The position numbers and the translations under genes were made by a program. From the IMG/VR virus record IMGVR_UViG_3300048014_000353, positions 1 through 64,000 of that record: 64,000 nucleotides of DNA. One strand, written 5' to 3'. Shown piece by piece: positions 1-64,000 of this stretch (position 1 is the first letter of the stretch; each line of letters begins with the position of its first letter). Origin of the DNA: a virus. The notes below the pieces were generated by a model that was given only the letters and a program-made list of their open reading frames with translations, searched no databases and had not been told where the DNA came from.

Positions 1-962
1 GCGGGGGCGACGAGGGGGGGCGCCGGCGCGCGCGTGCGCGTGACTTCGCCCGTCTCCGGATCGATGTGCTCGATCTCCACGCCGCCGTCGTCCTCGTCCT
101 CCTCCACCGCGTGCTTGCCCACGGGCGGAGGGGCGACCTTGCTGACCCCCGCCGGCGCCTTGGCCTCGCCGTAGAGCCCCATCATCCCGCCGAGGAGCGC
201 GTCGGCGCGCTTTGCCGCGAACATCGCGCGGAGGCCGGGGTCGTTCGACGCGCCCGTAAAGACCAGCTTCGCGACCGCAAAGGGGCGCTCCAACTCGTGG
301 GGAGCGTAGGAGGTGCGGACCCCGATCGAGCGGATGGCGCGGTTCCGAGCCTTGGTCTCGGCGTGGGAGACGATGTGCCGACGGAGCTCGCGAATCTGAG
401 CTTCGGGCGATCGGGGCTCGTAGCCACGGCTGCCGCCCCGCTTCCAGTTCGCGACCTTCTCCCGGTAGCGCGCCCAGAGTGACTCGATCTCGTCCGACCC
501 CTCGCGGAGGTCGAGTTCCTTGTGGTCGCCGATCTCGCGCGGCACCCCGTCGAAGTCCCGCACGTATCCCACCGCCCGGAACAGGCAGTAGCGAGGGTCA
601 CTCCCGTCGTCGACCCGCCCGCTCGCCCGCACGTCCCATGACACCCCTGCGGCGGCGGCGATGCGCTCGAGAGCGGTCTTGCTGAGGCCCAGCTGTCCGC
701 CCCCAGGGGCGTTGCCGTCGCCCGTGACCGGGTAGGTCTCGTGCTCGACGTCCAGGTACACCACCGACAGCGCGACCTCGCAGCCGTCCGGGAGCTTGCC
801 GCACGAGCGCATCGGGCTGACGAGGTGACACTCCGTCGCGGCGCGCGCGAGCATGTCGCTCACACGCGAGGCACTACGGTAGGTCCCGGAGAACGACGGG
901 CGAGCCTTCGCCAGCGCGGCGGTCTGGGTGTGCGGATTCGGTCCTTTGGAGTGTGCGCTCAT
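1..962 (-). CDS. Phage single-strand annealing/recombination-type protein (partial, runs off the left edge)
   Basis: Translated by hand (absent from the ORF track because no stop lies in the window): MSAHSKGPNP...LGLSKTALERIAAAAGVSW...HAETKARNRAIRSIGVRTSY...acidic tail with DPETGEV. The acidic DPETGE tail is typical of phage SSAPs; family assignment is by recall only. Confidence 0.5.
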   Translation of the reverse strand, partial: MSAHSKGPNPHTQTAALAKARPSFSGTYRSASRVSDMLARAATECHLVSPMRSCGKLPDGCEVALSVVYLDVEHETYPVTGDGNAPGGGQLGLSKTALERIAAAAGVSWDVRASGRVDDGSDPRYCLFRAVGYVRDFDGVPREIGDHKELDLREGSDEIESLWARYREKVANWKRGGSRGYEPRSPEAQIRELRRHIVSHAETKARNRAIRSIGVRTSYAPHELERPFAVAKLVFTGASNDPGLRAMFAAKRADALLGGMMGLYGEAKAPAGVSKVAPPPVGKHAVEEDEDDGGVEIEHIDPETGEVTRTRAPAPPLVAP

Positions 963-1044
963 GATTCGTTGATTCTAGCAAAGTTCAGACAGTGCGCAAC
1001 AAAAATGACTCGAAAAAGAGTCAGACCGAACACGCGAACGCGGC

Positions 1045-1428
1045 TCACGTGCAGGAGTCGAGCGACGTCGGGGTGGGCCCAGCGACATGGACGATGCGGA
1101 GGCGCGCCGCCATCGCGGCGAGTCGCGCGGGGCTCGCGAGTCCGTCCTCCACGATCGCGACCTCCGCCTCAAGCCAGGAGAGCAGCGCGCGGAGATCCTC
1201 CGATCTCGGCCCGTGACGGGACCTCTCCGCCAAGTGCGCCTCGAGCTCGGTCCCGAAGCGCGCGACCGCCGACAGCGCGCTCGCGCGCACCACGCGGTAC
1301 GCCGTCCCGACTTCGGCCCCCTGGAGACGCTGCTCGGCAACGACCGCCACCGCTCCGAGCTTGACCGAAGCCTCGGACTGGAGAGCCGCAAGCCGACTCG
1401 AAATCGTTCCGCCTACCACGCTGCCCAC
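1045..1428 (-). CDS. Hypothetical protein
   Basis: 127-aa ORF, helical Ala/Leu-rich, located downstream of two operator copies (1453, 1482). Confidence 0.45.
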   Translation of the reverse strand: MGSVVGGTISSRLAALQSEASVKLGAVAVVAEQRLQGAEVGTAYRVVRASALSAVARFGTELEAHLAERSRHGPRSEDLRALLSWLEAEVAIVEDGLASPARLAAMAARLRIVHVAGPTPTSLDSCT

Positions 1429-1536
1429 CCTTTCGTCACGTCGGGAAAAAGCCGACTAGCGTACTAGTCGGACGCTAACGCTGACTCGCAAACGAGTCAA
1501 TGACGGAATGAGAAAGAGCGCGGACCTTGATCTAGA

Positions 1537-2034
1537 TCACGCTCTGACGATATGTATGACTTTGTCGTTACGTTCGTCGTTTCGAACGTAGGAGACGCCC
1601 GAGTCCTCAGAAACTTGCCGCGCTCGCGCGGCCGCCGTATCCACCGACACGTGCATGGTGCGCGCAAGCTCTTCGACCGTGAGCTGTCGGTCCCCGCAGT
1701 ACAAGCGCACGGCGAAGTCCGGAACGCAGATCGCCGCCGAGAGCGCTGCCTTGGTAACTTCCGGCTCGCAGCCGATCGTCGCCAAGTACCACTCGGCGAT
1801 TGCGTCGGCGCACCCCTTTACGACGGCCGCCCCGGGCCCGAAGTCGGCCACATAGAGTTTCCAGGTTGTTCCTGAGACGGCATGAAAGGTGCGATATGAT
1901 GGGATGGAACGTACATTCTCATTCCCAAATATGCCGCAGGCGATCCGGACGACACTCCGGGGCGTTCCCACCCGATAGCCGACCCTCTCGTAGATGCGCG
2001 CCACATGACCCTCAAGGCACGATCCCCCACCCAC
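1537..2034 (-). CDS. ImmA/IrrE-like (peptidase M78 fold) protein lacking the HExxH motif
   Basis: ADAIAEWYL aligns to AHELxHW, AALSAAICVP to ANxFAAALLMP and EELARTMHVSVDTAAAR to ELAxxFxVS...R. It lies directly downstream of the repressor-like gene. Confidence 0.6.
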   Translation of the reverse strand: MGGGSCLEGHVARIYERVGYRVGTPRSVVRIACGIFGNENVRSIPSYRTFHAVSGTTWKLYVADFGPGAAVVKGCADAIAEWYLATIGCEPEVTKAALSAAICVPDFAVRLYCGDRQLTVEELARTMHVSVDTAAARARQVSEDSGVSYVRNDERNDKVIHIVRA

Positions 2035-2153
2035 ATCACCCTCCCGCCCACACCATTCATCAACCAGCCGCGATGTGATCCGGCAAGCGTGTCAGGAATG
2101 ATCTTCGTGCGCAAGAGGTAGCTCTACTGACGCACGTCATCGCGCCGCGGCAT

Positions 2154-2852
2154 TTAGCGTCTACGCGTGCGAATATGGCCCGATTTGCGTGACGATTTCT
2201 CTGCTCCCGTTTGCGTCTCCATCGGTTCGAGCTTGCTGGAGCGAGAAAGGTGCTCGCCGTGCTTCTCTTCCGAGCGCGCGGCGCCCTCGGGAGGGTTCGC
2301 CGCCGCGAGCTGCCGAAGGACGGGGGTTGTGGCCAGCGCCCGCTCATTTGTGGTGGGAGCATCTACGTTGATGTAGTCCATTGCCATAGCTTCGCCGTGG
2401 GATAGCAGAGTGAGCACGCGTGTCCATTGGACACGCGTGAGAGACACGTGGGTGTCGCGCGCGAGGGCGTAGGCCGCCGACAGTAACGGAGCGCTCGGCT
2501 TCGGAAGCTCGGCGAGCGCTTCCTGGAACGCGCGGGGGATAGCGCGAGATCCCGGGCTTGTGACCGTCGCGTCACCTTCCTCGAAGAGCAGCCACTCGAT
2601 GTTGAGCATCCCGACGCCGTCGGCGTCGGCCATCTCGCGCAGCGTGCGCATGACCGCGACGATCGAATTGACCCGCGGGTTGGGGTAGCGTCCGGAGATC
2701 CAATTCCCCATCCCCGTGGGGGAGCCCAGCCCGTACTTGGCGGCGGCGCCGGCGACCGAGCGTTGCGAGCGCCCCTTCAGTACGTTGTCGATGTACCAGC
2801 CGAGTCTCTTCGGAATGGTGTCGAGGCCGGGGGGCGGAGTCGGTCGCTTCAT
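2154..2852 (-). CDS. XRE-family HTH regulator, CI/ImmR-like repressor candidate
   Basis: N-terminal HTH-like segment (SQRSVAGAAAKYGLGSPTGMGNWISGRYPNP...NIEWLLFEEG); transcribed divergently from a second HTH gene. Confidence 0.65.
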   Translation of the reverse strand: MKRPTPPPGLDTIPKRLGWYIDNVLKGRSQRSVAGAAAKYGLGSPTGMGNWISGRYPNPRVNSIVAVMRTLREMADADGVGMLNIEWLLFEEGDATVTSPGSRAIPRAFQEALAELPKPSAPLLSAAYALARDTHVSLTRVQWTRVLTLLSHGEAMAMDYINVDAPTTNERALATTPVLRQLAAANPPEGAARSEEKHGEHLSRSSKLEPMETQTGAEKSSRKSGHIRTRRR

Positions 2853-2868
2853 GTGTCGACCATCGGCG

Positions 2869-2943
2869 TGACTCGGGTACGCGTCAACGGCTCTCGCGTA
2901 TCGCGGTTGACTCGCAAACGAGTCGCGACTAGGGTGCTAGTCA
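2869..2943. promoter_or_regulatory. Three 18-bp operators between the divergent repressor genes
   Basis: TGACTCGGGTACGCGTCA (2869), TGACTCGCAAACGAGTCG (2908), CGACTAGGGTGCTAGTCA (2926). Confidence 0.8.
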
Positions 2944-2948
2944 GCAAC

Positions 2949-3263
2949 GTGGCCAAGCGGACAAGTGCAGATGGGCAGGACATCGGACGTCGCATCGAGC
3001 GGCTCGTGGCGATGGCCGAGCCGGCGCTGTCGTGGCGCGAGCTCGACCGCCTCGCCGGGCTGAGCGCGAGCCACTCGCGGGCGATTCGAGCCGAGGGATG
3101 GAGGCCGGAGGCCGGAACGTTGGCGGTCATTGCAGGCGTGTTTGGAGTGACAATGGACTGGCTTTTCTCGGGGAATGGAGAAGAGCCGGCGCCCGACGCG
3201 GTATCGGTGGCGGTCGCGAAGGCGCGCGCCGACAAGTCGCAAACGGAGGCGCGTCGCTCATGA
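2949..3263 (+). CDS. XRE-family HTH regulator, Cro-like
   Basis: GTG start at 2949; IGRRIERL...LSWRELDRLAGLSASHSRAIR...LAVIAGVFGVTMDWLFSGNG is a classic XRE HTH. Confidence 0.8.
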   Translation: MAKRTSADGQDIGRRIERLVAMAEPALSWRELDRLAGLSASHSRAIRAEGWRPEAGTLAVIAGVFGVTMDWLFSGNGEEPAPDAVSVAVAKARADKSQTEARRS

Positions 3264-3427
3264 CCCTCATGAGCGTGAGCGTGGACCACTTCGCTAAGTT
3301 CGCAAGTCGGGCACATCAGAATTCTCTGGACTCGAAGCCAGCGCCGAGGGTGAATCCCACTCTCCCCCCCCGAGGGGCCCAGCGTTCGGCGTTGGCTTCG
3401 AGGCCTGAGCGCTACCGCTTTTGCGGA

Positions 3428-3477
3428 CGACTCGGATACGCGTCGCCGGTTTCGGCGCATGACGCGTATCCGAGTCG
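3428..3477. promoter_or_regulatory. Inverted pair of 18-bp operators upstream of xis
   Basis: CGACTCGGATACGCGTCG (3428) and TGACGCGTATCCGAGTCG (3460). Confidence 0.7.
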
Positions 3478-3501
3478 CGTCCCAGGCGAGGGGGTCCGTT
3501 C

Positions 3502-3987
3502 ATGAGCGATTTGCCGAAAGTCGCCCCCGCGGTCATGAAAACCGAGGCGGCGGCCGCCTACTGCTCGATGACGGAGACCGGTCTGCGGAAGGCCAGAGAG
3601 CGCGGGTACGTCCGCGGGGCGCGCCGGGGGGGGAAAGGTCACCTCGTCTTCCGAAAAGAAGACCTCGATGCGTTTCTGAACGGAGAGTCCAATGGCCGAA
3701 TGGGTGAAGCGGTGGGGGTACGAGGTCTCGGCCAAGAGGGTACGGGAGGGGATCTACCGGCTCCGCAGCGGCGGCTATCTCGTACGCGGTCGGCTGACGA
3801 ACGAGGAGACGGGTCGTCGCAAGACGGTGATCAAGGCCTTGCCGGACGCAAGCCTCGCCGAGGCGACGGGCTACCGCGTCGAGGCGATGTCGGTCGTTCG
3901 CGAACGGGTGCGGGGGACGCAGCCGGAGACGATGCGGCTCGACGCGTACGCGACATCGCTCTTCGAGCGCAAGGTCAAGAACGGTGA
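3502..3987 (+). CDS. xis: Excisionase-like HTH protein (N-terminal ~60 aa; ORF tail overlaps int)
   Basis: MKTEAAAAYCSMTETGLRKARERGYVRGARRGGKGHLVFRKEDLDAFL matches the MerR/HTH_17 Xis pattern; lies just upstream of the integrase. Confidence 0.7.
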   Translation: MSDLPKVAPAVMKTEAAAAYCSMTETGLRKARERGYVRGARRGGKGHLVFRKEDLDAFLNGESNGRMGEAVGVRGLGQEGTGGDLPAPQRRLSRTRSADERGDGSSQDGDQGLAGRKPRRGDGLPRRGDVGRSRTGAGDAAGDDAARRVRDIALRAQGQER

Positions 3988-5041
3988 CCTGAAGAGCGCC
4001 AAGTCCATTGAGCGCTGGGAGGATACGCTCACCCAGCACCTGTTCCCCGCGCTCGGTCGGCATCTCATTCACGAGCTTCGCTACGCCCACATCGAGAAGG
4101 CCAAGGACGGTTGGGCGCGACGCATGAACGCGGACCCCAAGAAGATCCGGATGTACATCGACTCCCGCGGCAAGGAGCGGAAGGGTAGGGAGCGCATCTC
4201 GCCACGGACCGCCAACGGGTGGCTCTCGATCCTCCGGGTCATCACCAAGCAGATGACCGCCGAGTACGAGCTCGGCGTCGACCCGGCCGCCGCGGTCCGT
4301 GACTTCGACACGTCGACGTCGCCCACCTACACCGACGAGGAGCCGAACTCGCTCCTTCCCAACGTCGCGCACGACTTCCTCGCCACGATGAAGCGGGAGC
4401 ACCCCGGGCACTACGCGATGACCCTCGTCGGGTTTCTCACCGGGCTGCGCCCCTCGTCGCTCCGCCCCCTCCGTCGGAAGGAGGACGTGCTCTGGGACGA
4501 GAACGCGATCCTCGTCCGCCGGTCGAACGCGATGGGCAATGCCATCATGGAGAAGACGAAGACCGGAAAGCGTCAGCGCATCGAGCTGCCGCCGCACGTG
4601 CTCGAAGTCCTCCGGTGGCACCTCGATCGCCTGGACGACGCAGCCGCGCGCAAGAACGCGACCGCGACTGACCGGGCGATGGCGGAGAGCGCCTACCTGT
4701 TCCCGAGCGAGACCGGCGGGATGCGATCGCGCTCTGTGCTCGACAAGCCGTTCCGGTCGGTCGCAACCGCGCTCGACCTGAAGTTCAAGGTGACCCCCAA
4801 GGGGATGCGCCGCACGTTCCAAGATCTCGCGCGCGCCGCCGGCGTCGCCGACCTCGTCACGCGCTCCATCAGCGGTCACGCCACCGAGACCATGCAGCAG
4901 CACTACTCGACCGTCGCCGCCGACGAGATGCGGAACGGCATCGGGAAGATTCTGACCCTCGCTCTTGGCCCAAAAACGGGGTCCACAAAGGGTGCGAACG
5001 GGGGTGCGAAGAATTCGGAGACCACGAACGATGAAGCCTAA
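3692..5041 (+). CDS. int: Tyrosine recombinase/integrase
   Basis: TGLRPSS (catalytic R), PKGMRRTF (H/KxxR), SGHATETMQQHY (H and catalytic Y); GGAG ribosome-binding site before the ATG. Confidence 0.92.
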   Translation: MAEWVKRWGYEVSAKRVREGIYRLRSGGYLVRGRLTNEETGRRKTVIKALPDASLAEATGYRVEAMSVVRERVRGTQPETMRLDAYATSLFERKVKNGDLKSAKSIERWEDTLTQHLFPALGRHLIHELRYAHIEKAKDGWARRMNADPKKIRMYIDSRGKERKGRERISPRTANGWLSILRVITKQMTAEYELGVDPAAAVRDFDTSTSPTYTDEEPNSLLPNVAHDFLATMKREHPGHYAMTLVGFLTGLRPSSLRPLRRKEDVLWDENAILVRRSNAMGNAIMEKTKTGKRQRIELPPHVLEVLRWHLDRLDDAAARKNATATDRAMAESAYLFPSETGGMRSRSVLDKPFRSVATALDLKFKVTPKGMRRTFQDLARAAGVADLVTRSISGHATETMQQHYSTVAADEMRNGIGKILTLALGPKTGSTKGANGGAKNSETTNDEA

Positions 5042-5206
5042 AACAAGAGCGGGAGAAGGGATTCGAACCCTCGACGTCCACCTTGGCAAGGTGGCACTAG
5101 ACAACGGAACACTGGGAAAATCGCGGGAAAGCTCACGAAAGGAGCGACCAGGAGACCCCCAAAGTGACCCAGAGAGACGGGTCAGGGGTGCGATCAGGGG
5201 TGCGAA
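4990..5206. other. attP region: tRNA-derived core flanked by arm-type direct repeats
   Basis: GGGTGCGAACGGGGGTGCGAA (4990-5010) and CAGGGGTGCGATCAGGGGTGCGAA (5183-5206) flank the tRNA fragment; genes on both sides are phage-like. Confidence 0.75.
5047..5098 (-). tRNA. 3' half of tRNA-Gly(GCC), not a full tRNA (att core)
   Basis: Reverse complement AGTGCCACCTTGCCAAGGTGGACGTCGAGGGTTCGAATCCCTTCTCCCGCTC contains the GCC anticodon arm, T-arm and 3' acceptor strand; the 5' acceptor strand and D-arm are absent. Confidence 0.85.
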
Positions 5207-5263
5207 GGTGGGTACCGCTCGTGCCGCTGGAAGCCGGCTCCGGACGCCCTTTCGGGGAGTCCC

Positions 5264-5503
5264 GTGTCCGCCGCCTACATCGTCGCCGCAGTGCTCGCGT
5301 GCGCGGCGTTCGGGTGCACCGAGACCGTCGTGGTGTCGGCGGACGGGGATGCGATCGGCGCGTACTGCGAGGAGTGGAACGGGCCTACCCCCGTGGATTG
5401 TCTCCGCACATGTACGGACGGGTTCCGGGTGCTGAAGGTTGCGATCGGGAGGGGGCCGAGTCCCCAGGTCTTGCGGTGCCTGGGGGATGGGGGCGCCAGG
5501 TGA
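5264..5503 (+). CDS. Small putative lipoprotein
   Basis: Hydrophobic signal ending AAFGC (lipobox-like), followed by additional Cys residues. Confidence 0.45.
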   Translation: MSAAYIVAAVLACAAFGCTETVVVSADGDAIGAYCEEWNGPTPVDCLRTCTDGFRVLKVAIGRGPSPQVLRCLGDGGAR

Positions 5504-6222
5504 GCCCCGTCGCTCGCCTCGCGACTCTGCGCGAGCGGCCAATCCTCTTCAGCGCGTCGATGGTGAGAGCCATCCGCGCCGGGACCAAGACGCAGACCCG
5601 ACGGATCGTTCGCGACCAGGCCTCCGTCTCCGACGTTGCGGGCGGGGGTCTCGAGCCGACCGTCTGGTGGCCGCGCGACGGAGACCTCTTGCTGCCGTGC
5701 CCCTACGGGGCGTCCGGCGATCGACTCTGGGTGAAGGAGGCGCACGCCTTCCTCGACGGCGACTTCCGCCCCACGACGATGACGGACCGGGGCCACGTGC
5801 AGGTCAGCTACCGCGCCGACCACGCCGACCCCGTCCACGGGGACGGACCCGACAAGCTCCGCTGGCGCCCATCCATCTACATGCCCCGATGGGCTTCGCG
5901 TTTCACGCTCGAAGTCACCGACGTCCGCGTCGAGCGGCTTCAGGAGATCACGGAGGAGGACGCCCGAGCGGAGGGGGTCGCGCCCCGCGTCTTCGAGTCC
6001 TGGACGTGGTGCAACCGCGCACGCAAGCAGACCTTCGAGACGTTCGTGCCCGAGTGCGGTGACCCGGGTGCCGAGCTCCTCTACCACGACCGCCGGGAGA
6101 CCCGCTCGGCTCGGGAAGGTTTCTACTCGCTCTGGGAGACGATCAACGGCGAGCGCGCGTCTTGGGCGTCCAATCCGTGGGTGTGGGTCGTCTCGTTCAC
6201 GCGGATGGGGACGTCGCAGTGA
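5500..6222 (+). CDS. Phage ASCH/PUA-like protein
   Basis: ERPILFSASMVRAI..GTKTQTRR, CPYG..GDRLWVKE, WRPSIYMPRWASRFTLEVTDVRVERLQEITEEDARAEG, NPWVWVVSF; GTG start at 5500. Confidence 0.8.
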   Translation: MSPVARLATLRERPILFSASMVRAIRAGTKTQTRRIVRDQASVSDVAGGGLEPTVWWPRDGDLLLPCPYGASGDRLWVKEAHAFLDGDFRPTTMTDRGHVQVSYRADHADPVHGDGPDKLRWRPSIYMPRWASRFTLEVTDVRVERLQEITEEDARAEGVAPRVFESWTWCNRARKQTFETFVPECGDPGAELLYHDRRETRSAREGFYSLWETINGERASWASNPWVWVVSFTRMGTSQ

Positions 6223-6518
6223 GCGGCCTTCCGATCGCGTGGGAGATGCTCCGCCGGGAGGTGAACGGACTCCCCGGCTTCGTGGGCCAGCCCGGGGTTC
6301 GGGATCCGGATGGCCTCTGCGAGGCCTTCGACGGAGCCGGGTACGACGGCACCGGAAACTGCGACTCGGACGGGCACTACCTCTGCGTCGAGTGCTCACA
6401 CCTTTCGCCCGAGGCGCCCCGGTTCGAGGAGAACTACGGCCGCGCGGGGTCGGGCCGACCGGTCGGCCCTGGATCGAAAATGCGCGCGCGTGGGCCGCGA
6501 GCGTCCATGCGCGCGTGA
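6219..6518 (+). CDS. Hypothetical Cys-rich protein
   Basis: GTGA start/stop coupling with the upstream gene; CDSDGHYLCVEC motif. Confidence 0.5.
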   Translation: MSGLPIAWEMLRREVNGLPGFVGQPGVRDPDGLCEAFDGAGYDGTGNCDSDGHYLCVECSHLSPEAPRFEENYGRAGSGRPVGPGSKMRARGPRASMRA

Positions 6519-6536
6519 CGGGGAAGGAGGCGGTCG

Positions 6537-7499
6537 ATGGGTGAAGGTCGCGTCGAGGTCATTCGGGTCGGCGAGGTGGTCAAGCACCCGAACGCCGACT
6601 CTCTCAGCATCACCAAGGTCCACGGCGGCTACCCGTGCTGTTTTCGCACGGGAGACTTTGTGGAAGGGGATCTCGCGGTCTACATCCCCGTCGACTCGAT
6701 CGTCCCCGAGGGGGAGCGCTTTGCGTTCCTGGGTGAGCACCGGCGCATTCGCGCCAAGCGTCTGCGCGGAGTGTTCTCAATGGGGCTCCTGACGAAGGGG
6801 GAGCCTGGGTGGGTCGCGGGGCAGGACGTTGCCTCCGAGCTGGGAATCGTCCGGTACACGCCTCCGGACGATGAGGCGGTGGGTGCGAGCGATGAGCCCG
6901 ACCCCGGCCTGTTGCCGGTCTACGACGTCGAGGGTCTTCGTCGCTGGCCTGACGTTCTCGTCGAGGACGAGATCGTCCAGATCACCGAGAAGCTCCATGG
7001 CGAGTCGGCGCGTTTCGTTCACGATGGCGAGCGTCTTTGGGTTGGGTCCCGTACCCGGTTCAAGAAAGACCTTCCCGCCGTGAAGTGGTGGCAGGCCGCG
7101 CATGCGTACGGCCTCACGGCCAAGCTCGCCGAGGCACCGCATGTTGTTTTCTACGGAGAGACGCACGGCTACACCGGCGGCTTCTCGTACGGACAGAGCG
7201 GCGGATCGGTCGGGCTCCGGTTCTTCGATGCGATCGACGTGAAGTCGCGGACGTGGCTCGACGTGGGCGACTTCCACGCGCTCTGCCGGCGGTTGGGTTT
7301 GCCGACGGTCCCGGTCCTGTACACCGGTCCGTGGACGCGCGAGATCTCGCGGCTCGCCGAGGGGAATTCGACTCTCGACGCCGGCCACGTGCGCGAGGGC
7401 TTCGTCGTGCGCCCGATGAAGGAGCGTTACGACGCCATGGGGCCGGGGCGCGTGATCCTCAAGCTGCACGGCGAGGGCTTTCTCGCGCGCACGAAGTGA
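6537..7499 (+). CDS. RNA ligase, DRB0094 (Rnl5) family
   Basis: N-terminal OB-like HPNADSL and RIRAKRLRGVFSMGLL; motif I TEKLHGES; REGFVVRP; C-terminal ILKLHGEGFL. Confidence 0.88.
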   Translation: MGEGRVEVIRVGEVVKHPNADSLSITKVHGGYPCCFRTGDFVEGDLAVYIPVDSIVPEGERFAFLGEHRRIRAKRLRGVFSMGLLTKGEPGWVAGQDVASELGIVRYTPPDDEAVGASDEPDPGLLPVYDVEGLRRWPDVLVEDEIVQITEKLHGESARFVHDGERLWVGSRTRFKKDLPAVKWWQAAHAYGLTAKLAEAPHVVFYGETHGYTGGFSYGQSGGSVGLRFFDAIDVKSRTWLDVGDFHALCRRLGLPTVPVLYTGPWTREISRLAEGNSTLDAGHVREGFVVRPMKERYDAMGPGRVILKLHGEGFLARTK

Positions 7500-7514
7500 C
7501 TCGAAAACGAGTCG
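7497..7514. promoter_or_regulatory. 18-bp operator copy
   Basis: TGACTCGAAAACGAGTCG overlapping the ligase stop codon. Confidence 0.75.
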
Positions 7515-7933
7515 TACGGTTTTGACTCTGGAGGTCAATGATGATGGGTCGTCGGAGCGAAGCCATGAGCAAACGAAACGCGAACCTGAAGACCGCATGG
7601 ATCGGCCGCCGGCTCTTCGGGGTCCAGTGGGCTCCGGACGGCAAGTGGGACTGGACGTCGAACGTCGGCGATCGGCACTCGGACTATGCGTCCGTCGCGC
7701 TCTGTACGAGCGGCCCCATGCGCTTCCTTCGGATCACGCTCGGGCCGGTGGCGCTCCTCGTTTCGAGCCGACGAGGCGCCTAATGCGACCTCGCCTGCGG
7801 TCCTTGGTGGAGTGGCCGATCATCGCTTGGTGGTGGGACCACGGGCCCGCGCCTCTATGCCCGAAGTGGTGCACGTGCCGCGGCGCGCACGACATGATTG
7901 CGCGAGGTCCTTCGCCTCGCGCCGGGGAGTAGA

Positions 7934-8284
7934 ATGGACCTGAACATGTCGCGTTGGCCTTGGCGTACCTGGGACCTCCTTCAACAGATCGAGGCAGCTT
8001 CCGACGGTCGGAGCCCGGAGCAGCGCTCCGGCGTCGCGGAGCTCCGAGGGCTCGGCGTGTCGGGCGCAGACCCGCGCATCCGAGCGTTCGAGCGTCGCGG
8101 GTTCGTGGTCTGCGAGGGGTTCGGGGAGATCGTCGGCGGGGACGGCTACGGACTCACGAGGGCCGACGGCTCGCTGGTCGAGCGACCCATCTGGGTCATC
8201 ACGGCCGCTGGCCGCGCCGCGCTCCACTCGAGCGTCGGGCAGAAAGCGAAACGCGACGCCGGAATCGTCATCGATTCGCCCTAG
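7934..8284 (+). CDS. Hypothetical protein
   Basis: ATG preceded by GGGGAG; coding-like composition. Confidence 0.45.
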   Translation: MDLNMSRWPWRTWDLLQQIEAASDGRSPEQRSGVAELRGLGVSGADPRIRAFERRGFVVCEGFGEIVGGDGYGLTRADGSLVERPIWVITAAGRAALHSSVGQKAKRDAGIVIDSP

Positions 8285-8320
8285 CCGTTACTCCTTGGCG
8301 CGTGTCAGCGTCCGAGTCGC

Positions 8321-9937
8321 GTGGCTGTCCCCGTCCCGAGTGCGCTGTCGAAGCTCGACACGAAGGTCCTGTCCTCGAAGGAGCAGGTCGATCTGGCCGT
8401 GCGCGCCAAGGCCGGCGACGTTGCCGCGCGCGACAAGCTGATCCAGCACAACCTGCGCTTCGTCTGGAAGATCTCCCAGAAGTACATCCGACGGCGTCGG
8501 ACGACAGAGATCGACGACCTCGTGAGCGAGGGGGTGCTCGGCCTGATGACGGCCATCGACCGGTTCGAACCCGAGCGCGGTTTCGCCTTCATCACGTACG
8601 CGAGCAACTGGGTCCGTCACCATATCAGCCGGCGCGCCAGCTACGATCGCAGCATGGCGTACGTGCCCGTGCACGCGAGCGATGCGGCGCGCAACGTCGC
8701 CACCCGTCGCCACGAGCTCTTCGCCTTGGGGCTCGAGCCCGAGGAGGAGGAAGAGATTCTCGTCAAGGAATTCGGCGCGAAGGCCGTGCTGGTCGAGCGC
8801 AAGACCTCCGTGAACGGCGTGTCGCTGGATGCGGAGATGGGGGAGGACGGGGGTCTCACGCTCTACGACGTGCTTCGACTGGAGGGCGACGGGGGCGACG
8901 CCATCGCGGACAAAGACCTCGACGACCACATTCGAGCGGTCATCGAGCGCGTACGACGCCGCACGCACGACGAGCGCAAGCTCGCCATCCTCGACCGTCG
9001 ACTGCTCGGGAGGGAGACGCTGGCCGACATCGCCCAAACATTCGGGTGCTCACGCGAGCGAATCCGACAGCTGGAGGCCGAGGTGGTCGCGCTCCTGAAG
9101 CGCGAGATCCAAGCCTCCATTCCCGAAGAAGCGCACGATCGCGCGCGACCGCGACCGCGGCGGAAGACGGAGAGATCCAAAGATCGGGTGCGGGACTCGA
9201 TCACCCGCGCTATCTCGCAGCGGGGTGTTGCCGAGGTGCCCATTCCGGCGGTGCGATCGGTGGAGGTCGCGGCCAATGGACTGCGAGTCGGCCAAGTGGT
9301 GGGGGCCGTACCCAAGGACAGTTCCACGTTCCGTCGAAATTTACCGGTTCAGTGGTCTGACAAGGCGCCCGCTACCTCCGTCGTACGCGCTGCGCCGTCC
9401 CCGGCGCCCCCCGAACCGTGTGCCTCACCCAACGAGACGCTGCCCATGCCGAAGAAGAAGAGAGTCCTCAACCCGAGCACCCAGGAGATCGCGCGCAGGT
9501 ACGAAGCGGGCGAAGACCCGCGCGAGATTGCCAAGGTGATGGGAAAGCCCGAAGCGTCGGTGCGCGCCAAGGTCTCCGTTCTCCGGAGAAGCGGCATCAT
9601 TCATCGAACCCCGAAGCGACCGAAGGCCGATGCCGTGCCCGTCGCAACTCCTACCGCGAAGCCCGCGGCCGTCCCGAAGAATGGATTGACGTGGCTCGAT
9701 GCCCAGTCGGGCGACGTTCTGGGCGACGCGACGTCCATCGTGACCACCCTACGAGGTCCGAAGAAGTCGCCGGCACCCGTGCCGCTCGCGCAGGAGCCGT
9801 CGTTGGAAGGGACGACACCTGAAACGCAAGGCGGCGATCCCTTCGTGGCCCAGCTGCTTAAGCGACGCGAGGATCTGCAGCGGAAGATCGAGTGGATCGA
9901 TCGCGCCATCGAAGCGCTCCGGATGGCGACGCTGTGA
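8321..9937 (+). CDS. Sigma-70 family sigma factor with a long C-terminal extension (extra HTH and coiled coil)
   Basis: Region 2 (ARDKLIQHNLRFVWKISQKY, DDLVSEGVLGLMTAIDRFEPERGFAFITYASNWVR) and region 4 (ETLADIAQTFGCSRERIRQLE). Confidence 0.88.
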   Translation: MAVPVPSALSKLDTKVLSSKEQVDLAVRAKAGDVAARDKLIQHNLRFVWKISQKYIRRRRTTEIDDLVSEGVLGLMTAIDRFEPERGFAFITYASNWVRHHISRRASYDRSMAYVPVHASDAARNVATRRHELFALGLEPEEEEEILVKEFGAKAVLVERKTSVNGVSLDAEMGEDGGLTLYDVLRLEGDGGDAIADKDLDDHIRAVIERVRRRTHDERKLAILDRRLLGRETLADIAQTFGCSRERIRQLEAEVVALLKREIQASIPEEAHDRARPRPRRKTERSKDRVRDSITRAISQRGVAEVPIPAVRSVEVAANGLRVGQVVGAVPKDSSTFRRNLPVQWSDKAPATSVVRAAPSPAPPEPCASPNETLPMPKKKRVLNPSTQEIARRYEAGEDPREIAKVMGKPEASVRAKVSVLRRSGIIHRTPKRPKADAVPVATPTAKPAAVPKNGLTWLDAQSGDVLGDATSIVTTLRGPKKSPAPVPLAQEPSLEGTTPETQGGDPFVAQLLKRREDLQRKIEWIDRAIEALRMATL

Positions 9938-9939
9938 CC

Positions 9940-11310
9940 GATTGAATCCCCGCGTGTGCGGGGGACGGCGAGGGTCGTGACCATGTCGTGAGCCAATGCA
10001 TGGCCCATCCCCGTGCGTACGGGAAGCACGCCGGCGCGTGCAGATCGCCACCTTGCCGTCGCGGCCTTATCCCCGTGCGTACGGGGAGCACTACGAGGCC
10101 GAGGCCGCTGGTCCGGGTAGGTATGGCCTATCCCCGTGCGTACGGGGAGCACGACGTCGACTACCCCGCGGTTCCAGGCGTCGTCGGCCTATCCCCGTGC
10201 GTACGGGGAGCACACTTCGAGGGGGAGCTGTCCGATCAGGACAAGCGGCCTATCCCCGTGCGTACGGGGAGCACGACGTCTCGGACTTGAGGCGGCGGCT
10301 GGGGGGCGGCCTATCCCCGTGCGTACGGGGAGCACGTCGAGCTTCCCGCAACGGATCCAATCGTTGCGGCCTATCCCCGTGCGTACGGGGAGCACGTCAC
10401 GGAGCGCTGTGCCACACACGTTCATGACGGCCTATCCCCGTGCGTACGGGGAGCACGAGGCCCGCGTAGCGCGCGGACGCGATGAAGGCGGCCTATCCCC
10501 GTGCGTACGGGGAGGACTCGCACCGCTGCAACTCCGTCTTGAGCACCGGCGGCCTATCCCCGTGCGTACGGGGAGCACAGCCCGACGAGGCGCTCGTCGT
10601 TCCGACGATGCGGCCTATCCCGGTGCGTACGGGAAGCACAGCCGTTGAGCACGCCGATCGGCGACAGCCGCCGGCCTATCCCCGTGCGTACGGGGAGCAC
10701 GTGGCGGTCGGCCGCTGAGCGCGTGAGATGGTCGGCCTATCCCCGTGCGTACGGGGAGCACAAGACCTCATTCCGGCGCAGTGCGCTACGAGGCGGCCTA
10801 TCCCCGTGCGTACGGGGAGCACTGCAGATCCATCTGTTTGACGACGACTACTTCCGGCCTATCCCCGTGCGTACGGGGAGCACTCGTCGGCACGACGCCG
10901 CTGCCGACGACGCGCCGGCCTATCCCCGTGCGTACGGGGAGCACTCTTGAAGCCCGGCGCACTTCTCGTCCTCTCGCGGCCTATCCCCGTGCGTACGGGG
11001 AGCACGGCGTGAAGCGGAGCTCCGCGGCGGCAGACCACGGCCTATCCCCGTGCGTACGGGGAGCACCGTCAATGTTGAATGGCATGTTCGTGAACTTCCG
11101 GCCTATCCCCGTGCGTACGGGGAGCACGACGACGAGAACGCCGATGGAGCAGGAGATGACGGCCTATCCCCGTGCGTACGGGGAGCACTGCGCGCGCGCC
11201 ACCATCTGCTCAAGCGCTACCGGCCTATCCCCGTGCGTACGGGGAGCACTTGGGGGCGACGATCAGGAACGTGCGTGCGTACGGCCTATCCCCGTGCGTA
11301 CGGGGAGCAC
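9940..11310 (-). CRISPR. Type I-E CRISPR array: 23 repeats (22 near-consensus plus 1 degenerate terminal) and 22 spacers
   Basis: 29-bp repeat GTGCTCCCCGTACGCACGGGGATAGGCCG (minus strand) at about 61-bp period; repeats start at 9940 (degenerate), 10001, 10062 ... 11221, 11282. Spacers are 32 nt (one is 31). Repeat variants cluster at the leader-distal end. Confidence 0.98.
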
Positions 11311-11354
11311 TCTTGGAAACCATTCACGATTTCGTCAAAAACAGCATTGAAGTG
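11311..11354 (-). promoter_or_regulatory. CRISPR leader (only 44 bp between the cas2 stop and the first repeat)
   Basis: AT-richer stretch abutting the consensus end of the array. Confidence 0.7.
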
Positions 11355-11657
11355 TCAAGGAGCATGCGGACCTGTCGGATGTCCACGTCGTCGTACGAGA
11401 AACAAGCCTTCGACTTCAACCGACTCGTAAGCCGAGGCCCCTTCGGAGCGAAACACGAACCCCTGCTCGTTGCGGGCGGAATGGACCATCGCGCACGTCC
11501 CCTGCCGGCGAGCCGCACGGACGGCTTCCCATAGGCGGTCCCGCACGCGTGCCGAGAGGCTTCCTGCGAAGACGCCTGGAGCGACCTCGATCATCCACCG
11601 CGCCAGGTTTCCACGAACGGACGGACGAACGCGACGCACCACGATGACGACCATCAT
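11355..11657 (-). CDS. cas2: Type I-E Cas2
   Basis: MMVVIVV...SVRGNLARWMIEVAPGVFAGSLSARVRDRLWE...NEQGF; start overlaps the cas1 stop. Confidence 0.93.
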   Translation of the reverse strand: MMVVIVVRRVRPSVRGNLARWMIEVAPGVFAGSLSARVRDRLWEAVRAARRQGTCAMVHSARNEQGFVFRSEGASAYESVEVEGLFLVRRRGHPTGPHAP

Positions 11658-12592
11658 GGATCGTCGCTCTCCTCCTCCACGCTCGTCGCAAAGTTCTGGG
11701 CTCCTGGGACCTCCCCTTCGGGTCCCCAAAGTAAGACGCGCGCCTCCGACGCTCTCTCGTCGAGCATTCGATCGCCAATCAAGTGCTGGATGTCGGGAAT
11801 GATGCGGTCCAAGAGACCACTTGCGTAGAACCGATCCCGACTCGCACATCGCACGAGCGAATCTAGATTCGAGGCGCTTCGATTCTCGGCGACGACACGA
11901 AACGCGAGCGGTAGAACCATCTCGATCTTGTAGAGGTCGGCGATGTCGTACACGAAGGCGAGCGACTTGCCGGTGTGGAGAAAGCCAAGACTTGGACTGA
12001 ATCCGGTGGCGACGATCACCGAATGGCAGACGCCGTACAGGCAGGCATTCGCCGCGGAGAGCGCCCGATTGACAGGATCGGCGTGCTCCCAAGCCCCGTT
12101 TAGCTTGCGGCCCTTCCACGCGACGCCCGTTTCGCGTCCCACCTTGGCGTAGGCCTCTCGAACACGTACGCCCTCGCGCCCACGTGCCTGTTCGATGCTC
12201 GTCGCTCCGAGCGACTCGCCAAACCTTCGCTCGTACATGCGTCGAACGACGTCCAGACGGCGGCCGGGATCCGCCCATGCCTTCACTTGCGCGAGCAGAT
12301 TGGTCGACCGGCGGGTTTCGCCCGTCCCGCTCGCGTAGAAGCGGACTCCCTTTTCCCCCGTCCAGACGACCGAGCAGCCATTGTCCGCGATCGACATCAT
12401 GGCCGCGTGCGTGATCGACGTGCCCGGCCCCAGCATCAGCACGCAAAGAGACGAGACGGGAACTCTCGTCTCTCCGTTCACATCGATCACCACGAGCGCA
12501 TGGTTCTCCCGTTCGATCTTTGCGTGCTCGAAGTAGGCAAAGGACCAGCTCTCCGACACGCGCGGAAGGGACTGGAGATCAACGCGACTCAC
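11654..12592 (-). CDS. cas1: Type I-E Cas1, catalytic residues intact
   Basis: LMLGPGTSITHAAM, RGREGVRVR (E), GFLHTG (H), FVYDIADLYK (D); GTG start at 12592. Confidence 0.96.
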   Translation of the reverse strand: MSRVDLQSLPRVSESWSFAYFEHAKIERENHALVVIDVNGETRVPVSSLCVLMLGPGTSITHAAMMSIADNGCSVVWTGEKGVRFYASGTGETRRSTNLLAQVKAWADPGRRLDVVRRMYERRFGESLGATSIEQARGREGVRVREAYAKVGRETGVAWKGRKLNGAWEHADPVNRALSAANACLYGVCHSVIVATGFSPSLGFLHTGKSLAFVYDIADLYKIEMVLPLAFRVVAENRSASNLDSLVRCASRDRFYASGLLDRIIPDIQHLIGDRMLDERASEARVLLWGPEGEVPGAQNFATSVEEESDDP

Positions 12593-13224
12593 GCCGCCGC
12601 TCGAGCCACGAGCAAGAGCCCGCACCCATAGGACTTCCCGCGGCCGATCCCGTTCTCCAGCGCCTTGCGCATCGTGCCCGTGTCCACGACCCGCAGCACC
12701 CCATCGAAGCACACGGGGTGCTCGACGTGAGAGGGCGATGGCCCACTCCCCCACTCTTCTTCGCGCGAGCACGGCGCCGCGAGCGCCGACTCGACCTCAA
12801 AGCCGCTTCGCGCTCCGGCGCGCGCGAGCCACGCCCCCAGAGCGTCGTCGCCGCGAAGGGCCACGCGCCGGGTCGAGCGCGAAACCGACTTCACGACGTT
12901 GCCGACCAAGCGGAAGCGGAACCGCTGCCCCGTGCCCACGGCCTCGAGCACCGGCGCGAGCGACTTGACCTCCGGAGGCGCCGCGAACACGGCGCGCGGC
13001 CAGCCGCTCCAATCGGGTTCGGCTTTTGATTGGACCAGCAGCGTCAGGCGGCCGTCGCGCTCGACCGTCAACCGATGCAGGATGCGCGCGCGAGATCGCG
13101 CGTCGGGGACCCGTTCGACGCCGGGAAAGAGACGCCAGAGCGCCCCGTGCATCACGAGAGGGCTGCGGACCCACGGCCAGACCTCCGAGGACGCGGGGTT
13201 GAGGAAGATGCGAGAGAGGTTCAT
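12589..13224 (-). CDS. cas6e: Cas6e (Cse3) crRNA endonuclease
   Basis: MNLSRIFLN...MHGAL...FRFRLVGN...FDGVLRV..., G-rich loop GIGRGKSYGCGLL. Confidence 0.95.
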   Translation of the reverse strand: MNLSRIFLNPASSEVWPWVRSPLVMHGALWRLFPGVERVPDARSRARILHRLTVERDGRLTLLVQSKAEPDWSGWPRAVFAAPPEVKSLAPVLEAVGTGQRFRFRLVGNVVKSVSRSTRRVALRGDDALGAWLARAGARSGFEVESALAAPCSREEEWGSGPSPSHVEHPVCFDGVLRVVDTGTMRKALENGIGRGKSYGCGLLLVARAAA

Positions 13225-13898
13225 GCGATTCTCCGTGCGGCGGGCGGGTCGGTCCAGACGGTCTCCACGTACCGGCGCCGGAAGACCCGCGGTTGGAACG
13301 TGACCGGGACGTCGTCGCGCGGTTGGCCGCGCTCGGGCGTCGACTCGATCAGAAGACGAAGCGTGTCGTCGCCGGCGCGCTCGGCGCGCGGCCACTTCCG
13401 CACGCACTCGCTCGCCGACGCCTGCTCCAAGGATTCGAAGATGGGGCACGCCGGAACGCAGGCCTTGCGGCCCAGGCTCAGCGGCCACACCGGCGAACGG
13501 AGCGCATCCTTCACGCGCACAAGGAGCGCCTCGTCGTGCTCGAGCGCGACGAGGAAGCTCGCGTCGGCGAGGTAGTAGCGCTCCGTGGGGACGGTGTGCT
13601 CCGCCCGCCGCGTCTTGGCGTCGTAGACGGCATGGGAGAGGTCCCCGAACGCGCCACCTCCGGTCGTGTGGTAGTCTCGTTCGATCGCCCCCTCGCGGTC
13701 GACACGCACGGTCATCGCGCCCTCGGCGAGCTGCCCGATGGTCGTCCGGTCGTCGCGCGTGACCCCCATCGCTGCGCAAAGGAGACCAACAACCCCCGAC
13801 TTGGTCGGTTCGCGCTCGGTTGTGAGGATCGAAAATCGCGCCTGCGATCCCCAACTCTGGAACGGTCCCTCGAGTCGTAGGAGCAGCGTGGCGTTCAC
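13221..13898 (-). CDS. cas5e: Cas5e (CasD), no HNH fusion
   Basis: LLLRLEGPFQSWG...PTKSGVVGLLCAAMG...ERYYLADASF...LSLGRKACVP; about 225 aa. Confidence 0.95.
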   Translation of the reverse strand: MNATLLLRLEGPFQSWGSQARFSILTTEREPTKSGVVGLLCAAMGVTRDDRTTIGQLAEGAMTVRVDREGAIERDYHTTGGGAFGDLSHAVYDAKTRRAEHTVPTERYYLADASFLVALEHDEALLVRVKDALRSPVWPLSLGRKACVPACPIFESLEQASASECVRKWPRAERAGDDTLRLLIESTPERGQPRDDVPVTFQPRVFRRRYVETVWTDPPAARRIA

Positions 13899-15019
13899 TT
13901 GTCCTCGTTCTTGTGGAGAAGCGAACGAACGCGGTTGAGCGCGGTCTCGATGACCGCGTCGACGCTCGGGACCATGCGAATCCCCACGTCGTCCCGCGTG
14001 GCATCGCGGTCCTGGCAAGCCGCCGCGAATTCGTTGATGCGCGTCCCGTACATCGTGTGGACGCGCGCCCAGTACCGCTCGAGCGCGAGGATCGACTCGC
14101 CCACGATGTCGTGTTCGCGCGGGCGCACGGGCTGCGCGAAGGCGTTGGTGAGCGCGAAAGGTTGGCCTTCGTGGGCAACGACGAGCACGTAGCTCGGCGG
14201 GTTGTGCGCGGCGAAGCTGGTCTGTTTGCCCGTGGGGATCGCGTGGACCATCGCGCGCAGCCACGCCTCCGCCGTGGGCTCGACGAGCTTGTCGAATTGA
14301 AGGTTCGTGCGGAGCAGCGGCACGTTCATCGTCGCGTACCGGTACTGGCACGAGGCCACGAACTGCGACGAGTCCATGTGCGCGCTGCCCGTCTCGCCCT
14401 TGGGCTGCAGATCGTCCACGGCCGTGAAGAAGTCGAAGTCGTTGTCGGCCGCGTGGGTCGAGAGGCTCTGCGCCGTCTGGACGGCGCCGGCGACGCCCCA
14501 GTCGTCTCCCTCGGCGATCATGCGCCCGAATGCGGCGACGTCCGGCGTGCGCGTTGCGTCCTTGAGGAGCGCCTGCACGCGCTCGGTGACGGTCTTCGGA
14601 ATCGTCTTCTTGTCGATCCCTGTCCACGATTCGTGGACAACCCCGGCGATGCTGCGGATGCGGTCCTTGGGGAGGAACACCAGCGTCGCGGTCTTCTGCG
14701 TCTTCTCGTCGATCTTCAGCCCCGCCGCGGCGATGACGCGGGCGGCGACCTCGAGCGCGACGGCCGGATCGTGGTCGGCCGCCAAGATCTCGGCGACCGC
14801 ATGCGGGATGCGCTTGGTGCGGACCCCGAGCGCCGAGGTCTCCAACTCGCTCTCGGCGGCGAAGTGGTTGCGGATGGCGCGCTTCGAGCACTGGCTCGAG
14901 ATCCGCGCGCGCCGCGCACCGGCGAAGACGGCGTCCTTGGGAGCGCCGTTGTCGTCGCGGTTGAGGTTCGACGGCGCGAAGTTCTGCAAGATGTGAACGT
15001 CGATGCTGAGCGTATTCAT
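13895..15019 (-). CDS. cas7e: Cas7e (CasC)
   Basis: IDVHILQNFAPSNLNRDDNGAPKDAVFAGARRARISSQCSKRAIR...DFFTAVDDL. Confidence 0.97.
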   Translation of the reverse strand: MNTLSIDVHILQNFAPSNLNRDDNGAPKDAVFAGARRARISSQCSKRAIRNHFAAESELETSALGVRTKRIPHAVAEILAADHDPAVALEVAARVIAAAGLKIDEKTQKTATLVFLPKDRIRSIAGVVHESWTGIDKKTIPKTVTERVQALLKDATRTPDVAAFGRMIAEGDDWGVAGAVQTAQSLSTHAADNDFDFFTAVDDLQPKGETGSAHMDSSQFVASCQYRYATMNVPLLRTNLQFDKLVEPTAEAWLRAMVHAIPTGKQTSFAAHNPPSYVLVVAHEGQPFALTNAFAQPVRPREHDIVGESILALERYWARVHTMYGTRINEFAAACQDRDATRDDVGIRMVPSVDAVIETALNRVRSLLHKNEDK

Positions 15020-15522
15020 GTCGTCTCCTTGGTGGGTTCAGTCGGTTCAGTCGGTTCGGTCGTGGCTGTGGTGGGCGCCCAGTACTCACGCGCCCATTGC
15101 CGTCGGGTGGCGTAGTCCTCCCAGCGGAGGAGGTCGTCGAAGAGCCGGTGCCAGTCGATCGCGATGTCCTCGCCCTTCGCGAGCGTCACCGCGCGTCGAA
15201 GATGCGTCGGGAGCTCGGACCGCGGCGCAACGAGCAGCGCGGTGAAGCGCGCTTCGCTCGCGTTGCCCCCGCGCCGTTCCGCGACCCGTCGAAGGGCGGC
15301 GGCAAGCGGCGTTGAGCCGCGCTTGGGGTATTCGCCGAAAAGGCAGGCGACGAGCATCGAGACGTCCTCGACGTGCTTCGAGGCGGGGACGGGGAGGAAC
15401 GGCGAGATGACGGGGTAGAGTGCCAGCGGTTGCGTCCAGCCGCGCCGCAGCGCGCCTAGGACCGCGCCGTCGCCGCGTTCTGCGGCGCGCGCGAGCGAGT
15501 CAATCAGTCGAAACGTGTTCAT
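15016..15522 (-). CDS. cse2: Cas11e (Cse2/CasB)
   Basis: LGALRRG...EARFTALL...HLRRAVTLAKGEDIAIDWHRLFDDLLRW...RRQWAREYW. Confidence 0.92.
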   Translation of the reverse strand: MNTFRLIDSLARAAERGDGAVLGALRRGWTQPLALYPVISPFLPVPASKHVEDVSMLVACLFGEYPKRGSTPLAAALRRVAERRGGNASEARFTALLVAPRSELPTHLRRAVTLAKGEDIAIDWHRLFDDLLRWEDYATRRQWAREYWAPTTATTEPTEPTEPTKETT

Positions 15523-17002
15523 CGGTACTCTCCTCAGGCGTAGGTGTGGTGGCACCGCGCAGCTTCGAGCGCAGCACCGATTCGGCGATCGTCACGGCAC
15601 GCAAAGCCCGCACGGAAACCCCCGCGCGCGCCCGGGTCGAGAGGTGCAGAGCGCTCCGCGCGGTGGCTTCGGCGTCGCGCAGGAAGAGGTCAACGGCCGC
15701 TTCGCCCGATTCGGTCCACGCAAGCTCGAGAAGGAGCCGTTCGAACGGAGCGGCCATCGCCCCCCAGAAGAACCCGCGGCTTCGCGCGCCGTTGGCGGTC
15801 GCCTTCACCGTCTCCTTGTGCGCGCTCGGAAGCGCCGCGTGCGCCCACATCCACGTCGCGACCCGGAGCGCGTCGTCGATGACCCCGAGCCGTTCCATTG
15901 CACGCTGCAAGAGCGCGAGCTTTGCCTCGCTGGCCAGGACCTCGGGTGTGACCGGGAGGATCTCGGCGCGCGCAAGGTCGATGCGTTTCTGGTAGGAGGC
16001 GAGGCCGTAGACCGCGAGCGAGATGGCCTTGTCGGGGCCGATGATGTCGCGGACGCTCGCCACATGGTCGAGCACCGCGGGACGGCTCGTGGTGTCCGAC
16101 GAGCGAAGGATCGCGTGCGCCGAGCCCCACGCCGCGCGCTCGCGGTGAAGGCCGATCGGGCGCCACTCGTCCTTGATCTTGACGCGCGCACACATGATGT
16201 CCGGCTCCTCGTCTTCGAGCTCGTCGCCGGCGAGGTACGCGATGCCGTCCACGTAGCCTTCGGGCGACAGCGAGAGCGCCATGCGGCGCGACTGCCACGT
16301 GAGGCGATCGAGCGGCCCGTGCGCGCGGCGCGCGCACTTCGCCGTGGCCTCATGGTCGGCCTCCCAGGCGGGCACGTCCTGTCGGACGTAGGGGGAGGGG
16401 ATCACGTTGAGCATCAGGGTCTCGAACAGGTTTGCTCCTTGTGGAACGATGACGCACGAGCCGCACAGCGGCGCGGCCTTGCCTGACTCGCCCATCGTCA
16501 TGCCGCCCGGCGCGAAGGCCTGGTACGCGAGCAGCGCGCTCGCGGCGCGAGCCGGCGACAGCCGGTCGTTCTCCGCCGGGTCGCGCGCCTCGACAAAGAG
16601 GTGCACCGCCGCGCCGAAGTTGCACGTCTCCATCACGAGACGACGAACGATGTGAGGCCCCCCCTTCACACTCGAGCGCGCCGTGGACGACTGCATGAAC
16701 GGGCGCCCCTCGGCGAACAGATCGAAGCGCTCGCCCCAGCGATCGAAGTACGCGCGCACGGCGTTCTCCTCGAAGCGCCCACGCTTCCACGCGCGCTCCC
16801 ATTCCTTCTTGGAATGCGGACCTTGCAGAACGCGGTGCGCGAGCACGACAAGGAGCCGATAGACCGCGGCCGTCTCCACCGGGGAGAGTCCCGTGATCTC
16901 ACGAATTTCGTGGGCGTCCGTCAGGGACTCCACAAGGTTCACTGGCTGCTCCGTGCCTCCCTTGGATACCGTGAGCCAATGCACTCTGGAGAGGTTGAAC
17001 AT
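15500..17002 (-). CDS. cse1: Cas8e (Cse1/CasA)
   Basis: FNL..VHWLTV, ERFDLF...PFMQ, GANLFETLMLN, LTWQSRRMAL; about 500 aa with no HNH extension. Confidence 0.92.
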   Translation of the reverse strand: MFNLSRVHWLTVSKGGTEQPVNLVESLTDAHEIREITGLSPVETAAVYRLLVVLAHRVLQGPHSKKEWERAWKRGRFEENAVRAYFDRWGERFDLFAEGRPFMQSSTARSSVKGGPHIVRRLVMETCNFGAAVHLFVEARDPAENDRLSPARAASALLAYQAFAPGGMTMGESGKAAPLCGSCVIVPQGANLFETLMLNVIPSPYVRQDVPAWEADHEATAKCARRAHGPLDRLTWQSRRMALSLSPEGYVDGIAYLAGDELEDEEPDIMCARVKIKDEWRPIGLHRERAAWGSAHAILRSSDTTSRPAVLDHVASVRDIIGPDKAISLAVYGLASYQKRIDLARAEILPVTPEVLASEAKLALLQRAMERLGVIDDALRVATWMWAHAALPSAHKETVKATANGARSRGFFWGAMAAPFERLLLELAWTESGEAAVDLFLRDAEATARSALHLSTRARAGVSVRALRAVTIAESVLRSKLRGATTPTPEESTDEHVSTD

Positions 17003-17019
17003 GCGGCCCATACTGGGCG

Positions 17020-17037
17020 TGACTCGTATTCAAGTCA
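17020..17037. promoter_or_regulatory. 18-bp operator overlapping the putative cas promoter
   Basis: TGACTCGTATTCAAGTCA; on the minus strand TTGACT-N17-CAGTAT ends 7 nt before the cas8e ATG. Confidence 0.65.
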
Positions 17038-17061
17038 ACAAAGAAAGTAATCAACCTCGCC

Positions 17062-17223
17062 CTAAAGGGCGAGGCTTTGTTCCTGGCATAGCTGAGGACT
17101 CGAAGAAACTATGTGCTCTCCGATACCCAACCTGACAGCCGAAACGATAGGGCCGATTACTGGACCCCTGGATGCGATGTTGCGCGCGCCGACATGGTCG
17201 GCATGAGCAACGAACCCGCATCG
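17062..17223 (-). pseudogene. tnpB: tnpB C-terminal fragment
   Basis: RCGFVAHADHVGARNIASRGPVIGPIV: last zinc-finger Cys plus the RuvC-III xADxxxAxNI motif. Confidence 0.85.
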
Positions 17224-17721
17224 TCAATGACGGTGCTTGCGCAGGTAATTGATCGCTGCCGAGAGAACGCTGACGTCATCGTGTGCGAGCCCGAGCATAC
17301 GATTGCAGTTAGCGCAAAGCAGCCCACGCACGGTGCCGCATGCGTGGCAATGATCTACCGCGCTCTTGCCCGAACCAGCGGCCAGCGGCCGAGTACATAT
17401 TCCGCACGTCTCCCCGTCGTACGCGTACGTCGAGCCGTATTTGGCAACTTGAGCGTAGCAAGCGCGGCAGATGCCGCTTCCGATCGTTCGCTCCGGCCTA
17501 GTTGGATGGCAGGCGGACGGTGGGTTGGTCTTCGCCTTTGCCAGCGAGTAGCACGATCGGCACACACCCGACCCGATGACGTGCTCGGCGCGTGCGGGGT
17601 GGCAAACGGAGCGTGCTCGGCGCGAGTCGAGCAACGCTTCGTAGCAAGGGCGACACCTTCCGCCTACGTAGTTCGGTCTGGTGGCGTGGCAGTCGGATGT
17701 CTTGGTCCTGGCGTGTCGCAT
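17224..17721 (-). CDS. Endonuclease VII-type (HNH fold) nuclease with three N-terminal Cys/His repeats
   Basis: Three CH(A/P)xR...G.CRxCY repeats, then CGIC...[35 protein letters not shown]. Confidence 0.88.
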
Positions 17722-17982
17722 CTATACGTCCGAGTCGAAGGCAAGATTGCGGATGCCGAGGTCGACGCCGAGCCAGCCTTCGGGATCGATGGGCGAGCCG
17801 TCGGGCACGTCGACGGTCACGAAGAGATAGAGCTTGCCCTTGCGGTAGACGAGGTCGGCCTGTCCTCGGACGCCGTCGAGCCGTCCGCGATGGTACGCGC
17901 CGATGGCGCACGGGACGACCATGCGTCCATCGAGAGCGAGCAGACTCACGCGATCGAGACCGTTCTTGAACGTGTAGATCCG
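17722..17982 (-). pseudogene. tnpB: tnpB internal fragment (up to RuvC-I)
   Basis: RIYTFKNGLDRVSLLALDGR...GQADLVYRKGKLYLFVTVDVP...WLGVDLGIRNLAFDSD, then TAG. Confidence 0.88.
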
Positions 17983-18036
17983 ACGGCGCTTCCTCCCCGG
18001 CCTGAAGGCCGAGGCTTCCGCGCCGGAGAATGGTGA

Positions 18037-19326
18037 TCATCGTGACGAGGGGAGGGAGGCCCATTCGGTCGGCGGCCACGTGCCGAACCGATCCCGGAAT
18101 TGAACCGCCACCGCGCTCGCCGAGCGTCCAAGTCGTCGCCCTTCGTTCCACATTGCTTCGTAGGACGCGCGCAGCGCACTCGGAGACGGGGGCAGCTGCG
18201 ACGAGCGCCGCGCGTCGGCGGCGTCGGTAACCGCGATGAGCGGCACGCCCACCACCTCTTGCACGAACGCCTCGCGCGCGACGTCTTGATCGGTCGGCGG
18301 CGTCGGCGGCGTCGGCCGGCCCATGCCGATGCCGGTGCCCGTCAACGAGTACTCGCGGTCACACGTCGGAAAGCCGTGCCGAATGGAGGAGCCGACCAGA
18401 TCGATGACGATCGCATCCAGCTTCCCAGCGCAGGCACGAAGACCGCGCCCCGTGGCCTGAAGGTACGTCGACACGTGGTCGCAGCCCTTGGCGAGGATGA
18501 TGCATCGAAGCTCCGGCACATCGATGCCCTCGGTCATCGTATCCACGTTCGTGATGACGCGCAGGCGCCCCTCGCGGAAGTCGCGCAACGCCTTCTCGCG
18601 CTCTTCGGTGGGGGTCTCCGCCGAGATGCACGCCGCGGGCACGTGGAGGCGGAAGCGCTCGGCGAGCGCTTCGGCGATCGCGACCCGCGCGCAGAACACG
18701 AAGGCCTGCGATCGGTTCGCGAGCGCGAGCCACGCCTCGACCGGGTCCTTCGCGAGATCCGCCCCGAGAAAACGCTCGGGCTGGTAGAGGCGCACGGGCA
18801 CGATGTACCCCTCGGCGAGCAGATCGCTGTAGTGAGCGGCGACGACGCTCTCCTCGAAGACGTCGCCGAGCGGGGAGCCATCGGCGCGCTCGGGCGTCGC
18901 GGTGAGTCCAACGCAGCGCACGCCAGGATATGCCTGGACGAGCTCTCGGTAGCTCTCGGCGACGTAGTGGTGGCATTCGTCAAGGACCAGAAGATCCGCC
19001 TGCGGGCGAAGGTCGCGCGCGAGCAGAGTCTGCACGGTGCCGACTTGGATGCGCGCCTCGGGATGGGCCGGATGCCCCGCCATCAACACGCCGACGTGAC
19101 CTTCGCCGAACCGCGCCGCCAAGCGCGCGGCGAGTTGCGAGACCAGGTCCCGTTGGTGCGCGACAACGAGCGCGCGCCGGCGGGGCGTGAGCAGAATGCT
19201 CGCCATCTCCGTCTTGCCCGCGCCGGTGGGCGCGATGAGACACACCGAGCGAGTCCCCGCGCTCCAGAGCGCCTCGACCTTCGCGCACGCGTCAACCTGG
19301 TAGAGGCGAGCTTCGCGCACTCCCAT
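18037..19326 (-). CDS. Superfamily 2 (DEAD/DEAH-like) phage helicase, no HD domain
   Basis: APTGAGKT, DECHH, GLTATPER, TEGIDVP, YLQATGRGLR. Confidence 0.92.
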   Translation of the reverse strand: MGVREARLYQVDACAKVEALWSAGTRSVCLIAPTGAGKTEMASILLTPRRRALVVAHQRDLVSQLAARLAARFGEGHVGVLMAGHPAHPEARIQVGTVQTLLARDLRPQADLLVLDECHHYVAESYRELVQAYPGVRCVGLTATPERADGSPLGDVFEESVVAAHYSDLLAEGYIVPVRLYQPERFLGADLAKDPVEAWLALANRSQAFVFCARVAIAEALAERFRLHVPAACISAETPTEEREKALRDFREGRLRVITNVDTMTEGIDVPELRCIILAKGCDHVSTYLQATGRGLRACAGKLDAIVIDLVGSSIRHGFPTCDREYSLTGTGIGMGRPTPPTPPTDQDVAREAFVQEVVGVPLIAVTDAADARRSSQLPPSPSALRASYEAMWNEGRRLGRSASAVAVQFRDRFGTWPPTEWASLPSSR

Positions 19327-19330
19327 CGAT

Positions 19331-19348
19331 TGACTAGTACGCGAGTCA
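19331..19348. promoter_or_regulatory. 18-bp operator copy upstream of the helicase
   Basis: TGACTAGTACGCGAGTCA, 4 nt from the start codon. Confidence 0.75.
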
Positions 19349-19413
19349 GTCGATGCGCGTCAAGTGGGAGAGGGGATGTGCGGGGAGAGAGAGACAGAGA
19401 GAGGCGAGTGACC

Positions 19414-19968
19414 TCACGTGCGCCCGCCGGCCCCGCGCGCGTGCGCGACCGACATTTGCGTCCACGCAGCCGCTTCGGGGTCTGATTCCGCCGCGCGCGG
19501 CGCGTCGGCTTCACTGTCCTCGTCGTCCTCGGATGGTTCGTGTGGCGGCAGCGCCGGGAACTTTCCCCCCGCCTCCACCCACGCGAGCAGATCGTGCGTC
19601 ATGCCGGCGATCGCCGCGTTGACGAGGTCGGCCCACTTCTCCAGCTGGCGCACGCGCGCCATCGTGGAGCGCGACAGACGCTTCTCCTTTCGGAGCTCGG
19701 CGGCGAGCTGCTCGGCGCTCGGCGTCGGCATCTGGCCCCCGCCGAAGTGTGTCCAGCCGAGCTCGCGCAGGCGGCGCACGGAGACGACGAGCCATCCTCT
19801 CCCGTTGCGTTGCAGAAGGTCGCCGTCTTCGAAGCGCCCGTGCCCCGACACCGCGTGCAGGTGGAACAGGCGCGCCCGTGTACGCTGCGTGCTCCAGCCC
19901 GCGTAGCGCGCGATGGTCGCGATCGAGGTCGGAACGTCCTGCGGGATGCCGCTTAGCGGATCTTTCAT
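19414..19968 (-). CDS. Hypothetical protein, possible HTH at the N-terminus
   Basis: SIATIARYAGWSTQRTRARL; start/stop coupled to the sigma gene. Confidence 0.5.
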   Translation of the reverse strand: MKDPLSGIPQDVPTSIATIARYAGWSTQRTRARLFHLHAVSGHGRFEDGDLLQRNGRGWLVVSVRRLRELGWTHFGGGQMPTPSAEQLAAELRKEKRLSRSTMARVRQLEKWADLVNAAIAGMTHDLLAWVEAGGKFPALPPHEPSEDDEDSEADAPRAAESDPEAAAWTQMSVAHARGAGGRT

Positions 19969-20804
19969 CCGACCCCCAGTCCTGCGGCCGCCCGCAGCTT
20001 CTCGAAGGCGCGCGTCTCGATCTGACGCACCCGTTCCCGCGAGATCCCCAAGCTCTCGCCGATCTCCCTGAGAGCCATCGGCTCGTCCGTCATCACGCGA
20101 TGGCCCACGATGCGACGCTCCCGCGCCGTCAGCGTCCGGAGAAGCTTCGAGACCTGACGATTCGTTGCGCGCGCATGCTCGCCTTCGAGCACGAGAGCTT
20201 CAGGCGTCGATGCCGGCCCCGGCAGGACATCGTAGAGGGTCGCTCCGTCTTCGCCGTCAGCCGTGGCCTTGGGCGCATCGAAGGAGACGTCAAGCCCCGC
20301 GGAGGCGAGGCGCGCGCGCGTCTCTTGCACCCACTGGACCGTGTACCCGAGTGCCGCGGCGGTCGCCGCCGCCGCAAGGTCGTCGCAGGGCTCGCGCGCG
20401 CCCGCGCGTTCGGCGGCGCGGAAAGCGAAGTGTTCCGACCGCTCCAGCCGGTGGAGTCCCGACAGCCCCCCCGTGGACTCGTGGACCAGGCGCGCCATGG
20501 CCGCGCGCGCGAACCCCGCCGCGAACGTCACGAACCGAACGCCCCGATCCGGATCGAACTTCATCACGGCTTGAAGGATTGCCCCCGCGGCCGCCGAGAA
20601 CAACTCGTCGGCCGGCAGGCCCGTCACCCGATGGCGCCGAAGAGCGAACCGAAGCATCGCCGGGAGTACGGAGACGACCAGACGGTTCCGCGCCGCGGCG
20701 TCCCCCCCGAGAGCCCGGCGCGCGACGTCGCCGTCCTCTTCGGGGCCGAGCGCGTGACACTTCGCGATCTGCGCGGCGATCGGCGCGAAGGTCGAGCGGC
20801 TCAT
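19965..20804 (-). CDS. RpoH/sigma-32-like sigma-70 factor
   Basis: ARNRLVVSVLP...AVMKFDPDRGVRFVTFA...DVSFDAP...LTARERRIVGHRVMTDEPMALREIGESLGISRERVRQIETRAFEKLR. Confidence 0.9.
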   Translation of the reverse strand: MSRSTFAPIAAQIAKCHALGPEEDGDVARRALGGDAAARNRLVVSVLPAMLRFALRRHRVTGLPADELFSAAAGAILQAVMKFDPDRGVRFVTFAAGFARAAMARLVHESTGGLSGLHRLERSEHFAFRAAERAGAREPCDDLAAAATAAALGYTVQWVQETRARLASAGLDVSFDAPKATADGEDGATLYDVLPGPASTPEALVLEGEHARATNRQVSKLLRTLTARERRIVGHRVMTDEPMALREIGESLGISRERVRQIETRAFEKLRAAAGLGVG

Positions 20805-21721
20805 TTGGCCATCTTGCGGGACAGAAGGTCTTGAAGCGCGAGAAGGCCCTGAAGCGCCGCGACCCGATCTTCGGTGGTTTTCGGTGGAGGGCGCGTCGCC
20901 AGCACACGGCTCATCGACCGAATGCGATCCTTGCCGCGGCGATCCCCGTGCTTCATTCGGTCGGCCTCGACCGCGTGGCGGATCTCGACCTCGTTCCAGG
21001 CCTTGTCGAGCAGACGTCCCGCGCCGCTGAGGACGCGATCGGCTTCCGCCGCCATCGCGACGCGTAGATCCTCGTACCCCTTGCGCGAGGCCACCGCCGT
21101 CGCCCGCTCGACCACGTCGCCGGCGATCGCCTCCAGAAAACGGCCATCGCGCTCCCACGCGTCTACGTGCGCGGCCAGCGCGAGCCCCGGGGCGAACCCG
21201 AGCCCGGGAAACTCCGTCGTGCCCGACCGCTGCGCGGCGCGGTGCGCCTCGATGAGGTTCTCGTACATCTGCTCCACGTGTTCGGCCTCGGCGCGCGCGA
21301 GCTCCCCCGTCCACGGGTTCTCGGCCATGAGCCAGGAGCGCCACACGATCCGCGCGCGCTCGCGCGCGATCTCCGTGAACCGCAGCAGCGGCGCGAGCTC
21401 CTGGAATTCCTCCCAGGGGTCGTCCTGCCGACGCGCACCGTACGATCGTTCCAGACGCCACCAGGCGTCGGCGGCGGCTTCGGGACGCTGCACGAAGAGC
21501 TCTCCCTTCACCTCCTCCACCAACCGTGCGCGCCGCGTGGCTTCCTGCGACTGGTGAACGTAGCGCTCCTGCGCCAGCAACTTGCCCGGCTCGGTGGAGG
21601 GGGACGAGAACGCCGCGTAACTGGGGCTCGCGATGGGGACGGTCCCCGCCGAGTCGGTGAAGTACCAGGCGAGCTCCCGGAGGCGCTCGTTCCGAAGCCG
21701 GAATCCGCGTTGGTACAGCAT
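20801..21721 (-). CDS. Hypothetical protein
   Basis: 306-aa ORF translationally coupled on both sides. Confidence 0.7.
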   Translation of the reverse strand: MLYQRGFRLRNERLRELAWYFTDSAGTVPIASPSYAAFSSPSTEPGKLLAQERYVHQSQEATRRARLVEEVKGELFVQRPEAAADAWWRLERSYGARRQDDPWEEFQELAPLLRFTEIARERARIVWRSWLMAENPWTGELARAEAEHVEQMYENLIEAHRAAQRSGTTEFPGLGFAPGLALAAHVDAWERDGRFLEAIAGDVVERATAVASRKGYEDLRVAMAAEADRVLSGAGRLLDKAWNEVEIRHAVEADRMKHGDRRGKDRIRSMSRVLATRPPPKTTEDRVAALQGLLALQDLLSRKMAK

Positions 21722-22422
21722 CAGACTCTCCCCTCCTCTTCAGCGAGGCAGGGCGCGGCGTCGGGCAGCGGCGCGGGGGGCACTTGCGCGCGAGACTCGG
21801 CTGCCGCCTCGCGCGCCGCCCGCGCCGCGGCAAGCTTGGCCCGACGCTTCTGCTCCCGTCGTTCCTTTCGCGCGTCCTGGACGGCCTCGTGGTGACGGAT
21901 CTGCGTCGGGTCCGCCGCGTCGGCGGTGACGGGCCGCCCGAGGTCCTCGTGCATCGCCTGGACGACCTTCTCGTCGCGCAGCCGCACGAAGACGCGGCTC
22001 TCCATCGTCTGGCGCACGGCGTCGCGCGTAATGTTCAGGCGTCGCGCGATCCCGTACAGCGTCATCGGGCCGCGATCGGCCGCGTCGAGCGCGCACGTCT
22101 CGGGGATCTGGTCCCACTCCAAGGCCGGAAAATTCAGAAGGACTCGGTTTCGGCTACGGCTCTCCAAGTAGAGATGGTGCCGGCACGAGACGAAGGGGCA
22201 CGGGCGATAGTGCGCCGCTCCTCCCGGGAGACACTCGGCGCGTGTGTCCGGAAGCTGACGCCCTTCGTACTCTGGGGCGTCGCCGCGATGGGACGCGACA
22301 TCGTCCGGCCCCACCTTGACGATCCGGCCTTTAGGCGTCCAGTCCCGCGGCGGCAGCGGATGGCTTGCGTCGTCCTCGACGAGGGGAAGGCGACGCCGGT
22401 TCTCTCGATCGCGCGAATGCAA
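21721..22422 (-). CDS. Cys-rich domain plus sigma-70 region 4-like HTH protein
   Basis: RPCPFVSCRHHLY...ETCALDAADRGPMTLYGIARRLNITRDAVRQ. Confidence 0.7.
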   Translation of the reverse strand: MHSRDRENRRRLPLVEDDASHPLPPRDWTPKGRIVKVGPDDVASHRGDAPEYEGRQLPDTRAECLPGGAAHYRPCPFVSCRHHLYLESRSRNRVLLNFPALEWDQIPETCALDAADRGPMTLYGIARRLNITRDAVRQTMESRVFVRLRDEKVVQAMHEDLGRPVTADAADPTQIRHHEAVQDARKERREQKRRAKLAAARAAREAAAESRAQVPPAPLPDAAPCLAEEEGRV

Positions 22423-22792
22423 GGTGAGGCTTACCCTGGCGTACGCGATGGAGTAACCACGACTGATTTTTCAAGGTCGGCGATGGAAAAGCCGTTTATG
22501 CAAAGGACTTGCCTCACCAACTGGCCCAGTCGCGCGCGCTCGACCGGGCCGTACCCGAGCCGGTCGGATTCGCTGGCGACGCACTCGTCCACGAGCCAGA
22601 TCGCCTTTCGCGGCGTCATGTCCTTGGGACCGGCCTGCTCTTCGTCGAAGACAAGCCCGGTCGGGCGGAGTGCCTGACCGGCGACGCCGAGCAGAAAGGC
22701 GACCCTGCGGATCGCGGCGTGGTCGGCGTCCGACAGGTCCTCTGCCTCGATCTCCGCTTCCTCGAGCGCCGGCGAGAAGGGGCGCTCGAGCA

Positions 22793-23302
22793 TCAGTGCA
22801 CCCGAAAGAGGCGCGCCTTGTGGACGCTCCATGAAGCGATGAGCCCCCGGCGGTACTCGGCGTCGGTGACGCCGTCCTGCCGCGGAGCCACACACCCGAT
22901 CCCATGCACCTTCAGGCACGACCGAAGAGCCTCTCCCACGGAGTCGAGCTCGGCGCCGGCGGCCAGTTGCAGCGCACGGAAGACCATGCGCCAGTCGCGC
23001 GCCTCGATCGCGTAGGCGCATTCGCGAATCGCGAATCGGTCCGACTGGCGCTGATGCCACGCGTTCCGGGCCGACCACATGGTCTCGGTCGCGCGGAGAT
23101 CCCAATCGATCGGCGACTCGTGACCCCTGCGCTCCGTCTGCCAGTCAGAGAGCGATGCCTCGGTGCGCGGCCCCTTGGGACCGTTCATCCAGGTCCGGAC
23201 GACCAGGCCGTCCTCCGGCTCCCCTCCGTACGGAACGAGACGGGCGATGAAGTGGGCCGAAAGGCGCCCGTAGACCATCTGCTCGGTGTGAAGGACGGTC
23301 AT
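22793..23302 (-). CDS. Hypothetical protein
   Basis: 169-aa ORF in a coupled gene run. Confidence 0.55.
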   Translation of the reverse strand: MTVLHTEQMVYGRLSAHFIARLVPYGGEPEDGLVVRTWMNGPKGPRTEASLSDWQTERRGHESPIDWDLRATETMWSARNAWHQRQSDRFAIRECAYAIEARDWRMVFRALQLAAGAELDSVGEALRSCLKVHGIGCVAPRQDGVTDAEYRRGLIASWSVHKARLFRVH

Positions 23303-24030
23303 GAATCCTCACTCTCCCGTACGGACCCACCTCGCCAGCCGCCACAACGCGAGCGCCGGTAGGCCCAGTGGCGCCCAGGCGCACAGGAGAATCATCCGCT
23401 CCCATGGCACACGTTCAAAGCAGAAATCCGGCATGGCGCGCATCAGGACGATGAGGAAGGTGGCCAATAACTGGGTACCCCAGAGAGCAGCGCCCCATCC
23501 GGGCGTAAGGAGGTGCGCCTCGATCACGCTCGCCCCAAGACCAGCCAAGCATCCGAGCAGCGACAGAACGCGCAGAAGAGAACCCCGCCCTGCGCTCATA
23601 CGTTGCGGCTTCCGAAGGGAAGCGGCGGCCGCTTTCGCCTCGTCTTGCATCATGCGTCGGAGGCAGGCATCGCACGTCTCGCGGTAACTGTTCATTCGTT
23701 GTGTCTCCTGTCCACGTGCCGCCTGGGTCATTGGCTCGGTATGGAAGGCGCTCACAGCGAGTAAACTCTCGCGGCCACAGCCAGAAGCTCGCGGGCCAAG
23801 TAGGGGATGTTCGGGGGCGTCATCCAGAGCTTCACCTGTTCCTGCCATTGGATGCGAAGGTCGATACCGATCGGCGTCCAACGCATGCCCTTGGCGTACT
23901 GCAGGAGTCGTCGCTCGGCGCGCCGTCCCTTGCGTCCGCCGTAGCGGGCGCGGCGCGCGAGGACGGGATGAAGCACCTTCGCGACGTGCATGAGCGTATG
24001 GGCCAGAAACGTCTCCTCATCATCCATGAC

Positions 24031-24458
24031 CCAAACCATCAAGCCCCCGCTCGGCCTTGCAGGCGGGGGTCGCTGCGGGCGGCGCACGATGTCGCGTCAA
24101 CGAGGTCTCTCCTGGTTCTCGATGTAGCGACGGATGATGTCGATAGGGGCGCCGCCTGCGGAGAGCAGGCAGTAACTCGGGCTCCAGAGGACGGCCTTCC
24201 CGCGGTAGGCGGCGCGAAGCGCCGGGAACTCGGATCGCAGTCTCCGGCTGGAGACGGTCTTGAGGAGGTTGATGAGATCGGACGGCCGGACCTTCGGCGG
24301 CAGGTCGAGCAGCGCGTGGACGTGATCCGCCTCGCCGGAGCACTCGACGACGACGCAGTCCCACGCCTTGGCGAGGTCGGAGAGGATCGCGGTGCAGCGA
24401 TCGAGCATCGGTCCGGTGAAGACGTGCTTGCGGTAAGCGCAGGGAGGGGAGTTGTCAC
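24031..24458. mobile_element. IS200/IS605 remnant (left-end hairpin, 5'-truncated tnpA, partial right end)
   Basis: Inserted 3' of TGAC without target duplication; hairpin CCCCCGCTCGGCCTTGCAGGCGGGGG; ends in GTTGTCAC. Confidence 0.8.
24097..24435 (-). pseudogene. tnpA: Y1 HUH transposase TnpA lacking its N-terminus
   Basis: YRKHVF...EADHVHALL (HUH)...LWSPSY...IRRYIENQ (catalytic Y); the first beta strand HLVxxTK is missing. Confidence 0.85.
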
Positions 24459-24857
24459 GAACTGCAGCACGGCCAGGTCAAGATCGAGCATCATCGCCCC
24501 CGCTTCGTCGGCAAGTATTCCTTCGGCACACTCTCCAGCCCCGGGAGCGCCGGCGCGGGCGTCGGCTCGTGCAGGGGATGGCCGAACTTCACCGCGAGCG
24601 CGTCGTGATCGTGCTCAAGCACGTGCGGGTCGCTCATCGAGCGACCTGCGCCGGGATTCCACACCCGACGCTCGCCGCAGGTGCGGCAGATCATGTCGAA
24701 GGTCGGCGGGTGGAGCGTCGTGTGCTCGGGATGGACAGACCAGTCGTGGTCGAGCGGGTTGGCGCATGGGACGAGCCCGCACCGCGCGCAGCTCTGAACG
24801 CCATCGGCGTTCGTCGCGAAGGCGTGGGTCTCCGGAGGGCAGGGGGGCGTCATGGGC

Positions 24858-25403
24858 CTAGTTCGCTCTCCGTCGGGTGATGCGCGCGGACGCTTCGGCG
24901 ATGCGCTCGGCTTCGGCGCGCGCGCGCTGCAGCCGATTGCGCTCCTCGATCTGCGCCTCGGCTTCCGGCGACAGAGGAGCATCCCCCCCGTGCGCTGCGC
25001 GGTACGCGGACAGGAGGTACGACTGGAGCGAGATCATCTCGTTGAGATACGCGCTCTTGTCGGGCGGCGACTTCTGAAGGTGCGCGGCCGCGCGCGCAAA
25101 CGAACTGAGCGCGCGCGCGACCGCCGGCTCGCCGAGCGGCCGAATCTGCTCTGACCACGCTTTCACCGGCAGGAAGTCGGCGGGGCGCAGATTGAGCTCG
25201 CGTGCCGCCGCCCCGAAGTCGGCGTAGGTCACGACTTCGTCGCGGATCTCTCCGCGCTCCGAGAGGTACGGCCCCGTGAGGAAGCCGTCCTTGCCGCCGT
25301 CGGCGACGAACGACGGAGCCATCCAAGGGGCGTTGCGCGGGTCGGTCCACCGGCGCATCCACGTCCCCCAGGGAGCGACGAACTTCCGAAGGATGAAGCT
25401 CAC
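24858..25403 (-). CDS. Hypothetical protein
   Basis: 181-aa ORF coupled to its neighbours. Confidence 0.6.
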   Translation of the reverse strand: MSFILRKFVAPWGTWMRRWTDPRNAPWMAPSFVADGGKDGFLTGPYLSERGEIRDEVVTYADFGAAARELNLRPADFLPVKAWSEQIRPLGEPAVARALSSFARAAAHLQKSPPDKSAYLNEMISLQSYLLSAYRAAHGGDAPLSPEAEAQIEERNRLQRARAEAERIAEASARITRRRAN

Positions 25404-25824
25404 TTCTCGCTCTCCACGCCCTCGTAGATCGCGAGGAGGGTCTCCAAGGCGGATTTCTGCGCCGCGCTGAGGTTTGAGCTGTTGGCGATCTCCCGAAGCG
25501 GCGCCATCGCCTCGCCCAATCTCGCCGCGGTGAGAGAGATGCGGGGAGCGGCGCCCGACGTCCTCGCGGACGCGTTGAGGAAGTTTCGCAGCTCCTCGTT
25601 CTCCGCGCGCAGGCGCACGGCTTCCTGAAAGAGTCCCGCTTCGCTCGCAGCGAGCTGCGCGTCGTCGTTCGGAGGTTCGTCCCCGTCCGCGAGTTCCGGC
25701 CCCGGCTCCCTCCCATCGATCGCGTCGAGGATGATCTTCGCGCCAGCGAGCGCGGTCTCGAGCCGCTCCTTCTCCCGCGCGAGGAACTCGACCTTGTCCA
25801 GCACCGCCGTCATCGCTCCGTGGT

Positions 25825-26364
25825 TCATCGCGCTTCGCTCCCTTCGCCCGATGCAGGCGAGTCGTTCTGAGGGAAGGCGAGGTACGCCATCCCCTTCGCT
25901 TCCTCTTCGGTCATCAGTCCGGTCGAGAGCCCCTTGGCGATGAGGATCGCGGACGCGCGGTCGGCGAGATAGCGCTCGGTCCAGGTTCCGAAATCCATCG
26001 TCGACGACACTCCGGTCTTGAGGACCTTCCAGACCCCGGCGACCTCGCACGCCAAGAAATTCCCTCGCTCACCACGGAAAGCGATGACGCTCGCGTCGAG
26101 CACCGCCGCCTCCGCGGCGTCGTCAAGCAGCCGTGCCTCGTGGAGCTCGTCGATCATGTCGCGGAGCGCAGGGAAGCCCTCGAGCGATACCGTGTTTTTG
26201 AAGGACGCTGCGAGTGACACGATGCGCCCGGGAATCGCGCCTTGCATCGTGAGCGACGCAGCCTCGGCGTCGACGTCGACCTTGCTCGGGCTGTACTCCA
26301 CGCCCGTGAGGTCGAACGCAACGGGCTTTCCTCCGATGAAGAGCTGAGCCCTCGGCATCTTCAT
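25825..26364 (-). CDS. Hypothetical protein
   Basis: 179-aa ORF coupled to its neighbours. Confidence 0.6.
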   Translation of the reverse strand: MKMPRAQLFIGGKPVAFDLTGVEYSPSKVDVDAEAASLTMQGAIPGRIVSLAASFKNTVSLEGFPALRDMIDELHEARLLDDAAEAAVLDASVIAFRGERGNFLACEVAGVWKVLKTGVSSTMDFGTWTERYLADRASAILIAKGLSTGLMTEEEAKGMAYLAFPQNDSPASGEGSEAR

Positions 26365-26987
26365 TCGTCGTCGCCTCCTGGCGGCAGAGGCGCGCGCGTG
26401 ATCGAGCGAATCTCCCGGTTCTTCGGAAGGAGCGCCGTGACGACATGCTGGAGTGTCGGGTCCTTCAGGATGCGGCGGTAGGTCTGCGCGACGATGCGGT
26501 CCCAGTGCTCAAGCGTGCTGCCTCCCTCACGCGGCCGTTTTTGCGCCTGGCTCACCATGAAGTCGAGCAGTGCGGACGTCACGCAGTCCCGAAGGTAGAT
26601 CTGATGCTCCAATTCGTCTGCGAAGACCACCGTGTAGAGCAAAAAGGCGTCTTTTCTCAGCGCATGCGCGACGTCGTAACTCACGCGTTTCGCGGGCAGA
26701 TCCATCTGCAGCCGGGCGTCGAACAGGCGCCTCTCGAGACCGGAGAGGATGCCTCCGTGACTGAGGAACAGCGGCGCGGGCGTCGCCGCTTCCGCGGATG
26801 GGCTTGCCACCACGAGAACGAGGCAGCTCGCGGGAACCTGCTCGCGCACGAGGCCGTGCTCCACAAAGCCGATGACATGAACGGTGGGATTGTACTGGTC
26901 GATTCCCACGACCGTCAGCTCCGGGCCGCCGCTTCGCAGCCGCACGACATCCCCCGCGATGAATTGCGCCCGCTTCGTTTCGCTCAT
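26361..26987 (-). CDS. DUF2158/YodC-like domain protein
   Basis: GDVVRLRSGGPELTV motif at the N-terminus. Confidence 0.6.
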   Translation of the reverse strand: MSETKRAQFIAGDVVRLRSGGPELTVVGIDQYNPTVHVIGFVEHGLVREQVPASCLVLVVASPSAEAATPAPLFLSHGGILSGLERRLFDARLQMDLPAKRVSYDVAHALRKDAFLLYTVVFADELEHQIYLRDCVTSALLDFMVSQAQKRPREGGSTLEHWDRIVAQTYRRILKDPTLQHVVTALLPKNREIRSITRAPLPPGGDDE

Positions 26988-27278
26988 GATCGTCTTCCTT
27001 TCATGGCCGCACGCCGACGACCCTGCGCCGCCGCGGGGCCGACGGCGTCGTCCCTTCGGGGTGCCGCGCGATCTCGATCTTGGGCGCGCTGTCGGGCGTA
27101 AGCGTCCCGCGCCGCCGGCGCGCCTCGGTGAACTCGGCGCGCACCATCGCCGGAAGGTGCTCCGACCAGACGAGGCGCAGCTTCGGCGCCGTGCGCGGAG
27201 CCACAAACGAACGAAGGCCCATCTCCCTCGGCTTTACGCCGGAGAGATGGGCCTGTCAGTTCGGTACTACAGCGCCGA

Positions 27279-27839
27279 CTACTTCTTCAGGACGTACACC
27301 GTCGCGCGCCGCTCACCCGTGCTCGTCACGAAACCGTGCGCCTGGTCCGCCGCCAACATGCGCGTGAGGCGCCGGCGGAACTTCGGCGGGACGCCGAGCT
27401 TCGCGCGAAGGTCCTCGACCCGCAACCCCTGAGCGCCCGCGGCGCGCAGGAGCGCGTGCACGTCCTCCCGCACAGCCGGCTGCCCCTTTTTCGGCGTCGG
27501 CGTCGGCGTCGCGGGTGCGGCCGCGGCGGGCGCGGCTTTGGCAACCGGCGCGGTCTTGGCTGGCGACGGGGCGACGGTCTTTGCCAGCGGGCGCGCGCTT
27601 TGGGAAGGCCGTGTCCGACCTTTGGATGGAGCTGACGCATGGCGACTCGGGGTCGGCGCATGATCTTCGGTCCGCGTGTCGGACGCCTGCTCCGGGCGCA
27701 TCCCGAACGTGGCGGCGAGTTCCTCGCGCACCGCGCGCTGCGCGGCGCGCTGGACCATGTTCCAGAACGCGGCTCCGGTCTCTTCGGCCACGAGCTCCGC
27801 GACGCGCACTGCGATTCGTTTCGACATGTCATCGGCCAT
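27279..27839 (-). CDS. Putative nucleoid-associated DNA-binding protein
   Basis: Helical N-terminus, Ala/Lys/Pro linker, C-terminal winged-helix-like segment ending TGERRATVY. Confidence 0.55.
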   Translation of the reverse strand: MADDMSKRIAVRVAELVAEETGAAFWNMVQRAAQRAVREELAATFGMRPEQASDTRTEDHAPTPSRHASAPSKGRTRPSQSARPLAKTVAPSPAKTAPVAKAAPAAAAPATPTPTPKKGQPAVREDVHALLRAAGAQGLRVEDLRAKLGVPPKFRRRLTRMLAADQAHGFVTSTGERRATVYVLKK

Positions 27840-27973
27840 AGGGATCTCTCCGTTGTGGGGGGAATGAACCCGAGGACTACGACGAGCGCGGCTGCCGCGC
27901 TAACCCCCTTCGATTCGCACGGAGCAGGCGTTCAGGTGGCGCAGCGCGTGCGGGTCGAAAGACAATGGGCTCC

Positions 27974-28195
27974 ATGGCCCTCGTCACCTGCCCCGACTGC
28001 ATTACGTCCGTGTCCGATGCCGCTGCCGCCTGCCCAAAGTGCGGGCGGCCGATGCGCGCAGCCCCCACGTCCCCGGACTCCGCTCCCGTCGTGACGACGC
28101 CGGACGTGTGGCACGACCGGAACTACGGGTGCCTGGGCGGTGCAGTCCTCATCTTGATCGTGGCGCTGGTCTTGTTCGCCAAGTGCGTCCAGTAG
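27974..28195 (+). CDS. Zinc-ribbon membrane protein on the opposite strand
   Basis: MALVTCPDC...SDAAAACPKCGRP followed by a C-terminal transmembrane segment. Confidence 0.7.
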   Translation: MALVTCPDCITSVSDAAAACPKCGRPMRAAPTSPDSAPVVTTPDVWHDRNYGCLGGAVLILIVALVLFAKCVQ

Positions 28196-28199
28196 CCGG

Positions 28200-29291
28200 C
28201 TAGCCGCCGAACTCGCGGAAGCTGTCCTCGACCAGGTCGACGCAGAGCTCGTCGAGCTTCGCGCGATCGGGCGCGTCGGGAAGCTTGGACGCCTTGGCGA
28301 TCGCGTCGAGCTCCGCGTTCTCGCGGTCGCTCCACTCGATGAGCTGCTCGATGGTCCAGGCGCCCCGTCGGATCGCGAGCAACTCCTCGGCGTCCGGTCG
28401 TCGCACGAGGACCTTGCCGGTCGTGAGGATCTCCCGGCACATCTTCAGTAGCCGAACGAGATGCATGCCGTGCTTGAGATCGTAGCCGAACTTGGCCTCG
28501 AGCTCCGCGCGGGCCGCATTTCGGTTCACCTTCCACGCCTGGTACTGTTCCCACTCTTTGTGCCGTGCGTGGTACTGGCGCTCCCGGTCGAGAAGCTCGA
28601 TGAAGTTGGACTCGAACCCGACCGCGCGCGCCGCGCCGATCCAGAGGTCACCGGTCGTCACGTGCATCTCGGCGATGGAGTCGGCCATCTTGTCCGCGAT
28701 GAGGAGGCGGCTCGCGGGGTCAAGGTCTCCGACGAAGTCGAGGTTCCAGTCCTTCAGCTTTTTCTCGACCGCGGATCGGGCGGCGGCGATCTGGTCCTGC
28801 GGGATGACCGTCCGCTCGGGTAGACCGAACTCTGCACGCGTCGGCGGCGCCGTCATCGGGTCGCGCAGCCAGCGCATGTGCCCTCGGATTCGGCGAAGCT
28901 GCCCGGTCGCGTACCCCGCGTAGGTGTGCTTGGCCTTCTTCGAGAGGAAAAGATCGCGCGCCGCACGCAGACGCTCACCGAGCGGCGTCATCACGAGCAC
29001 GTCGCTGTCCTCGACGAAGAGGATCTCAAGTACGTTCGGGTTGCAGTCGGCCGCGAGCTGCATGAACTTTCGCAGGCCGAAGATGGTCACGTCCGGCGAC
29101 TTCATCTCGGCCTGCTCAAAGGCGTGCGCGAAGCCGTGGAAGTAGCTGCTCGGCGGGATGGCAACGCCGCGGAAGTCTTCGTCGCTGGTCGCGATGTTGG
29201 TTCCATAAGCATGCGATCCGTGCCGTGCGAAGAACACCGTGCGGCGCGTGAGCCATGGCAGGTTTCCCGTGTACGGAATGCAGTACGTCAT
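28200..29291 (-). CDS. Nucleotidyltransferase, Pol-beta superfamily (RlaP/Nuc-transf-like)
   Basis: HGSHAYGTNIATSDEDFRGV...CNPNVLEILF...GYDLKHGMHLVRLL. Confidence 0.85.
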   Translation of the reverse strand: MTYCIPYTGNLPWLTRRTVFFARHGSHAYGTNIATSDEDFRGVAIPPSSYFHGFAHAFEQAEMKSPDVTIFGLRKFMQLAADCNPNVLEILFVEDSDVLVMTPLGERLRAARDLFLSKKAKHTYAGYATGQLRRIRGHMRWLRDPMTAPPTRAEFGLPERTVIPQDQIAAARSAVEKKLKDWNLDFVGDLDPASRLLIADKMADSIAEMHVTTGDLWIGAARAVGFESNFIELLDRERQYHARHKEWEQYQAWKVNRNAARAELEAKFGYDLKHGMHLVRLLKMCREILTTGKVLVRRPDAEELLAIRRGAWTIEQLIEWSDRENAELDAIAKASKLPDAPDRAKLDELCVDLVEDSFREFGG

Positions 29292-29559
29292 GCGGCTTTC
29301 CGTTCCTTGTCCTTCACGACCGCGACCATACGGCACTCCGCGCACGACTTGAAGCCGACCGTGACCGGGTCCCCGCAGCGGCAAACGCCGACGCGCTTCT
29401 TGTTCCAGTAGGAGCGTCGGTTGGATGCGCGTCGCGACTTGCGACACGGAGCACAGAGACACGCGTCTCCGCGCGCGATCGGGCGCGCGCCGCACTCGCA
29501 CATCCCCGCGGCCCTCATCCGAGCGCGGAACGACTTGACGTATTCGTAGGGCATCGCGC

Positions 29560-29851
29560 TCACGGTCGCCTCCGGAGAAATTCGCGAATCTCGTCGATGG
29601 ACACCGGCGCGTAGGCCCACTGATCGACCCCCACGTTCAGCATCCCGTTCTGGCTCGCCGGCTCGATGCGGTACCTCCAGAGTTCGTGGACGTGTCCGTG
29701 GAGAAGCGCGCGCCCGGGAGCCATCGGCGGCCGGTACTCGGGGTAGCGCGGCTCCGCCGAGTGGTCGCCCACCGCAGGAAAGTGGCAGAGGCGAAACTCC
29801 TCGTAGTCCACCCAGTTGCCGTGGATGGTCGCGAAGCCGAGCCGGTGGTAG
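29560..29851 (-). pseudogene. Metallophosphoesterase, C-terminal half (split by the IS1 element)
   Basis: LCHFP, LLHGHVH, LNVGVDQWAYAPVS. Confidence 0.85.
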
Positions 29852-29913
29852 GGCACTGGTCGGTTTTGAAATGACGCGGCTCGTGCCAACGGCGGCGGGG
29901 CACTCTCTCGCCC

Positions 29914-30237
29914 ATGGCGATCCTGTTGGAGCGGGTCACGTGGCGGAAGGCGAAGCAGTTCACGGCAGGGGCGACGACGCCGGACCTTACGGCGGACGAA
30001 GTCGCCAACGCGAGGCGCGCGCTTCGTGTCCTACGGACACGTCACGGTGGCACCCGCGCGCTCGCGGACGCGATTGGCGTAAGAGTCGCGACAGTACAGA
30101 ACGGGATGAAACCACGTCGGAAGGTCGGCGTCGGGCTCGCGCTACGTCTTGCGCGGCTCGCGGGCGTGCCGCTGGAGGACGTACTTAGTGGGGCTTGGCC
30201 GAAGCATGGCTCGTGCCCTATGTGCGGCCGCTGTTGA
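29914..30237 (+). CDS. XRE-like HTH passenger protein
   Basis: RALADAIGVRVATVQN...VGLALRLARLAGVPLEDVL. Confidence 0.65.
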   Translation: MAILLERVTWRKAKQFTAGATTPDLTADEVANARRALRVLRTRHGGTRALADAIGVRVATVQNGMKPRRKVGVGLALRLARLAGVPLEDVLSGAWPKHGSCPMCGRC

Positions 30238-30421
30238 TGCCGCGCACGATGCGGGCGCCCGTTACCAGCGTCTCCCTAGCCCACGAAGTTACCGGCTTTC
30301 CAGCTAGACGCGCGGCCTCGACGATTTCGCCACGTTCCTCTTCGCTCAATCGCAAGGTGAACACCGTTGCGCGTGCTTCCCCCTCTGGCAGAGGGGGGCG
30401 CCCCATGCGCTTCGCCTTCAC
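30218..30421 (-). CDS. Ribbon-helix-helix/CopG-like protein
   Basis: MGRPPLP...VFTLRLSEEERGEIVEAARLAGKPVTSWARETL; coupled to the transposase stop. Confidence 0.7.
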   Translation of the reverse strand: MKAKRMGRPPLPEGEARATVFTLRLSEEERGEIVEAARLAGKPVTSWARETLVTGARIVRGINSGRT

Positions 30422-31263
30422 TGGGCATCCGTCCGGCTAAGCGCGGCATCCAGCAGCTCGTCCATGCTCCAGACGTGCTGCGCGACGCCAGCGGCCATCG
30501 CGGGCGTGCAGCGAATCGTCGAGTGGATCCGGCAGAGGTTGTAGTGCGCGAAGTGCAGCGCGACAGCGGCGCCATGGTTTTCCAATTTCTTCGAGTGCGC
30601 GTTCGTCAGCCGCGTGAAACGGCGGATCTGCATCCTCATCGTCAAGTTCTGGCGCTCGACGTAGCTCGTCGAGACCAGATCGGCGTCCGGCGAGCCGTAG
30701 ATCGGCGTCTTCTCCGTCGAAGTCACCCGCGGGGGCGAGTACCTACCACTGCCGGCGGCCTCGGCCTCGAACTCCTTTACGATCTGCGCGTAGTGCACGC
30801 CGCGCGACGCGAAAGCATCGCCGATCGCGTTGACGTACATGCGCAGACCGTCGGTGCTGATCTGCACGCGGTAGCGGAGGCGTGATGCGAGGTCCGAGAT
30901 GAACACGTTCGTCGTCTCCGCGTTGCGCTTGCCGGTGAGGAAGCACGGGATCAGCTTCGTGTCGGCGTCGATCGCGACATACGTCCACGTGTCGCCCACG
31001 CGCGAATCGTCGTCGTTGTCGGTCACACGCCTCTGCTTCTTCTGCACGAACGCCCACAGCTCGTCGATCTCCAGCCGCTTGCACGAGAGGTCACGCATCG
31101 TTTCGTCGAGCAGCGCCGCGCAGCCGTCGCCGACGCGCACGAGCAGACTGAGGACCGTCTCGCGACTCACGCCGACGAGACGCTCCGTGCCGCGCACGGA
31201 GACACCCTCGACGAGCGCGCTGAGGACCGCGATCTGCTTGGAGCGGGGGAGCACGTTTGCCAT
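30418..31263 (-). CDS. IS1-family DDE transposase
   Basis: HTH (EGVSVRGTERLVGVSRETV), LEIDELW, ISTDG, TSYVERQNLTMR..RRFTR.T..HSKK.ENH, TPAMAAG. Confidence 0.9.
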   Translation of the reverse strand: MANVLPRSKQIAVLSALVEGVSVRGTERLVGVSRETVLSLLVRVGDGCAALLDETMRDLSCKRLEIDELWAFVQKKQRRVTDNDDDSRVGDTWTYVAIDADTKLIPCFLTGKRNAETTNVFISDLASRLRYRVQISTDGLRMYVNAIGDAFASRGVHYAQIVKEFEAEAAGSGRYSPPRVTSTEKTPIYGSPDADLVSTSYVERQNLTMRMQIRRFTRLTNAHSKKLENHGAAVALHFAHYNLCRIHSTIRCTPAMAAGVAQHVWSMDELLDAALSRTDAQ

Positions 31264-31385
31264 GAACTAAACGTAACACGATAACAAACGACCGCAAGCG
31301 CAAAACATCGTTTTTTATGGCGTACGGAATGGTTTTTGGAATAATTTAGTTGACCTTTCTCTCTGGATTCGCCAAAGTCCTCAAA

Positions 31386-32012
31386 ATGCAGACCGTTCGC
31401 AGCGATGGGCGCCTGGAATACCTCAAGGAGCCGGACGTTCGTGCGAGGCTGGACAGGCATCACGACGCGCTTGCGAGGCTTGTCCGCGAGGCAAACGACC
31501 TCTGGGACCTCCACCTTGGAAAGCACTTCTCGCAGCCACTATCGCGGACGCGGAAGCAGTGCGTGTCGAACGCCTACTACTGCGGCGCCAAGGCCGTGTT
31601 TGGCGAGACGTCGGGCATCCGACTCGTGGAGGAGTCGGAGCGGCTCATGCTGGTAATCGACGACTCGTTCGTTGTGCGGTTCAAGTTCCTCAACCGGGGC
31701 AAGCGCACGATCAACTACCCCACGTCGGCGTCGCTCAAGATGGACGCTCAGTTGCCGATCCGTATCGCCGGGATCGAGCGCCTGCCTCGCGTTGTTCTTG
31801 GCTACACGCTCGGCGGGGTACCGCTGGCGCTCGACGGCACCTTCGTTCTGTTCGCCGTCGACAACAAGCCGATGTGGCACTACGGCATCGACGGCAAGGA
31901 CGCCGAGTCGCTTGTTCTCCCGTTCGAGGACGAAGACATGCCGGCCGAACACGAGTTTCGGATGGTGGGCGACGCGGATGAGTCCGACGAGTCTGCGAAG
32001 AAGGGCGGGTAA
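31386..32012 (+). CDS. Uncharacterised protein, putative toxin/effector partner of the HTH-M78 gene
   Basis: VVRFKFL...INYPT...Q...LPRVVLGYTL pattern resembles ORFs I recall upstream of XRE-ImmA genes; acidic tail; 14 nt from the next gene. Confidence 0.55.
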   Translation: MQTVRSDGRLEYLKEPDVRARLDRHHDALARLVREANDLWDLHLGKHFSQPLSRTRKQCVSNAYYCGAKAVFGETSGIRLVEESERLMLVIDDSFVVRFKFLNRGKRTINYPTSASLKMDAQLPIRIAGIERLPRVVLGYTLGGVPLALDGTFVLFAVDNKPMWHYGIDGKDAESLVLPFEDEDMPAEHEFRMVGDADESDESAKKGG

Positions 32013-32026
32013 CCAGGAGGCGGAAG

Positions 32027-33091
32027 ATGCCGAACGTCAACAAAGACATGCTCGTGCTCGCGCGCGAGTCGAGGCGCCTTACGCAGGAAAATCTGGCAAA
32101 GCTGGCAGGAGTTGGGCAGGGAACGATTTCAAAGGCCGAGGGCGGCTCTGGCCCAAGCGACGATCTCGTTGCTGCGTACGCGAAGCACCTCCGGTACCCG
32201 GTCGAGTTCTTCTACGAGACCCCGCCATCGACGCGGCTGCCGGTCGCCTTCTACCGGAAGAAGAGGTCGGTGGACGTGAAGCACCTTCGCGCCATCGACG
32301 CGCAAATGCGCATCTTGCGCATGCACTTGGACAAGCTCCTTCGATCGGTGGAGGCGCCTCCGATGCGGGTCCCTCTGGTGAACCTTCTCCGCGACTATCG
32401 CGGCTCGGCGAGCGACCTCGCTCAGGAGTTGCGGCTGCGGTGGCACGTGAAAAAGGGGCCTATCGAGAACATGACAAAGCTCGCCGAATCGCTCGGCGTC
32501 TTCGTCATTCGTTGGCACTTCGACACGCCGGATGTCGATGCGCTCAGCATGCACGAGGATGGCTTGCCTCCCGTCATCGTGATCGATGCAGCGATGTCGG
32601 GCGACCGCATGCGTTTCACGATCGCGCATGAACTCGCGCATATCATCATGCACCACCATCTCGCGCTCCCAGGGGCCGACTACGAAGCAGAGGCAGACGA
32701 GTTTGCGGCGGAGCTGCTGATGCCGAGGGACGAGATAAGGCCATTCCTGCGCGGACTGACCGTCGAAAAGCTCGCGCACCTGAAGGCTCACTGGCGCACC
32801 TCGATGGCGTCACTTCTACGTCGGGCCGGCGACCTGGAGGCGATCTCCGAGAGCCAGAGCGCAAAGCTCTGGTCGGTCATGTCCCACCTTGGGTTCAAGC
32901 GAAGTGAGCCCGTCGACGTTCCGCAGGAAGAGCCGACGCTCGCGAGGAACCTAGTCGCCTTCCACATGAAGCGGCTCGGCTACAGCGCGAAGGAAATGAG
33001 CTTGATGCTTCCTTGGAGCGAAGAGGAATTCGCTCGCACATATCTGGACGGCGCCACTCGCCGCGCAGGACTCCGAGTCGTGAAGTGGTGA
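32027..33091 (+). CDS. XRE HTH plus ImmA/IrrE (M78) zinc metallopeptidase
   Basis: LARESRRLTQENLAKLAGVGQGTISKAE; RFTIAHELAHI (intact HExxH); EAEADEFAAELLMP. Confidence 0.92.
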   Translation: MPNVNKDMLVLARESRRLTQENLAKLAGVGQGTISKAEGGSGPSDDLVAAYAKHLRYPVEFFYETPPSTRLPVAFYRKKRSVDVKHLRAIDAQMRILRMHLDKLLRSVEAPPMRVPLVNLLRDYRGSASDLAQELRLRWHVKKGPIENMTKLAESLGVFVIRWHFDTPDVDALSMHEDGLPPVIVIDAAMSGDRMRFTIAHELAHIIMHHHLALPGADYEAEADEFAAELLMPRDEIRPFLRGLTVEKLAHLKAHWRTSMASLLRRAGDLEAISESQSAKLWSVMSHLGFKRSEPVDVPQEEPTLARNLVAFHMKRLGYSAKEMSLMLPWSEEEFARTYLDGATRRAGLRVVKW

Positions 33092-33095
33092 AAAC

Positions 33096-33129
33096 AACGC
33101 CCGAGCGAGGTGACTCGCTCGGGCGTTTT
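33096..33129 (+). terminator. Perfect 14-bp hairpin plus TTTT directly 5' of the tRNA-like gene
   Basis: AACGCCCGAGCGAG-GTGA-CTCGCTCGGGCGTT-TT. Confidence 0.65.
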
Positions 33130-33224
33130 GGAAGCTTCGCCGTTCACTGGCGTGATTGAGGGGCTCTACATCCCGAGGCCCGCGGCTGGTACCCGCGTGG
33201 GGTTCGATTCCCGAAGCTTCCGCC
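33130..33224 (+). tRNA. tRNA-Sec-like allo-tRNA (9/3 cloverleaf) with CUA (amber) anticodon
   Basis: Manual fold: 9-bp acceptor GGAAGCTTC/GAAGCTTCC, G discriminator plus CC; D-arm CGTTCAC-TGGC-GTGATTG; anticodon arm GGGG-CTCTACA-TCCC; V-arm CGCGG-CTGGTAC-CCGCG; T-arm GGG-TTCGATT-CCC. Confidence 0.75.
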
Positions 33225-33231
33225 TCCGATT

Positions 33232-33540
33232 CTAACTCCGCTTCTTCGCTTCGTCCGCCAGGATCGAAGCGCGCACGGCCATGACCGGCCCGTCCACGGG
33301 CGGCACGCCGAGGATGGCCTTGAAGCGCCGCCGCGTGCCCTCGACGAGAACGCTCCAAGCATACGCACGCGTCGCGCCGCTCGGATGCCCAGCGAGCGCG
33401 AAGACCTTCACGGCGCCCTGCCAGACGATCTCGCCCTTGAAGCGCTCGTCCACCTCGACGGTCTCGACGTAGGTCGCTGGTACCCCGTGGAGATGCTCGA
33501 CGGCCTCGCGCAGTTCGTCGATCGAAACATCGTCGTCCAT
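33232..33540 (-). CDS. Conserved hypothetical passenger protein
   Basis: VWQGAVKVFALAGHPSGATRAYAWS...GVPPVDGPVMAVRASI; I recall this family from IS cargo. Confidence 0.65.
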   Translation of the reverse strand: MDDDVSIDELREAVEHLHGVPATYVETVEVDERFKGEIVWQGAVKVFALAGHPSGATRAYAWSVLVEGTRRRFKAILGVPPVDGPVMAVRASILADEAKKRS

Positions 33541-33607
33541 GCGGGCGAGTCTACGCGAGCGCGGACGATGCGCAGCGCGTCACGAAAGTTCAAAACCGAC
33601 CAGTGCC

Positions 33608-33896
33608 GGTGGTAGCGGTCGGCGGCGTTCCTCCATTTCCGGTGCTTTGGAAAACAAGCGTCGTGATTGCCGGCGATGAGGTGGTGGCGGCCGTTGAGCC
33701 GCGGGAGGTAGTCGCGGACGAGGCGGTCGTCGAGGCTGAAGTCTCCGAGGTGGAACGTCTCGTCCTCGGGGCTCACCCGATCGTTGAACCGCGCGACCAG
33801 CGCCTCGTTCATCTCGGCCACGTCGGCAAACGGGCGGCTCGCGTACCGGATGACGGCCGCGTGGCCGTAGTGCTGGTCGGAGGTGAAGAAGATCAA
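33608..33896 (-). pseudogene. Metallophosphoesterase, N-terminal half
   Basis: FFTSDQHYGH, FHLGDFS, LIAGNHD; joins in frame (DRYH-RLGFAT) to the 29560-29851 half when the IS is removed. Confidence 0.9.
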
Positions 33897-34369
33897 ACGA
33901 AGGTAGGTCCATACATTCGTCGCAGCGGCCCAATGGCTTCCAACGATTCGCTATCGAATGTCTCGGTGAAGAGTCGGTCCTTTCGAAACCAGGTGCAACG
34001 AACGGTATAGTGGCTGACGGTCTCGTACTCCCGCTCGGAGAGCGTGGCCTCGACCGTCATCCAAGGGCCTCCGGACTTCAGCTTGACGATCGCGCCGCGG
34101 CACCAGTAGGGCGGCCGCTGCTCCCCCTTGAGAGCGGGCTCGTCGCTTGACGGGCCGAACAGAAGCTTCGCGTCGGCTTCGGTGAGGAGGGCGACCACCG
34201 ACATGAGCGTGCAGTCGGCCTCGGCGAGGCGGTAGAGGATCTCTTTGTAGTTCCGCTCCTCCTTCGTGTTGAGCGAGCCGTCGCTGAGGCGCGTCTTGAC
34301 CAGACCGAAAATCGCCGGGAGCGCCGACGGCGGCGGATCCTTCACAGGTATCCTGTCGTCGCCGTCCAT
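33893..34369 (-). CDS. Protein with a C-terminal DUF2158/YodC-like domain
   Basis: GAIVKLKSGGPWMTV...VRCTWF...ETFDSESL. Confidence 0.7.
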   Translation of the reverse strand: MDGDDRIPVKDPPPSALPAIFGLVKTRLSDGSLNTKEERNYKEILYRLAEADCTLMSVVALLTEADAKLLFGPSSDEPALKGEQRPPYWCRGAIVKLKSGGPWMTVEATLSEREYETVSHYTVRCTWFRKDRLFTETFDSESLEAIGPLRRMYGPTFV

Positions 34370-36018
34370 CAGTCCCACCGATCCAGTTCGTACGCCTGGG
34401 TCATCCCCCTGAAGTGCGCGCGCACGCGGAGACCACCCCCGCCGCCCGGTTTTTGCAGCGCGATCCCGCACGCGGTCGCCGACGTCGCCCCGGCGATCGT
34501 CTTGGTGCGCGAGTACGCCTCGAGCACCGCGCGCATCCCGTGGTACTCGCTCTTCAGAATCTCGGGCAAGAGCCCGAGGCCACAGTCTGCGCTCCGCAGA
34601 TCGCGCGCGCCTCGCAGAACGAAGAAAGCTCCCTCGCCGCGGTTGGTGAGATCACTCGTCCAGCACGACGGCTGCAACGTGACGCACTCCACCTCGGTCC
34701 AAGCTCCGGGCGTGAGGTTGAACGTGTGCGCCGGCGAGCCTCGGAGGTGGAAGTACCAACTCACCGGGTTGCGCTTCTCCGTGTGGTCCCACTGGAGGAT
34801 GGGAGGCGCCTCCGGATCGACAGCGGTCACGAACGCGAAGAACGGCGCCGGCATCGAAGGCGTGAGGACCTCGATGCGTTCGGCGTCCGGGAGCACGGTC
34901 CGCGCGAACTTCTCCCACGTGAGCACCTGCGGAGCGGTGACCTCGAGCGGCGCGTTGGCCGCCTTCGCCTTCTTCAGGTGCCCGAAGAGCCCGGCGTCTG
35001 CCGCCGCCGTGGCTGGCGGACCGGGCCGCCAGAGCGCGTGCGGGAGCACGTCCTCGAGCAGAGCGTACCGACGCGCGAAGGCGCCGCCGCTGGCGAGCAT
35101 CGCCATCTGCCGTTCGGCCGCCGCGATCTGCCCGTCGGTGGGGGCCGCCTGCGGCCGCCGGTACTGCGCGGGGTTCATCTTCCCGTCGAACGCGCTCTTG
35201 ATGTCCGCGGCCGACTTGTTCGCCGCGAGATCGTCGAGCAACGTTCCGATCATCGTCGTCCGAACGTGGCAGAAGCCTGCGGGCGCGGTCGCCACCGCGC
35301 GCCACACGAGGTTCTCGCGGCGCGTCCGGTCCGCGGTCGCCTTCCGAGCGTTCTGCAGCGCGAGCAGCCACTCGGCGACCGCGATGCACGACTCTGAGCG
35401 GTACAGGTCCCCGCGCGTGAGGAGGGCGTGGGCCTTCTCGACGAGCTCCAGCGGGTACTCCCCGAGCGCCCGGGAGAGCGTCTGAAAGTCCTGGCCCTTC
35501 TCGGCCATCGCTTGGTCGGCTGAATGGATCGATCCACGGTAGATGCGGTCGAAGCCGGGCTCGACGTGCATGTGGTGCCAGACGCCCCCCTCGGCTTTGG
35601 GGCTCGCGTTCGCCGGGAGCCCCCACACTTTCTCACTCGAAAGGAACACGCCGCGGACGAGCGCGCGGGACACGCGGGTGCGCACAGCGCGGATCGAGGT
35701 CGAGAAGAACGGCGGAGGAATCGCCATGCTCCAGAGGAGCGACGTGGTTTCACCCTTCTCGTCGATGCGGACGAGGCCCCCGAAGTGGTCGACAAAGCGA
35801 CGGCACGCGCGACACTCGTAGTGCGCGCGCCGGTACGCAGGCAGCACTCCGAGGAAGAGATCGTACAGACCGACCCCCATGCTGGTCGTGAACAAGGGCT
35901 CGTCTTTGGGAACGTTCCCCAGCCGCAACGCGTTGAGCAGGAGCGTGAGGAGGTGCTGGTAGTCCTCGTCTTCGCTCGAGTGGCGGGTGTCGGCCGCGAG
36001 AGATCCGATCGTCGTCAT
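34369..36018 (-). CDS. Large conserved phage protein of unknown function
   Basis: 549 aa; HYECRACRRFVDHFGGLV, WHHM, GFCHVRTTMIGTLL, KMNPAQYRRP. Confidence 0.7.
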   Translation of the reverse strand: MTTIGSLAADTRHSSEDEDYQHLLTLLLNALRLGNVPKDEPLFTTSMGVGLYDLFLGVLPAYRRAHYECRACRRFVDHFGGLVRIDEKGETTSLLWSMAIPPPFFSTSIRAVRTRVSRALVRGVFLSSEKVWGLPANASPKAEGGVWHHMHVEPGFDRIYRGSIHSADQAMAEKGQDFQTLSRALGEYPLELVEKAHALLTRGDLYRSESCIAVAEWLLALQNARKATADRTRRENLVWRAVATAPAGFCHVRTTMIGTLLDDLAANKSAADIKSAFDGKMNPAQYRRPQAAPTDGQIAAAERQMAMLASGGAFARRYALLEDVLPHALWRPGPPATAAADAGLFGHLKKAKAANAPLEVTAPQVLTWEKFARTVLPDAERIEVLTPSMPAPFFAFVTAVDPEAPPILQWDHTEKRNPVSWYFHLRGSPAHTFNLTPGAWTEVECVTLQPSCWTSDLTNRGEGAFFVLRGARDLRSADCGLGLLPEILKSEYHGMRAVLEAYSRTKTIAGATSATACGIALQKPGGGGGLRVRAHFRGMTQAYELDRWD

Positions 36019-36944
36019 GGTGCGCCTCTCCGTCGTTCCCACGAGATAGCGCGCGCAAGGCGAGGCCGTCGATTCGGTACTCCATGGGCCGCGGTCGAAT
36101 CTCGCCCGGGGGCAGGGGAGGGGTCACCTCAGGACGAGGTTTTGGTCTTCGAGCTGTCGAACCCGCATGCGGGGTTCCTCGACCTGGGCTTCGAGCGACT
36201 GCACCTGCCGATGCAGGCGCACGACGTCTAAGCCTTCTCGGTGGTGATGGCCTTGACCTTCGGCTCGCCGACCGTCTCGACCCGTGGGCAATTCTTAGGC
36301 GCTATGCCGTTCGACCAGCCGTCCACCGCCAGCGCGGAGCGCAGAACACCAAGTGCGCTCTCCTTGGCCTGCTTGTGCACCTGCGCGACGGTGCAGTCCT
36401 CGCCCCACGAGTCCGGCACCTGGATACGAAGGGTGACGTCGACCGTCGCGTAGGCTGAGACCTTGCCGCTCACGGCGCCTCCGTTGCACCGGTCGGCTCC
36501 GAAGCCGCCGCGTCGAGGTCCGCCAGGTATTTCCGCATCAGCGCGATGTCCTGCTCCCGAAAGACCACGTGCAGCCGCGCGTCGCCTCCGAGGTGGAAGA
36601 TCTCCTTGCCGGTCTGCGTGATCTCGATCACCCCTCCGAGCTCGCGGTAGGTGTCGAGCGTCTGCTGGAAGCAGAGCCGGTTGTAGACGCGCTCCCCCAG
36701 CGTCGGGCACGACTTGATCAGCTCGTTGTATCCGACGAGCGTGGCGAGGCACCGGTGCCGGATGATTTGCTCTCGACGTTTTGCGTCGTCGGCCGTGGCT
36801 TCCTCGAAGAGATCGGGCGCGTTCTCTCCCAAGAGAATCGCCAGCGCTTTCTGGTCCTCTGACGAGAGCGCCTCACTGCGCGGGCTGCTCGCGAGGTAGG
36901 CAAGCCGCGCGCGCTGTTCCGGGCTCAGGGTCGTCGCAGGCTTG

Positions 36945-37376
36945 TCATCCAGCATGGTCCAGCCTCCGGGACGTGTCGCGTTCGGGGGAAAGGTCGCGCG
37001 TCGAGATGCGCTCCGCCCCCGCGGGCACGTCTTGCTCGCTTCCGAGAACGTGTACGCCGTAGCCAATAGGAGCCGCACGCGAAATCAGGTCGACGACCGC
37101 CATCGTTCCGACGACCTCGTCGCAGACGACGTAGAGCGAGCCCCATTCCTCGTCGTGCGCGCTCACGAAGAGCGACCGGACCCCTGGGACCTTCGCGAGC
37201 CCGTGGAACCGTCGCTGCATGCGTTCGCTGGCGCGTGCGCGGTCGGACTCGGGCACCGCCTCGGCGCGGAGCTCGGCGGTCAACGCTCGGCGCGTGAGCA
37301 CCAGCGCGCGCCACCGAAGGGCGACGCTCGCGGTCCAGAACAAGACCCCGATCGCGAAAAGCACCCATGCGCTCAT
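36945..37376 (-). CDS. Membrane-anchored hypothetical protein
   Basis: N-terminal hydrophobic helix. Confidence 0.55.
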   Translation of the reverse strand: MSAWVLFAIGVLFWTASVALRWRALVLTRRALTAELRAEAVPESDRARASERMQRRFHGLAKVPGVRSLFVSAHDEEWGSLYVVCDEVVGTMAVVDLISRAAPIGYGVHVLGSEQDVPAGAERISTRDLSPERDTSRRLDHAG

Positions 37377-38836
37377 CGGTCGTCGTCCTGGCGTTCGTAA
37401 TACTCGCCCTCGGGCAGATCCTCGAAGCGGGTGTACCGCGCGTCGAACTTCACCTTGACCGTGTCGGTCGCGCCGCTGCGTTGCTTGGCGACGATGATCT
37501 CCGCGACCCCCGGCTCCTTCGACTTTTCCTTCATGTAGTAGTCGTCGCGGTAGAGAAGGACGACGTTGTCGGCGTCCTGTTCAATGGCGCCCGATTCACG
37601 GAGGTCTGCTAGACCAGGTCGCTTGTCACCGCGCGACTCGGTCCCGCGATTGAGCTGGGAGAGCACCACGAACGGAAGGTTGCTCTCCTTCGCGAGCCCC
37701 TTCAGCCCTCGGGTGAGGGCCGAGATCTGCTGCTCGCGATTGTCCTCGTCCCCCGGCGCCATGAGCTGCAGATAGTCGATGACGACCAGGCCCAGCCCTT
37801 TGGGGAGTCGGGCGCGGTCGGCCTCGCTCGCGCGCTCATAGATCCGCGCGATCTCCGCTTGCTTCCGTCGCACGCGCGCCCGGATATCGAGCAGCCCCAT
37901 CGACGGCTTGTCGTCCACCCAGATGGGGAGCCTGGAAAGCTCGAGCGCCGCCGCCGACCAGCGTTCCCATTCGGTAGGATTGAAAATTCCCGTCCGAAGT
38001 TTCGACCAGTCCGCACGCCCACGGGCGCACGCCATGCGGTTGCAGATCTGGTCGGCCGGCATCTCGAGCGAGAAGAAGAGGACGCCCGCCGGCGGGCACT
38101 TGTGCGCGAGGTCCCCCTCGGCCACGTGGACCGCGATCTGCGCCGCATAGGAGGTCTTACCGAGCCCCGGCCGCGCGGCGACGATCGTGAGGTCCTTGTC
38201 ATGGAGACCGGAGGTCAAGCGGTCGAGTCGTGCCAGGCCGGTCGCTCGACCCGAAATCATGCGACCGCTCCCGGAAGTCTCGAGGATCTTCTTGCCGCTC
38301 GCCTTCAGCACGGCCTTGATATGAAAGCTGGTCTCGACCTGTCCCTCGTGCGCGATGGCGTAGATGCCGCTCTCGGCGCGTTCGATGTACTCGGCGGCGT
38401 TCTGCGACTCGACGTAGCCGCGGGCGGCGATCTGCTGGCACTCGAGGATGAGGCACCGGATGCGGTACTTGTCGGCGACGATGTTCGCGAGCGCGGGCGC
38501 GGTGTTGGCCGAATGCGCGGTCGTGAGCACCGTGCCCAGGTACGGCATTCCCCCCACCTGCGCGAGGCGGTCGCGGTCCTTCAGCCACGAACTCACCGTG
38601 ACCGCGTCGAACTTCTGCCCCTTGCCCCAAAAATCGAGGCAGGCCTCGGCGATGCGCCGGTTGGCCTCGTCGTAGAACATCTCCGGTCGAACGATGTCGG
38701 CGGCGAGGTCCACGAAGGCGTTGTCCACGAGCCAGAGATTCAGAAGCGCTCGCTCGGCGACCACGTCGTTCGGCGGCACGCGCCCCTCGAACGTGGCCGG
38801 GACCACATGCGGTACTTCTCGGCGGGCGTCACGCAT
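37373..38836 (-). CDS. dnaB: Replicative DNA helicase
   Basis: PPNDVVAERALL, IVAARPGLGKT, FFSLEM, VVIDYLQLM, LSQLNR, DLRESGAIEQDAD. Confidence 0.96.
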   Translation of the reverse strand: MRDARREVPHVVPATFEGRVPPNDVVAERALLNLWLVDNAFVDLAADIVRPEMFYDEANRRIAEACLDFWGKGQKFDAVTVSSWLKDRDRLAQVGGMPYLGTVLTTAHSANTAPALANIVADKYRIRCLILECQQIAARGYVESQNAAEYIERAESGIYAIAHEGQVETSFHIKAVLKASGKKILETSGSGRMISGRATGLARLDRLTSGLHDKDLTIVAARPGLGKTSYAAQIAVHVAEGDLAHKCPPAGVLFFSLEMPADQICNRMACARGRADWSKLRTGIFNPTEWERWSAAALELSRLPIWVDDKPSMGLLDIRARVRRKQAEIARIYERASEADRARLPKGLGLVVIDYLQLMAPGDEDNREQQISALTRGLKGLAKESNLPFVVLSQLNRGTESRGDKRPGLADLRESGAIEQDADNVVLLYRDDYYMKEKSKEPGVAEIIVAKQRSGATDTVKVKFDARYTRFEDLPEGEYYERQDDDR

Positions 38837-39845
38837 CGACGTCGTTGTCCAACTCGGCGAGCTTCGCAAGGGCCCAGGCGGGGTCTATCTGTTTGGCGTC
38901 GGGCGCAAAGACCGCCGGAACGGCGCGCGGCGCATTCGAGACGGCGACGGGCTTGGACAAGGTCCAGCCGTTCGCGTTGAGCCATTCCGCCCAACCCTTG
39001 GGCTGAAGGCCGCCCTTGACGTACGGGTTGCCTCGGTTTTGTTCCAAAAAGCGCCGCACGCTGAACCGCATCCGCGCGACGAGCTCCTCCCGCGAGAGCC
39101 CCGGCGGAGCGAAGCCGTTGATGGCCGCGAGGATATCGCCGACGGCCGAGTTGGGATTCACCAGCGCGTACCCGTCGAGAATCTCTTTCGCGATGTTCCC
39201 GAACGTCTCGAGCGCGAAGTGCGTTCCCGCGCCACGCGAGATGGGGGTCACTCCGCGGCGTTCTTCCGGGATCTCGGTCTTTGCTTCCGTCCGTTCGATT
39301 CGCCCATTCCCCCCCTCGGGGGGTAGGGGGGATCTGATCTCTTCTATTCTCTTCTCTTCTTTAGTGACCACTTGTGACACCGCGTGACTTTTCGTGACCA
39401 ACGGTCCCGATTCGTGACCATCCGTCACATCCCTTGACGAGCGGTCACGATCCGTGACTTCACCCTCATCGGGGTTTGAGCCGCCGACCGGTTGGCTTGC
39501 TCGGGTCCGGGCGCTGTCGCGCGACTTACGCTTCCTGGCCGCGTCGCTCTGCGTCGCGCTCTGCGCCTCGATGTGGCTCGGCAGAAGAACCGTCCCCGCG
39601 TCGGCGTTGAACACGATCCGCTCGGCCGCGACAAGTTCCTCAAGTGGAGCCTTCAACTCCTCCCACGGAGCGCGCAGGATGACCGCCACCCCCTTCAGGC
39701 CCAGCTTTCCGACCGCGAGCACGCCCGCGCGGTCCACCTTGCGGATCAATTCGAAGAACAGGCACCGCGCCTGCCAGGACAGCAGGAGGAACTCCGGGGT
39801 GTCGCGCGTGTAGACCTTCACGTACGCCTCGTCCTCCCACCTCAC
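38829..39845 (-). CDS. Phage replication initiator (O-like)
   Basis: GTG start at 39845 (MRWEDEAYVKVYTRDT); linker with iterons and EEKRIEE..SPLPP; lies directly upstream of dnaB. Confidence 0.75.
   Translation of the reverse strand: MRWEDEAYVKVYTRDTPEFLLLSWQARCLFFELIRKVDRAGVLAVGKLGLKGVAVILRAPWEELKAPLEELVAAERIVFNADAGTVLLPSHIEAQSATQSDAARKRKSRDSARTRASQPVGGSNPDEGEVTDRDRSSRDVTDGHESGPLVTKSHAVSQVVTKEEKRIEEIRSPLPPEGGNGRIERTEAKTEIPEERRGVTPISRGAGTHFALETFGNIAKEILDGYALVNPNSAVGDILAAINGFAPPGLSREELVARMRFSVRRFLEQNRGNPYVKGGLQPKGWAEWLNANGWTLSKPVAVSNAPRAVPAVFAPDAKQIDPAWALAKLAELDNDVDA
39361..39460. repeat. Iteron-like array with 10-bp period inside the initiator gene
   Basis: GTGAC/GTCAC/TTGAC cores at 39364, 39374, 39384, 39394, 39414, 39424, 39434, 39444, 39454. 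Confidence 0.75.
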
Positions 39846-40641
39846 GTCGTCCTCCACTTCAGTTCGATTTGCCGCAAGTCGGCCATCTTGCGAAGAGGCG
39901 CCCCGCACACCGCGCGGATGGCGCGGTACCAGGCGCTCGAGACCCGCCGCCGCCCCACGACGTCGTCGGGAAGGTAGTGGGACAGCATCTTGAGACGCGC
40001 GGCGCGCATCTCGTGGCGCACCTGCCGACGTGTCCAGAGCGACGCCTTGGCGACCTCCACGAGCCGGGCCACGCGGCGCTCGCACCGCAGCCGGAGCTCG
40101 GAGCGGATCGCGCGGGGCTTGGGGCCGGTGCCGATCGGGCGCGGCTTCTTCACTCGACCCTCTCGGGCCAAACGCCATCGTTGGCGACATGCGCCAAGGC
40201 CTGGAGCAGCTGCATGGCCAGCGAAAGCACCTGCAAGCCACGCATCGCGCGCACGTCGCGCGGCTCGAGATACACGATCGCCTCGGTCGCTCCCCACGCG
40301 ACGATCACGCGTCGGAGCGTGACCGGGTCCGACGGTGGCTCGTAGCCGCTCGCGAACGGGTTGAAGCGGGGCGGGGGCTCGATCCGGAGGGTCTCCCGAA
40401 TCGCGCCATCGGCGCTGCGCCAGACGAGGCCTGGCTCCCATGGGGGAGCCCACCAGCTTCCGAGGAACGTCATCGACACCACCGGGGGGGTCTCGCACAT
40501 GGGCGGGCGGGACGAGCGGCGGCACCTTGTAGACGAGGAGGTCCAGACGTCGATCGCCTTCGTCGGAGACGAGGCTCACCGGAACCCACTCGACCGTCTG
40601 CGACCAGGGGTTGGAGAGGTACATGCCCACCGGGGACCCGG

Positions 40642-42507
40642 TCACGGGGTCACCTCGGGCGTGACGACGGCTTCACCACGCGTCCGGAGATAGGCGGCTG
40701 CGAGCTTCTTCACGTGGTCGGTGTCCACTTCGAGCGCCTCGACGATGTCGGCGTTCGGGTCGAGTACGCCGTCGAGCTGCTGCTTCTTCACGCCGAGGAT
40801 GTCCATCACGATGGGGTCGCTCCCCTCGGCGCTCTCGAGGTAGTAAGCGAAGACGGGATGGGCCTGGCCGTCGCGGTACACGCGCGCGGTCCCCTGCATA
40901 TGGACGGCCGGCGAGAAGTCGAATTCGCCGTACACGACCCGCGAGCAAACGTTCTGCAGGCCGTCGAGCCCCGCGCCCGCGCGCAGACTCATGATCATCA
41001 GCCGCGTCTCACCCTCGATGAACCGCCGCTTGCTCTCCGCCTTCTGCTTGGGGGACTCTTCCCCCGTGAAGAACGCCGGGTGGAAGTCTCCGAGAAGCTT
41101 CGCCCAGATGTCGTAGACCGCGCGGTGCCAGCCGTACAGAAGGACGCTTCCGCCCTCGCTCCCATCGAGGAGCATTCGAATGAAGTGCGCGACCGCCGGC
41201 GCCTTCGCGATCCCCGTCGCCTGCCGGAGCTGCATCGAGAATTCGCGGCTCGCCATGAAGCGTTGGCCCTTGAAGGCGTCGCCGCTCCCGAGGATGATCT
41301 TCGCGAGCTCCGCGCACGTCCCCCCGACCTTGTCGAGCTCGTCGGGGTTGGCCTCGACGGGCTGAACGATGTTCTGGAGCTTCGGGAGCTCACGCCCGAC
41401 CTCCTCCACCGTCCGCCGAAGCATGAGGCCGTTGTCCCGAAGGAACGACCCGAACGCCTTGGGGTCCTTCACCCGATTCGTCCCGCCGCCCCACTCCCGC
41501 ATGAACTCGTCCCGCTCACCGAGCGCGCCCGGGCGCACGATCTCCAGCACATTGAAGAATTCGTCCCCGTGGTTGTGGATGGGGGTCCCCGAGAGCGCGA
41601 CGCACACCTGAACGCTCGCGCGGACGTAGGCCGCCGCCCGGTAGCGCGCCGTCTCCGGATGGCGGACCTCCTGCGCCTCGTCGAGCACGAACGACCGCAG
41701 CCCCATCTTCGAAAGGTGATGGCCCCAGCCCTGCAGCTTGTGCCAGTTGCCGATGATGACGTCGGGCATCGTCGTTGCGCGCCCGTGGTAGACGTCGTCG
41801 CGACTCGCCCAGCACCGCGTGCACCGCAGGCCGTGGTTCATCTGGGCGAAGACGTGCTTGCGGCACACGCGCCCCTTGGGGCCGACCGCCACATCGTACG
41901 GCGTCATCCCGTCGAGGACGTGGCACCGCAGGTTCGGCGCGAACTTGTCCACTTGCTGCGCCCATTGCGTCGGGAGCGCGGTCAGCGTCATGACGAGGGC
42001 GGGGAGCGCCTCGGGACGCGCGATCGTGCCGATGGCCGTCGCGGTCTTTCCGAGACCCATGCTGTCGGCAACGAGCAGCGACCCTGTTCGCACCGCGAGC
42101 GATGCGGCGACCTCTTGGTAGTCCCTCAGCGGAAGCGCCAATGCGAACGGCAGTCGCTCCACGCGCTGCGCGAGCGTGTCCTCGATGAGCTTCTCCTGCG
42201 CGACGTGCTCGCTCGCGCGCGCCCGAAGGCGCTTCTCGACCCGCGGCGCCATCTCGAGCGGGTAGCGCTCGATGAACCACACGAGGTCGCGCGCGACGTC
42301 CATCGTGTCCGACAGATGCAGCGCGCCGAAGTCACCGGCGCTGATGCGCGCGAACACGCGCTTCAGGCGGAGGCAGACGTCGGGCGTCGCCTCGATCGCC
42401 CACTTCTCTTGGTCCGCGTCGTAGGAGATCGTGCCGTAGGTTTTCAAAACAGCCCCGTAGGAAGATGCACGGCGAGAATCGCCTTGCCGTTGAGGGAGGG
42501 AGGACAC
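40642..42507 (-). CDS. SNF2-family helicase
   Basis: LVADSMGLGKT, VLDEAQ, LSGTPIHN, MLRRT, LRAGAGLDGLQ, QGTARVYRDGQ. Confidence 0.9.
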   Translation of the reverse strand: MSSLPQRQGDSRRASSYGAVLKTYGTISYDADQEKWAIEATPDVCLRLKRVFARISAGDFGALHLSDTMDVARDLVWFIERYPLEMAPRVEKRLRARASEHVAQEKLIEDTLAQRVERLPFALALPLRDYQEVAASLAVRTGSLLVADSMGLGKTATAIGTIARPEALPALVMTLTALPTQWAQQVDKFAPNLRCHVLDGMTPYDVAVGPKGRVCRKHVFAQMNHGLRCTRCWASRDDVYHGRATTMPDVIIGNWHKLQGWGHHLSKMGLRSFVLDEAQEVRHPETARYRAAAYVRASVQVCVALSGTPIHNHGDEFFNVLEIVRPGALGERDEFMREWGGGTNRVKDPKAFGSFLRDNGLMLRRTVEEVGRELPKLQNIVQPVEANPDELDKVGGTCAELAKIILGSGDAFKGQRFMASREFSMQLRQATGIAKAPAVAHFIRMLLDGSEGGSVLLYGWHRAVYDIWAKLLGDFHPAFFTGEESPKQKAESKRRFIEGETRLMIMSLRAGAGLDGLQNVCSRVVYGEFDFSPAVHMQGTARVYRDGQAHPVFAYYLESAEGSDPIVMDILGVKKQQLDGVLDPNADIVEALEVDTDHVKKLAAAYLRTRGEAVVTPEVTP

Positions 42508-42812
42508 GCCGACGCGAGGCGGGCGCGCGTCGTCACGAGCACCAGCTCGGTCACGGCGTCGAACTCCGCGTACCGCGCGAGTTGCCGGAGTAGATCGTTG
42601 GACGAGGAGGTCATCTTCACCTCGACCCCGATGCGGCCGACCATGAAGTCGATGCGGTCTTTGCGCGACAGGACGACTTCGCGCTCGAACGCCATCACGT
42701 CCTCGGTGAACGCTTTGGCGATCCCCTCCTGAAGGGTGCGCTCGTCGGGCGCGCGGAACCGGCGACGCCGCAGCGCCACGCCGATCTTGAGCGCGAGATG
42801 GCTCGGCGTCAC
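42444..42812 (-). CDS. Small PD-(D/E)XK-like nuclease
   Basis: FEREVVL...RIDFMVGRIGVEVK...RQLARYA. Confidence 0.7.
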   Translation of the reverse strand: MTPSHLALKIGVALRRRRFRAPDERTLQEGIAKAFTEDVMAFEREVVLSRKDRIDFMVGRIGVEVKMTSSSNDLLRQLARYAEFDAVTELVLVTTRARLASACPPSLNGKAILAVHLPTGLF

Positions 42813-43444
42813 GGCACGACCACCTTTCCGAAACGCGTGAACACTCTCTGGAACGAGCGCGTCATCACCGGCCCCTCGGGGCCGATCGGCGGCAGGAGCA
42901 CAAGCACGTTCGCGTGGGTCGGCGCGTCGCCGGCGACAAGGCCGGGCGGCGGCGGCTCGTCCACCTCTCCTACGAAGAGGGCCGACTGCCGGAGCTTGCT
43001 AGCAGGCTCCTCGGTCGCGACCCAGAACGGGATGCGCTCACGCGGAATGCAGAAGGGGAAGTCGAGCGGGATCGGGCCGGTCGGCCGGTTCTGGGTCGAC
43101 TGGAGGATCTCGATCGAGAACCCGAGGAACATGGCCGCGCCGACCCGGCGCGCGTGCCACTCGGCCGCGAGGCGAAACCAGAACGCCTTGGCGAGGCTGC
43201 GCTCATTGTCGGTGGAGCCGCCCGGGGGGTTCAACCAAGCTGTCCGTGAGGTCCAGTCGCAGCCCCGGCGAAGTGAGTTGTCCCGCTGGGTGTAGAAGCG
43301 CGCCGCGCGCACCATCTCGTTGGCTTGCGCGCAGCTCGCCGGGTCGAGTTCGATGCCGCCCAAGACCTCGCGCGCGGCGTCGAGATAGTTCTGGGGTGTG
43401 TAGTGGTGGACCGACTCGGAAGAGTGCTTCGCGTTCGGCGCCAT
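42809..43444 (-). CDS. Phage DNA N6-adenine methyltransferase (Dam-like)
   Basis: HYTPQNYLDAAREVLGGIELDPAS...WLNPPG (NPPY replaced by NPPG). Confidence 0.75.
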   Translation of the reverse strand: MAPNAKHSSESVHHYTPQNYLDAAREVLGGIELDPASCAQANEMVRAARFYTQRDNSLRRGCDWTSRTAWLNPPGGSTDNERSLAKAFWFRLAAEWHARRVGAAMFLGFSIEILQSTQNRPTGPIPLDFPFCIPRERIPFWVATEEPASKLRQSALFVGEVDEPPPPGLVAGDAPTHANVLVLLPPIGPEGPVMTRSFQRVFTRFGKVVVP

Positions 43445-44109
43445 CACGCGCAACCCTTCAGCGACGACTGGCCCTTCTCGTAGAAGGTGACCGCGCGCAT
43501 CGGGTATCCAAACCCCATGGAGAGACCAAACGCCTTGACGAAGACGCAGCCCTTCGGGGCGTTCGGCACGATGTAGTGCACGAACCCGATTCGCCCGTTC
43601 GGACACACGACACGCGCGGCCTCGCGAAGGAGATGCGAGGGAAGCGGGTAGCCCGTGCCGTACAGCTCCTTCGCGTAGTGCTTGGTGTACGGAGGGTCGA
43701 GAAGCACGCCCGCCATTGACCCGGTCGCGAAGGGGAGATGTCGTCCATCGGCGACGATGTCCGGCTTCGCTTCCGGTCGGATGTCCACGCGAATGCCTTC
43801 GCCCTTTGGCAGACCCCCCGAGCAAACGTGCAGAAGCTCGCTCCGGTCACACTTCAACCACGGGAGGACCTTCGTGATGAACGACGCCGGGTACATGCCG
43901 AGCACGCCGGTCTCTTCGACCGGGTCGCCGAGGTCCTCGAAGAGCATCGAGATGACCGGCCGGCGGGGAGTCCGTCCCTCGATGTTCACCGGGAACGAGG
44001 TTCCGTCGGGTCGCTGCACGCGCGCTCGCTTTGGATTTGGCGTGCGATTGCCGGTCATCGGCCGCTCGCGCCCGGGATGCGGGATGTCCCGCTTTGCGGC
44101 GTGCTTCAC
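43444..44109 (-). CDS. Amino-methyltransferase-like protein
   Basis: GMYPASF, LHVCSG, VDIRP...ADGRHLPF...VLLDPPY. Confidence 0.75.
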   Translation of the reverse strand: MKHAAKRDIPHPGRERPMTGNRTPNPKRARVQRPDGTSFPVNIEGRTPRRPVISMLFEDLGDPVEETGVLGMYPASFITKVLPWLKCDRSELLHVCSGGLPKGEGIRVDIRPEAKPDIVADGRHLPFATGSMAGVLLDPPYTKHYAKELYGTGYPLPSHLLREAARVVCPNGRIGFVHYIVPNAPKGCVFVKAFGLSMGFGYPMRAVTFYEKGQSSLKGCA

Positions 44110-44603
44110 GGGCCACCAAACGGGATCGGCGTGCGGTCGTACCCGATGTAGAGCGGGTGCTGGGGCGTCCCGTCGCCGTTCAGTTGGAGCGCGAACGTCT
44201 CGCGCCCCGCCGCGTTCAAAAGTCCGAGCACGTGCCTGGCACGCGCCGGCTCGGCGTTCTTCCCCCAGCCGCAGATCACCGGTCCCCCGGCGGTCCCCTC
44301 CACGATGTAGCGGTCGTTGTCAGGGCCGACCGGGTCCTTCACGGTCTTCAGCAACCCCGGGTCCGTCGAGACCCAGGCGTACAGATTCACGATGCGCACG
44401 CGCCGAAAGCCGAGCCTTTGGGCAAAGCCCTGGATCTTGCGACTCGTTGGGTCCTCGATGCCGTCCTCGGCCGCCTTGCTCGGGTTGAGCATGCAGAAGG
44501 ACACCACGTCCCCCTTGTGCTGCTGGAAGAGGTCACCGGTCGGCGCGACCTCGCGCTCGAGCAGGTAGCGGTACGACCGGCAGAGCGAGAAGACTGCGCT
44601 CAT
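44106..44603 (-). CDS. DUF1643 family protein
   Basis: CRSYRYLL...FCMLNPS...DPTSRK...NLYAWVSTDP...CGWG...PQHPLY. Confidence 0.85.
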   Translation of the reverse strand: MSAVFSLCRSYRYLLEREVAPTGDLFQQHKGDVVSFCMLNPSKAAEDGIEDPTSRKIQGFAQRLGFRRVRIVNLYAWVSTDPGLLKTVKDPVGPDNDRYIVEGTAGGPVICGWGKNAEPARARHVLGLLNAAGRETFALQLNGDGTPQHPLYIGYDRTPIPFGGP

Positions 44604-44826
44604 GCCGCGCTCCATCGCCCACGGCGCTGGCCGTGGTGCGTGTCGTACTCGACGCGCAAAAGGCCCTCGCGCACAAGGAGTGCGAGGGCGTTCGAGCACG
44701 ACCCAAGCAGGTTGTTCTCGCGCTCGATCTCCCGCTTCGTCGCGCGCGGGTGGTCCTGCACGTACGCGAGCACCGCCGCCCGCGTGGGGGCGATGCGCTT
44801 GTAGTCCGTCGCAACGTTCTCGGGGT

Positions 44827-45135
44827 TCATGGCCAAACCTCCACAGTGCAAACCTTCGCCAATCCGCAGCACACGAGCGCGCCCTGCACGCTCCCGTCCG
44901 GAGAGGTCCCGCGCGCCTCGTAATAGGCGTCGTCCGAGGTCGAGCAACCTTCTTCGCCCGTGGCGATGCCGTCCCCCATGACCGTCACGTTCGTCCAGCC
45001 ATGCATCGCCAGCACGCGCGTCGCGATGCCGCGGTCCCCCGGTCGAAAGAACGCCGTCAAACCCGCGCTCAGAAGGCACGCGAGAACCGCGAGCCACACC
45101 ACCACACCCATCCCTTCTTGCTCATCGCGTCGCAT
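44827..45135 (-). CDS. Small secreted/membrane Cys protein (paralogue of 47192-47482)
   Basis: Signal/TM segment, then GWTNV...GCS..D...GALVCCGLAKVCTV. Confidence 0.6.
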   Translation of the reverse strand: MRRDEQEGMGVVVWLAVLACLLSAGLTAFFRPGDRGIATRVLAMHGWTNVTVMGDGIATGEEGCSTSDDAYYEARGTSPDGSVQGALVCCGLAKVCTVEVWP

Positions 45136-45153
45136 GGATCCTCCGGAAGGAAT

Positions 45154-45171
45154 CGACTCAAAAACGAGTCA
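45154..45171. promoter_or_regulatory. 18-bp operator copy
   Basis: CGACTCAAAAACGAGTCA. Confidence 0.7.
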
Positions 45172-45180
45172 CATCATCCG

Positions 45181-45450
45181 TCAACGGGCCGCCTCACCCG
45201 CCGCGCACCGGTAGAGGAAGGCACGCCCCGGCAGCCTCGCGCGAGTCGCAAGCCCGAGCCTCCGCAGGTCCTCCAGCTTGTTGTTCGCGCCGCCCGGACT
45301 CCCCTTCGCGCCGAGCTTCGCGTGCAACTCTACGGGCGTCAGCGTTTGGTGGACGCGCAGGAGGTCATAGGCTCTTTGGAGCTTCGGCGGCAGGTGCGCG
45401 AGTCCCGTGCCCTGGCAGGCGCGGCAAGGAATCTTGGTCTTCTCTTTCAT
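45181..45450 (-). CDS. Small winged-helix protein with a CxxC motif
   Basis: CRACQGTG...LTPVELHAKLG...NKLEDLRRLGL. Confidence 0.55.
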   Translation of the reverse strand: MKEKTKIPCRACQGTGLAHLPPKLQRAYDLLRVHQTLTPVELHAKLGAKGSPGGANNKLEDLRRLGLATRARLPGRAFLYRCAAGEAAR

Positions 45451-46637
45451 CGGGTCCCTCGAAGAAGTTGATCGATCCGTGCGTAGAGCTTGGGAGCCGA
45501 GCCCGTCGGCACCTCCTCTTCGTAGAGCCGCGAGAGCTCCGGCCACGCGGCGATGAAGGGGGCCCACTCCGGGTGCGCGACGGCGACCTCGGCGAGGCGT
45601 TCGGTCCAGCCGTCGGCGCAGCGGAGCAGGCGATAGCACCGCCCGAAGTCGCCGTGGTCGTAGGGGACGCTCGCGAGCGGCTTGCCGCCGAAATAGGTGT
45701 AGACGTCGGGGCGCCGCGCGAGCACGGCGAAGATGACGCGCGAGCTCGCGCCGGTGTCGGGCCCGGCGAGCCACTCGGCGGGGCTCTTGGGGTGCAGGAG
45801 CGCACAGTCGCTTGGCGCGTGGCCGCGCAGGCTGCAATACGTGCACACGTTCCCGTTGGGGTGCGGCTCGCACCCGCCATGGGCTTTGGCGAATTCCGCC
45901 GAGGTCTGCCCCCAGACGAGGATGTCCGAGCGCTCCAGCACCTGGAAGGCGCCGCAGCGCAGACACTCGATCCGGTTGCCCTTCACGGTGTTGATGACCA
46001 GCCAATTCAAGTTCGCGGTTTCCTTAGACATGAAGCGCCCCTTCGATCCCTTCTCGTTCCGCGGCGAGGTCGGCCTCCGATGGCATCCCTGCGCCGGCGG
46101 CGATGGCCTCGTCGATCGGCAGTCCCGCGCGGAACGCTTCCGCAGCAAAGCGGAGCCGCGCCACCGTGAGGAGGCCGCACTCCTCCGAACACACGACGAG
46201 GCGCTTCTCCGGTGGAGCCGTAGGCTCCGCAACGCCCGTCGGAGCTGCCTTCGTGACCATGGCGCGCTGGCAGCCGACGCACACCGCGACCTCGTCACCG
46301 AGGTCTTGTCGGAGGTGCTTGTAGTGGACGTCGCTCATGCCGCGCGCCTGCTCGCGGAACTTCTTCTCGAAGCGGGTCACGAAGCGCGAGCGCTTCCACA
46401 TGCGCGCGGCGCCCGTCACGAGTTCGAAGACTCCCTGCGCGACGATGCCTAAGACGAAGAGCGCCACGGGCGGCCCAAAGAACAACCAGACCCACAGCCA
46501 CTCGGGCTCGTCGTCGTCGATCGGCTGCTGTGTCTTGGCCCAGCGAAACGCGGCGATGACCCCGACGCCGCTGGTCATCCAGCCGGCGAGCACCCAAAGC
46601 GTGACAACGGCGACGTGGACGCCGTGCGGAGAAGGGT

Positions 46638-47195
46638 TCACGCGGCGCTCCGCGTGCGCTTCGGCCCCAGGCGGCGCATCTCCGCCTGGAGACACCCGCA
46701 CGAGCTCGTCCGCCCGTCCTCGAAGTACCGGCCGAGGACGACGACGAGCTTTCCGCACGTGCAGCGGCATTCCCACTGCGCGTGGCCGTAGCGGTCCTTG
46801 CCGACTTGCCGCACCGCCGTGAGCCGGCCGTCCTCTTGGCGCTTGCCGGCGAGGTCCCGCGGGCGCTCGCTGGGGTGAAACTTTTCCGGGGCGTGCGCGA
46901 GCTGCGTCGCGACGAGCGAGGCGAGCGGAAGGCGGTAGTCCCCGAGCCACGTGCGCCCCTCGGCCGTGAGCACGTGGGAACCTGAGGCCGACGCGATGAG
47001 ACCTTCGAGGTCCAGCCAGGAGAGAAGGTTCGCGGCCTTGGTGACCGGGGCGCGGTGGGCGACGGTGAAACGCACGACGTCTTGGAGCGAGCGCGGCTCG
47101 CGCAGGAACGCCGCGAGGGGGCGAGCCCATTCGGCCCAGCGCGGATCGGAGGACGCCGGGCACGAGGCGCCTCCGACGGACACCGCGCTGGTCAT
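46638..47195 (-). CDS. Protein with a homing-endonuclease-type N-domain (WECRCTCG...SSCGC) but no nuclease domain
   Basis: DLAGKR..GRLTAVRQ...WECRCTCGKLVVV...GRTSSCGC. Confidence 0.6.
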   Translation of the reverse strand: MTSAVSVGGASCPASSDPRWAEWARPLAAFLREPRSLQDVVRFTVAHRAPVTKAANLLSWLDLEGLIASASGSHVLTAEGRTWLGDYRLPLASLVATQLAHAPEKFHPSERPRDLAGKRQEDGRLTAVRQVGKDRYGHAQWECRCTCGKLVVVLGRYFEDGRTSSCGCLQAEMRRLGPKRTRSAA

Positions 47196-47482
47196 CGTGG
47201 GGTCCTCACCGTGCACCCCTTGCTGCTGAAGCCGCTGCTGCTGAAGCCGCCGCAGCAGACGATGGCCCGCGCGGGGCGCCCGACCGCATCGAGCCCACGA
47301 GCCACGAACTTGGCGCCGTCGTCGTCGCCGCAGCCGGTGCGAAAGAAGGAATCGTCCTTCTGAACGGTCACCTGCGACCAGCCGAGGAAACGAACCGCGC
47401 TCTCCGCTTCGGACGGAGGAACGTCGTCGCACGCCACCACGAGACAAGCCGCGAACGCCGAGGCAATCAACGGGAGTTTCAT
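47192..47482 (-). CDS. Small lipoprotein (paralogue of 44827-45135)
   Basis: Lipobox VVAC; GWSQV...GCGDDD...AIVCCG...GCTVR. Confidence 0.65.
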   Translation of the reverse strand: MKLPLIASAFAACLVVACDDVPPSEAESAVRFLGWSQVTVQKDDSFFRTGCGDDDGAKFVARGLDAVGRPARAIVCCGGFSSSGFSSKGCTVRTPR

Positions 47483-48636
47483 GCAACCTCCTTCGGGAAT
47501 TGACGGACGTGGAGATCGAGCGGGAGCTCCGCGAGGTCGCCCCCCTTCCGATCAAGAAGCTGGAGACAATTGGAGCTCGTCGCGACGCCGATTGGTGTTT
47601 CGCGCGGGAGGCCGAGGACGCTCGGGTGCAACCCCGTCATCGCCGCCATGGCGACGGGCCCCATGGCCTCGGGGTTGGTGACCACGACGTGCACGGGGAT
47701 CGACGAGTCGAAGGGGCGCGCGCCCGCCTGCTTGAAGAAGGCGGGCGTCCCCGCCTTGGCGCAGTCGGCGAGGATGCGGCGTGCCCATTGGAGGTCGAAG
47801 GGGCGGGAACCCGGCCCACTCTCGCCCCCCACGATGACCCAAGATCGCGGACGCGCGTGGCGGAGGAATCCTCCCGGGACCCATTCCATCGTGTCCCGAT
47901 CGAGGTGGCCGCTCTCCCAGAGAAACGCGCCGATGTCGACGCGCTCCAGCAGCGGCTCGCACGAGAGGAAGCGAATCGCCGCGGGGATTGCGCAGAGGTC
48001 CGGGATGCGCTCGTCGGCGCGCTTCTGGTCTTCCACCGACACCCCGAGGTGCACGTTGGGAAGCGGCCAGGGGACCGCCGCCCCTTCCTCGCTGACGACC
48101 AGGTAGTCCGGCGCGCCGGTGTCCTCCGGCGGGAGGCCGAAGTACGCCTCGATGCGCCTCGATTCCGCGAGGCGCTTGAACATTGCCACCTGCGCTCGGA
48201 ACGCGGGCGAGAGCATCACCTCGCGCATGCGCGTGGAGCGCTTGGTGAGCACCTGGAACGTGTGCCGCGGCGCCGCGGCCATGACGCCGAACACAGCCGC
48301 GATCTCGTCCACGTCGACCTCCTCGTAGAAGAGGTCCCCCATGTCGGCGACGAAGATGCGCGAGGGCTTCCGGAGCTTCAGCGGCATCGTGAGATCCGGC
48401 AGCCAGAGCCGCGACTCGCCCGTCCACTGCGGACCGTGCGCGGTGAAGGTCGCGAGCCCTCCGTACTTCTTCGTCTTACGCAGACGAGTCGAGATGAGCC
48501 GCTCGGCGTAGCAGCCGCCGACCCCGCGGGCGCCCCCGCAGCCGGGGCTCACGCGCCGGCAGCCGTTGACGATGGGCCACGAGTGGCCGAGCGAGCCGTC
48601 GTCGTTTCTGCACCATTCGATCGTCGTCTTGCCCAT
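47479..48636 (-). CDS. DUF5131 (phage Gp37/Gp68) family protein
   Basis: TTIEW...GCRRVSPGC..CYAE...IFVADMGDLF...HTFQVLTKR...GVSVEDQ...FLSCEPLL...WVIVGGESG. Confidence 0.92.
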   Translation of the reverse strand: MGKTTIEWCRNDDGSLGHSWPIVNGCRRVSPGCGGARGVGGCYAERLISTRLRKTKKYGGLATFTAHGPQWTGESRLWLPDLTMPLKLRKPSRIFVADMGDLFYEEVDVDEIAAVFGVMAAAPRHTFQVLTKRSTRMREVMLSPAFRAQVAMFKRLAESRRIEAYFGLPPEDTGAPDYLVVSEEGAAVPWPLPNVHLGVSVEDQKRADERIPDLCAIPAAIRFLSCEPLLERVDIGAFLWESGHLDRDTMEWVPGGFLRHARPRSWVIVGGESGPGSRPFDLQWARRILADCAKAGTPAFFKQAGARPFDSSIPVHVVVTNPEAMGPVAMAAMTGLHPSVLGLPRETPIGVATSSNCLQLLDRKGGDLAELPLDLHVRQFPKEVA

Positions 48637-49045
48637 GGCGGCCCCTACGCGCTCTCGCGGTCCCACTCGACCGGGAGCGTGTCGTGGGTCGTGTCCATCA
48701 GCGACGCGACGTCGTCGGTGGGGCGCGCCTCGGAGGGCTCGCCCGGCCGTCCCGACCCCGACACCCGCGCGAGCTCGACGAAGCGCGCCGTGACCGTCCC
48801 GTCCGCGCTCGTGTCGCGCACGAGCCACTCGAGCACCGCGCCCCGGCCACCTGTCTCCCGCAGCGTGTCCATCATCCCCTCCAGCGTCCCGCCGAGCGCG
48901 ATCCGCCGCGCGCCCCGGCGCACCTGGTAGAGCGGCGGCCGCACCCGAGCCCGAATCTCCACGCTCTCGACCGCAGCTTCGTTCGATACGGCTTCCATCC
49001 TGGCCTCCCTCGTTTGAACCCCACACGGCCACGCCACGACCCTTT

Positions 49046-49912
49046 TTACGCCGCCGCCTCCTGCGCCTCGCGCCGCCGGCAGCGGCTCCCCGGCCGCGCC
49101 ATCCGGTCGGCGACGACGGCGTCCACGGCCGCGCACGCGAGCACGTACGGCTTCTTTTTCATGGGCAGGAGCCCGCCGTCGCGGAGCCAGATGCGCAGGG
49201 TCTCGCGCGAGATCCGCACGCGGAGCTCCGCCTCCCGAAGGCTCTCGGTCCCCTCGGTGGGCGGGTCGCGGCGCTCGGCGACGATCTGGTCGATGACCAC
49301 GCTCGGCACGCGCCAGGACGTTCCGCGCGCTCCCTTCCGCGCGACGCCCGCTTCCTTCAGCCAATCCCGGAGCGTGCTCGACGAGATGCCGCGCGCGCGG
49401 GCGGCCGGATGCACGATCTCGCTTGCGAGCCACGCCTGCACGGCGTCGTCGGCGTCCATCGAATCGACGAAGCGCTTGGCCGCCCCCTTCCGCGCCCGCG
49501 TCCCTCGGTGGAAGGTCTGGATGCGCTTGGTCTTGATCCCCATGGCCGCCAGGATTCGGCGGAAGGACGCGCCCGTATATCCGCAGCGGGCGGCCGCCGC
49601 GCTCACCGACTCGCATCCTTGCGGCACGCCGCGCGGCAGCTCGAGTTGGCCCACGCGCTCGTAGACCGCGTAACGACCGCGGCCGAGTCGGCGGGCAATC
49701 TGGTCGAGCGTTGCCTCCTGCCACTCGCTCCGAAGGAACTGGTCCTCGTCCGCGGTCCAGTGCCGCCGGACTGCGAGCCCGAGGACACGGACACGGTGAA
49801 AGACCGCCGCGCGCGAGCGGTGCGGGAGCGCGGCGTGGGTGGCCTTGACGCTCTTGGCGTAGAGCGCGCGCAAGATAGCGTCCTCCTCCGAGGTCCAGCG
49901 CACGCCGTTCAT
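49046..49912 (-). CDS. Multi-HTH DNA-binding protein with two Myb-like repeats
   Basis: RWTSEEDAILR...RSRAAV and HWTADEDQFLR...IARRLGR..YAV, followed by further HTH-like segments. Confidence 0.65.
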   Translation of the reverse strand: MNGVRWTSEEDAILRALYAKSVKATHAALPHRSRAAVFHRVRVLGLAVRRHWTADEDQFLRSEWQEATLDQIARRLGRGRYAVYERVGQLELPRGVPQGCESVSAAAARCGYTGASFRRILAAMGIKTKRIQTFHRGTRARKGAAKRFVDSMDADDAVQAWLASEIVHPAARARGISSSTLRDWLKEAGVARKGARGTSWRVPSVVIDQIVAERRDPPTEGTESLREAELRVRISRETLRIWLRDGGLLPMKKKPYVLACAAVDAVVADRMARPGSRCRRREAQEAAA

Positions 49913-50075
49913 GCGCGCCTCCGAAAGGCCGTGACGACGTCCACGCTCGGCGTCTCGGCGCGCCGGGCGACCACAGGCCCCTCGTCGCTTCGACGAAGGA
50001 GGTGCCGCCGGTACAACCAGCCAATGACCAATGCAACCGCGACAACGTCGGACACGTACATCCTGCGCTCCTGCA

Positions 50076-50093
50076 TGACTCGCAAACGAGTCA
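50076..50093. promoter_or_regulatory. 18-bp operator copy
   Basis: TGACTCGCAAACGAGTCA, identical to the 1482 copy. Confidence 0.8.
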
Positions 50094-50211
50094 GTCCATC
50101 CACGGGGCACACGCTCGCTCGAGATGCGTCGGCCACATCCGAGGGCAACGCGATCGGCTAGAACGCCACGTCTCAGCCGACGCGTCGTTCGTCGCGGGGC
50201 AAGCCCCACGT

Positions 50212-50229
50212 TGACTCGATTACTAGTCG
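50212..50229. promoter_or_regulatory. 18-bp operator copy
   Basis: TGACTCGATTACTAGTCG in an intergenic gap. Confidence 0.7.
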
Positions 50230-51301
50230 AGTGTGAGCGGTGGGGGTAAGTTTCAATGGCGTCTCAATGGTAGAGATGAGGCGAATTTGTGCGATCTCCG
50301 CGTGAGACGAGGCGTATTCGCGCCGACCGTGTCTTCAACCTTCGTCGGGCACGAGGCGCGGTAGATCGCCGTGGTGCACGCGGCTCGCGTCGGCGATCGA
50401 CGTGCCGCACCGGTAGCAGCCCGCGAGCGCTTTGGCGCTGGCGGGGATCGCCTGCGAGTAGAGCTCGTCGTCGTTGCAGAACGGACAGAGCGGCCAGCCG
50501 TCCTCGCGGAGCGCGCAGACGTCATAGCGGTGAAGGCCGTCCTTGCCGCCGAGCCCTTGCAGCTTCTTGGCATCGGCCTCGGCATCCGCGCGCGTCACGA
50601 AGCGGCCGTGGGCGCACGACGAAAGGAAATAACCGTGCTCGCGTCGAGCGCGGCACTTCAGGCACGGCGTCTGGACGCAGGAGACGACGACGGCCCACCG
50701 CGCGATCTCGCCCGCGCAGTCGGCGCATGGGCACCGCGGGACCCACGCGGGGGGCTTTTCGAACGCATCGTCCCTCACCAGCCCCACCAGCCTTTGATCT
50801 TGGCGACGGGAATCTCGTACAGCATGCCGTTGCCCCCTTCGCCGTAGATCCCCGTGACCGAAACGTTGCTCATGTAGGCCCGAAAGCGTGCCTCAACAAT
50901 CGAAGGAGAGTCGTCGGTCGAGAAACGGCCGAGCGCGCAGTCGGAGGAATCGCAGTCAAACCAGAGATACCACCACTCATCCCGCGGATGGCGAGCGGGG
51001 CGGCAGAGAAGCGCGACGTCGTCACCGAGCTCTCCGAGCCTCGTATGGTGTTGGCCCATGTTGGCGACGTTCGCCGCGAGCTTGAACGGGTCGGGCTCGT
51101 AGCGCGAGATCAGGAACGCGACGACAGGCGTGAGGTACGGCGTCCATGCGGAGAGGAACGACTCGGCGACGTACTCGACCTTCCACCCCGTGTTCCTCCT
51201 AGTGAGGTCGATCCGCATGTCTTCCCAGTCCGTAGGGTCGGGATATTCGCACCGCGAGGGCATGTAGTTGAAGAACGCGTCCGTGTCGTCGCCCGAGGAG
51301 A

Positions 51302-51838
51302 TCATGGACATGCGGGAGCCTCCAGCGACTTCATCGCCTGCACGTACCAGACGTTGTCGATGTCCTTGTCCGTGATCTGCACGAGGTCCTCGGGCTTGCC
51401 GAGCACGCCCCACCACGACTCGCATCCGAAGACGATGCGCTTCAAGTCGGGCACCCAGATGGCCGGGTTGTGGAACGCATGGGAGACCTCGAGCACGCCG
51501 GTCTGCGCGTGGAATCGGGCGGACGCCTGGAGCGCGATGTCGCCGAGGTAGATCCCGAGGTACGTCTTCTTCTCGTCGGTGCAGGGGCGTACCGCCACGA
51601 AGCGGCCGACGGTCTTCCGTCCGTAGTGGATGACCTCTGACTCGGCGTTCGTGATCCCCATGACCTCGATCGGGTACGTGATGCGCTCGAGCGGCTCCGC
51701 GAGCATCTCAGCCATCCAATCGACGCACGCCTTCTTATCGTCGGGCGCCGTCAGCGACGCCTTGTAGGCGGCGGCGATCTTCGCGTCGATCGCTTTTTGC
51801 TGCGCGTGGAGCTTCTTGAGTTCTTTCTTCGGATTCAT
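51302..51838 (-). CDS. Hypothetical phage protein
   Basis: MNPKKELKK...VAVRPC...TYLGIYLGD...NPAIWVP...IVFGCESWWG. Confidence 0.65.
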   Translation of the reverse strand: MNPKKELKKLHAQQKAIDAKIAAAYKASLTAPDDKKACVDWMAEMLAEPLERITYPIEVMGITNAESEVIHYGRKTVGRFVAVRPCTDEKKTYLGIYLGDIALQASARFHAQTGVLEVSHAFHNPAIWVPDLKRIVFGCESWWGVLGKPEDLVQITDKDIDNVWYVQAMKSLEAPACP

Positions 51839-53417
51839 GGGGACCCTCGGCGCCGGCGCGCCCGTTCGATGCGTTGAAAGACGTCCGCGCGTGTCGCGCA
51901 TTCGCATGGGGCGCCCACATTGGCTTCGCAAAGCGCGCGAACCTCGGGCCAAGGCTTCGCATGCAGCGCGAGCTCCGCGCGCAACGCCGCGCGCGCTTCG
52001 CTCTCTTTGCGGCGAACATCGGCGAAGAAGTCGCGGGTCTCGTCGACCACGCGGCGCTGTCTGTCCTCCTCAATGGCATCGGCTTCACGATGCCTACGCT
52101 CGACGAGCGCCGAAACGGCGAACACGAAGACGAGTTCGAACAAGACAGCGCAGCCGAGGATCGGTAGGTCGCTCACGCTCCGCAGCCTTCCTCACGGTTG
52201 GCGCGCGCGAGGGCGCGCCGAATGGCATCGGCTCTTGCCTCCGAGAGTCCCACGCCCTCGAACGCCGCGAGCACCGCGACCCACCGCGGCGGGTGGCTGA
52301 GGTCGAGGAACATCGGCCACCCCCCAAAGCAGGGCGTTTCCGAACACCCCAACGTGGACAGGGACATCGCGTCGATGTCGGCGCCCGGCTTTGCGAGGGT
52401 GAAGGCGAGCAGGCTCGCGAACGCGTGCGCGCCGAGGGTGAGCCCGTGCACCTTCAGGCCCTCATAGCGGTAGGCCTCCACGAGGCGCAGGGCACGGTCG
52501 GGCGCCGACGCGTCGTAGGGGATGGTCGCGGGGGGAGTCGGGGGCCCAGGAGGGGCCCCTGGCAGCCTGTATCGCCAGTCCGGTGTGCTCGGGTAGACCT
52601 TCACGTGGTCGTCGTCGCGCGTCTCCGCTTCCGCTTGGAGCATGCCAGCTCCCCCTGTCGTCGCAGCGCGCGGTTCTCTTCGAGAAGCGCGGAGCACCGC
52701 GCCTGGGTGGATGAGAGGTTGTCGAGCATCGTGTCGTGGTCGGCGATGACGTGCGCGATGGCTTCGTTGACGGTGTCGTCGTGGGCGACGAGCTCGCGCA
52801 GGCGGACCACCGCGCTTCGGAACGTTGGCCTAGCCTCGATGGCAGGGCCGTCCGACTTGAACGCCCCGCACGCTTCGCACCCGGCTTCGACGACGGGGCT
52901 AGCGTTGCGGTGGTCGCAGACGGGGCAGACGCCCCGCTGCGCGTCGGGTCGAACGTCTCTCACGGTGAGGGTCTTCGTCATCGGCGGTCTCCTTCGGCGG
53001 CGAGCGGAAGCGACTCCATCCACTGGCGGATCTCTTCCATGCGGCCCCGCGCAGCGTCCATCCGCTCGTGGGTCTCGGCGTACGTCTTGTCCGTGACGCC
53101 GGACGTACTGAGGTCTCGACGGAACGCGCGGACGTTGCGGAGCTCGTAGTGAATGGCGGCGAGCATCGACGCCTCGCGCACCTCCATCGGCGTCATCTGC
53201 GTCGAATGGATCACGCTCTCGAGCATGTCCACCACGTGATGGAACGCGACGTCGTGTTCGTAACGGTACTCCGGCGGGTACAGCGGACGTGCGGCTGCGC
53301 GCTGCGGAGCTTCGACGAGCGCGGGGGAAGGGGAGATCTCGACGCCGCAGCCGGGGCACGTCGGGTCGTTGGGGGCGATGACCGCGCCGCACCGGCAGCG
53401 GGAGGATGTGCGGACGC

Positions 53418-54323
53418 TCATCGGCCCCGCGCGCATGCGATGCGTTCAGCGCGGAAGATCCGAACGGCGCGCCGAAGCGCCTCGTGTCGAAGCGCGCGTT
53501 CGCGCTGCCAGGCGACCACGAAGGCGCGCGCACGTCGATCGTCCGTGTCGGCCGTTCGATCGTGGTACGGCGCGTCCCCGAAGGTGGCGAGCTGGGGTCG
53601 ATTGGCGTGCCAGCCGTCCGGTGACGTCGGCCTGTAGGAGTTGTATGGGAGCCCCTTGCCGGACCTGTTGCGGACCGTCTCGCTCACGCGTTCGACGATC
53701 GCGATGACGCGCGGATCGGTGTTGAAGATGGCTCTCGCAAGGTGCTTCACGTCGAAGATGCGATAGTCGGACTTCCGCGAGGGCATCGGTGCGCAACCAT
53801 GGTCTGAGCTCGGCTCCATGAGCGAGTCGGCGATCGGAGCAGGCTCAATGGGCTGCGTCGTCGCTCTGGCCAGCAGAAGCCTCGGTTGTTGCAAGCGCCA
53901 GCGCTGGGCCGCAATCATATTTCTCGGCCCGTAATCGACTAGGTCCATCCACTGATCGGCTGTGACCTTGCTGGTCCAGTCGTCTTCCGAACGATCGAGG
54001 ATCGTAAGGGTACGTGGGCCGAGCATCGACACGGAGGTCAAGTCACAACCCTGGAGCCGGGTGCCAAGGTCCCACTCGAACGTTGCGATGGCGTTTTCGA
54101 TACCTTGTGCAACGCGCAGCCTGTCTTCGGTACTGAGTTCGCGCCAAAGGTCTGATGCGTAGAGGACGTCACCTACCAGTGTGCGAAGCCGCCTGGGAGT
54201 TACGAACTGGACCGGCAACGCCGGCGCATCGAGTGCTGGGTCGTACGCGCAGGGAAAGCCTCGCAATCGTACGACCTCGTCGTCCAGCGCGAGCTGCAAG
54301 AGCTGAAGGTTCGCTGTCGTCAT
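53418..54323 (-). CDS. Hypothetical protein with atypical (more A/T) codon usage
   Basis: 301-aa ORF, visibly less GC-rich than its neighbours (not computed). Confidence 0.6.
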   Translation of the reverse strand: MTTANLQLLQLALDDEVVRLRGFPCAYDPALDAPALPVQFVTPRRLRTLVGDVLYASDLWRELSTEDRLRVAQGIENAIATFEWDLGTRLQGCDLTSVSMLGPRTLTILDRSEDDWTSKVTADQWMDLVDYGPRNMIAAQRWRLQQPRLLLARATTQPIEPAPIADSLMEPSSDHGCAPMPSRKSDYRIFDVKHLARAIFNTDPRVIAIVERVSETVRNRSGKGLPYNSYRPTSPDGWHANRPQLATFGDAPYHDRTADTDDRRARAFVVAWQRERALRHEALRRAVRIFRAERIACARGR

Positions 54324-55134
54324 CCGGTCGTCTCCTTCGGTTCGGTGCTTTCAGGCAGTCGGTCCCCTTCGCCGAGCGTCATCGTGAGGAGCGGGTCGCA
54401 CGAGGAACGAAGGACCGGGTCGCACTCGGAGAGATTCGCGCGCGCCTTGGCGAGCGCGAGGGCGACGGCGCGCACTCGCTTCGCGAGCGTGTGGAGGTTC
54501 TCGTCTTCGAGCGCGCGCTCGAGTTCCGTGAGGCCGGCGTCGTCGATCGCCTGGTCGCGATCCTCACGGAGTCTCTGCACCGTCCGGCGTTCGGCGTCGA
54601 GCGCGCTCAGTAGCCGCCGTACGGCCTCCTTCGTGATGTCCGTGTGGCAGACGTAGGGGTCGGCGAACCACGCGCGGATCTGCTCCACAGTCTCGAGCTT
54701 CGACAGGACTGCGCGGGTCTCGTCGTCCCAACCCCGGTTCGTCATAGCGGCTACTCCCACGTTTCCTTTGCCTGAATAATCTGCGACGGATGCACTTCAC
54801 CGGCCATGGGCTTCTCTTTCTTCGGTCGTCGTCGCGAGGTCTTCCCCGGCCGCACGCGCGCGAGCCATGCGAATCGCGGCCTCTTTGGACTCGAAGCGAG
54901 CGGTGTTCGTGCCATCGACCGTCCGTGCGACCCAGTAGCCTGGGCGGATCTCGAAGACCTCCCAATCGTCCCGCTTCCCCTTGAAATGGAAGCACGTCGC
55001 CGACGCGAGCGCGCGCTCCTCCGCTTCGTCGAGCAGCTGCGCGAGGGAGGCGCGGTCGCGCCCGTACGCCCAATCACTCCGGTCTTTGGCGAGGCCGTTG
55101 GTTCGGAGCCACGCGCCCGCCCGCTCGAGGTTCG

Positions 55135-56220
55135 TCATCGCGATCGCCCTTCTTTCGACGCCTCTTGGTCCGCGATGCCCCATCCGATGGTCGGCCGCAC
55201 GGCCAGCGTGAGGGGGTCCTGGGTCGCCCCTACGAAGCCCCCGAGAAAGTGCATCTCGTAGGTGGTCGCGAAGTAGTGCCACTTGAATGGCACCTTCGCG
55301 AGACCGACCGGGAAGTCCCCCGTGCTCGGAAGACGCCCGAAACGCGGACTACCTGCCGGCTTCTGCCAGGCGACCGCTAGGTCGTTCGGTCGGAGCCCCG
55401 GGCCTCGGCCCACGAGGTATGGGAAGAACGCGTTGACCGCGCCGCTCACGAAGGGGCCGCCCGAGCCGCCCGCTGTCTTGTAGAAGCTCTCCCAGAACGC
55501 GGGGTCGGCGTTCCCCCTCATCGCCGAGACGAAGTGGTCGAGCACGCCGGTGAGCGACGCGATCCAGGGCTCGCACTCGTACTCGCCGAGCGCAGACGCG
55601 CGTTCGCGGATCTGCCGCCAATCGTCCTGGGTCCCAAGGAGGGTGATGCTCGGGATCCCGCAGCACGTTTGCATGCCGTACGTGAAATACTGGCGCATCG
55701 CGTCCAGGAGCACGATCTCAGAGGCCGCCTTCTCGACGACGCCCGTGGTCGAGAACGCCGAAACGACCAGGTCGCGTTTCTTGCCGATGTGCTCGGCGAT
55801 GCGGTCGGAGAATTCCCCGAACGCGCCCGTCCAGTCGTTGTCCAGCGAGCCTTTGACGAAGTCGTCGCGTCGGATCTCGATGTACTTCTGCCCCTCGTGC
55901 GTCACGAAGCGCGAGCGGAGCTTTTCCGCGTTAGCGTTCACGTAGTGGGCGAAGCCCTGCGCGATCGCCAGCCACACGTCGTCCGGCGAGAGCACGAGCG
56001 GGTAGTGGTCCGCGTACGCGCGATGGACGGCGTTCAGAAAGCCGTTGGTCTCGGAGGCATAGAACCGCTCGTAGCGGCGTTCGCCGATGACCTCCTGGCC
56101 GTTCGCCCCGAAGGCCTCGACCTGCACACGGCAGGTGCCGTGAATCGCTAGGGCGACGGGCCCCTGAGAGAGCTTGCCCGGCTCCCCCAGCGCAACCTTG
56201 CTCACGTCGAACGTTGTCAT
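55135..56220 (-). CDS. DUF4419 family protein
   Basis: NGFLNAVHRAYADHYPLVLSPDDVWLAIAQGF..YVNANAEKLR...FSTT...CGIPSITLLGTQDDW. Confidence 0.85.
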   Translation of the reverse strand: MTTFDVSKVALGEPGKLSQGPVALAIHGTCRVQVEAFGANGQEVIGERRYERFYASETNGFLNAVHRAYADHYPLVLSPDDVWLAIAQGFAHYVNANAEKLRSRFVTHEGQKYIEIRRDDFVKGSLDNDWTGAFGEFSDRIAEHIGKKRDLVVSAFSTTGVVEKAASEIVLLDAMRQYFTYGMQTCCGIPSITLLGTQDDWRQIRERASALGEYECEPWIASLTGVLDHFVSAMRGNADPAFWESFYKTAGGSGGPFVSGAVNAFFPYLVGRGPGLRPNDLAVAWQKPAGSPRFGRLPSTGDFPVGLAKVPFKWHYFATTYEMHFLGGFVGATQDPLTLAVRPTIGWGIADQEASKEGRSR

Positions 56221-57250
56221 GGTGGTTCCCTTTCCCTGGGAGTCGCTAGCTGCCGTCGATGCTGGTCTTCCCGTCGTCGCGCGTCTCGCTGAAGACGATG
56301 CCGGCCGCGAGCGATCGGAGCTTGCTGGGCTTCACCGGTGTCCGGCGAAAGCGGATCGTGAGGGTCGAGCCGTCGTGGCACTCGGCCTTGAAGGTCCCAA
56401 GCGACGGGTTTTCTTTCTTCGCCGCCTCGACCAGGCGCGCGACGGCCGCCGTGAGGCTGTCGGTGTGAATGTCGTAGGGGGTCTCGGGAGCCAAGAGTCG
56501 GGCGCGAAGCACACGCACGCATTTCATCGGATTGTCGTGCGAGCCGAGGTTGTCCGGACCGACGATGACCCCATCGCAATTCACGCAGACGTTCGCCTCG
56601 GCCACTTGCCCCGTCGTCATTCGGCCTCTCCATCGCAAGCGCGGGCGAGCGCCGCCCGAAGCGCGGTCCGCAGGTGGTCACGTTCCTTCGTGAGCTCGTC
56701 GCAGCGGGTCTCGGCGAGCGCGAGACGTCCTTTCAGCGTTCGGACGTAGCCTCCGATCCACTCACGAAGCGACTCGACCCCGCGCACAAGCCCAAGTGAC
56801 TCGGCTTCGACCGACGACGCGTCGAGCGCGGCGCGCGCCCCGCGAAGGTCGCGGCTCTCGTTCCACGCGGCCCGGAGCGCGGCAGCCATCTCGGCCACGT
56901 CCGCCCATGCGAACGCGAGGAACGTCGCGTCGGCGAGGATCTGCCCGTCGTCCCGGTAGTCGTTCGGGTCGAACCGCAGATGCGAGGAACGAGCCTCCCC
57001 AAGCGAGCCGCTCATCCACGCGAGGAAGCGCGGAGAGGGCGAGGGGCGCCCGGACTTCTCTGCCGGCCAAACGAAGTCCTGCGCGGTTCGGATCCAGTAG
57101 TGCACGGAATCTTCGTGCACACTCTTCTCGACGCGGAACGGCCCCGCGGTCGCAGCCCGGTGCCGCGCCTCGATCGCCTTCAGCCACGCTTCGCCCCGCG
57201 TGTCGTCAGCCATGCTGCCTGCTCCCCGCGCGCGCAACGCTCGCGCCGAA

Positions 57251-57268
57251 CGACTAGTATCCTAGTCA
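57251..57268. promoter_or_regulatory. 18-bp operator copy
   Basis: CGACTAGTATCCTAGTCA. Confidence 0.7.
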
Positions 57269-58250
57269 CACGAAAAAGTGAAGAGGGATTCGCGCGCAGG
57301 CGCGTTCATGGCAACGCGAAGGGGGGGCGGGAGTCTCCGGCGGGCGGCCCAGATCGTCACGGGAACTCCCCGCCGTCTTCGCGCATGTACGCCTCGAACT
57401 CCGAGAGAAACGTCCTCGCAACGTCGACGTTACCGACAAACAGACCAACTCGTGCTCGTCTTCGCTCATCGGAGCAGCCTTTCCGAAATCACCTTCCCGA
57501 GGAACAAACCAAGTGCTGTGCCCACGATGACCAAAGCGACCCGGAGCCGATACGATTGTTCGCCAATTCGTCGGACTCGCTCCGCGATGGCGTAGGGCGT
57601 GAGCATCGCGGGACGAGCGCTCGTTCGGTACAGATTTTCATTCTTCATCGCGCGCACCCCTTTGGACACGGTCGAATCTCATGCCGGCGCGCCCCTTCGC
57701 GCAGGCGACCCACACGGGTCGTGGGGAAGCGGTACGGCATCCACTCGCTCCAGTCCCAGCGCCCGGCGCCCCACCGAGCGACCAGACCCGAGCCACGGCA
57801 GTCGGGGCAGGAGAGGGAAGACGTGGCGGACGTGGCGGTCACGGGCGGGCTCCCCAGGGATGCGGGTAGGCCCAATGCCCCTCCAGATTGATGCCGGGCA
57901 TCCTCACGTGCTCGGACGCGAACTGGAGCGCCCTGGTGGCTGCCTCATCGGGTTTACCTGCCTGCGCCTGGCATCGATCCCCGTTGATCAGGCTCGTGAT
58001 TCGGCACTCCCAGTAGTGGTATGGCTCCTCTCCGACCTTGCGGAGCGCCACGCGAACCTTCTTCGGGTCCGCGCGGAAGCGAACATAGGTCCCGATCCTC
58101 AGGATGATACTATCGCTCACAACGTGCCTCCGTCCAACACCGCCGGCACGCAGCGATCCCCTTCGGCGATGGCCCCGCCACGTCCCTCGCAGAGGCCGCT
58201 CCTGCGCTCCTCCGGGAGCACGATCCGAATCTCGACGGTCTTCGCGCCGC

Positions 58251-58496
58251 TCACGTCGCCACCGACACGCTCGTGCGCTCCGGCACGTCGATGTCCACGT
58301 AGCGGTGCGCCCCCGGCGTCACCGTCAACGTCGAGAGGCGCGCCCCCTCCCCGAGGAAGATGAGCAGCTCCTCCACCAGGCTCGCGGTCGCGGCCTCGGA
58401 GGTCGGCCCCTCGGCCGAGACGTCCGCGTCGTAGCAGGTGGCGACGAAGACCCCGTCGCTCCCATTCACCTCGGCAAAGAACCGCTTGATCGCCAT
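58251..58496 (-). CDS. HicB-like small protein
   Basis: DGVFVATCYDADVSAEGPTSEAATASLVEEL resembles the HicB N-terminal domain. Confidence 0.45.
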   Translation of the reverse strand: MAIKRFFAEVNGSDGVFVATCYDADVSAEGPTSEAATASLVEELLIFLGEGARLSTLTVTPGAHRYVDIDVPERTSVSVAT

Positions 58497-58571
58497 GCGC
58501 GCCCGCCTCCCGATCCTCGCCGGAGACCCTAGGAGGCGCCATGGAGTAACCGCGAGCGGAAAAGCGCGCAC

Positions 58572-58799
58572 CTACTTCTTTTTGCGGTCCAACTGCGCGA
58601 TGGCGAGCGACACGACCGCCGACCGGCTCAAGCCCAAGGATTCCGAGAGCCGAGCGATCATCTCCACGGTCTCGGTCGCCAACGAAAACGTGACGTTCGG
58701 GCGGCCGGCCGCCGCGCGCGCGGCGTAGGAGCGCGACGTTCCCGAGCGAGACTTCTTGGGCGGCATAGATGTCGGGGGCGTGTGGGTGTCGGAGCTCAT
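58572..58799 (-). CDS. Ribbon-helix-helix protein, copy 1
   Basis: GRPNVTFSLATETVEMIARLSESLGLSRSAVVSLAI. Confidence 0.8.
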   Translation of the reverse strand: MSSDTHTPPTSMPPKKSRSGTSRSYAARAAAGRPNVTFSLATETVEMIARLSESLGLSRSAVVSLAIAQLDRKKK

Positions 58800-59094
58800 C
58801 GCAGGTGATCCCTCGCCTCGACCGAGACGACCACAAGCAGTCGCCCCTCGCGGAGGACGCGCGCGCTCACGTCGATCTGCGTCGCGCGCGAGCGTGCACG
58901 GATGCGCATCGGAGGCGCCTCGTCGAGGACGCGCGCGTCGAGGAGCAGCTCCGTCAGCTCGCGGCGTGCCTCCTCGATGCGGAGGCTGCGCTGCTTGGCG
59001 TATTGCTCGGCGGCCGTCAGGGTGACGTACACTTGGCCGAGCGTCGCGAGACGCGGGCGGTCCGCGTCCTCCGAGGGGGGACGGCGAAGAGCGG

Positions 59095-59748
59095 TCATGA
59101 TCGATCCTCTGGCTCCCACGCTTCACTGTACTCCCGATCGGCGAACAACTCACGGAGACCGGTGATCTGCTTCAAGCGCAGCACTTCGTCCGGATCCATC
59201 CCGAGTTCTTTCACGATCGCCTTGTCGTCCCACCCGGCGCGCGTCAGGTCAGCGACGATGTCCATCATCGACGATACGGCATGCTTGCCGCGAGCTCGAT
59301 TGTGCCGAATCGTGGCTGCGACGCGATCCTTCCGGTCGGCTCGCTCCGCTTTGATGCGCACGACCGGAAGATGTCCGTGAAGACGAGCGGCAATGGATTC
59401 CACCTCTTTACCTACGCGATGACGGTGGAATCCGTCGACGACCTCATCCACGTCATCCACATGGTGCGCAACGATGGGTTGTGTATATCCATCGCACTCG
59501 ATCGAGTGCGCAAGGAGCTTCATCTCGGGCGGCGCGACTCGGTTCGGGTTGTAATCGTTTCCGCGGACGAGTGGGCCCGGCAGCCAAAGGACCAGGTCCA
59601 CGGGCTCTGACGCAAATGGGCTCACCGCATGAAGGGCCGAACGCACGGCATTCAGCGCCTCTATCCGGTCACCGACATCCGGTAGATCCACGATCGCCCC
59701 CGCCAGTTCGGACGCCAGCTTCAGAATCAACCCTGCTCCAGTCGCCAC
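59095..59748 (-). CDS. ibrB: IbrB-like ParB/Srx-domain protein
   Basis: SPFASEPVDLVLW...NDYNPNRVAPPEMKLL..SI..DGYTQPIV..VVDGFHR...ATIRHNRARGKH. Confidence 0.9.
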   Translation of the reverse strand: MATGAGLILKLASELAGAIVDLPDVGDRIEALNAVRSALHAVSPFASEPVDLVLWLPGPLVRGNDYNPNRVAPPEMKLLAHSIECDGYTQPIVAHHVDDVDEVVDGFHRHRVGKEVESIAARLHGHLPVVRIKAERADRKDRVAATIRHNRARGKHAVSSMMDIVADLTRAGWDDKAIVKELGMDPDEVLRLKQITGLRELFADREYSEAWEPEDRS

Positions 59749-60983
59749 TTCAACCTCCGCTCACGCATCGCGCGCTTGTACTTGTCGAATGCCGTCGAAC
59801 TCTGCTGCGAGAAACTGAGCCCCTTGCAGATGCGATCGTTCTTCAGGATCACCTTGCAGATTCGACGCCAGGATGGCGCTTTTCGCGCCGCCTCCAATTT
59901 CGGATCGGCCTCGTCCGCAACAGGGATTCCCTTGTTCGACCACCAATGGAGGAAGATGTCGATCTTGGTCTCGTAGTGCTCGCGCTCCGCATCGGGCAGC
60001 GAGTCGAGAAGGAACCGCGCATAGGACTGCCACGTATGGCCTTCCGGAAGCGATACCTTGCCGTTACCGAGAACGTTGCCGCGTTCGCGTGCGTAGAGCG
60101 CGCCGCTGTTGGCGCCGTAGACCCGGTTGACGACCCGCGACCACGTGTCCGGCTCCAGCACATGGTACAGCCAGAGGCCCTTGCGCTGGTCGTCGCCGTA
60201 CGGCTGGCAGATGCGCATCTGGTGCGGGCTCAGCCCGGCCAGGTGCATCTGATCGTAGATCCGGTTGTAGATGCATCCCTCTCGTGATGTGTAGGTCCAG
60301 ATGTCCTCCGTCCTCCAGTCATAGATCGGATAGACGTTGTAGACAGCGCGCCCCTTCCACGACGTCCATGGTCGCCCGTCGAATCGCGAGTTTCGGCGTT
60401 GCGCGATGGCGCGCCAACGGTTGAGCGATTCCGCCGTACGGATCCCAACCAGGCATGCCGTGGCTTTGCCGGCCCCGTACCAATGGCCGAACTCCGCGAC
60501 AAACTCTTCGAACTCCATACCAGGTCGAAAAAATGGAAAGCGAGAGCCATCGCCGATGGCCTCCGTCGGCATGGGGCGCACCCAGTCTTCTCGCCGCTCG
60601 GGGTCCCAGCACGTCCAGAACGGATGCGCTGTGCTGACGGCGTTTCGCAGATTCAGTGGCAAAGCGAGCCAGTACGGCTCGATGACGTCTGCGTACTCGG
60701 CGAACATCTCCCGAACGCAGTCGATGGTCGCGAGGTACTGTGCCTCCAGGTCAAGGTAGAGGACCCCGAGTTTGCGACCACGCCGGCGAGCCTCTCGCGC
60801 GGCGATGTGCATCATGACCGTGCTGTCCTTGCCGCTCGGTCCAGACAGGTAGACGCGTGGAAACGTGTCGAAGGTCCACGCGACCCGCTGCTCCGCGGCC
60901 TCAACTACGCTGATGCCGAGATTGCGACGGTCGGCGCGTCGAGCGCGGCCAACGACTGCCGGATCGTTTCGTCCCTCGTGCAT
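59727..60983 (-). CDS. ibrA: IbrA-like PAPS reductase/PP-loop protein (DUF3440)
   Basis: LDLEAQY, WDPE...WVRPMP, GIRTAESLNRW, YPIYDWRTEDIW, MRICQPYG, PSWRRICKVILKND. Confidence 0.9.
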   Translation of the reverse strand: MHEGRNDPAVVGRARRADRRNLGISVVEAAEQRVAWTFDTFPRVYLSGPSGKDSTVMMHIAAREARRRGRKLGVLYLDLEAQYLATIDCVREMFAEYADVIEPYWLALPLNLRNAVSTAHPFWTCWDPERREDWVRPMPTEAIGDGSRFPFFRPGMEFEEFVAEFGHWYGAGKATACLVGIRTAESLNRWRAIAQRRNSRFDGRPWTSWKGRAVYNVYPIYDWRTEDIWTYTSREGCIYNRIYDQMHLAGLSPHQMRICQPYGDDQRKGLWLYHVLEPDTWSRVVNRVYGANSGALYARERGNVLGNGKVSLPEGHTWQSYARFLLDSLPDAEREHYETKIDIFLHWWSNKGIPVADEADPKLEAARKAPSWRRICKVILKNDRICKGLSFSQQSSTAFDKYKRAMRERRLKWRLEQG

Positions 60984-61312
60984 TGCGCTTCCTCCAGGAT
61001 TCGCGTGACATCGTCTTGAGCCACACCCACGACATCGCCGGCGCCGTTGACACGAACAAAGAATCGCTCCTCCTTTGCGCGCGTCCGCCACCGATTCACT
61101 TCGTAAAGGCGCCCGTGCTCCAGTTGAAAGTAGAGCTTCGTACCGCGCCCCTTCCGATCGGCATCCGTATAGTCGCGCGAGCCGTTGACGAACCGGCGTT
61201 CGTAGCCGCGTTTGGCGTCTAGCCCCAAAAGTTGGGCGACCCACGGTCGTCGCTCCGGCCCTCGCCCACGCGGATGGGGCCCCCACTCCTCCAGACCGTA
61301 GAGGGCAATCAT
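60905..61312 (-). CDS. Conserved hypothetical phage protein
   Basis: RRPWVAQLLG.D...YERRFVNG.RDY...YEV. Confidence 0.6.
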   Translation of the reverse strand: MIALYGLEEWGPHPRGRGPERRPWVAQLLGLDAKRGYERRFVNGSRDYTDADRKGRGTKLYFQLEHGRLYEVNRWRTRAKEERFFVRVNGAGDVVGVAQDDVTRILEEAQCTRDETIRQSLAALDAPTVAISASA

Positions 61313-62547
61313 GCCCGCTCCGCCAAGCGCCATTGCGCCAGTCTCCCCGCAGTTGTGAAACTAAGGACGCGTCGGAACCCATCGAGCCATTCGACCAGCG
61401 GCTCGAGTTCGAGAGCGGCGACGATGAGCGTCTCTGCATCGAAACCCGCTAGACGAAGAGCGCGGGCGGCAGACCACGGACGACCTGACGCTAAGTCACG
61501 TCGGGCGCGCCGAAGACTATCGACGCCACTCATCGCGCGTTCGTCATAGCCCCAATTCGTTGCGTTGCCGCCGCGGCTCGCAACCTTTGCGATGCTCACG
61601 AGATCGAGGTCTTCTTTTGAAGCGAGATGCTCAAGTTGGCGCGCCACATCGTCAAGCTCTTTCGCTTCCGCACGCTCCCGTTTGGTCTTCTCGCGTGATC
61701 GAACATCTGCCGCACGTCGGTAGTTACGGGATGCGAGAGCGAGGCGTCGTCGAAGGAGTTTCTCCGCTGCCCCAATGGCCCGCTCGACTCGGGCCATCTC
61801 TTCTTCCTGCGACGCTCTTGGCAATCCGGTCTGGTCGCCCACGCAGTCCAGACCACCGACCATCGCGTCGACGATCGTCACGCTGGTGCCCTCGATCCAC
61901 GGCGGAACGCCTTGGGGCCAGAGGCGATCCCACGTGTGCGTTTTTGCGAGCATGGGATGCTCCATGACCTTTCCGAGGCGTCCGTAGCAGGTCCTGAGTC
62001 CCTGCGCGACGAGCCGAGGTCGGATCCACTGCTCCGGCGGGAACTCCGTCTCCGGCACATCCTGATACGGCGATCGACCACCGTAGCCACGCCACGTCGG
62101 AAGCGCGATCTGACGCCAACCCGTTGGCATCGTGGGAGTGAGAGTAACGCCGTCCTTGACGGCGGCGCCGTCGCGCTGGACGAGCTCTCCGTCGAAACGC
62201 ACGTCCCCCTTTGGTGCATATGCGGCAGCGTAAGACTTCTCGGAGAATAGCCCTAGATCTTCCACGCCCGGGTGAGCCGCCACGCCCGTGTCCCACGCCG
62301 TTCCGTCTGCAACGTTGAGGATCCCGATAGTCCCAGCGTCCGTGAGGCACGGGAGCACGTGCCACTGCGACGCGCCCATCATGTCTCCGCGCCCGTACAC
62401 GCGCGCTACCACTACGCGCAGCTGCGCGGCGGCAGCGGTTCGCGAAGCGTCGACCGAGCGCGCGACCTCCGAAACCAGCGCCGCCGCTGCGAGATCGCTG
62501 TCGTGCATCCCGCGAGCCTCACCGATCGTAAAACCATTGGTTTTCAT
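61309..62547 (-). CDS. Hypothetical protein with atypical codon usage
   Basis: 412-aa ORF with a coiled-coil C-terminal half. Confidence 0.6.
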   Translation of the reverse strand: MKTNGFTIGEARGMHDSDLAAAALVSEVARSVDASRTAAAAQLRVVVARVYGRGDMMGASQWHVLPCLTDAGTIGILNVADGTAWDTGVAAHPGVEDLGLFSEKSYAAAYAPKGDVRFDGELVQRDGAAVKDGVTLTPTMPTGWRQIALPTWRGYGGRSPYQDVPETEFPPEQWIRPRLVAQGLRTCYGRLGKVMEHPMLAKTHTWDRLWPQGVPPWIEGTSVTIVDAMVGGLDCVGDQTGLPRASQEEEMARVERAIGAAEKLLRRRLALASRNYRRAADVRSREKTKRERAEAKELDDVARQLEHLASKEDLDLVSIAKVASRGGNATNWGYDERAMSGVDSLRRARRDLASGRPWSAARALRLAGFDAETLIVAALELEPLVEWLDGFRRVLSFTTAGRLAQWRLAERA

Positions 62548-63023
62548 TCGTCGTCTCCCTGGTTCGAATACTCGTTATTTATCGTGCGTCCGTGGAGGGC
62601 GAGCGCCAGGCAGTCGCGCGACTCCTCCGACAAGGGGACGAAGCGCGGATCGTCGTAGACCACGCCATGCCCGTCGCAATCAGGGCAGAGCGGAGAGCCG
62701 TGGTCCTCATCGGGCACGTGTCCGGTGCCGTCGCAGCGCGGGCAGTCACGGCGCGTGGCTTGGGCGCTCACGACAGGGCCTCGCGTGTCCGCGTCTGGCA
62801 CCAGAGCCCATCGACACGTGTCAGATCCTGGCGCAGCACCTCACGCACCTCGCGCGCGTGCTTGCTCTCGACGAGCACCTCGCGGACCCCACCGTCCGCT
62901 TGCGGGATGCGCGCGACAACTACCCAGGCCATTTTGATCGTCATCCCCTCATCCTCCTCTGCGGATCGATGGCCGCGTCCCGGGTCGCCTCACGACGGCC
63001 CGGACCGCGGTCCGCGAGCGCTC

Positions 63024-63296
63024 TCAGCAGTGCCCGCACTCTCCATCCTGCGTCAGCGGCCCGTACGCACCGCACTCCCAGCAGCTCCCCGTTTTGACGT
63101 AGCGCTCGCCCGAGTAGCTACGGCGCGCGTACGACCCACGTCGTCCGGAGGACGGTGCGACGGCACTCGGCGTGGTGGACGGAGCGCAGCTCGCGTGGCT
63201 AGCCTTGACGCCCCTGGACCAGTTGACCTTGGAGCCGACCTGGATAGCAAGTCCGCAGCAGGGGCACTTCGAGTCGAATTTCGCGGTGATGACCAT
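63024..63296 (-). CDS. Small zinc-finger protein
   Basis: AKFDSKCPCCG...HASC...CWECG...CGHC. Confidence 0.6.
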   Translation of the reverse strand: MVITAKFDSKCPCCGLAIQVGSKVNWSRGVKASHASCAPSTTPSAVAPSSGRRGSYARRSYSGERYVKTGSCWECGAYGPLTQDGECGHC

Positions 63297-63422
63297 GGGA
63301 GAACCCTCCACCAAGTGAGCCGCCCCCGGTCGGGGCGGAGATTCGTGGGCGACATCGTCGCCGCGCACGCCAGCGTGTTGCTGACCAGACTCAATCTAGC
63401 ATGCGGTACATACCGCGCAAGC

Positions 63423-63623
63423 CTATTTTACCTTTTTCTTTCGGTCCAACTGCTCGATCGCGAGCGTGACGACCGCCGATCGGCTGAGGCCCAAGGATTC
63501 CGAGAGCCGAGCGATCATCTCCACCGTTTCGGTCGTGAGCGAGAGCGTGACGTTGGGACGCCCCGCCTTGACGCGCTCGCCGTAGGAGCGGGACGTGCCC
63601 GACCGGGACTTCTCAGGCGGCAT
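63423..63623 (-). CDS. Ribbon-helix-helix protein, copy 2
   Basis: Near-identical to the 58572 copy. Confidence 0.8.
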   Translation of the reverse strand: MPPEKSRSGTSRSYGERVKAGRPNVTLSLTTETVEMIARLSESLGLSRSAVVTLAIEQLDRKKKVK

Positions 63624-63912
63624 AAGCGCCCCCGTGGTTCTTTCCCGCGCAGGAGCACTCGCACACCGTGCCCGTCGACGCCTGGCACTTGGCGGAGCAG
63701 ACGTGCGTGGCGCTGAACGTCCCGCGAACGAGCTTCGCCACGCGGGGCTCACCGCACGTGCGGCAGTCGAGCACGATCGAGCCGGTACGGTCGTGTGTGT
63801 AGACCGACCCGGCGCGCTGGGGGTCGGCCTTCGCACGGCGTGCGTCTTGTCCCACGGAGAGGCCCGAGGTCACGCACGCGCAGGCGCGGCACTTGGCGAG
63901 GTAGCGGCTCAC
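63613..63912 (-). CDS. Cys-rich small phage protein
   Basis: CSAKCQASTGTVCECSCAGKNHG. Confidence 0.65.
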   Translation of the reverse strand: MSRYLAKCRACACVTSGLSVGQDARRAKADPQRAGSVYTHDRTGSIVLDCRTCGEPRVAKLVRGTFSATHVCSAKCQASTGTVCECSCAGKNHGGAYAA

Positions 63913-64000
63913 GGTTGCGCCTCCAGGCTCCGGCGCTCCCAAACCGAGTCGAAGTCCTCATCCGACTCCGACCAGAGCGGGTCTCCATTGGTCTCGATCG

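What the first reader, a model, noticed from the sequence alone, without database searches (positions are those of the whole stretch)
33130..33224. Hidden tRNA-Sec-like allo-tRNA with an amber (CUA) anticodon
Seen: 95 nt folding as a cloverleaf, with a perfect 9-bp acceptor, a 3-bp T-stem with canonical TTCGATT loop, a long D-stem with a 4-nt TGGC loop, a 7-nt C-U-CUA-C-A anticodon loop, a long variable arm, and GGAAG...CTTCC-G-CC ends as in selC. Established: allo-tRNAs have 9/3 or 8/4 folds, resemble tRNA-Sec and are often missed by standard scanners; G73 plus a long V-arm are SerRS determinants; CUA reads UAG. Inference: a serine-inserting amber suppressor or tRNA mimic. Caveats: the anticodon stem has only 4 canonical pairs, the terminal A of CCA is not encoded, and the phage's genes otherwise use the standard code.
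Basis: partly seen in the sequence, partly recalled or inferred. Interest (0 to 1): 0.9.

Follow-up and report, generated by a model that had tools for sequence, protein, structure and literature searches.

The report
Transposon-borne amber-anticodon allo-tRNA in phage
The 95-base element is a real, conserved, oddly shaped serine-type tRNA gene whose anticodon reads the UAG stop codon, but it is a hitch-hiker on a jumping gene (an IS1-family transposon from myxobacteria) that recently landed in this phage, not part of a phage recoding system.

Summary
Observation confirmed. Window 33130-33224 (+) folds as a 9-bp acceptor / 3-bp T-stem cloverleaf with a long D stem, long variable arm, G73 and a 7-nt loop C-U-CUA-C-A. 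ARAGORN (default) and Rfam at gathering threshold miss it. Rfam tRNA-Sec gives 33.3 bits (cut-off 47), and relaxed ARAGORN calls the same 95 nt with anticodon CTA.

It lies inside an IS1-family transposon (29852-33607; perfect 19-bp inverted repeats, 8-bp target duplication) that split a phage metallophosphoesterase gene. Using the transposase as bait, I found ten homologous RNAs in related IS1 elements of Myxococcota genomes. Median identity is 55%. Standard pairs form in 91.5% of cells and 24 of 29 pairs show compensatory changes, including the 9th acceptor pair. The anticodon loop is nearly invariant (CUA or UUA in 10 of 11, always followed by C-A). Each copy has a strong hairpin 2-11 nt upstream.

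The phage shows no TAG recoding. The RNA is absent from 160 other RmrA (RosmerTA antitoxin) loci, so it goes with the transposon, not the toxin-antitoxin cargo.

It is a new member of the published (9/3) allo-tRNA class. It is probably a weak serine-inserting nonsense suppressor, but decoding is untested. This scan has already found similar transposon-borne allo-tRNAs on other DNA.

The parts
33130..33224 (+). (9/3) allo-tRNA-type gene, anticodon CUA at 33166-33168. Acceptor 33130-38 with 33213-21. D arm 33142-57. Anticodon arm 33158-76. Variable arm 33181-97. T arm 33200-12. Discriminator G at 33222.
   Evidence: Sequence. Rfam tRNA-Sec 33.3 bits. Own model R2 93.7 bits, against at most 32.7 bits for the phage's own tRNAs. 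Covariation in 11 homologues. Relaxed ARAGORN calls anticodon cta.
33096..33129 (+). Perfect 14-bp hairpin with GTGA loop, then TT, ending at the base before G1 of the RNA. Flanked by A-run and T-run, so it looks like a bidirectional terminator.
   Evidence: -29.7 kcal/mol, z -4.7. An equivalent hairpin lies 2-11 nt upstream of all 10 homologues, with unrelated sequences.
32027..33091 (+). HTH plus M78 zinc-peptidase gene of RmrA type (RosmerTA antitoxin). It is cargo placed directly upstream of the hairpin and RNA.
   Evidence: Pfam HTH_3 and Peptidase_M78. PADLOC RmrA E 5e-60.
31350..32012 (+). Unknown 220-aa ORF in the position of the RosmerTA toxin.
   Evidence: High GC3 coding signal. No Pfam or PADLOC hit.
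30418..31263 (-). IS1-family DDE transposase, intact.
   Evidence: Pfam DDE_Tnp_IS1. Homologues at 70-86% identity are named IS1 family transposase. Closest genomic relatives are in Myxococcota MAGs.
29914..30237 (+). Small conserved ORF (107 aa, ends in a CxxC motif) reading inward from the left end of the transposon.
   Evidence: 39-45% identity to the equivalent ORFs in L166, L167 and L168.
33232..33540 (-). Conserved 102-aa accessory gene of this IS1 subgroup. It is convergent with the RNA, and its stop codon lies 8 nt beyond the RNA's 3' end.
   Evidence: Alignment of 8 homologues at 47-81% identity. tblastn matches it in 47 of the loci held; duplicates apart, that is most of the transposase-baited IS1 loci, with or without the RNA. 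Atlas clusters of hypothetical proteins.
29852..29870 (.). Left terminal inverted repeat of the transposon. The 8-bp target duplication GGTGGTAG lies at 29844-29851.
33589..33607 (.). Right terminal inverted repeat, a perfect complement of the left one. The second copy of the target duplication lies at 33608-33615.
33616..33896 (-). 5' part of the phage metallophosphoesterase gene split by the transposon. The 3' part continues leftward from 29851.
   Evidence: Pfam Metallophos, weak. Removing the element and one duplication copy in silico gives one continuous 316-codon frame.

Best explanation
Shown: this is a gene for a (9/3) allo-tRNA, a tRNA-Ser/Sec-like RNA. It has a 9-bp acceptor stem, a 3-bp T stem (12 bp in all, as elongation factor Tu needs), a long D stem with a tetraloop, a long variable arm, G73 and anticodon CUA. 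It belongs to a family of at least 11 RNAs carried as a fixed passenger by one subgroup of IS1-family transposons of Myxococcota. The copy here arrived when such a transposon inserted into a phage metallophosphoesterase gene.

Inferred: the RNA is co-transcribed with the upstream cargo through the adjacent hairpin. RNase P cuts it at G1, the 3' end is trimmed and the CCA is completed. Seryl-tRNA synthetase charges it, because the serine marks are conserved and that enzyme ignores the anticodon. EF-Tu then delivers it to read UAG (UAA/UAG in the UUA copies) as serine.

The upstream hairpin, the conserved C at position 37 and the mismatched anticodon stem should keep read-through low. That would make it a tolerated, weak, mobile nonsense suppressor. 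What the transposon gains from it is unknown.
For: - Homologues: ten RNAs sit in IS1 elements bounded by related inverted repeats.
- Covariation: 91.5% of cells form standard pairs, against 65% in shuffles and at most 52% in slid controls. 24 of 29 pairs have double changes.
- 9/3 fold: acceptor pair 8 forms in 11 of 11 copies and pair 9 in 10 of 11. The pairs a 7/5 fold would need form in only 1 and 4 of 11.
- Independent check: MAFFT plus RNAalifold recovers the acceptor and T stems.
- Strand: G.U to A.C cells are 18 to 3, so the tRNA-sense strand is the RNA.
- Conserved marks at a median identity of 55%: anticodon loop positions 35-38 are invariant in the 10 copies with a full-length loop and position 34 is C or U; G1-C72, G2-C71 and A3-U70 are invariant; G73 in 10 of 11; T loop UUCGA in 9 of 11.
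- ARAGORN calls the L185 homologue 'tRNA-Stop (tta)' at default settings, and six copies as cta or tta when relaxed.
- Architecture matches the published active 9/3 allo-tRNAs UTu1 and UTu2 (PMC7590224 supplement). Published 9/3 allo-tRNAs given a CUA anticodon suppress amber in E. coli, and the one with G73 inserted serine (PMC5389517).
- The phage's own tRNA cluster holds 8/4 His and Ser tRNAs, so non-7/5 tRNAs are in use in this system.
Against: - No expression, charging or suppression data exist.
- Position 37 is C in all 11 copies, whereas working tRNAs almost always have a purine there. The published 9/3 chassis have A37.
- The anticodon stem has only 4 standard pairs here, with a conserved A.G mismatch (9 of 11 copies).
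- No promoter was recognised, and a terminator-like hairpin abuts the 5' end.
- No gene in the transposon or the phage needs read-through.
- Mukai et al. found that many transposon- or toxin-antitoxin-associated allo-tRNAs (the UAU group) were inactive in E. coli.
Confidence: 0.5

Rival explanations
1. A non-decoding tRNA-like RNA that serves the transposon. Examples: a processing signal that lets RNase P define and stabilise the 3' end of the upstream cargo mRNA at the hairpin, a regulator or decoy that binds a tRNA-recognising protein, or an antisense partner of the convergent 102-aa gene. On this reading the conserved YUACA loop is a binding site, not an anticodon.
For: - C37 is invariant and the anticodon stem is imperfect.
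- A hairpin directly abuts the 5' end in 11 of 11 copies.
- The RNA is tightly wedged between that hairpin and the stop codon of the convergent gene.
- Nothing nearby needs stop-codon read-through.
- The published allo-tRNA(UAU) group was inactive in translation and linked to transposons and toxin-antitoxin loci.
Against: - The marks that matter only for charging and delivery are conserved: G73, the first three acceptor pairs, a paired variable arm, and a 12-bp acceptor/T helix in every copy.
- The only variation in the anticodon, C or U at position 34, keeps it a stop-codon reader.
Confidence: 0.3
2. A SECIS-independent selenocysteine inserter. The seryl-allo-tRNA(CUA) is converted by the host SelA and delivered by EF-Tu to UAG, as engineered allo-tRNA(UTu) does.
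For: - The long D stem and tetraloop are the SelA binding site in 9/3 allo-tRNAs (PMC7590224).
- Polyangiales genomes carry genuine selC genes scoring 71-76 bits on Rfam tRNA-Sec.
Against: - No sel genes are linked to the element.
- The D stem here has a U.U mismatch, and D-loop length varies across the family.
- No candidate target genes were seen.
Confidence: 0.05
3. Third component of the RosmerTA-like cargo (unknown ORF plus RmrA peptidase plus RNA), for example the toxin's target, decoy or antitoxin.
For: - In the window and in L167, an RmrA gene with an unknown upstream ORF sits directly 5' of the hairpin and RNA.
- Mukai et al. noted allo-tRNAs near toxin-antitoxin systems.
Against: - None of 160 loci with RmrA homologues (80 metagenomic, 80 viral) has the RNA.
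- The RNA also occurs with unrelated cargo genes (L183, L168, L173, L178) and with none (L185).
Confidence: 0.05
4. Part of a phage amber-recoding system, as in phages that reassign a stop codon for late genes.
For: - The phage is large and carries about 30 tRNAs.
- The anticodon is CUA.
Against: - TAG ends 37 of 145 called genes.
- Open frames continuing past TAG (6) are no more frequent than past TGA (9) or TAA (5). No Pfam domain spans any of the six TAG sites.
- The gene came in on a recently inserted transposon, about 95 kb from the phage's tRNA cluster.
Confidence: 0.02
5. A decayed tRNA or selC pseudogene, or a chance cloverleaf.
For: - The single-sequence fold is not more stable than shuffles.
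- It scores below Rfam thresholds.
- The acceptor is built from a palindrome, GGAAGCTTCC.
Against: - Eleven diverged copies keep all five helices through compensatory changes and keep the loops.
- The window copy scores highest on the family model, 93.7 bits.
Confidence: 0.03

Closest known systems
(9/3) allo-tRNAs (Mukai et al. 2017, Nucleic Acids Res 45:2776, PMC5389517). Engineered forms are allo-tRNA UTu1 and UTu2 (PMC7590224).
   Same: - 9-bp acceptor plus 3-bp T stem.
- 6-bp D stem with a UGGY tetraloop that abuts a long anticodon stem.
- Long variable arm, GGG-UUCGAUU-CCC T arm and G73.
- Found as a sub-threshold tRNA-Sec hit.
- Natural members include a UUA (UAA-reading) anticodon.
- Association with transposons and toxin-antitoxin loci.
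   Different: - A natural CUA anticodon. The paper lists Arg, Leu and UAA-reading anticodons for 9/3 species, and CUA only as an engineered change.
- C rather than A at position 37.
- A conserved A.G mismatch in the anticodon stem.
- A conserved 5'-adjacent hairpin.
- Hosts are Myxococcota rather than Acidobacteria, and the carrier is a defined IS1-family element that has landed in a phage.
Bacterial tRNA-Sec (selC, Rfam RF01852)
   Same: - GGAAG...CUUCC-G ends.
- Long D stem with tetraloop, 6-pair anticodon stem and long variable arm.
- The family model cross-hits genuine Polyangiales selC genes at 43-46 bits.
   Different: - 9/3 (12 bp) rather than 8/5 (13 bp).
- Anticodon CUA or UUA rather than UCA.
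- Scores 33 bits against a cut-off of 47, while real selC genes score 71-76.
Transposon-borne allo-tRNAs noted earlier in this scan (IS1 with UAU; IS1 remnant with UUA; amber allo-tRNA on a small element in a huge phage)
   Same: The same RNA class, riding on mobile elements. One earlier case is also in a phage and also carries CUA.
   Different: Those are other genomes and other sub-families. Their claims were not re-tested here.
Phage-encoded suppressor tRNAs of stop-codon-recoded phages (own knowledge: Ivanova et al. 2014; Borges et al. 2022)
   Same: A CUA-anticodon tRNA gene in a phage genome.
   Different: Those are canonical 7/5 tRNAs in phages whose genes contain in-frame recoded stops. 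This phage shows no recoding, and the gene is transposon cargo.

Membership tests
(9/3) allo-tRNA | 12-bp acceptor branch split into a 9-bp acceptor stem and a 3-bp T stem | tested here: met
   Perfect 9 bp plus 3 bp in the window. Across 11 homologues, pairs 8 and 9 form in 11 and 10 copies, with covariation. The alternative 4th and 5th T-stem pairs form in 1 and 4 copies. One homologue, L168, reads better as 8/4.
(9/3) allo-tRNA | Long D stem with a tetraloop, as in tRNA-Sec | tested here: met
   6 pairs (one U.U) with loop UGGC in the window. The helix is 89% paired in the family, and all 6 pairs show double changes. D-loop length varies in some homologues.
(9/3) allo-tRNA | Long variable arm | tested here: met
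   5-bp stem with a 7-nt loop. The stem is 100% paired in the family, with double changes in all 5 pairs.
(9/3) allo-tRNA | Anticodon stem longer than the canonical 5 bp | tested here: inconclusive
   Six stacked positions, but only 4 are standard pairs in the window. One position is a conserved A.G (9 of 11 copies). The helix is 74% paired overall.
(9/3) allo-tRNA | Discriminator G73 or U73 (serine identity together with the variable arm) | tested here: met
   G in 10 of 11 copies and U in one. The first three acceptor pairs are invariant.
(9/3) allo-tRNA | Aminoacylation and use in translation | not testable with these tools
   Needs charging and reporter assays.
Bacterial tRNA-Sec (selC) | 8/5 (13-bp) acceptor branch, UCA anticodon and an Rfam RF01852 score above 47 bits | tested here: not met
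   9/3 fold, CUA anticodon and 33.3 bits. Genuine Polyangiales selC genes score 71-76 bits with loop CUUCAAA.
Canonical 7/5 tRNA (RF00005) | 7-bp acceptor, 5-bp T stem, and detection by standard models | tested here: not met
   No RF00005 hit at E <= 1. ARAGORN at default settings finds nothing. The 7/5 pairs are not supported.
Suppressor tRNA of a stop-codon-recoded phage | In-frame recoded stop codons in the phage's genes | tested here: not met
   TAG is a common terminator (37 of 145 genes). There is no excess of frames continuing past TAG and no domain spans a TAG.
RosmerTA system component | Regular co-occurrence with RmrA genes | tested here: not met
   0 of 160 RmrA-homologue loci hold the RNA. 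The RNA occurs with other cargo or with none.
Passenger of an IS1-family transposon | Lies between the terminal inverted repeats of an element with an IS1-family transposase and a target-site duplication | tested here: met
   Perfect 19-bp inverted repeats, 8-bp duplication and an intact transposase. Four homologues (L183, L166, L168, L167) lie between related inverted repeats, with one repeat found in L173; L251 and L264 have a transposase next to the RNA.

The most novel reading that the evidence does not exclude
The hairpin plus allo-tRNA(YUA, C37) is a purpose-built mobile module. It would be a deliberately attenuated or conditionally expressed nonsense-suppressor (or stop-codon-mimicking) RNA that one lineage of IS1 transposons keeps for its own benefit. 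Possible benefits: making the host depend on, or tolerate, the element; tuning expression of whatever cargo is placed upstream of it; or acting together with defence cargo such as RosmerTA. Phages could pick the module up by transposition. That would be a new functional link between transposons and the reading of the genetic code.
Probability: 0.15. Interest if true: 0.75.

Novelty: new member of a known kind. Interest (0 to 1): 0.5.

Why it matters
Allo-tRNAs are known mostly from short metagenomic reads and as chassis for genetic-code engineering. Their natural role is unresolved. This report gives a well-delimited natural family:
- stop-codon anticodons only (CUA or UUA);
- a defined vehicle, an IS1-family transposon with intact ends;
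- a likely source clade, Myxococcota of the Polyangiaceae and Kofleriaceae;
- two conserved oddities, C37 and a 5' hairpin, that can be mutated and tested;
- a documented transfer into a phage genome.

It also shows that an amber-anticodon tRNA in a phage need not mean recoding. For annotation, it is a reminder that standard tRNA scanners miss this class.

Tried and rejected
- **Single-sequence folding** is not informative (z -1.37 on the + strand, -1.10 on the - strand).
- **Exact 26-mer of the T arm and acceptor** in viral contigs: no match.
- **Peptidase (RmrA) as bait.**
  - The single protein found nothing in viral or genome contigs.
  - A profile fetched 80 metagenomic and 80 viral loci (at most 45% identity). 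None holds the RNA.
  - The closest homologue, P0003, is absent from viral contigs.
- **Closest peptidase homologues (60-74% identity).** One (P0002) appears to share a 26,459-bp contig with a 79%-identical transposase (P0160).
- **BLASTN** of the RNA against phage records, and of the whole transposon against plasmid records: only a trivial T-arm match and IS1 transposase matches.
- **Sigma-70 promoter scan:** none found.
- **A cis target for read-through.**
  - The transposases are intact.
  - The stop codons of the cargo genes and of the two small ORFs do not correlate with the anticodon, and the sequence after them is not conserved.
- **Complementarity between the hairpin and the anticodon arm:** a 6-mer in the window is not seen in the homologues.
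- **The conserved loop as a -35 box:** no acceptable -10 element at the right spacing (read by eye).
- **Phylum-wide sample of 150 Myxococcota genomes:** no further members.
- **Locus L262** comes from an unpublished genome (G193).

Full report
**1. The observation**

The window is the first 64 kb of a 138,550-bp virus record. It is 67% G+C.

Positions 33130-33224 read, 5' to 3':
- a 9-nt acceptor strand, GGAAGCUUC;
- a 3-nt linker;
- a 6-pair D stem (one U.U) with loop UGGC;
- an anticodon arm of four standard pairs extended by tandem G.A/A.G, closing the 7-nt loop C-U-C-U-A-C-A;
- a 5-bp variable-arm stem with a 7-nt loop;
- the T arm GGG-UUCGAUU-CCC;
- the complementary 9-nt acceptor strand;
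- G73, then CC, then T.

Standard scanners miss the element:
- ARAGORN finds no tRNA in the window. It does find 29 tRNAs at 127.8-132.2 kb of the genome.
- Rfam at gathering thresholds finds nothing.
- The general tRNA model does not reach E <= 1.
- Only the tRNA-Sec model responds, at 33.3 bits against a cut-off of 47.
- Relaxed ARAGORN (-ps80) calls exactly these 95 nt with anticodon cta.

The minimum-free-energy fold of the single sequence is not better than shuffles. The sequence alone therefore could not settle the matter.

**2. Where it sits**

The RNA lies inside a 3,756-bp element, 29852-33607.

The element's ends:
- perfect 19-bp terminal inverted repeats (GGCACTGGTCGGTTTTGAA);
- an 8-bp direct duplication, GGTGGTAG.

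The element's contents:
- an intact IS1-family transposase;
- a small ORF at each end, both reading inward;
- an unknown 220-aa ORF;
- an HTH plus M78 peptidase that matches the RosmerTA antitoxin RmrA at E 5e-60;
- a perfect 14-bp hairpin;
- the RNA.

Removing the element and one duplication copy in silico joins the two halves of a phage metallophosphoesterase gene into one 316-codon frame. The RNA therefore came into the phage on a recent transposon insertion. It lies about 95 kb from the phage's own tRNA cluster.

**3. Relatives**

*Baiting with the peptidase failed.* 160 loci with RmrA homologues (at most 45% identical) hold no related RNA. I searched them with a covariance model built from the candidate.

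*Baiting with the transposase worked.*
- A profile of close homologues fetched 80 loci from species-representative genomes.
- The nearest (66-84% identity) are all Myxococcota MAGs: Polyangiaceae, Kofleriaceae and 'Myxococcales'.
- Seven of them hold a homologous RNA.
- With a refined model, three more usable copies came from whole-genome searches of two myxobacterial orders. A further hit, L262, is from an unpublished genome and was left out.
- A phylum-wide sample of 150 genomes added none.
- Each of the five genomes checked in full has a single copy.

*Mobile-element context of the homologues.*
- Four homologues (L183, L166, L168, L167) lie inside elements bounded by related inverted repeats; one repeat was found in L173.
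- L251 and L264 have a transposase next to the RNA.

**4. It is a real structured RNA of the 9/3 kind**

The 11 sequences are 37-89% identical (median 55%).

On the model-guided alignment:
- 91.5% of cells form standard pairs, against 65% in shuffles and at most 52% when partners are slid;
- 24 of 29 pairs show changes on both sides;
- acceptor pairs 4-9, all D-stem and variable-arm pairs, and two of the three T-stem pairs covary.

Support for the 9/3 split:
- Acceptor pair 8 forms in 11 of 11 copies and pair 9 in 10 of 11.
- The pairs a 7/5 fold would need form in only 1 and 4 of 11.

An alignment made without any structural prior (MAFFT plus RNAalifold) recovers the 9-pair acceptor and 3-pair T stem, with compensatory changes.

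G.U cells outnumber A.C cells 18 to 3, so the tRNA-sense strand is the functional one.

The family model scores:
- members at 58-94 bits, with the window copy highest;
- genuine Polyangiales selC genes at 43-46 bits;
- the phage's own tRNAs at no more than 33 bits.

The architecture matches the published active 9/3 allo-tRNAs UTu1 and UTu2 arm for arm (PMC7590224 supplement). It also matches the class definition in PMC5389517.

**5. What is conserved beyond the fold**

- **Anticodon loop.** CUCUACA in 3 copies, CUUUACA in 4, CCUUACA in 2 and UUUUACA in 1. One copy has a 2-nt deletion. The anticodon is therefore CUA or UUA in 10 of 11, and C37-A38 is invariant.
- **Serine marks.** G1-C72, G2-C71 and A3-U70 never vary, although the other six acceptor pairs covary. 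G73 is present in 10 of 11. From established knowledge, these together with a long variable arm are the marks read by bacterial SerRS, which ignores the anticodon. The authors of PMC5389517 argue the same.
- **Helix length.** The acceptor plus T helix is 12 bp in every copy, the length EF-Tu accepts.
- **CCA.** Only C74 is conserved after G73, so CCA is not encoded.
- **Upstream hairpin.** Every copy has a strong hairpin, unrelated in sequence, ending 2-11 nt before G1 (z from -1.6 to -7.4).
- **Downstream gene.** In 9 of the 10 homologues, as in the window, a conserved ~100-aa gene converges on the RNA's 3' end (none found in the short L263 contig). tblastn finds that gene in most of the IS1 loci retrieved, whether or not they carry the RNA.
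- **Variable cargo.** The gene or genes between the RNA and the transposase differ from element to element:
  - an RmrA-type pair in the window and in L167;
  - unrelated 265-289-aa genes in four others;
  - no called gene in L185 and L166.

  The RNA therefore goes with the transposon, not with a particular cargo.

**6. What it is not**

*Not a phage recoding device.*
- TAG ends 37 of 145 genes called by third-position G+C content.
- Frames that stay open past a stop are no commoner for TAG (6) than for TGA (9) or TAA (5).
- None of the six TAG sites lies inside a Pfam domain.

*Not needed by the transposon's own genes.*
- The transposases are uninterrupted.
- No conserved extension follows any stop codon.

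*Not selC.* See the membership table.

**7. Mechanism**

The conserved charging and delivery marks, and an anticodon that varies only between two stop-codon readers, make a serine-accepting nonsense suppressor the best reading.

Three conserved features predict low activity:
- a hairpin that must be transcribed through;
- C rather than a modifiable purine at position 37;
- a mismatched anticodon stem.

I therefore propose a weak, tolerated suppressor, at about 0.5 for the whole chain. The steps after 'real conserved allo-tRNA gene on an IS1 element' are inference.

The main rival, at about 0.3, is a non-decoding tRNA-like RNA. It could be an RNase P processing or stabilising signal for the upstream mRNA, or a protein-binding decoy. 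Mukai et al. found the transposon-linked UAU group inactive.

**8. Novelty**

The class is published, including 9/3 members that read UAA and an association with transposons and toxin-antitoxin loci.

New here:
- a natural CUA anticodon in a 9/3 species;
- the coherent YUA-C37 sub-family with its 5' hairpin;
- its carriage by a defined IS1-family element of Myxococcota;
- its arrival in a phage.

No paper in the searched library links allo-tRNAs to phage-borne transposons or to IS1. Earlier notes of this scan report comparable transposon-borne allo-tRNAs on other DNA. Those notes are leads and were not re-tested.

**Limits**

- All homologues come from MAGs.
- The covariation alignment is fitted to the model, though the controls and the independent alignment agree with it.
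- Nothing is known about expression.

Noticed in passing
Same phage genome, outside the window: G000 128852-128924, 131632-131714 and about 131812-131896 (L001:1502-1574; L002:1502-1585 and 1682-1766): The phage's own tRNA cluster holds non-canonical 8/4 tRNAs. They are a tRNA-His(GUG) with a 6-bp D stem and UGGU tetraloop, a tRNA-Ser(CGA), and a further Ser-type tRNA (loop UUGCUAA, anticodon GCU) that ARAGORN and Rfam both miss. This fits the published note that phages use 8/4 Ser and His tRNAs.
   Followed up: partly
window 33232-33540 (-), with homologues in most of the IS1 loci L166-L205: A conserved ~100-aa protein with no Pfam family (only a spurious weak Chlorophyllase hit). It is a regular accessory gene of this IS1 subgroup in Myxococcota, Acidobacteriota and Verrucomicrobiota. 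Its function is unknown.
   Followed up: partly
window 31350-33091 (+) and L167:1082-2834 (-): RosmerTA-like pairs (an unknown ORF plus an RmrA HTH-M78 peptidase) carried as cargo of IS1-family transposons. The two RmrA proteins are too diverged to find each other by tblastn, so they were probably acquired independently.
   Followed up: partly
L252 and L257 (Polyangiales MAG loci): Dense arrays of 9-11 tRNA genes within 3 kb. They include 8/4-type Ser-like tRNAs that score about 41 bits on the tRNA-Sec model. These may be prophage tRNA clusters.
   Followed up: no
window 7898-9934 (+): A sigma-70-family factor gene (regions 2 and 4) begins in frame just after a TAG-terminated upstream ORF. These are two adjacent genes, not a read-through product.
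   Followed up: partly
window 28200-29501 (-): A 433-aa protein with an RlaP domain (RNA-repair-pathway DNA polymerase beta family nucleotidyltransferase), just left of the transposon insertion site.
   Followed up: no
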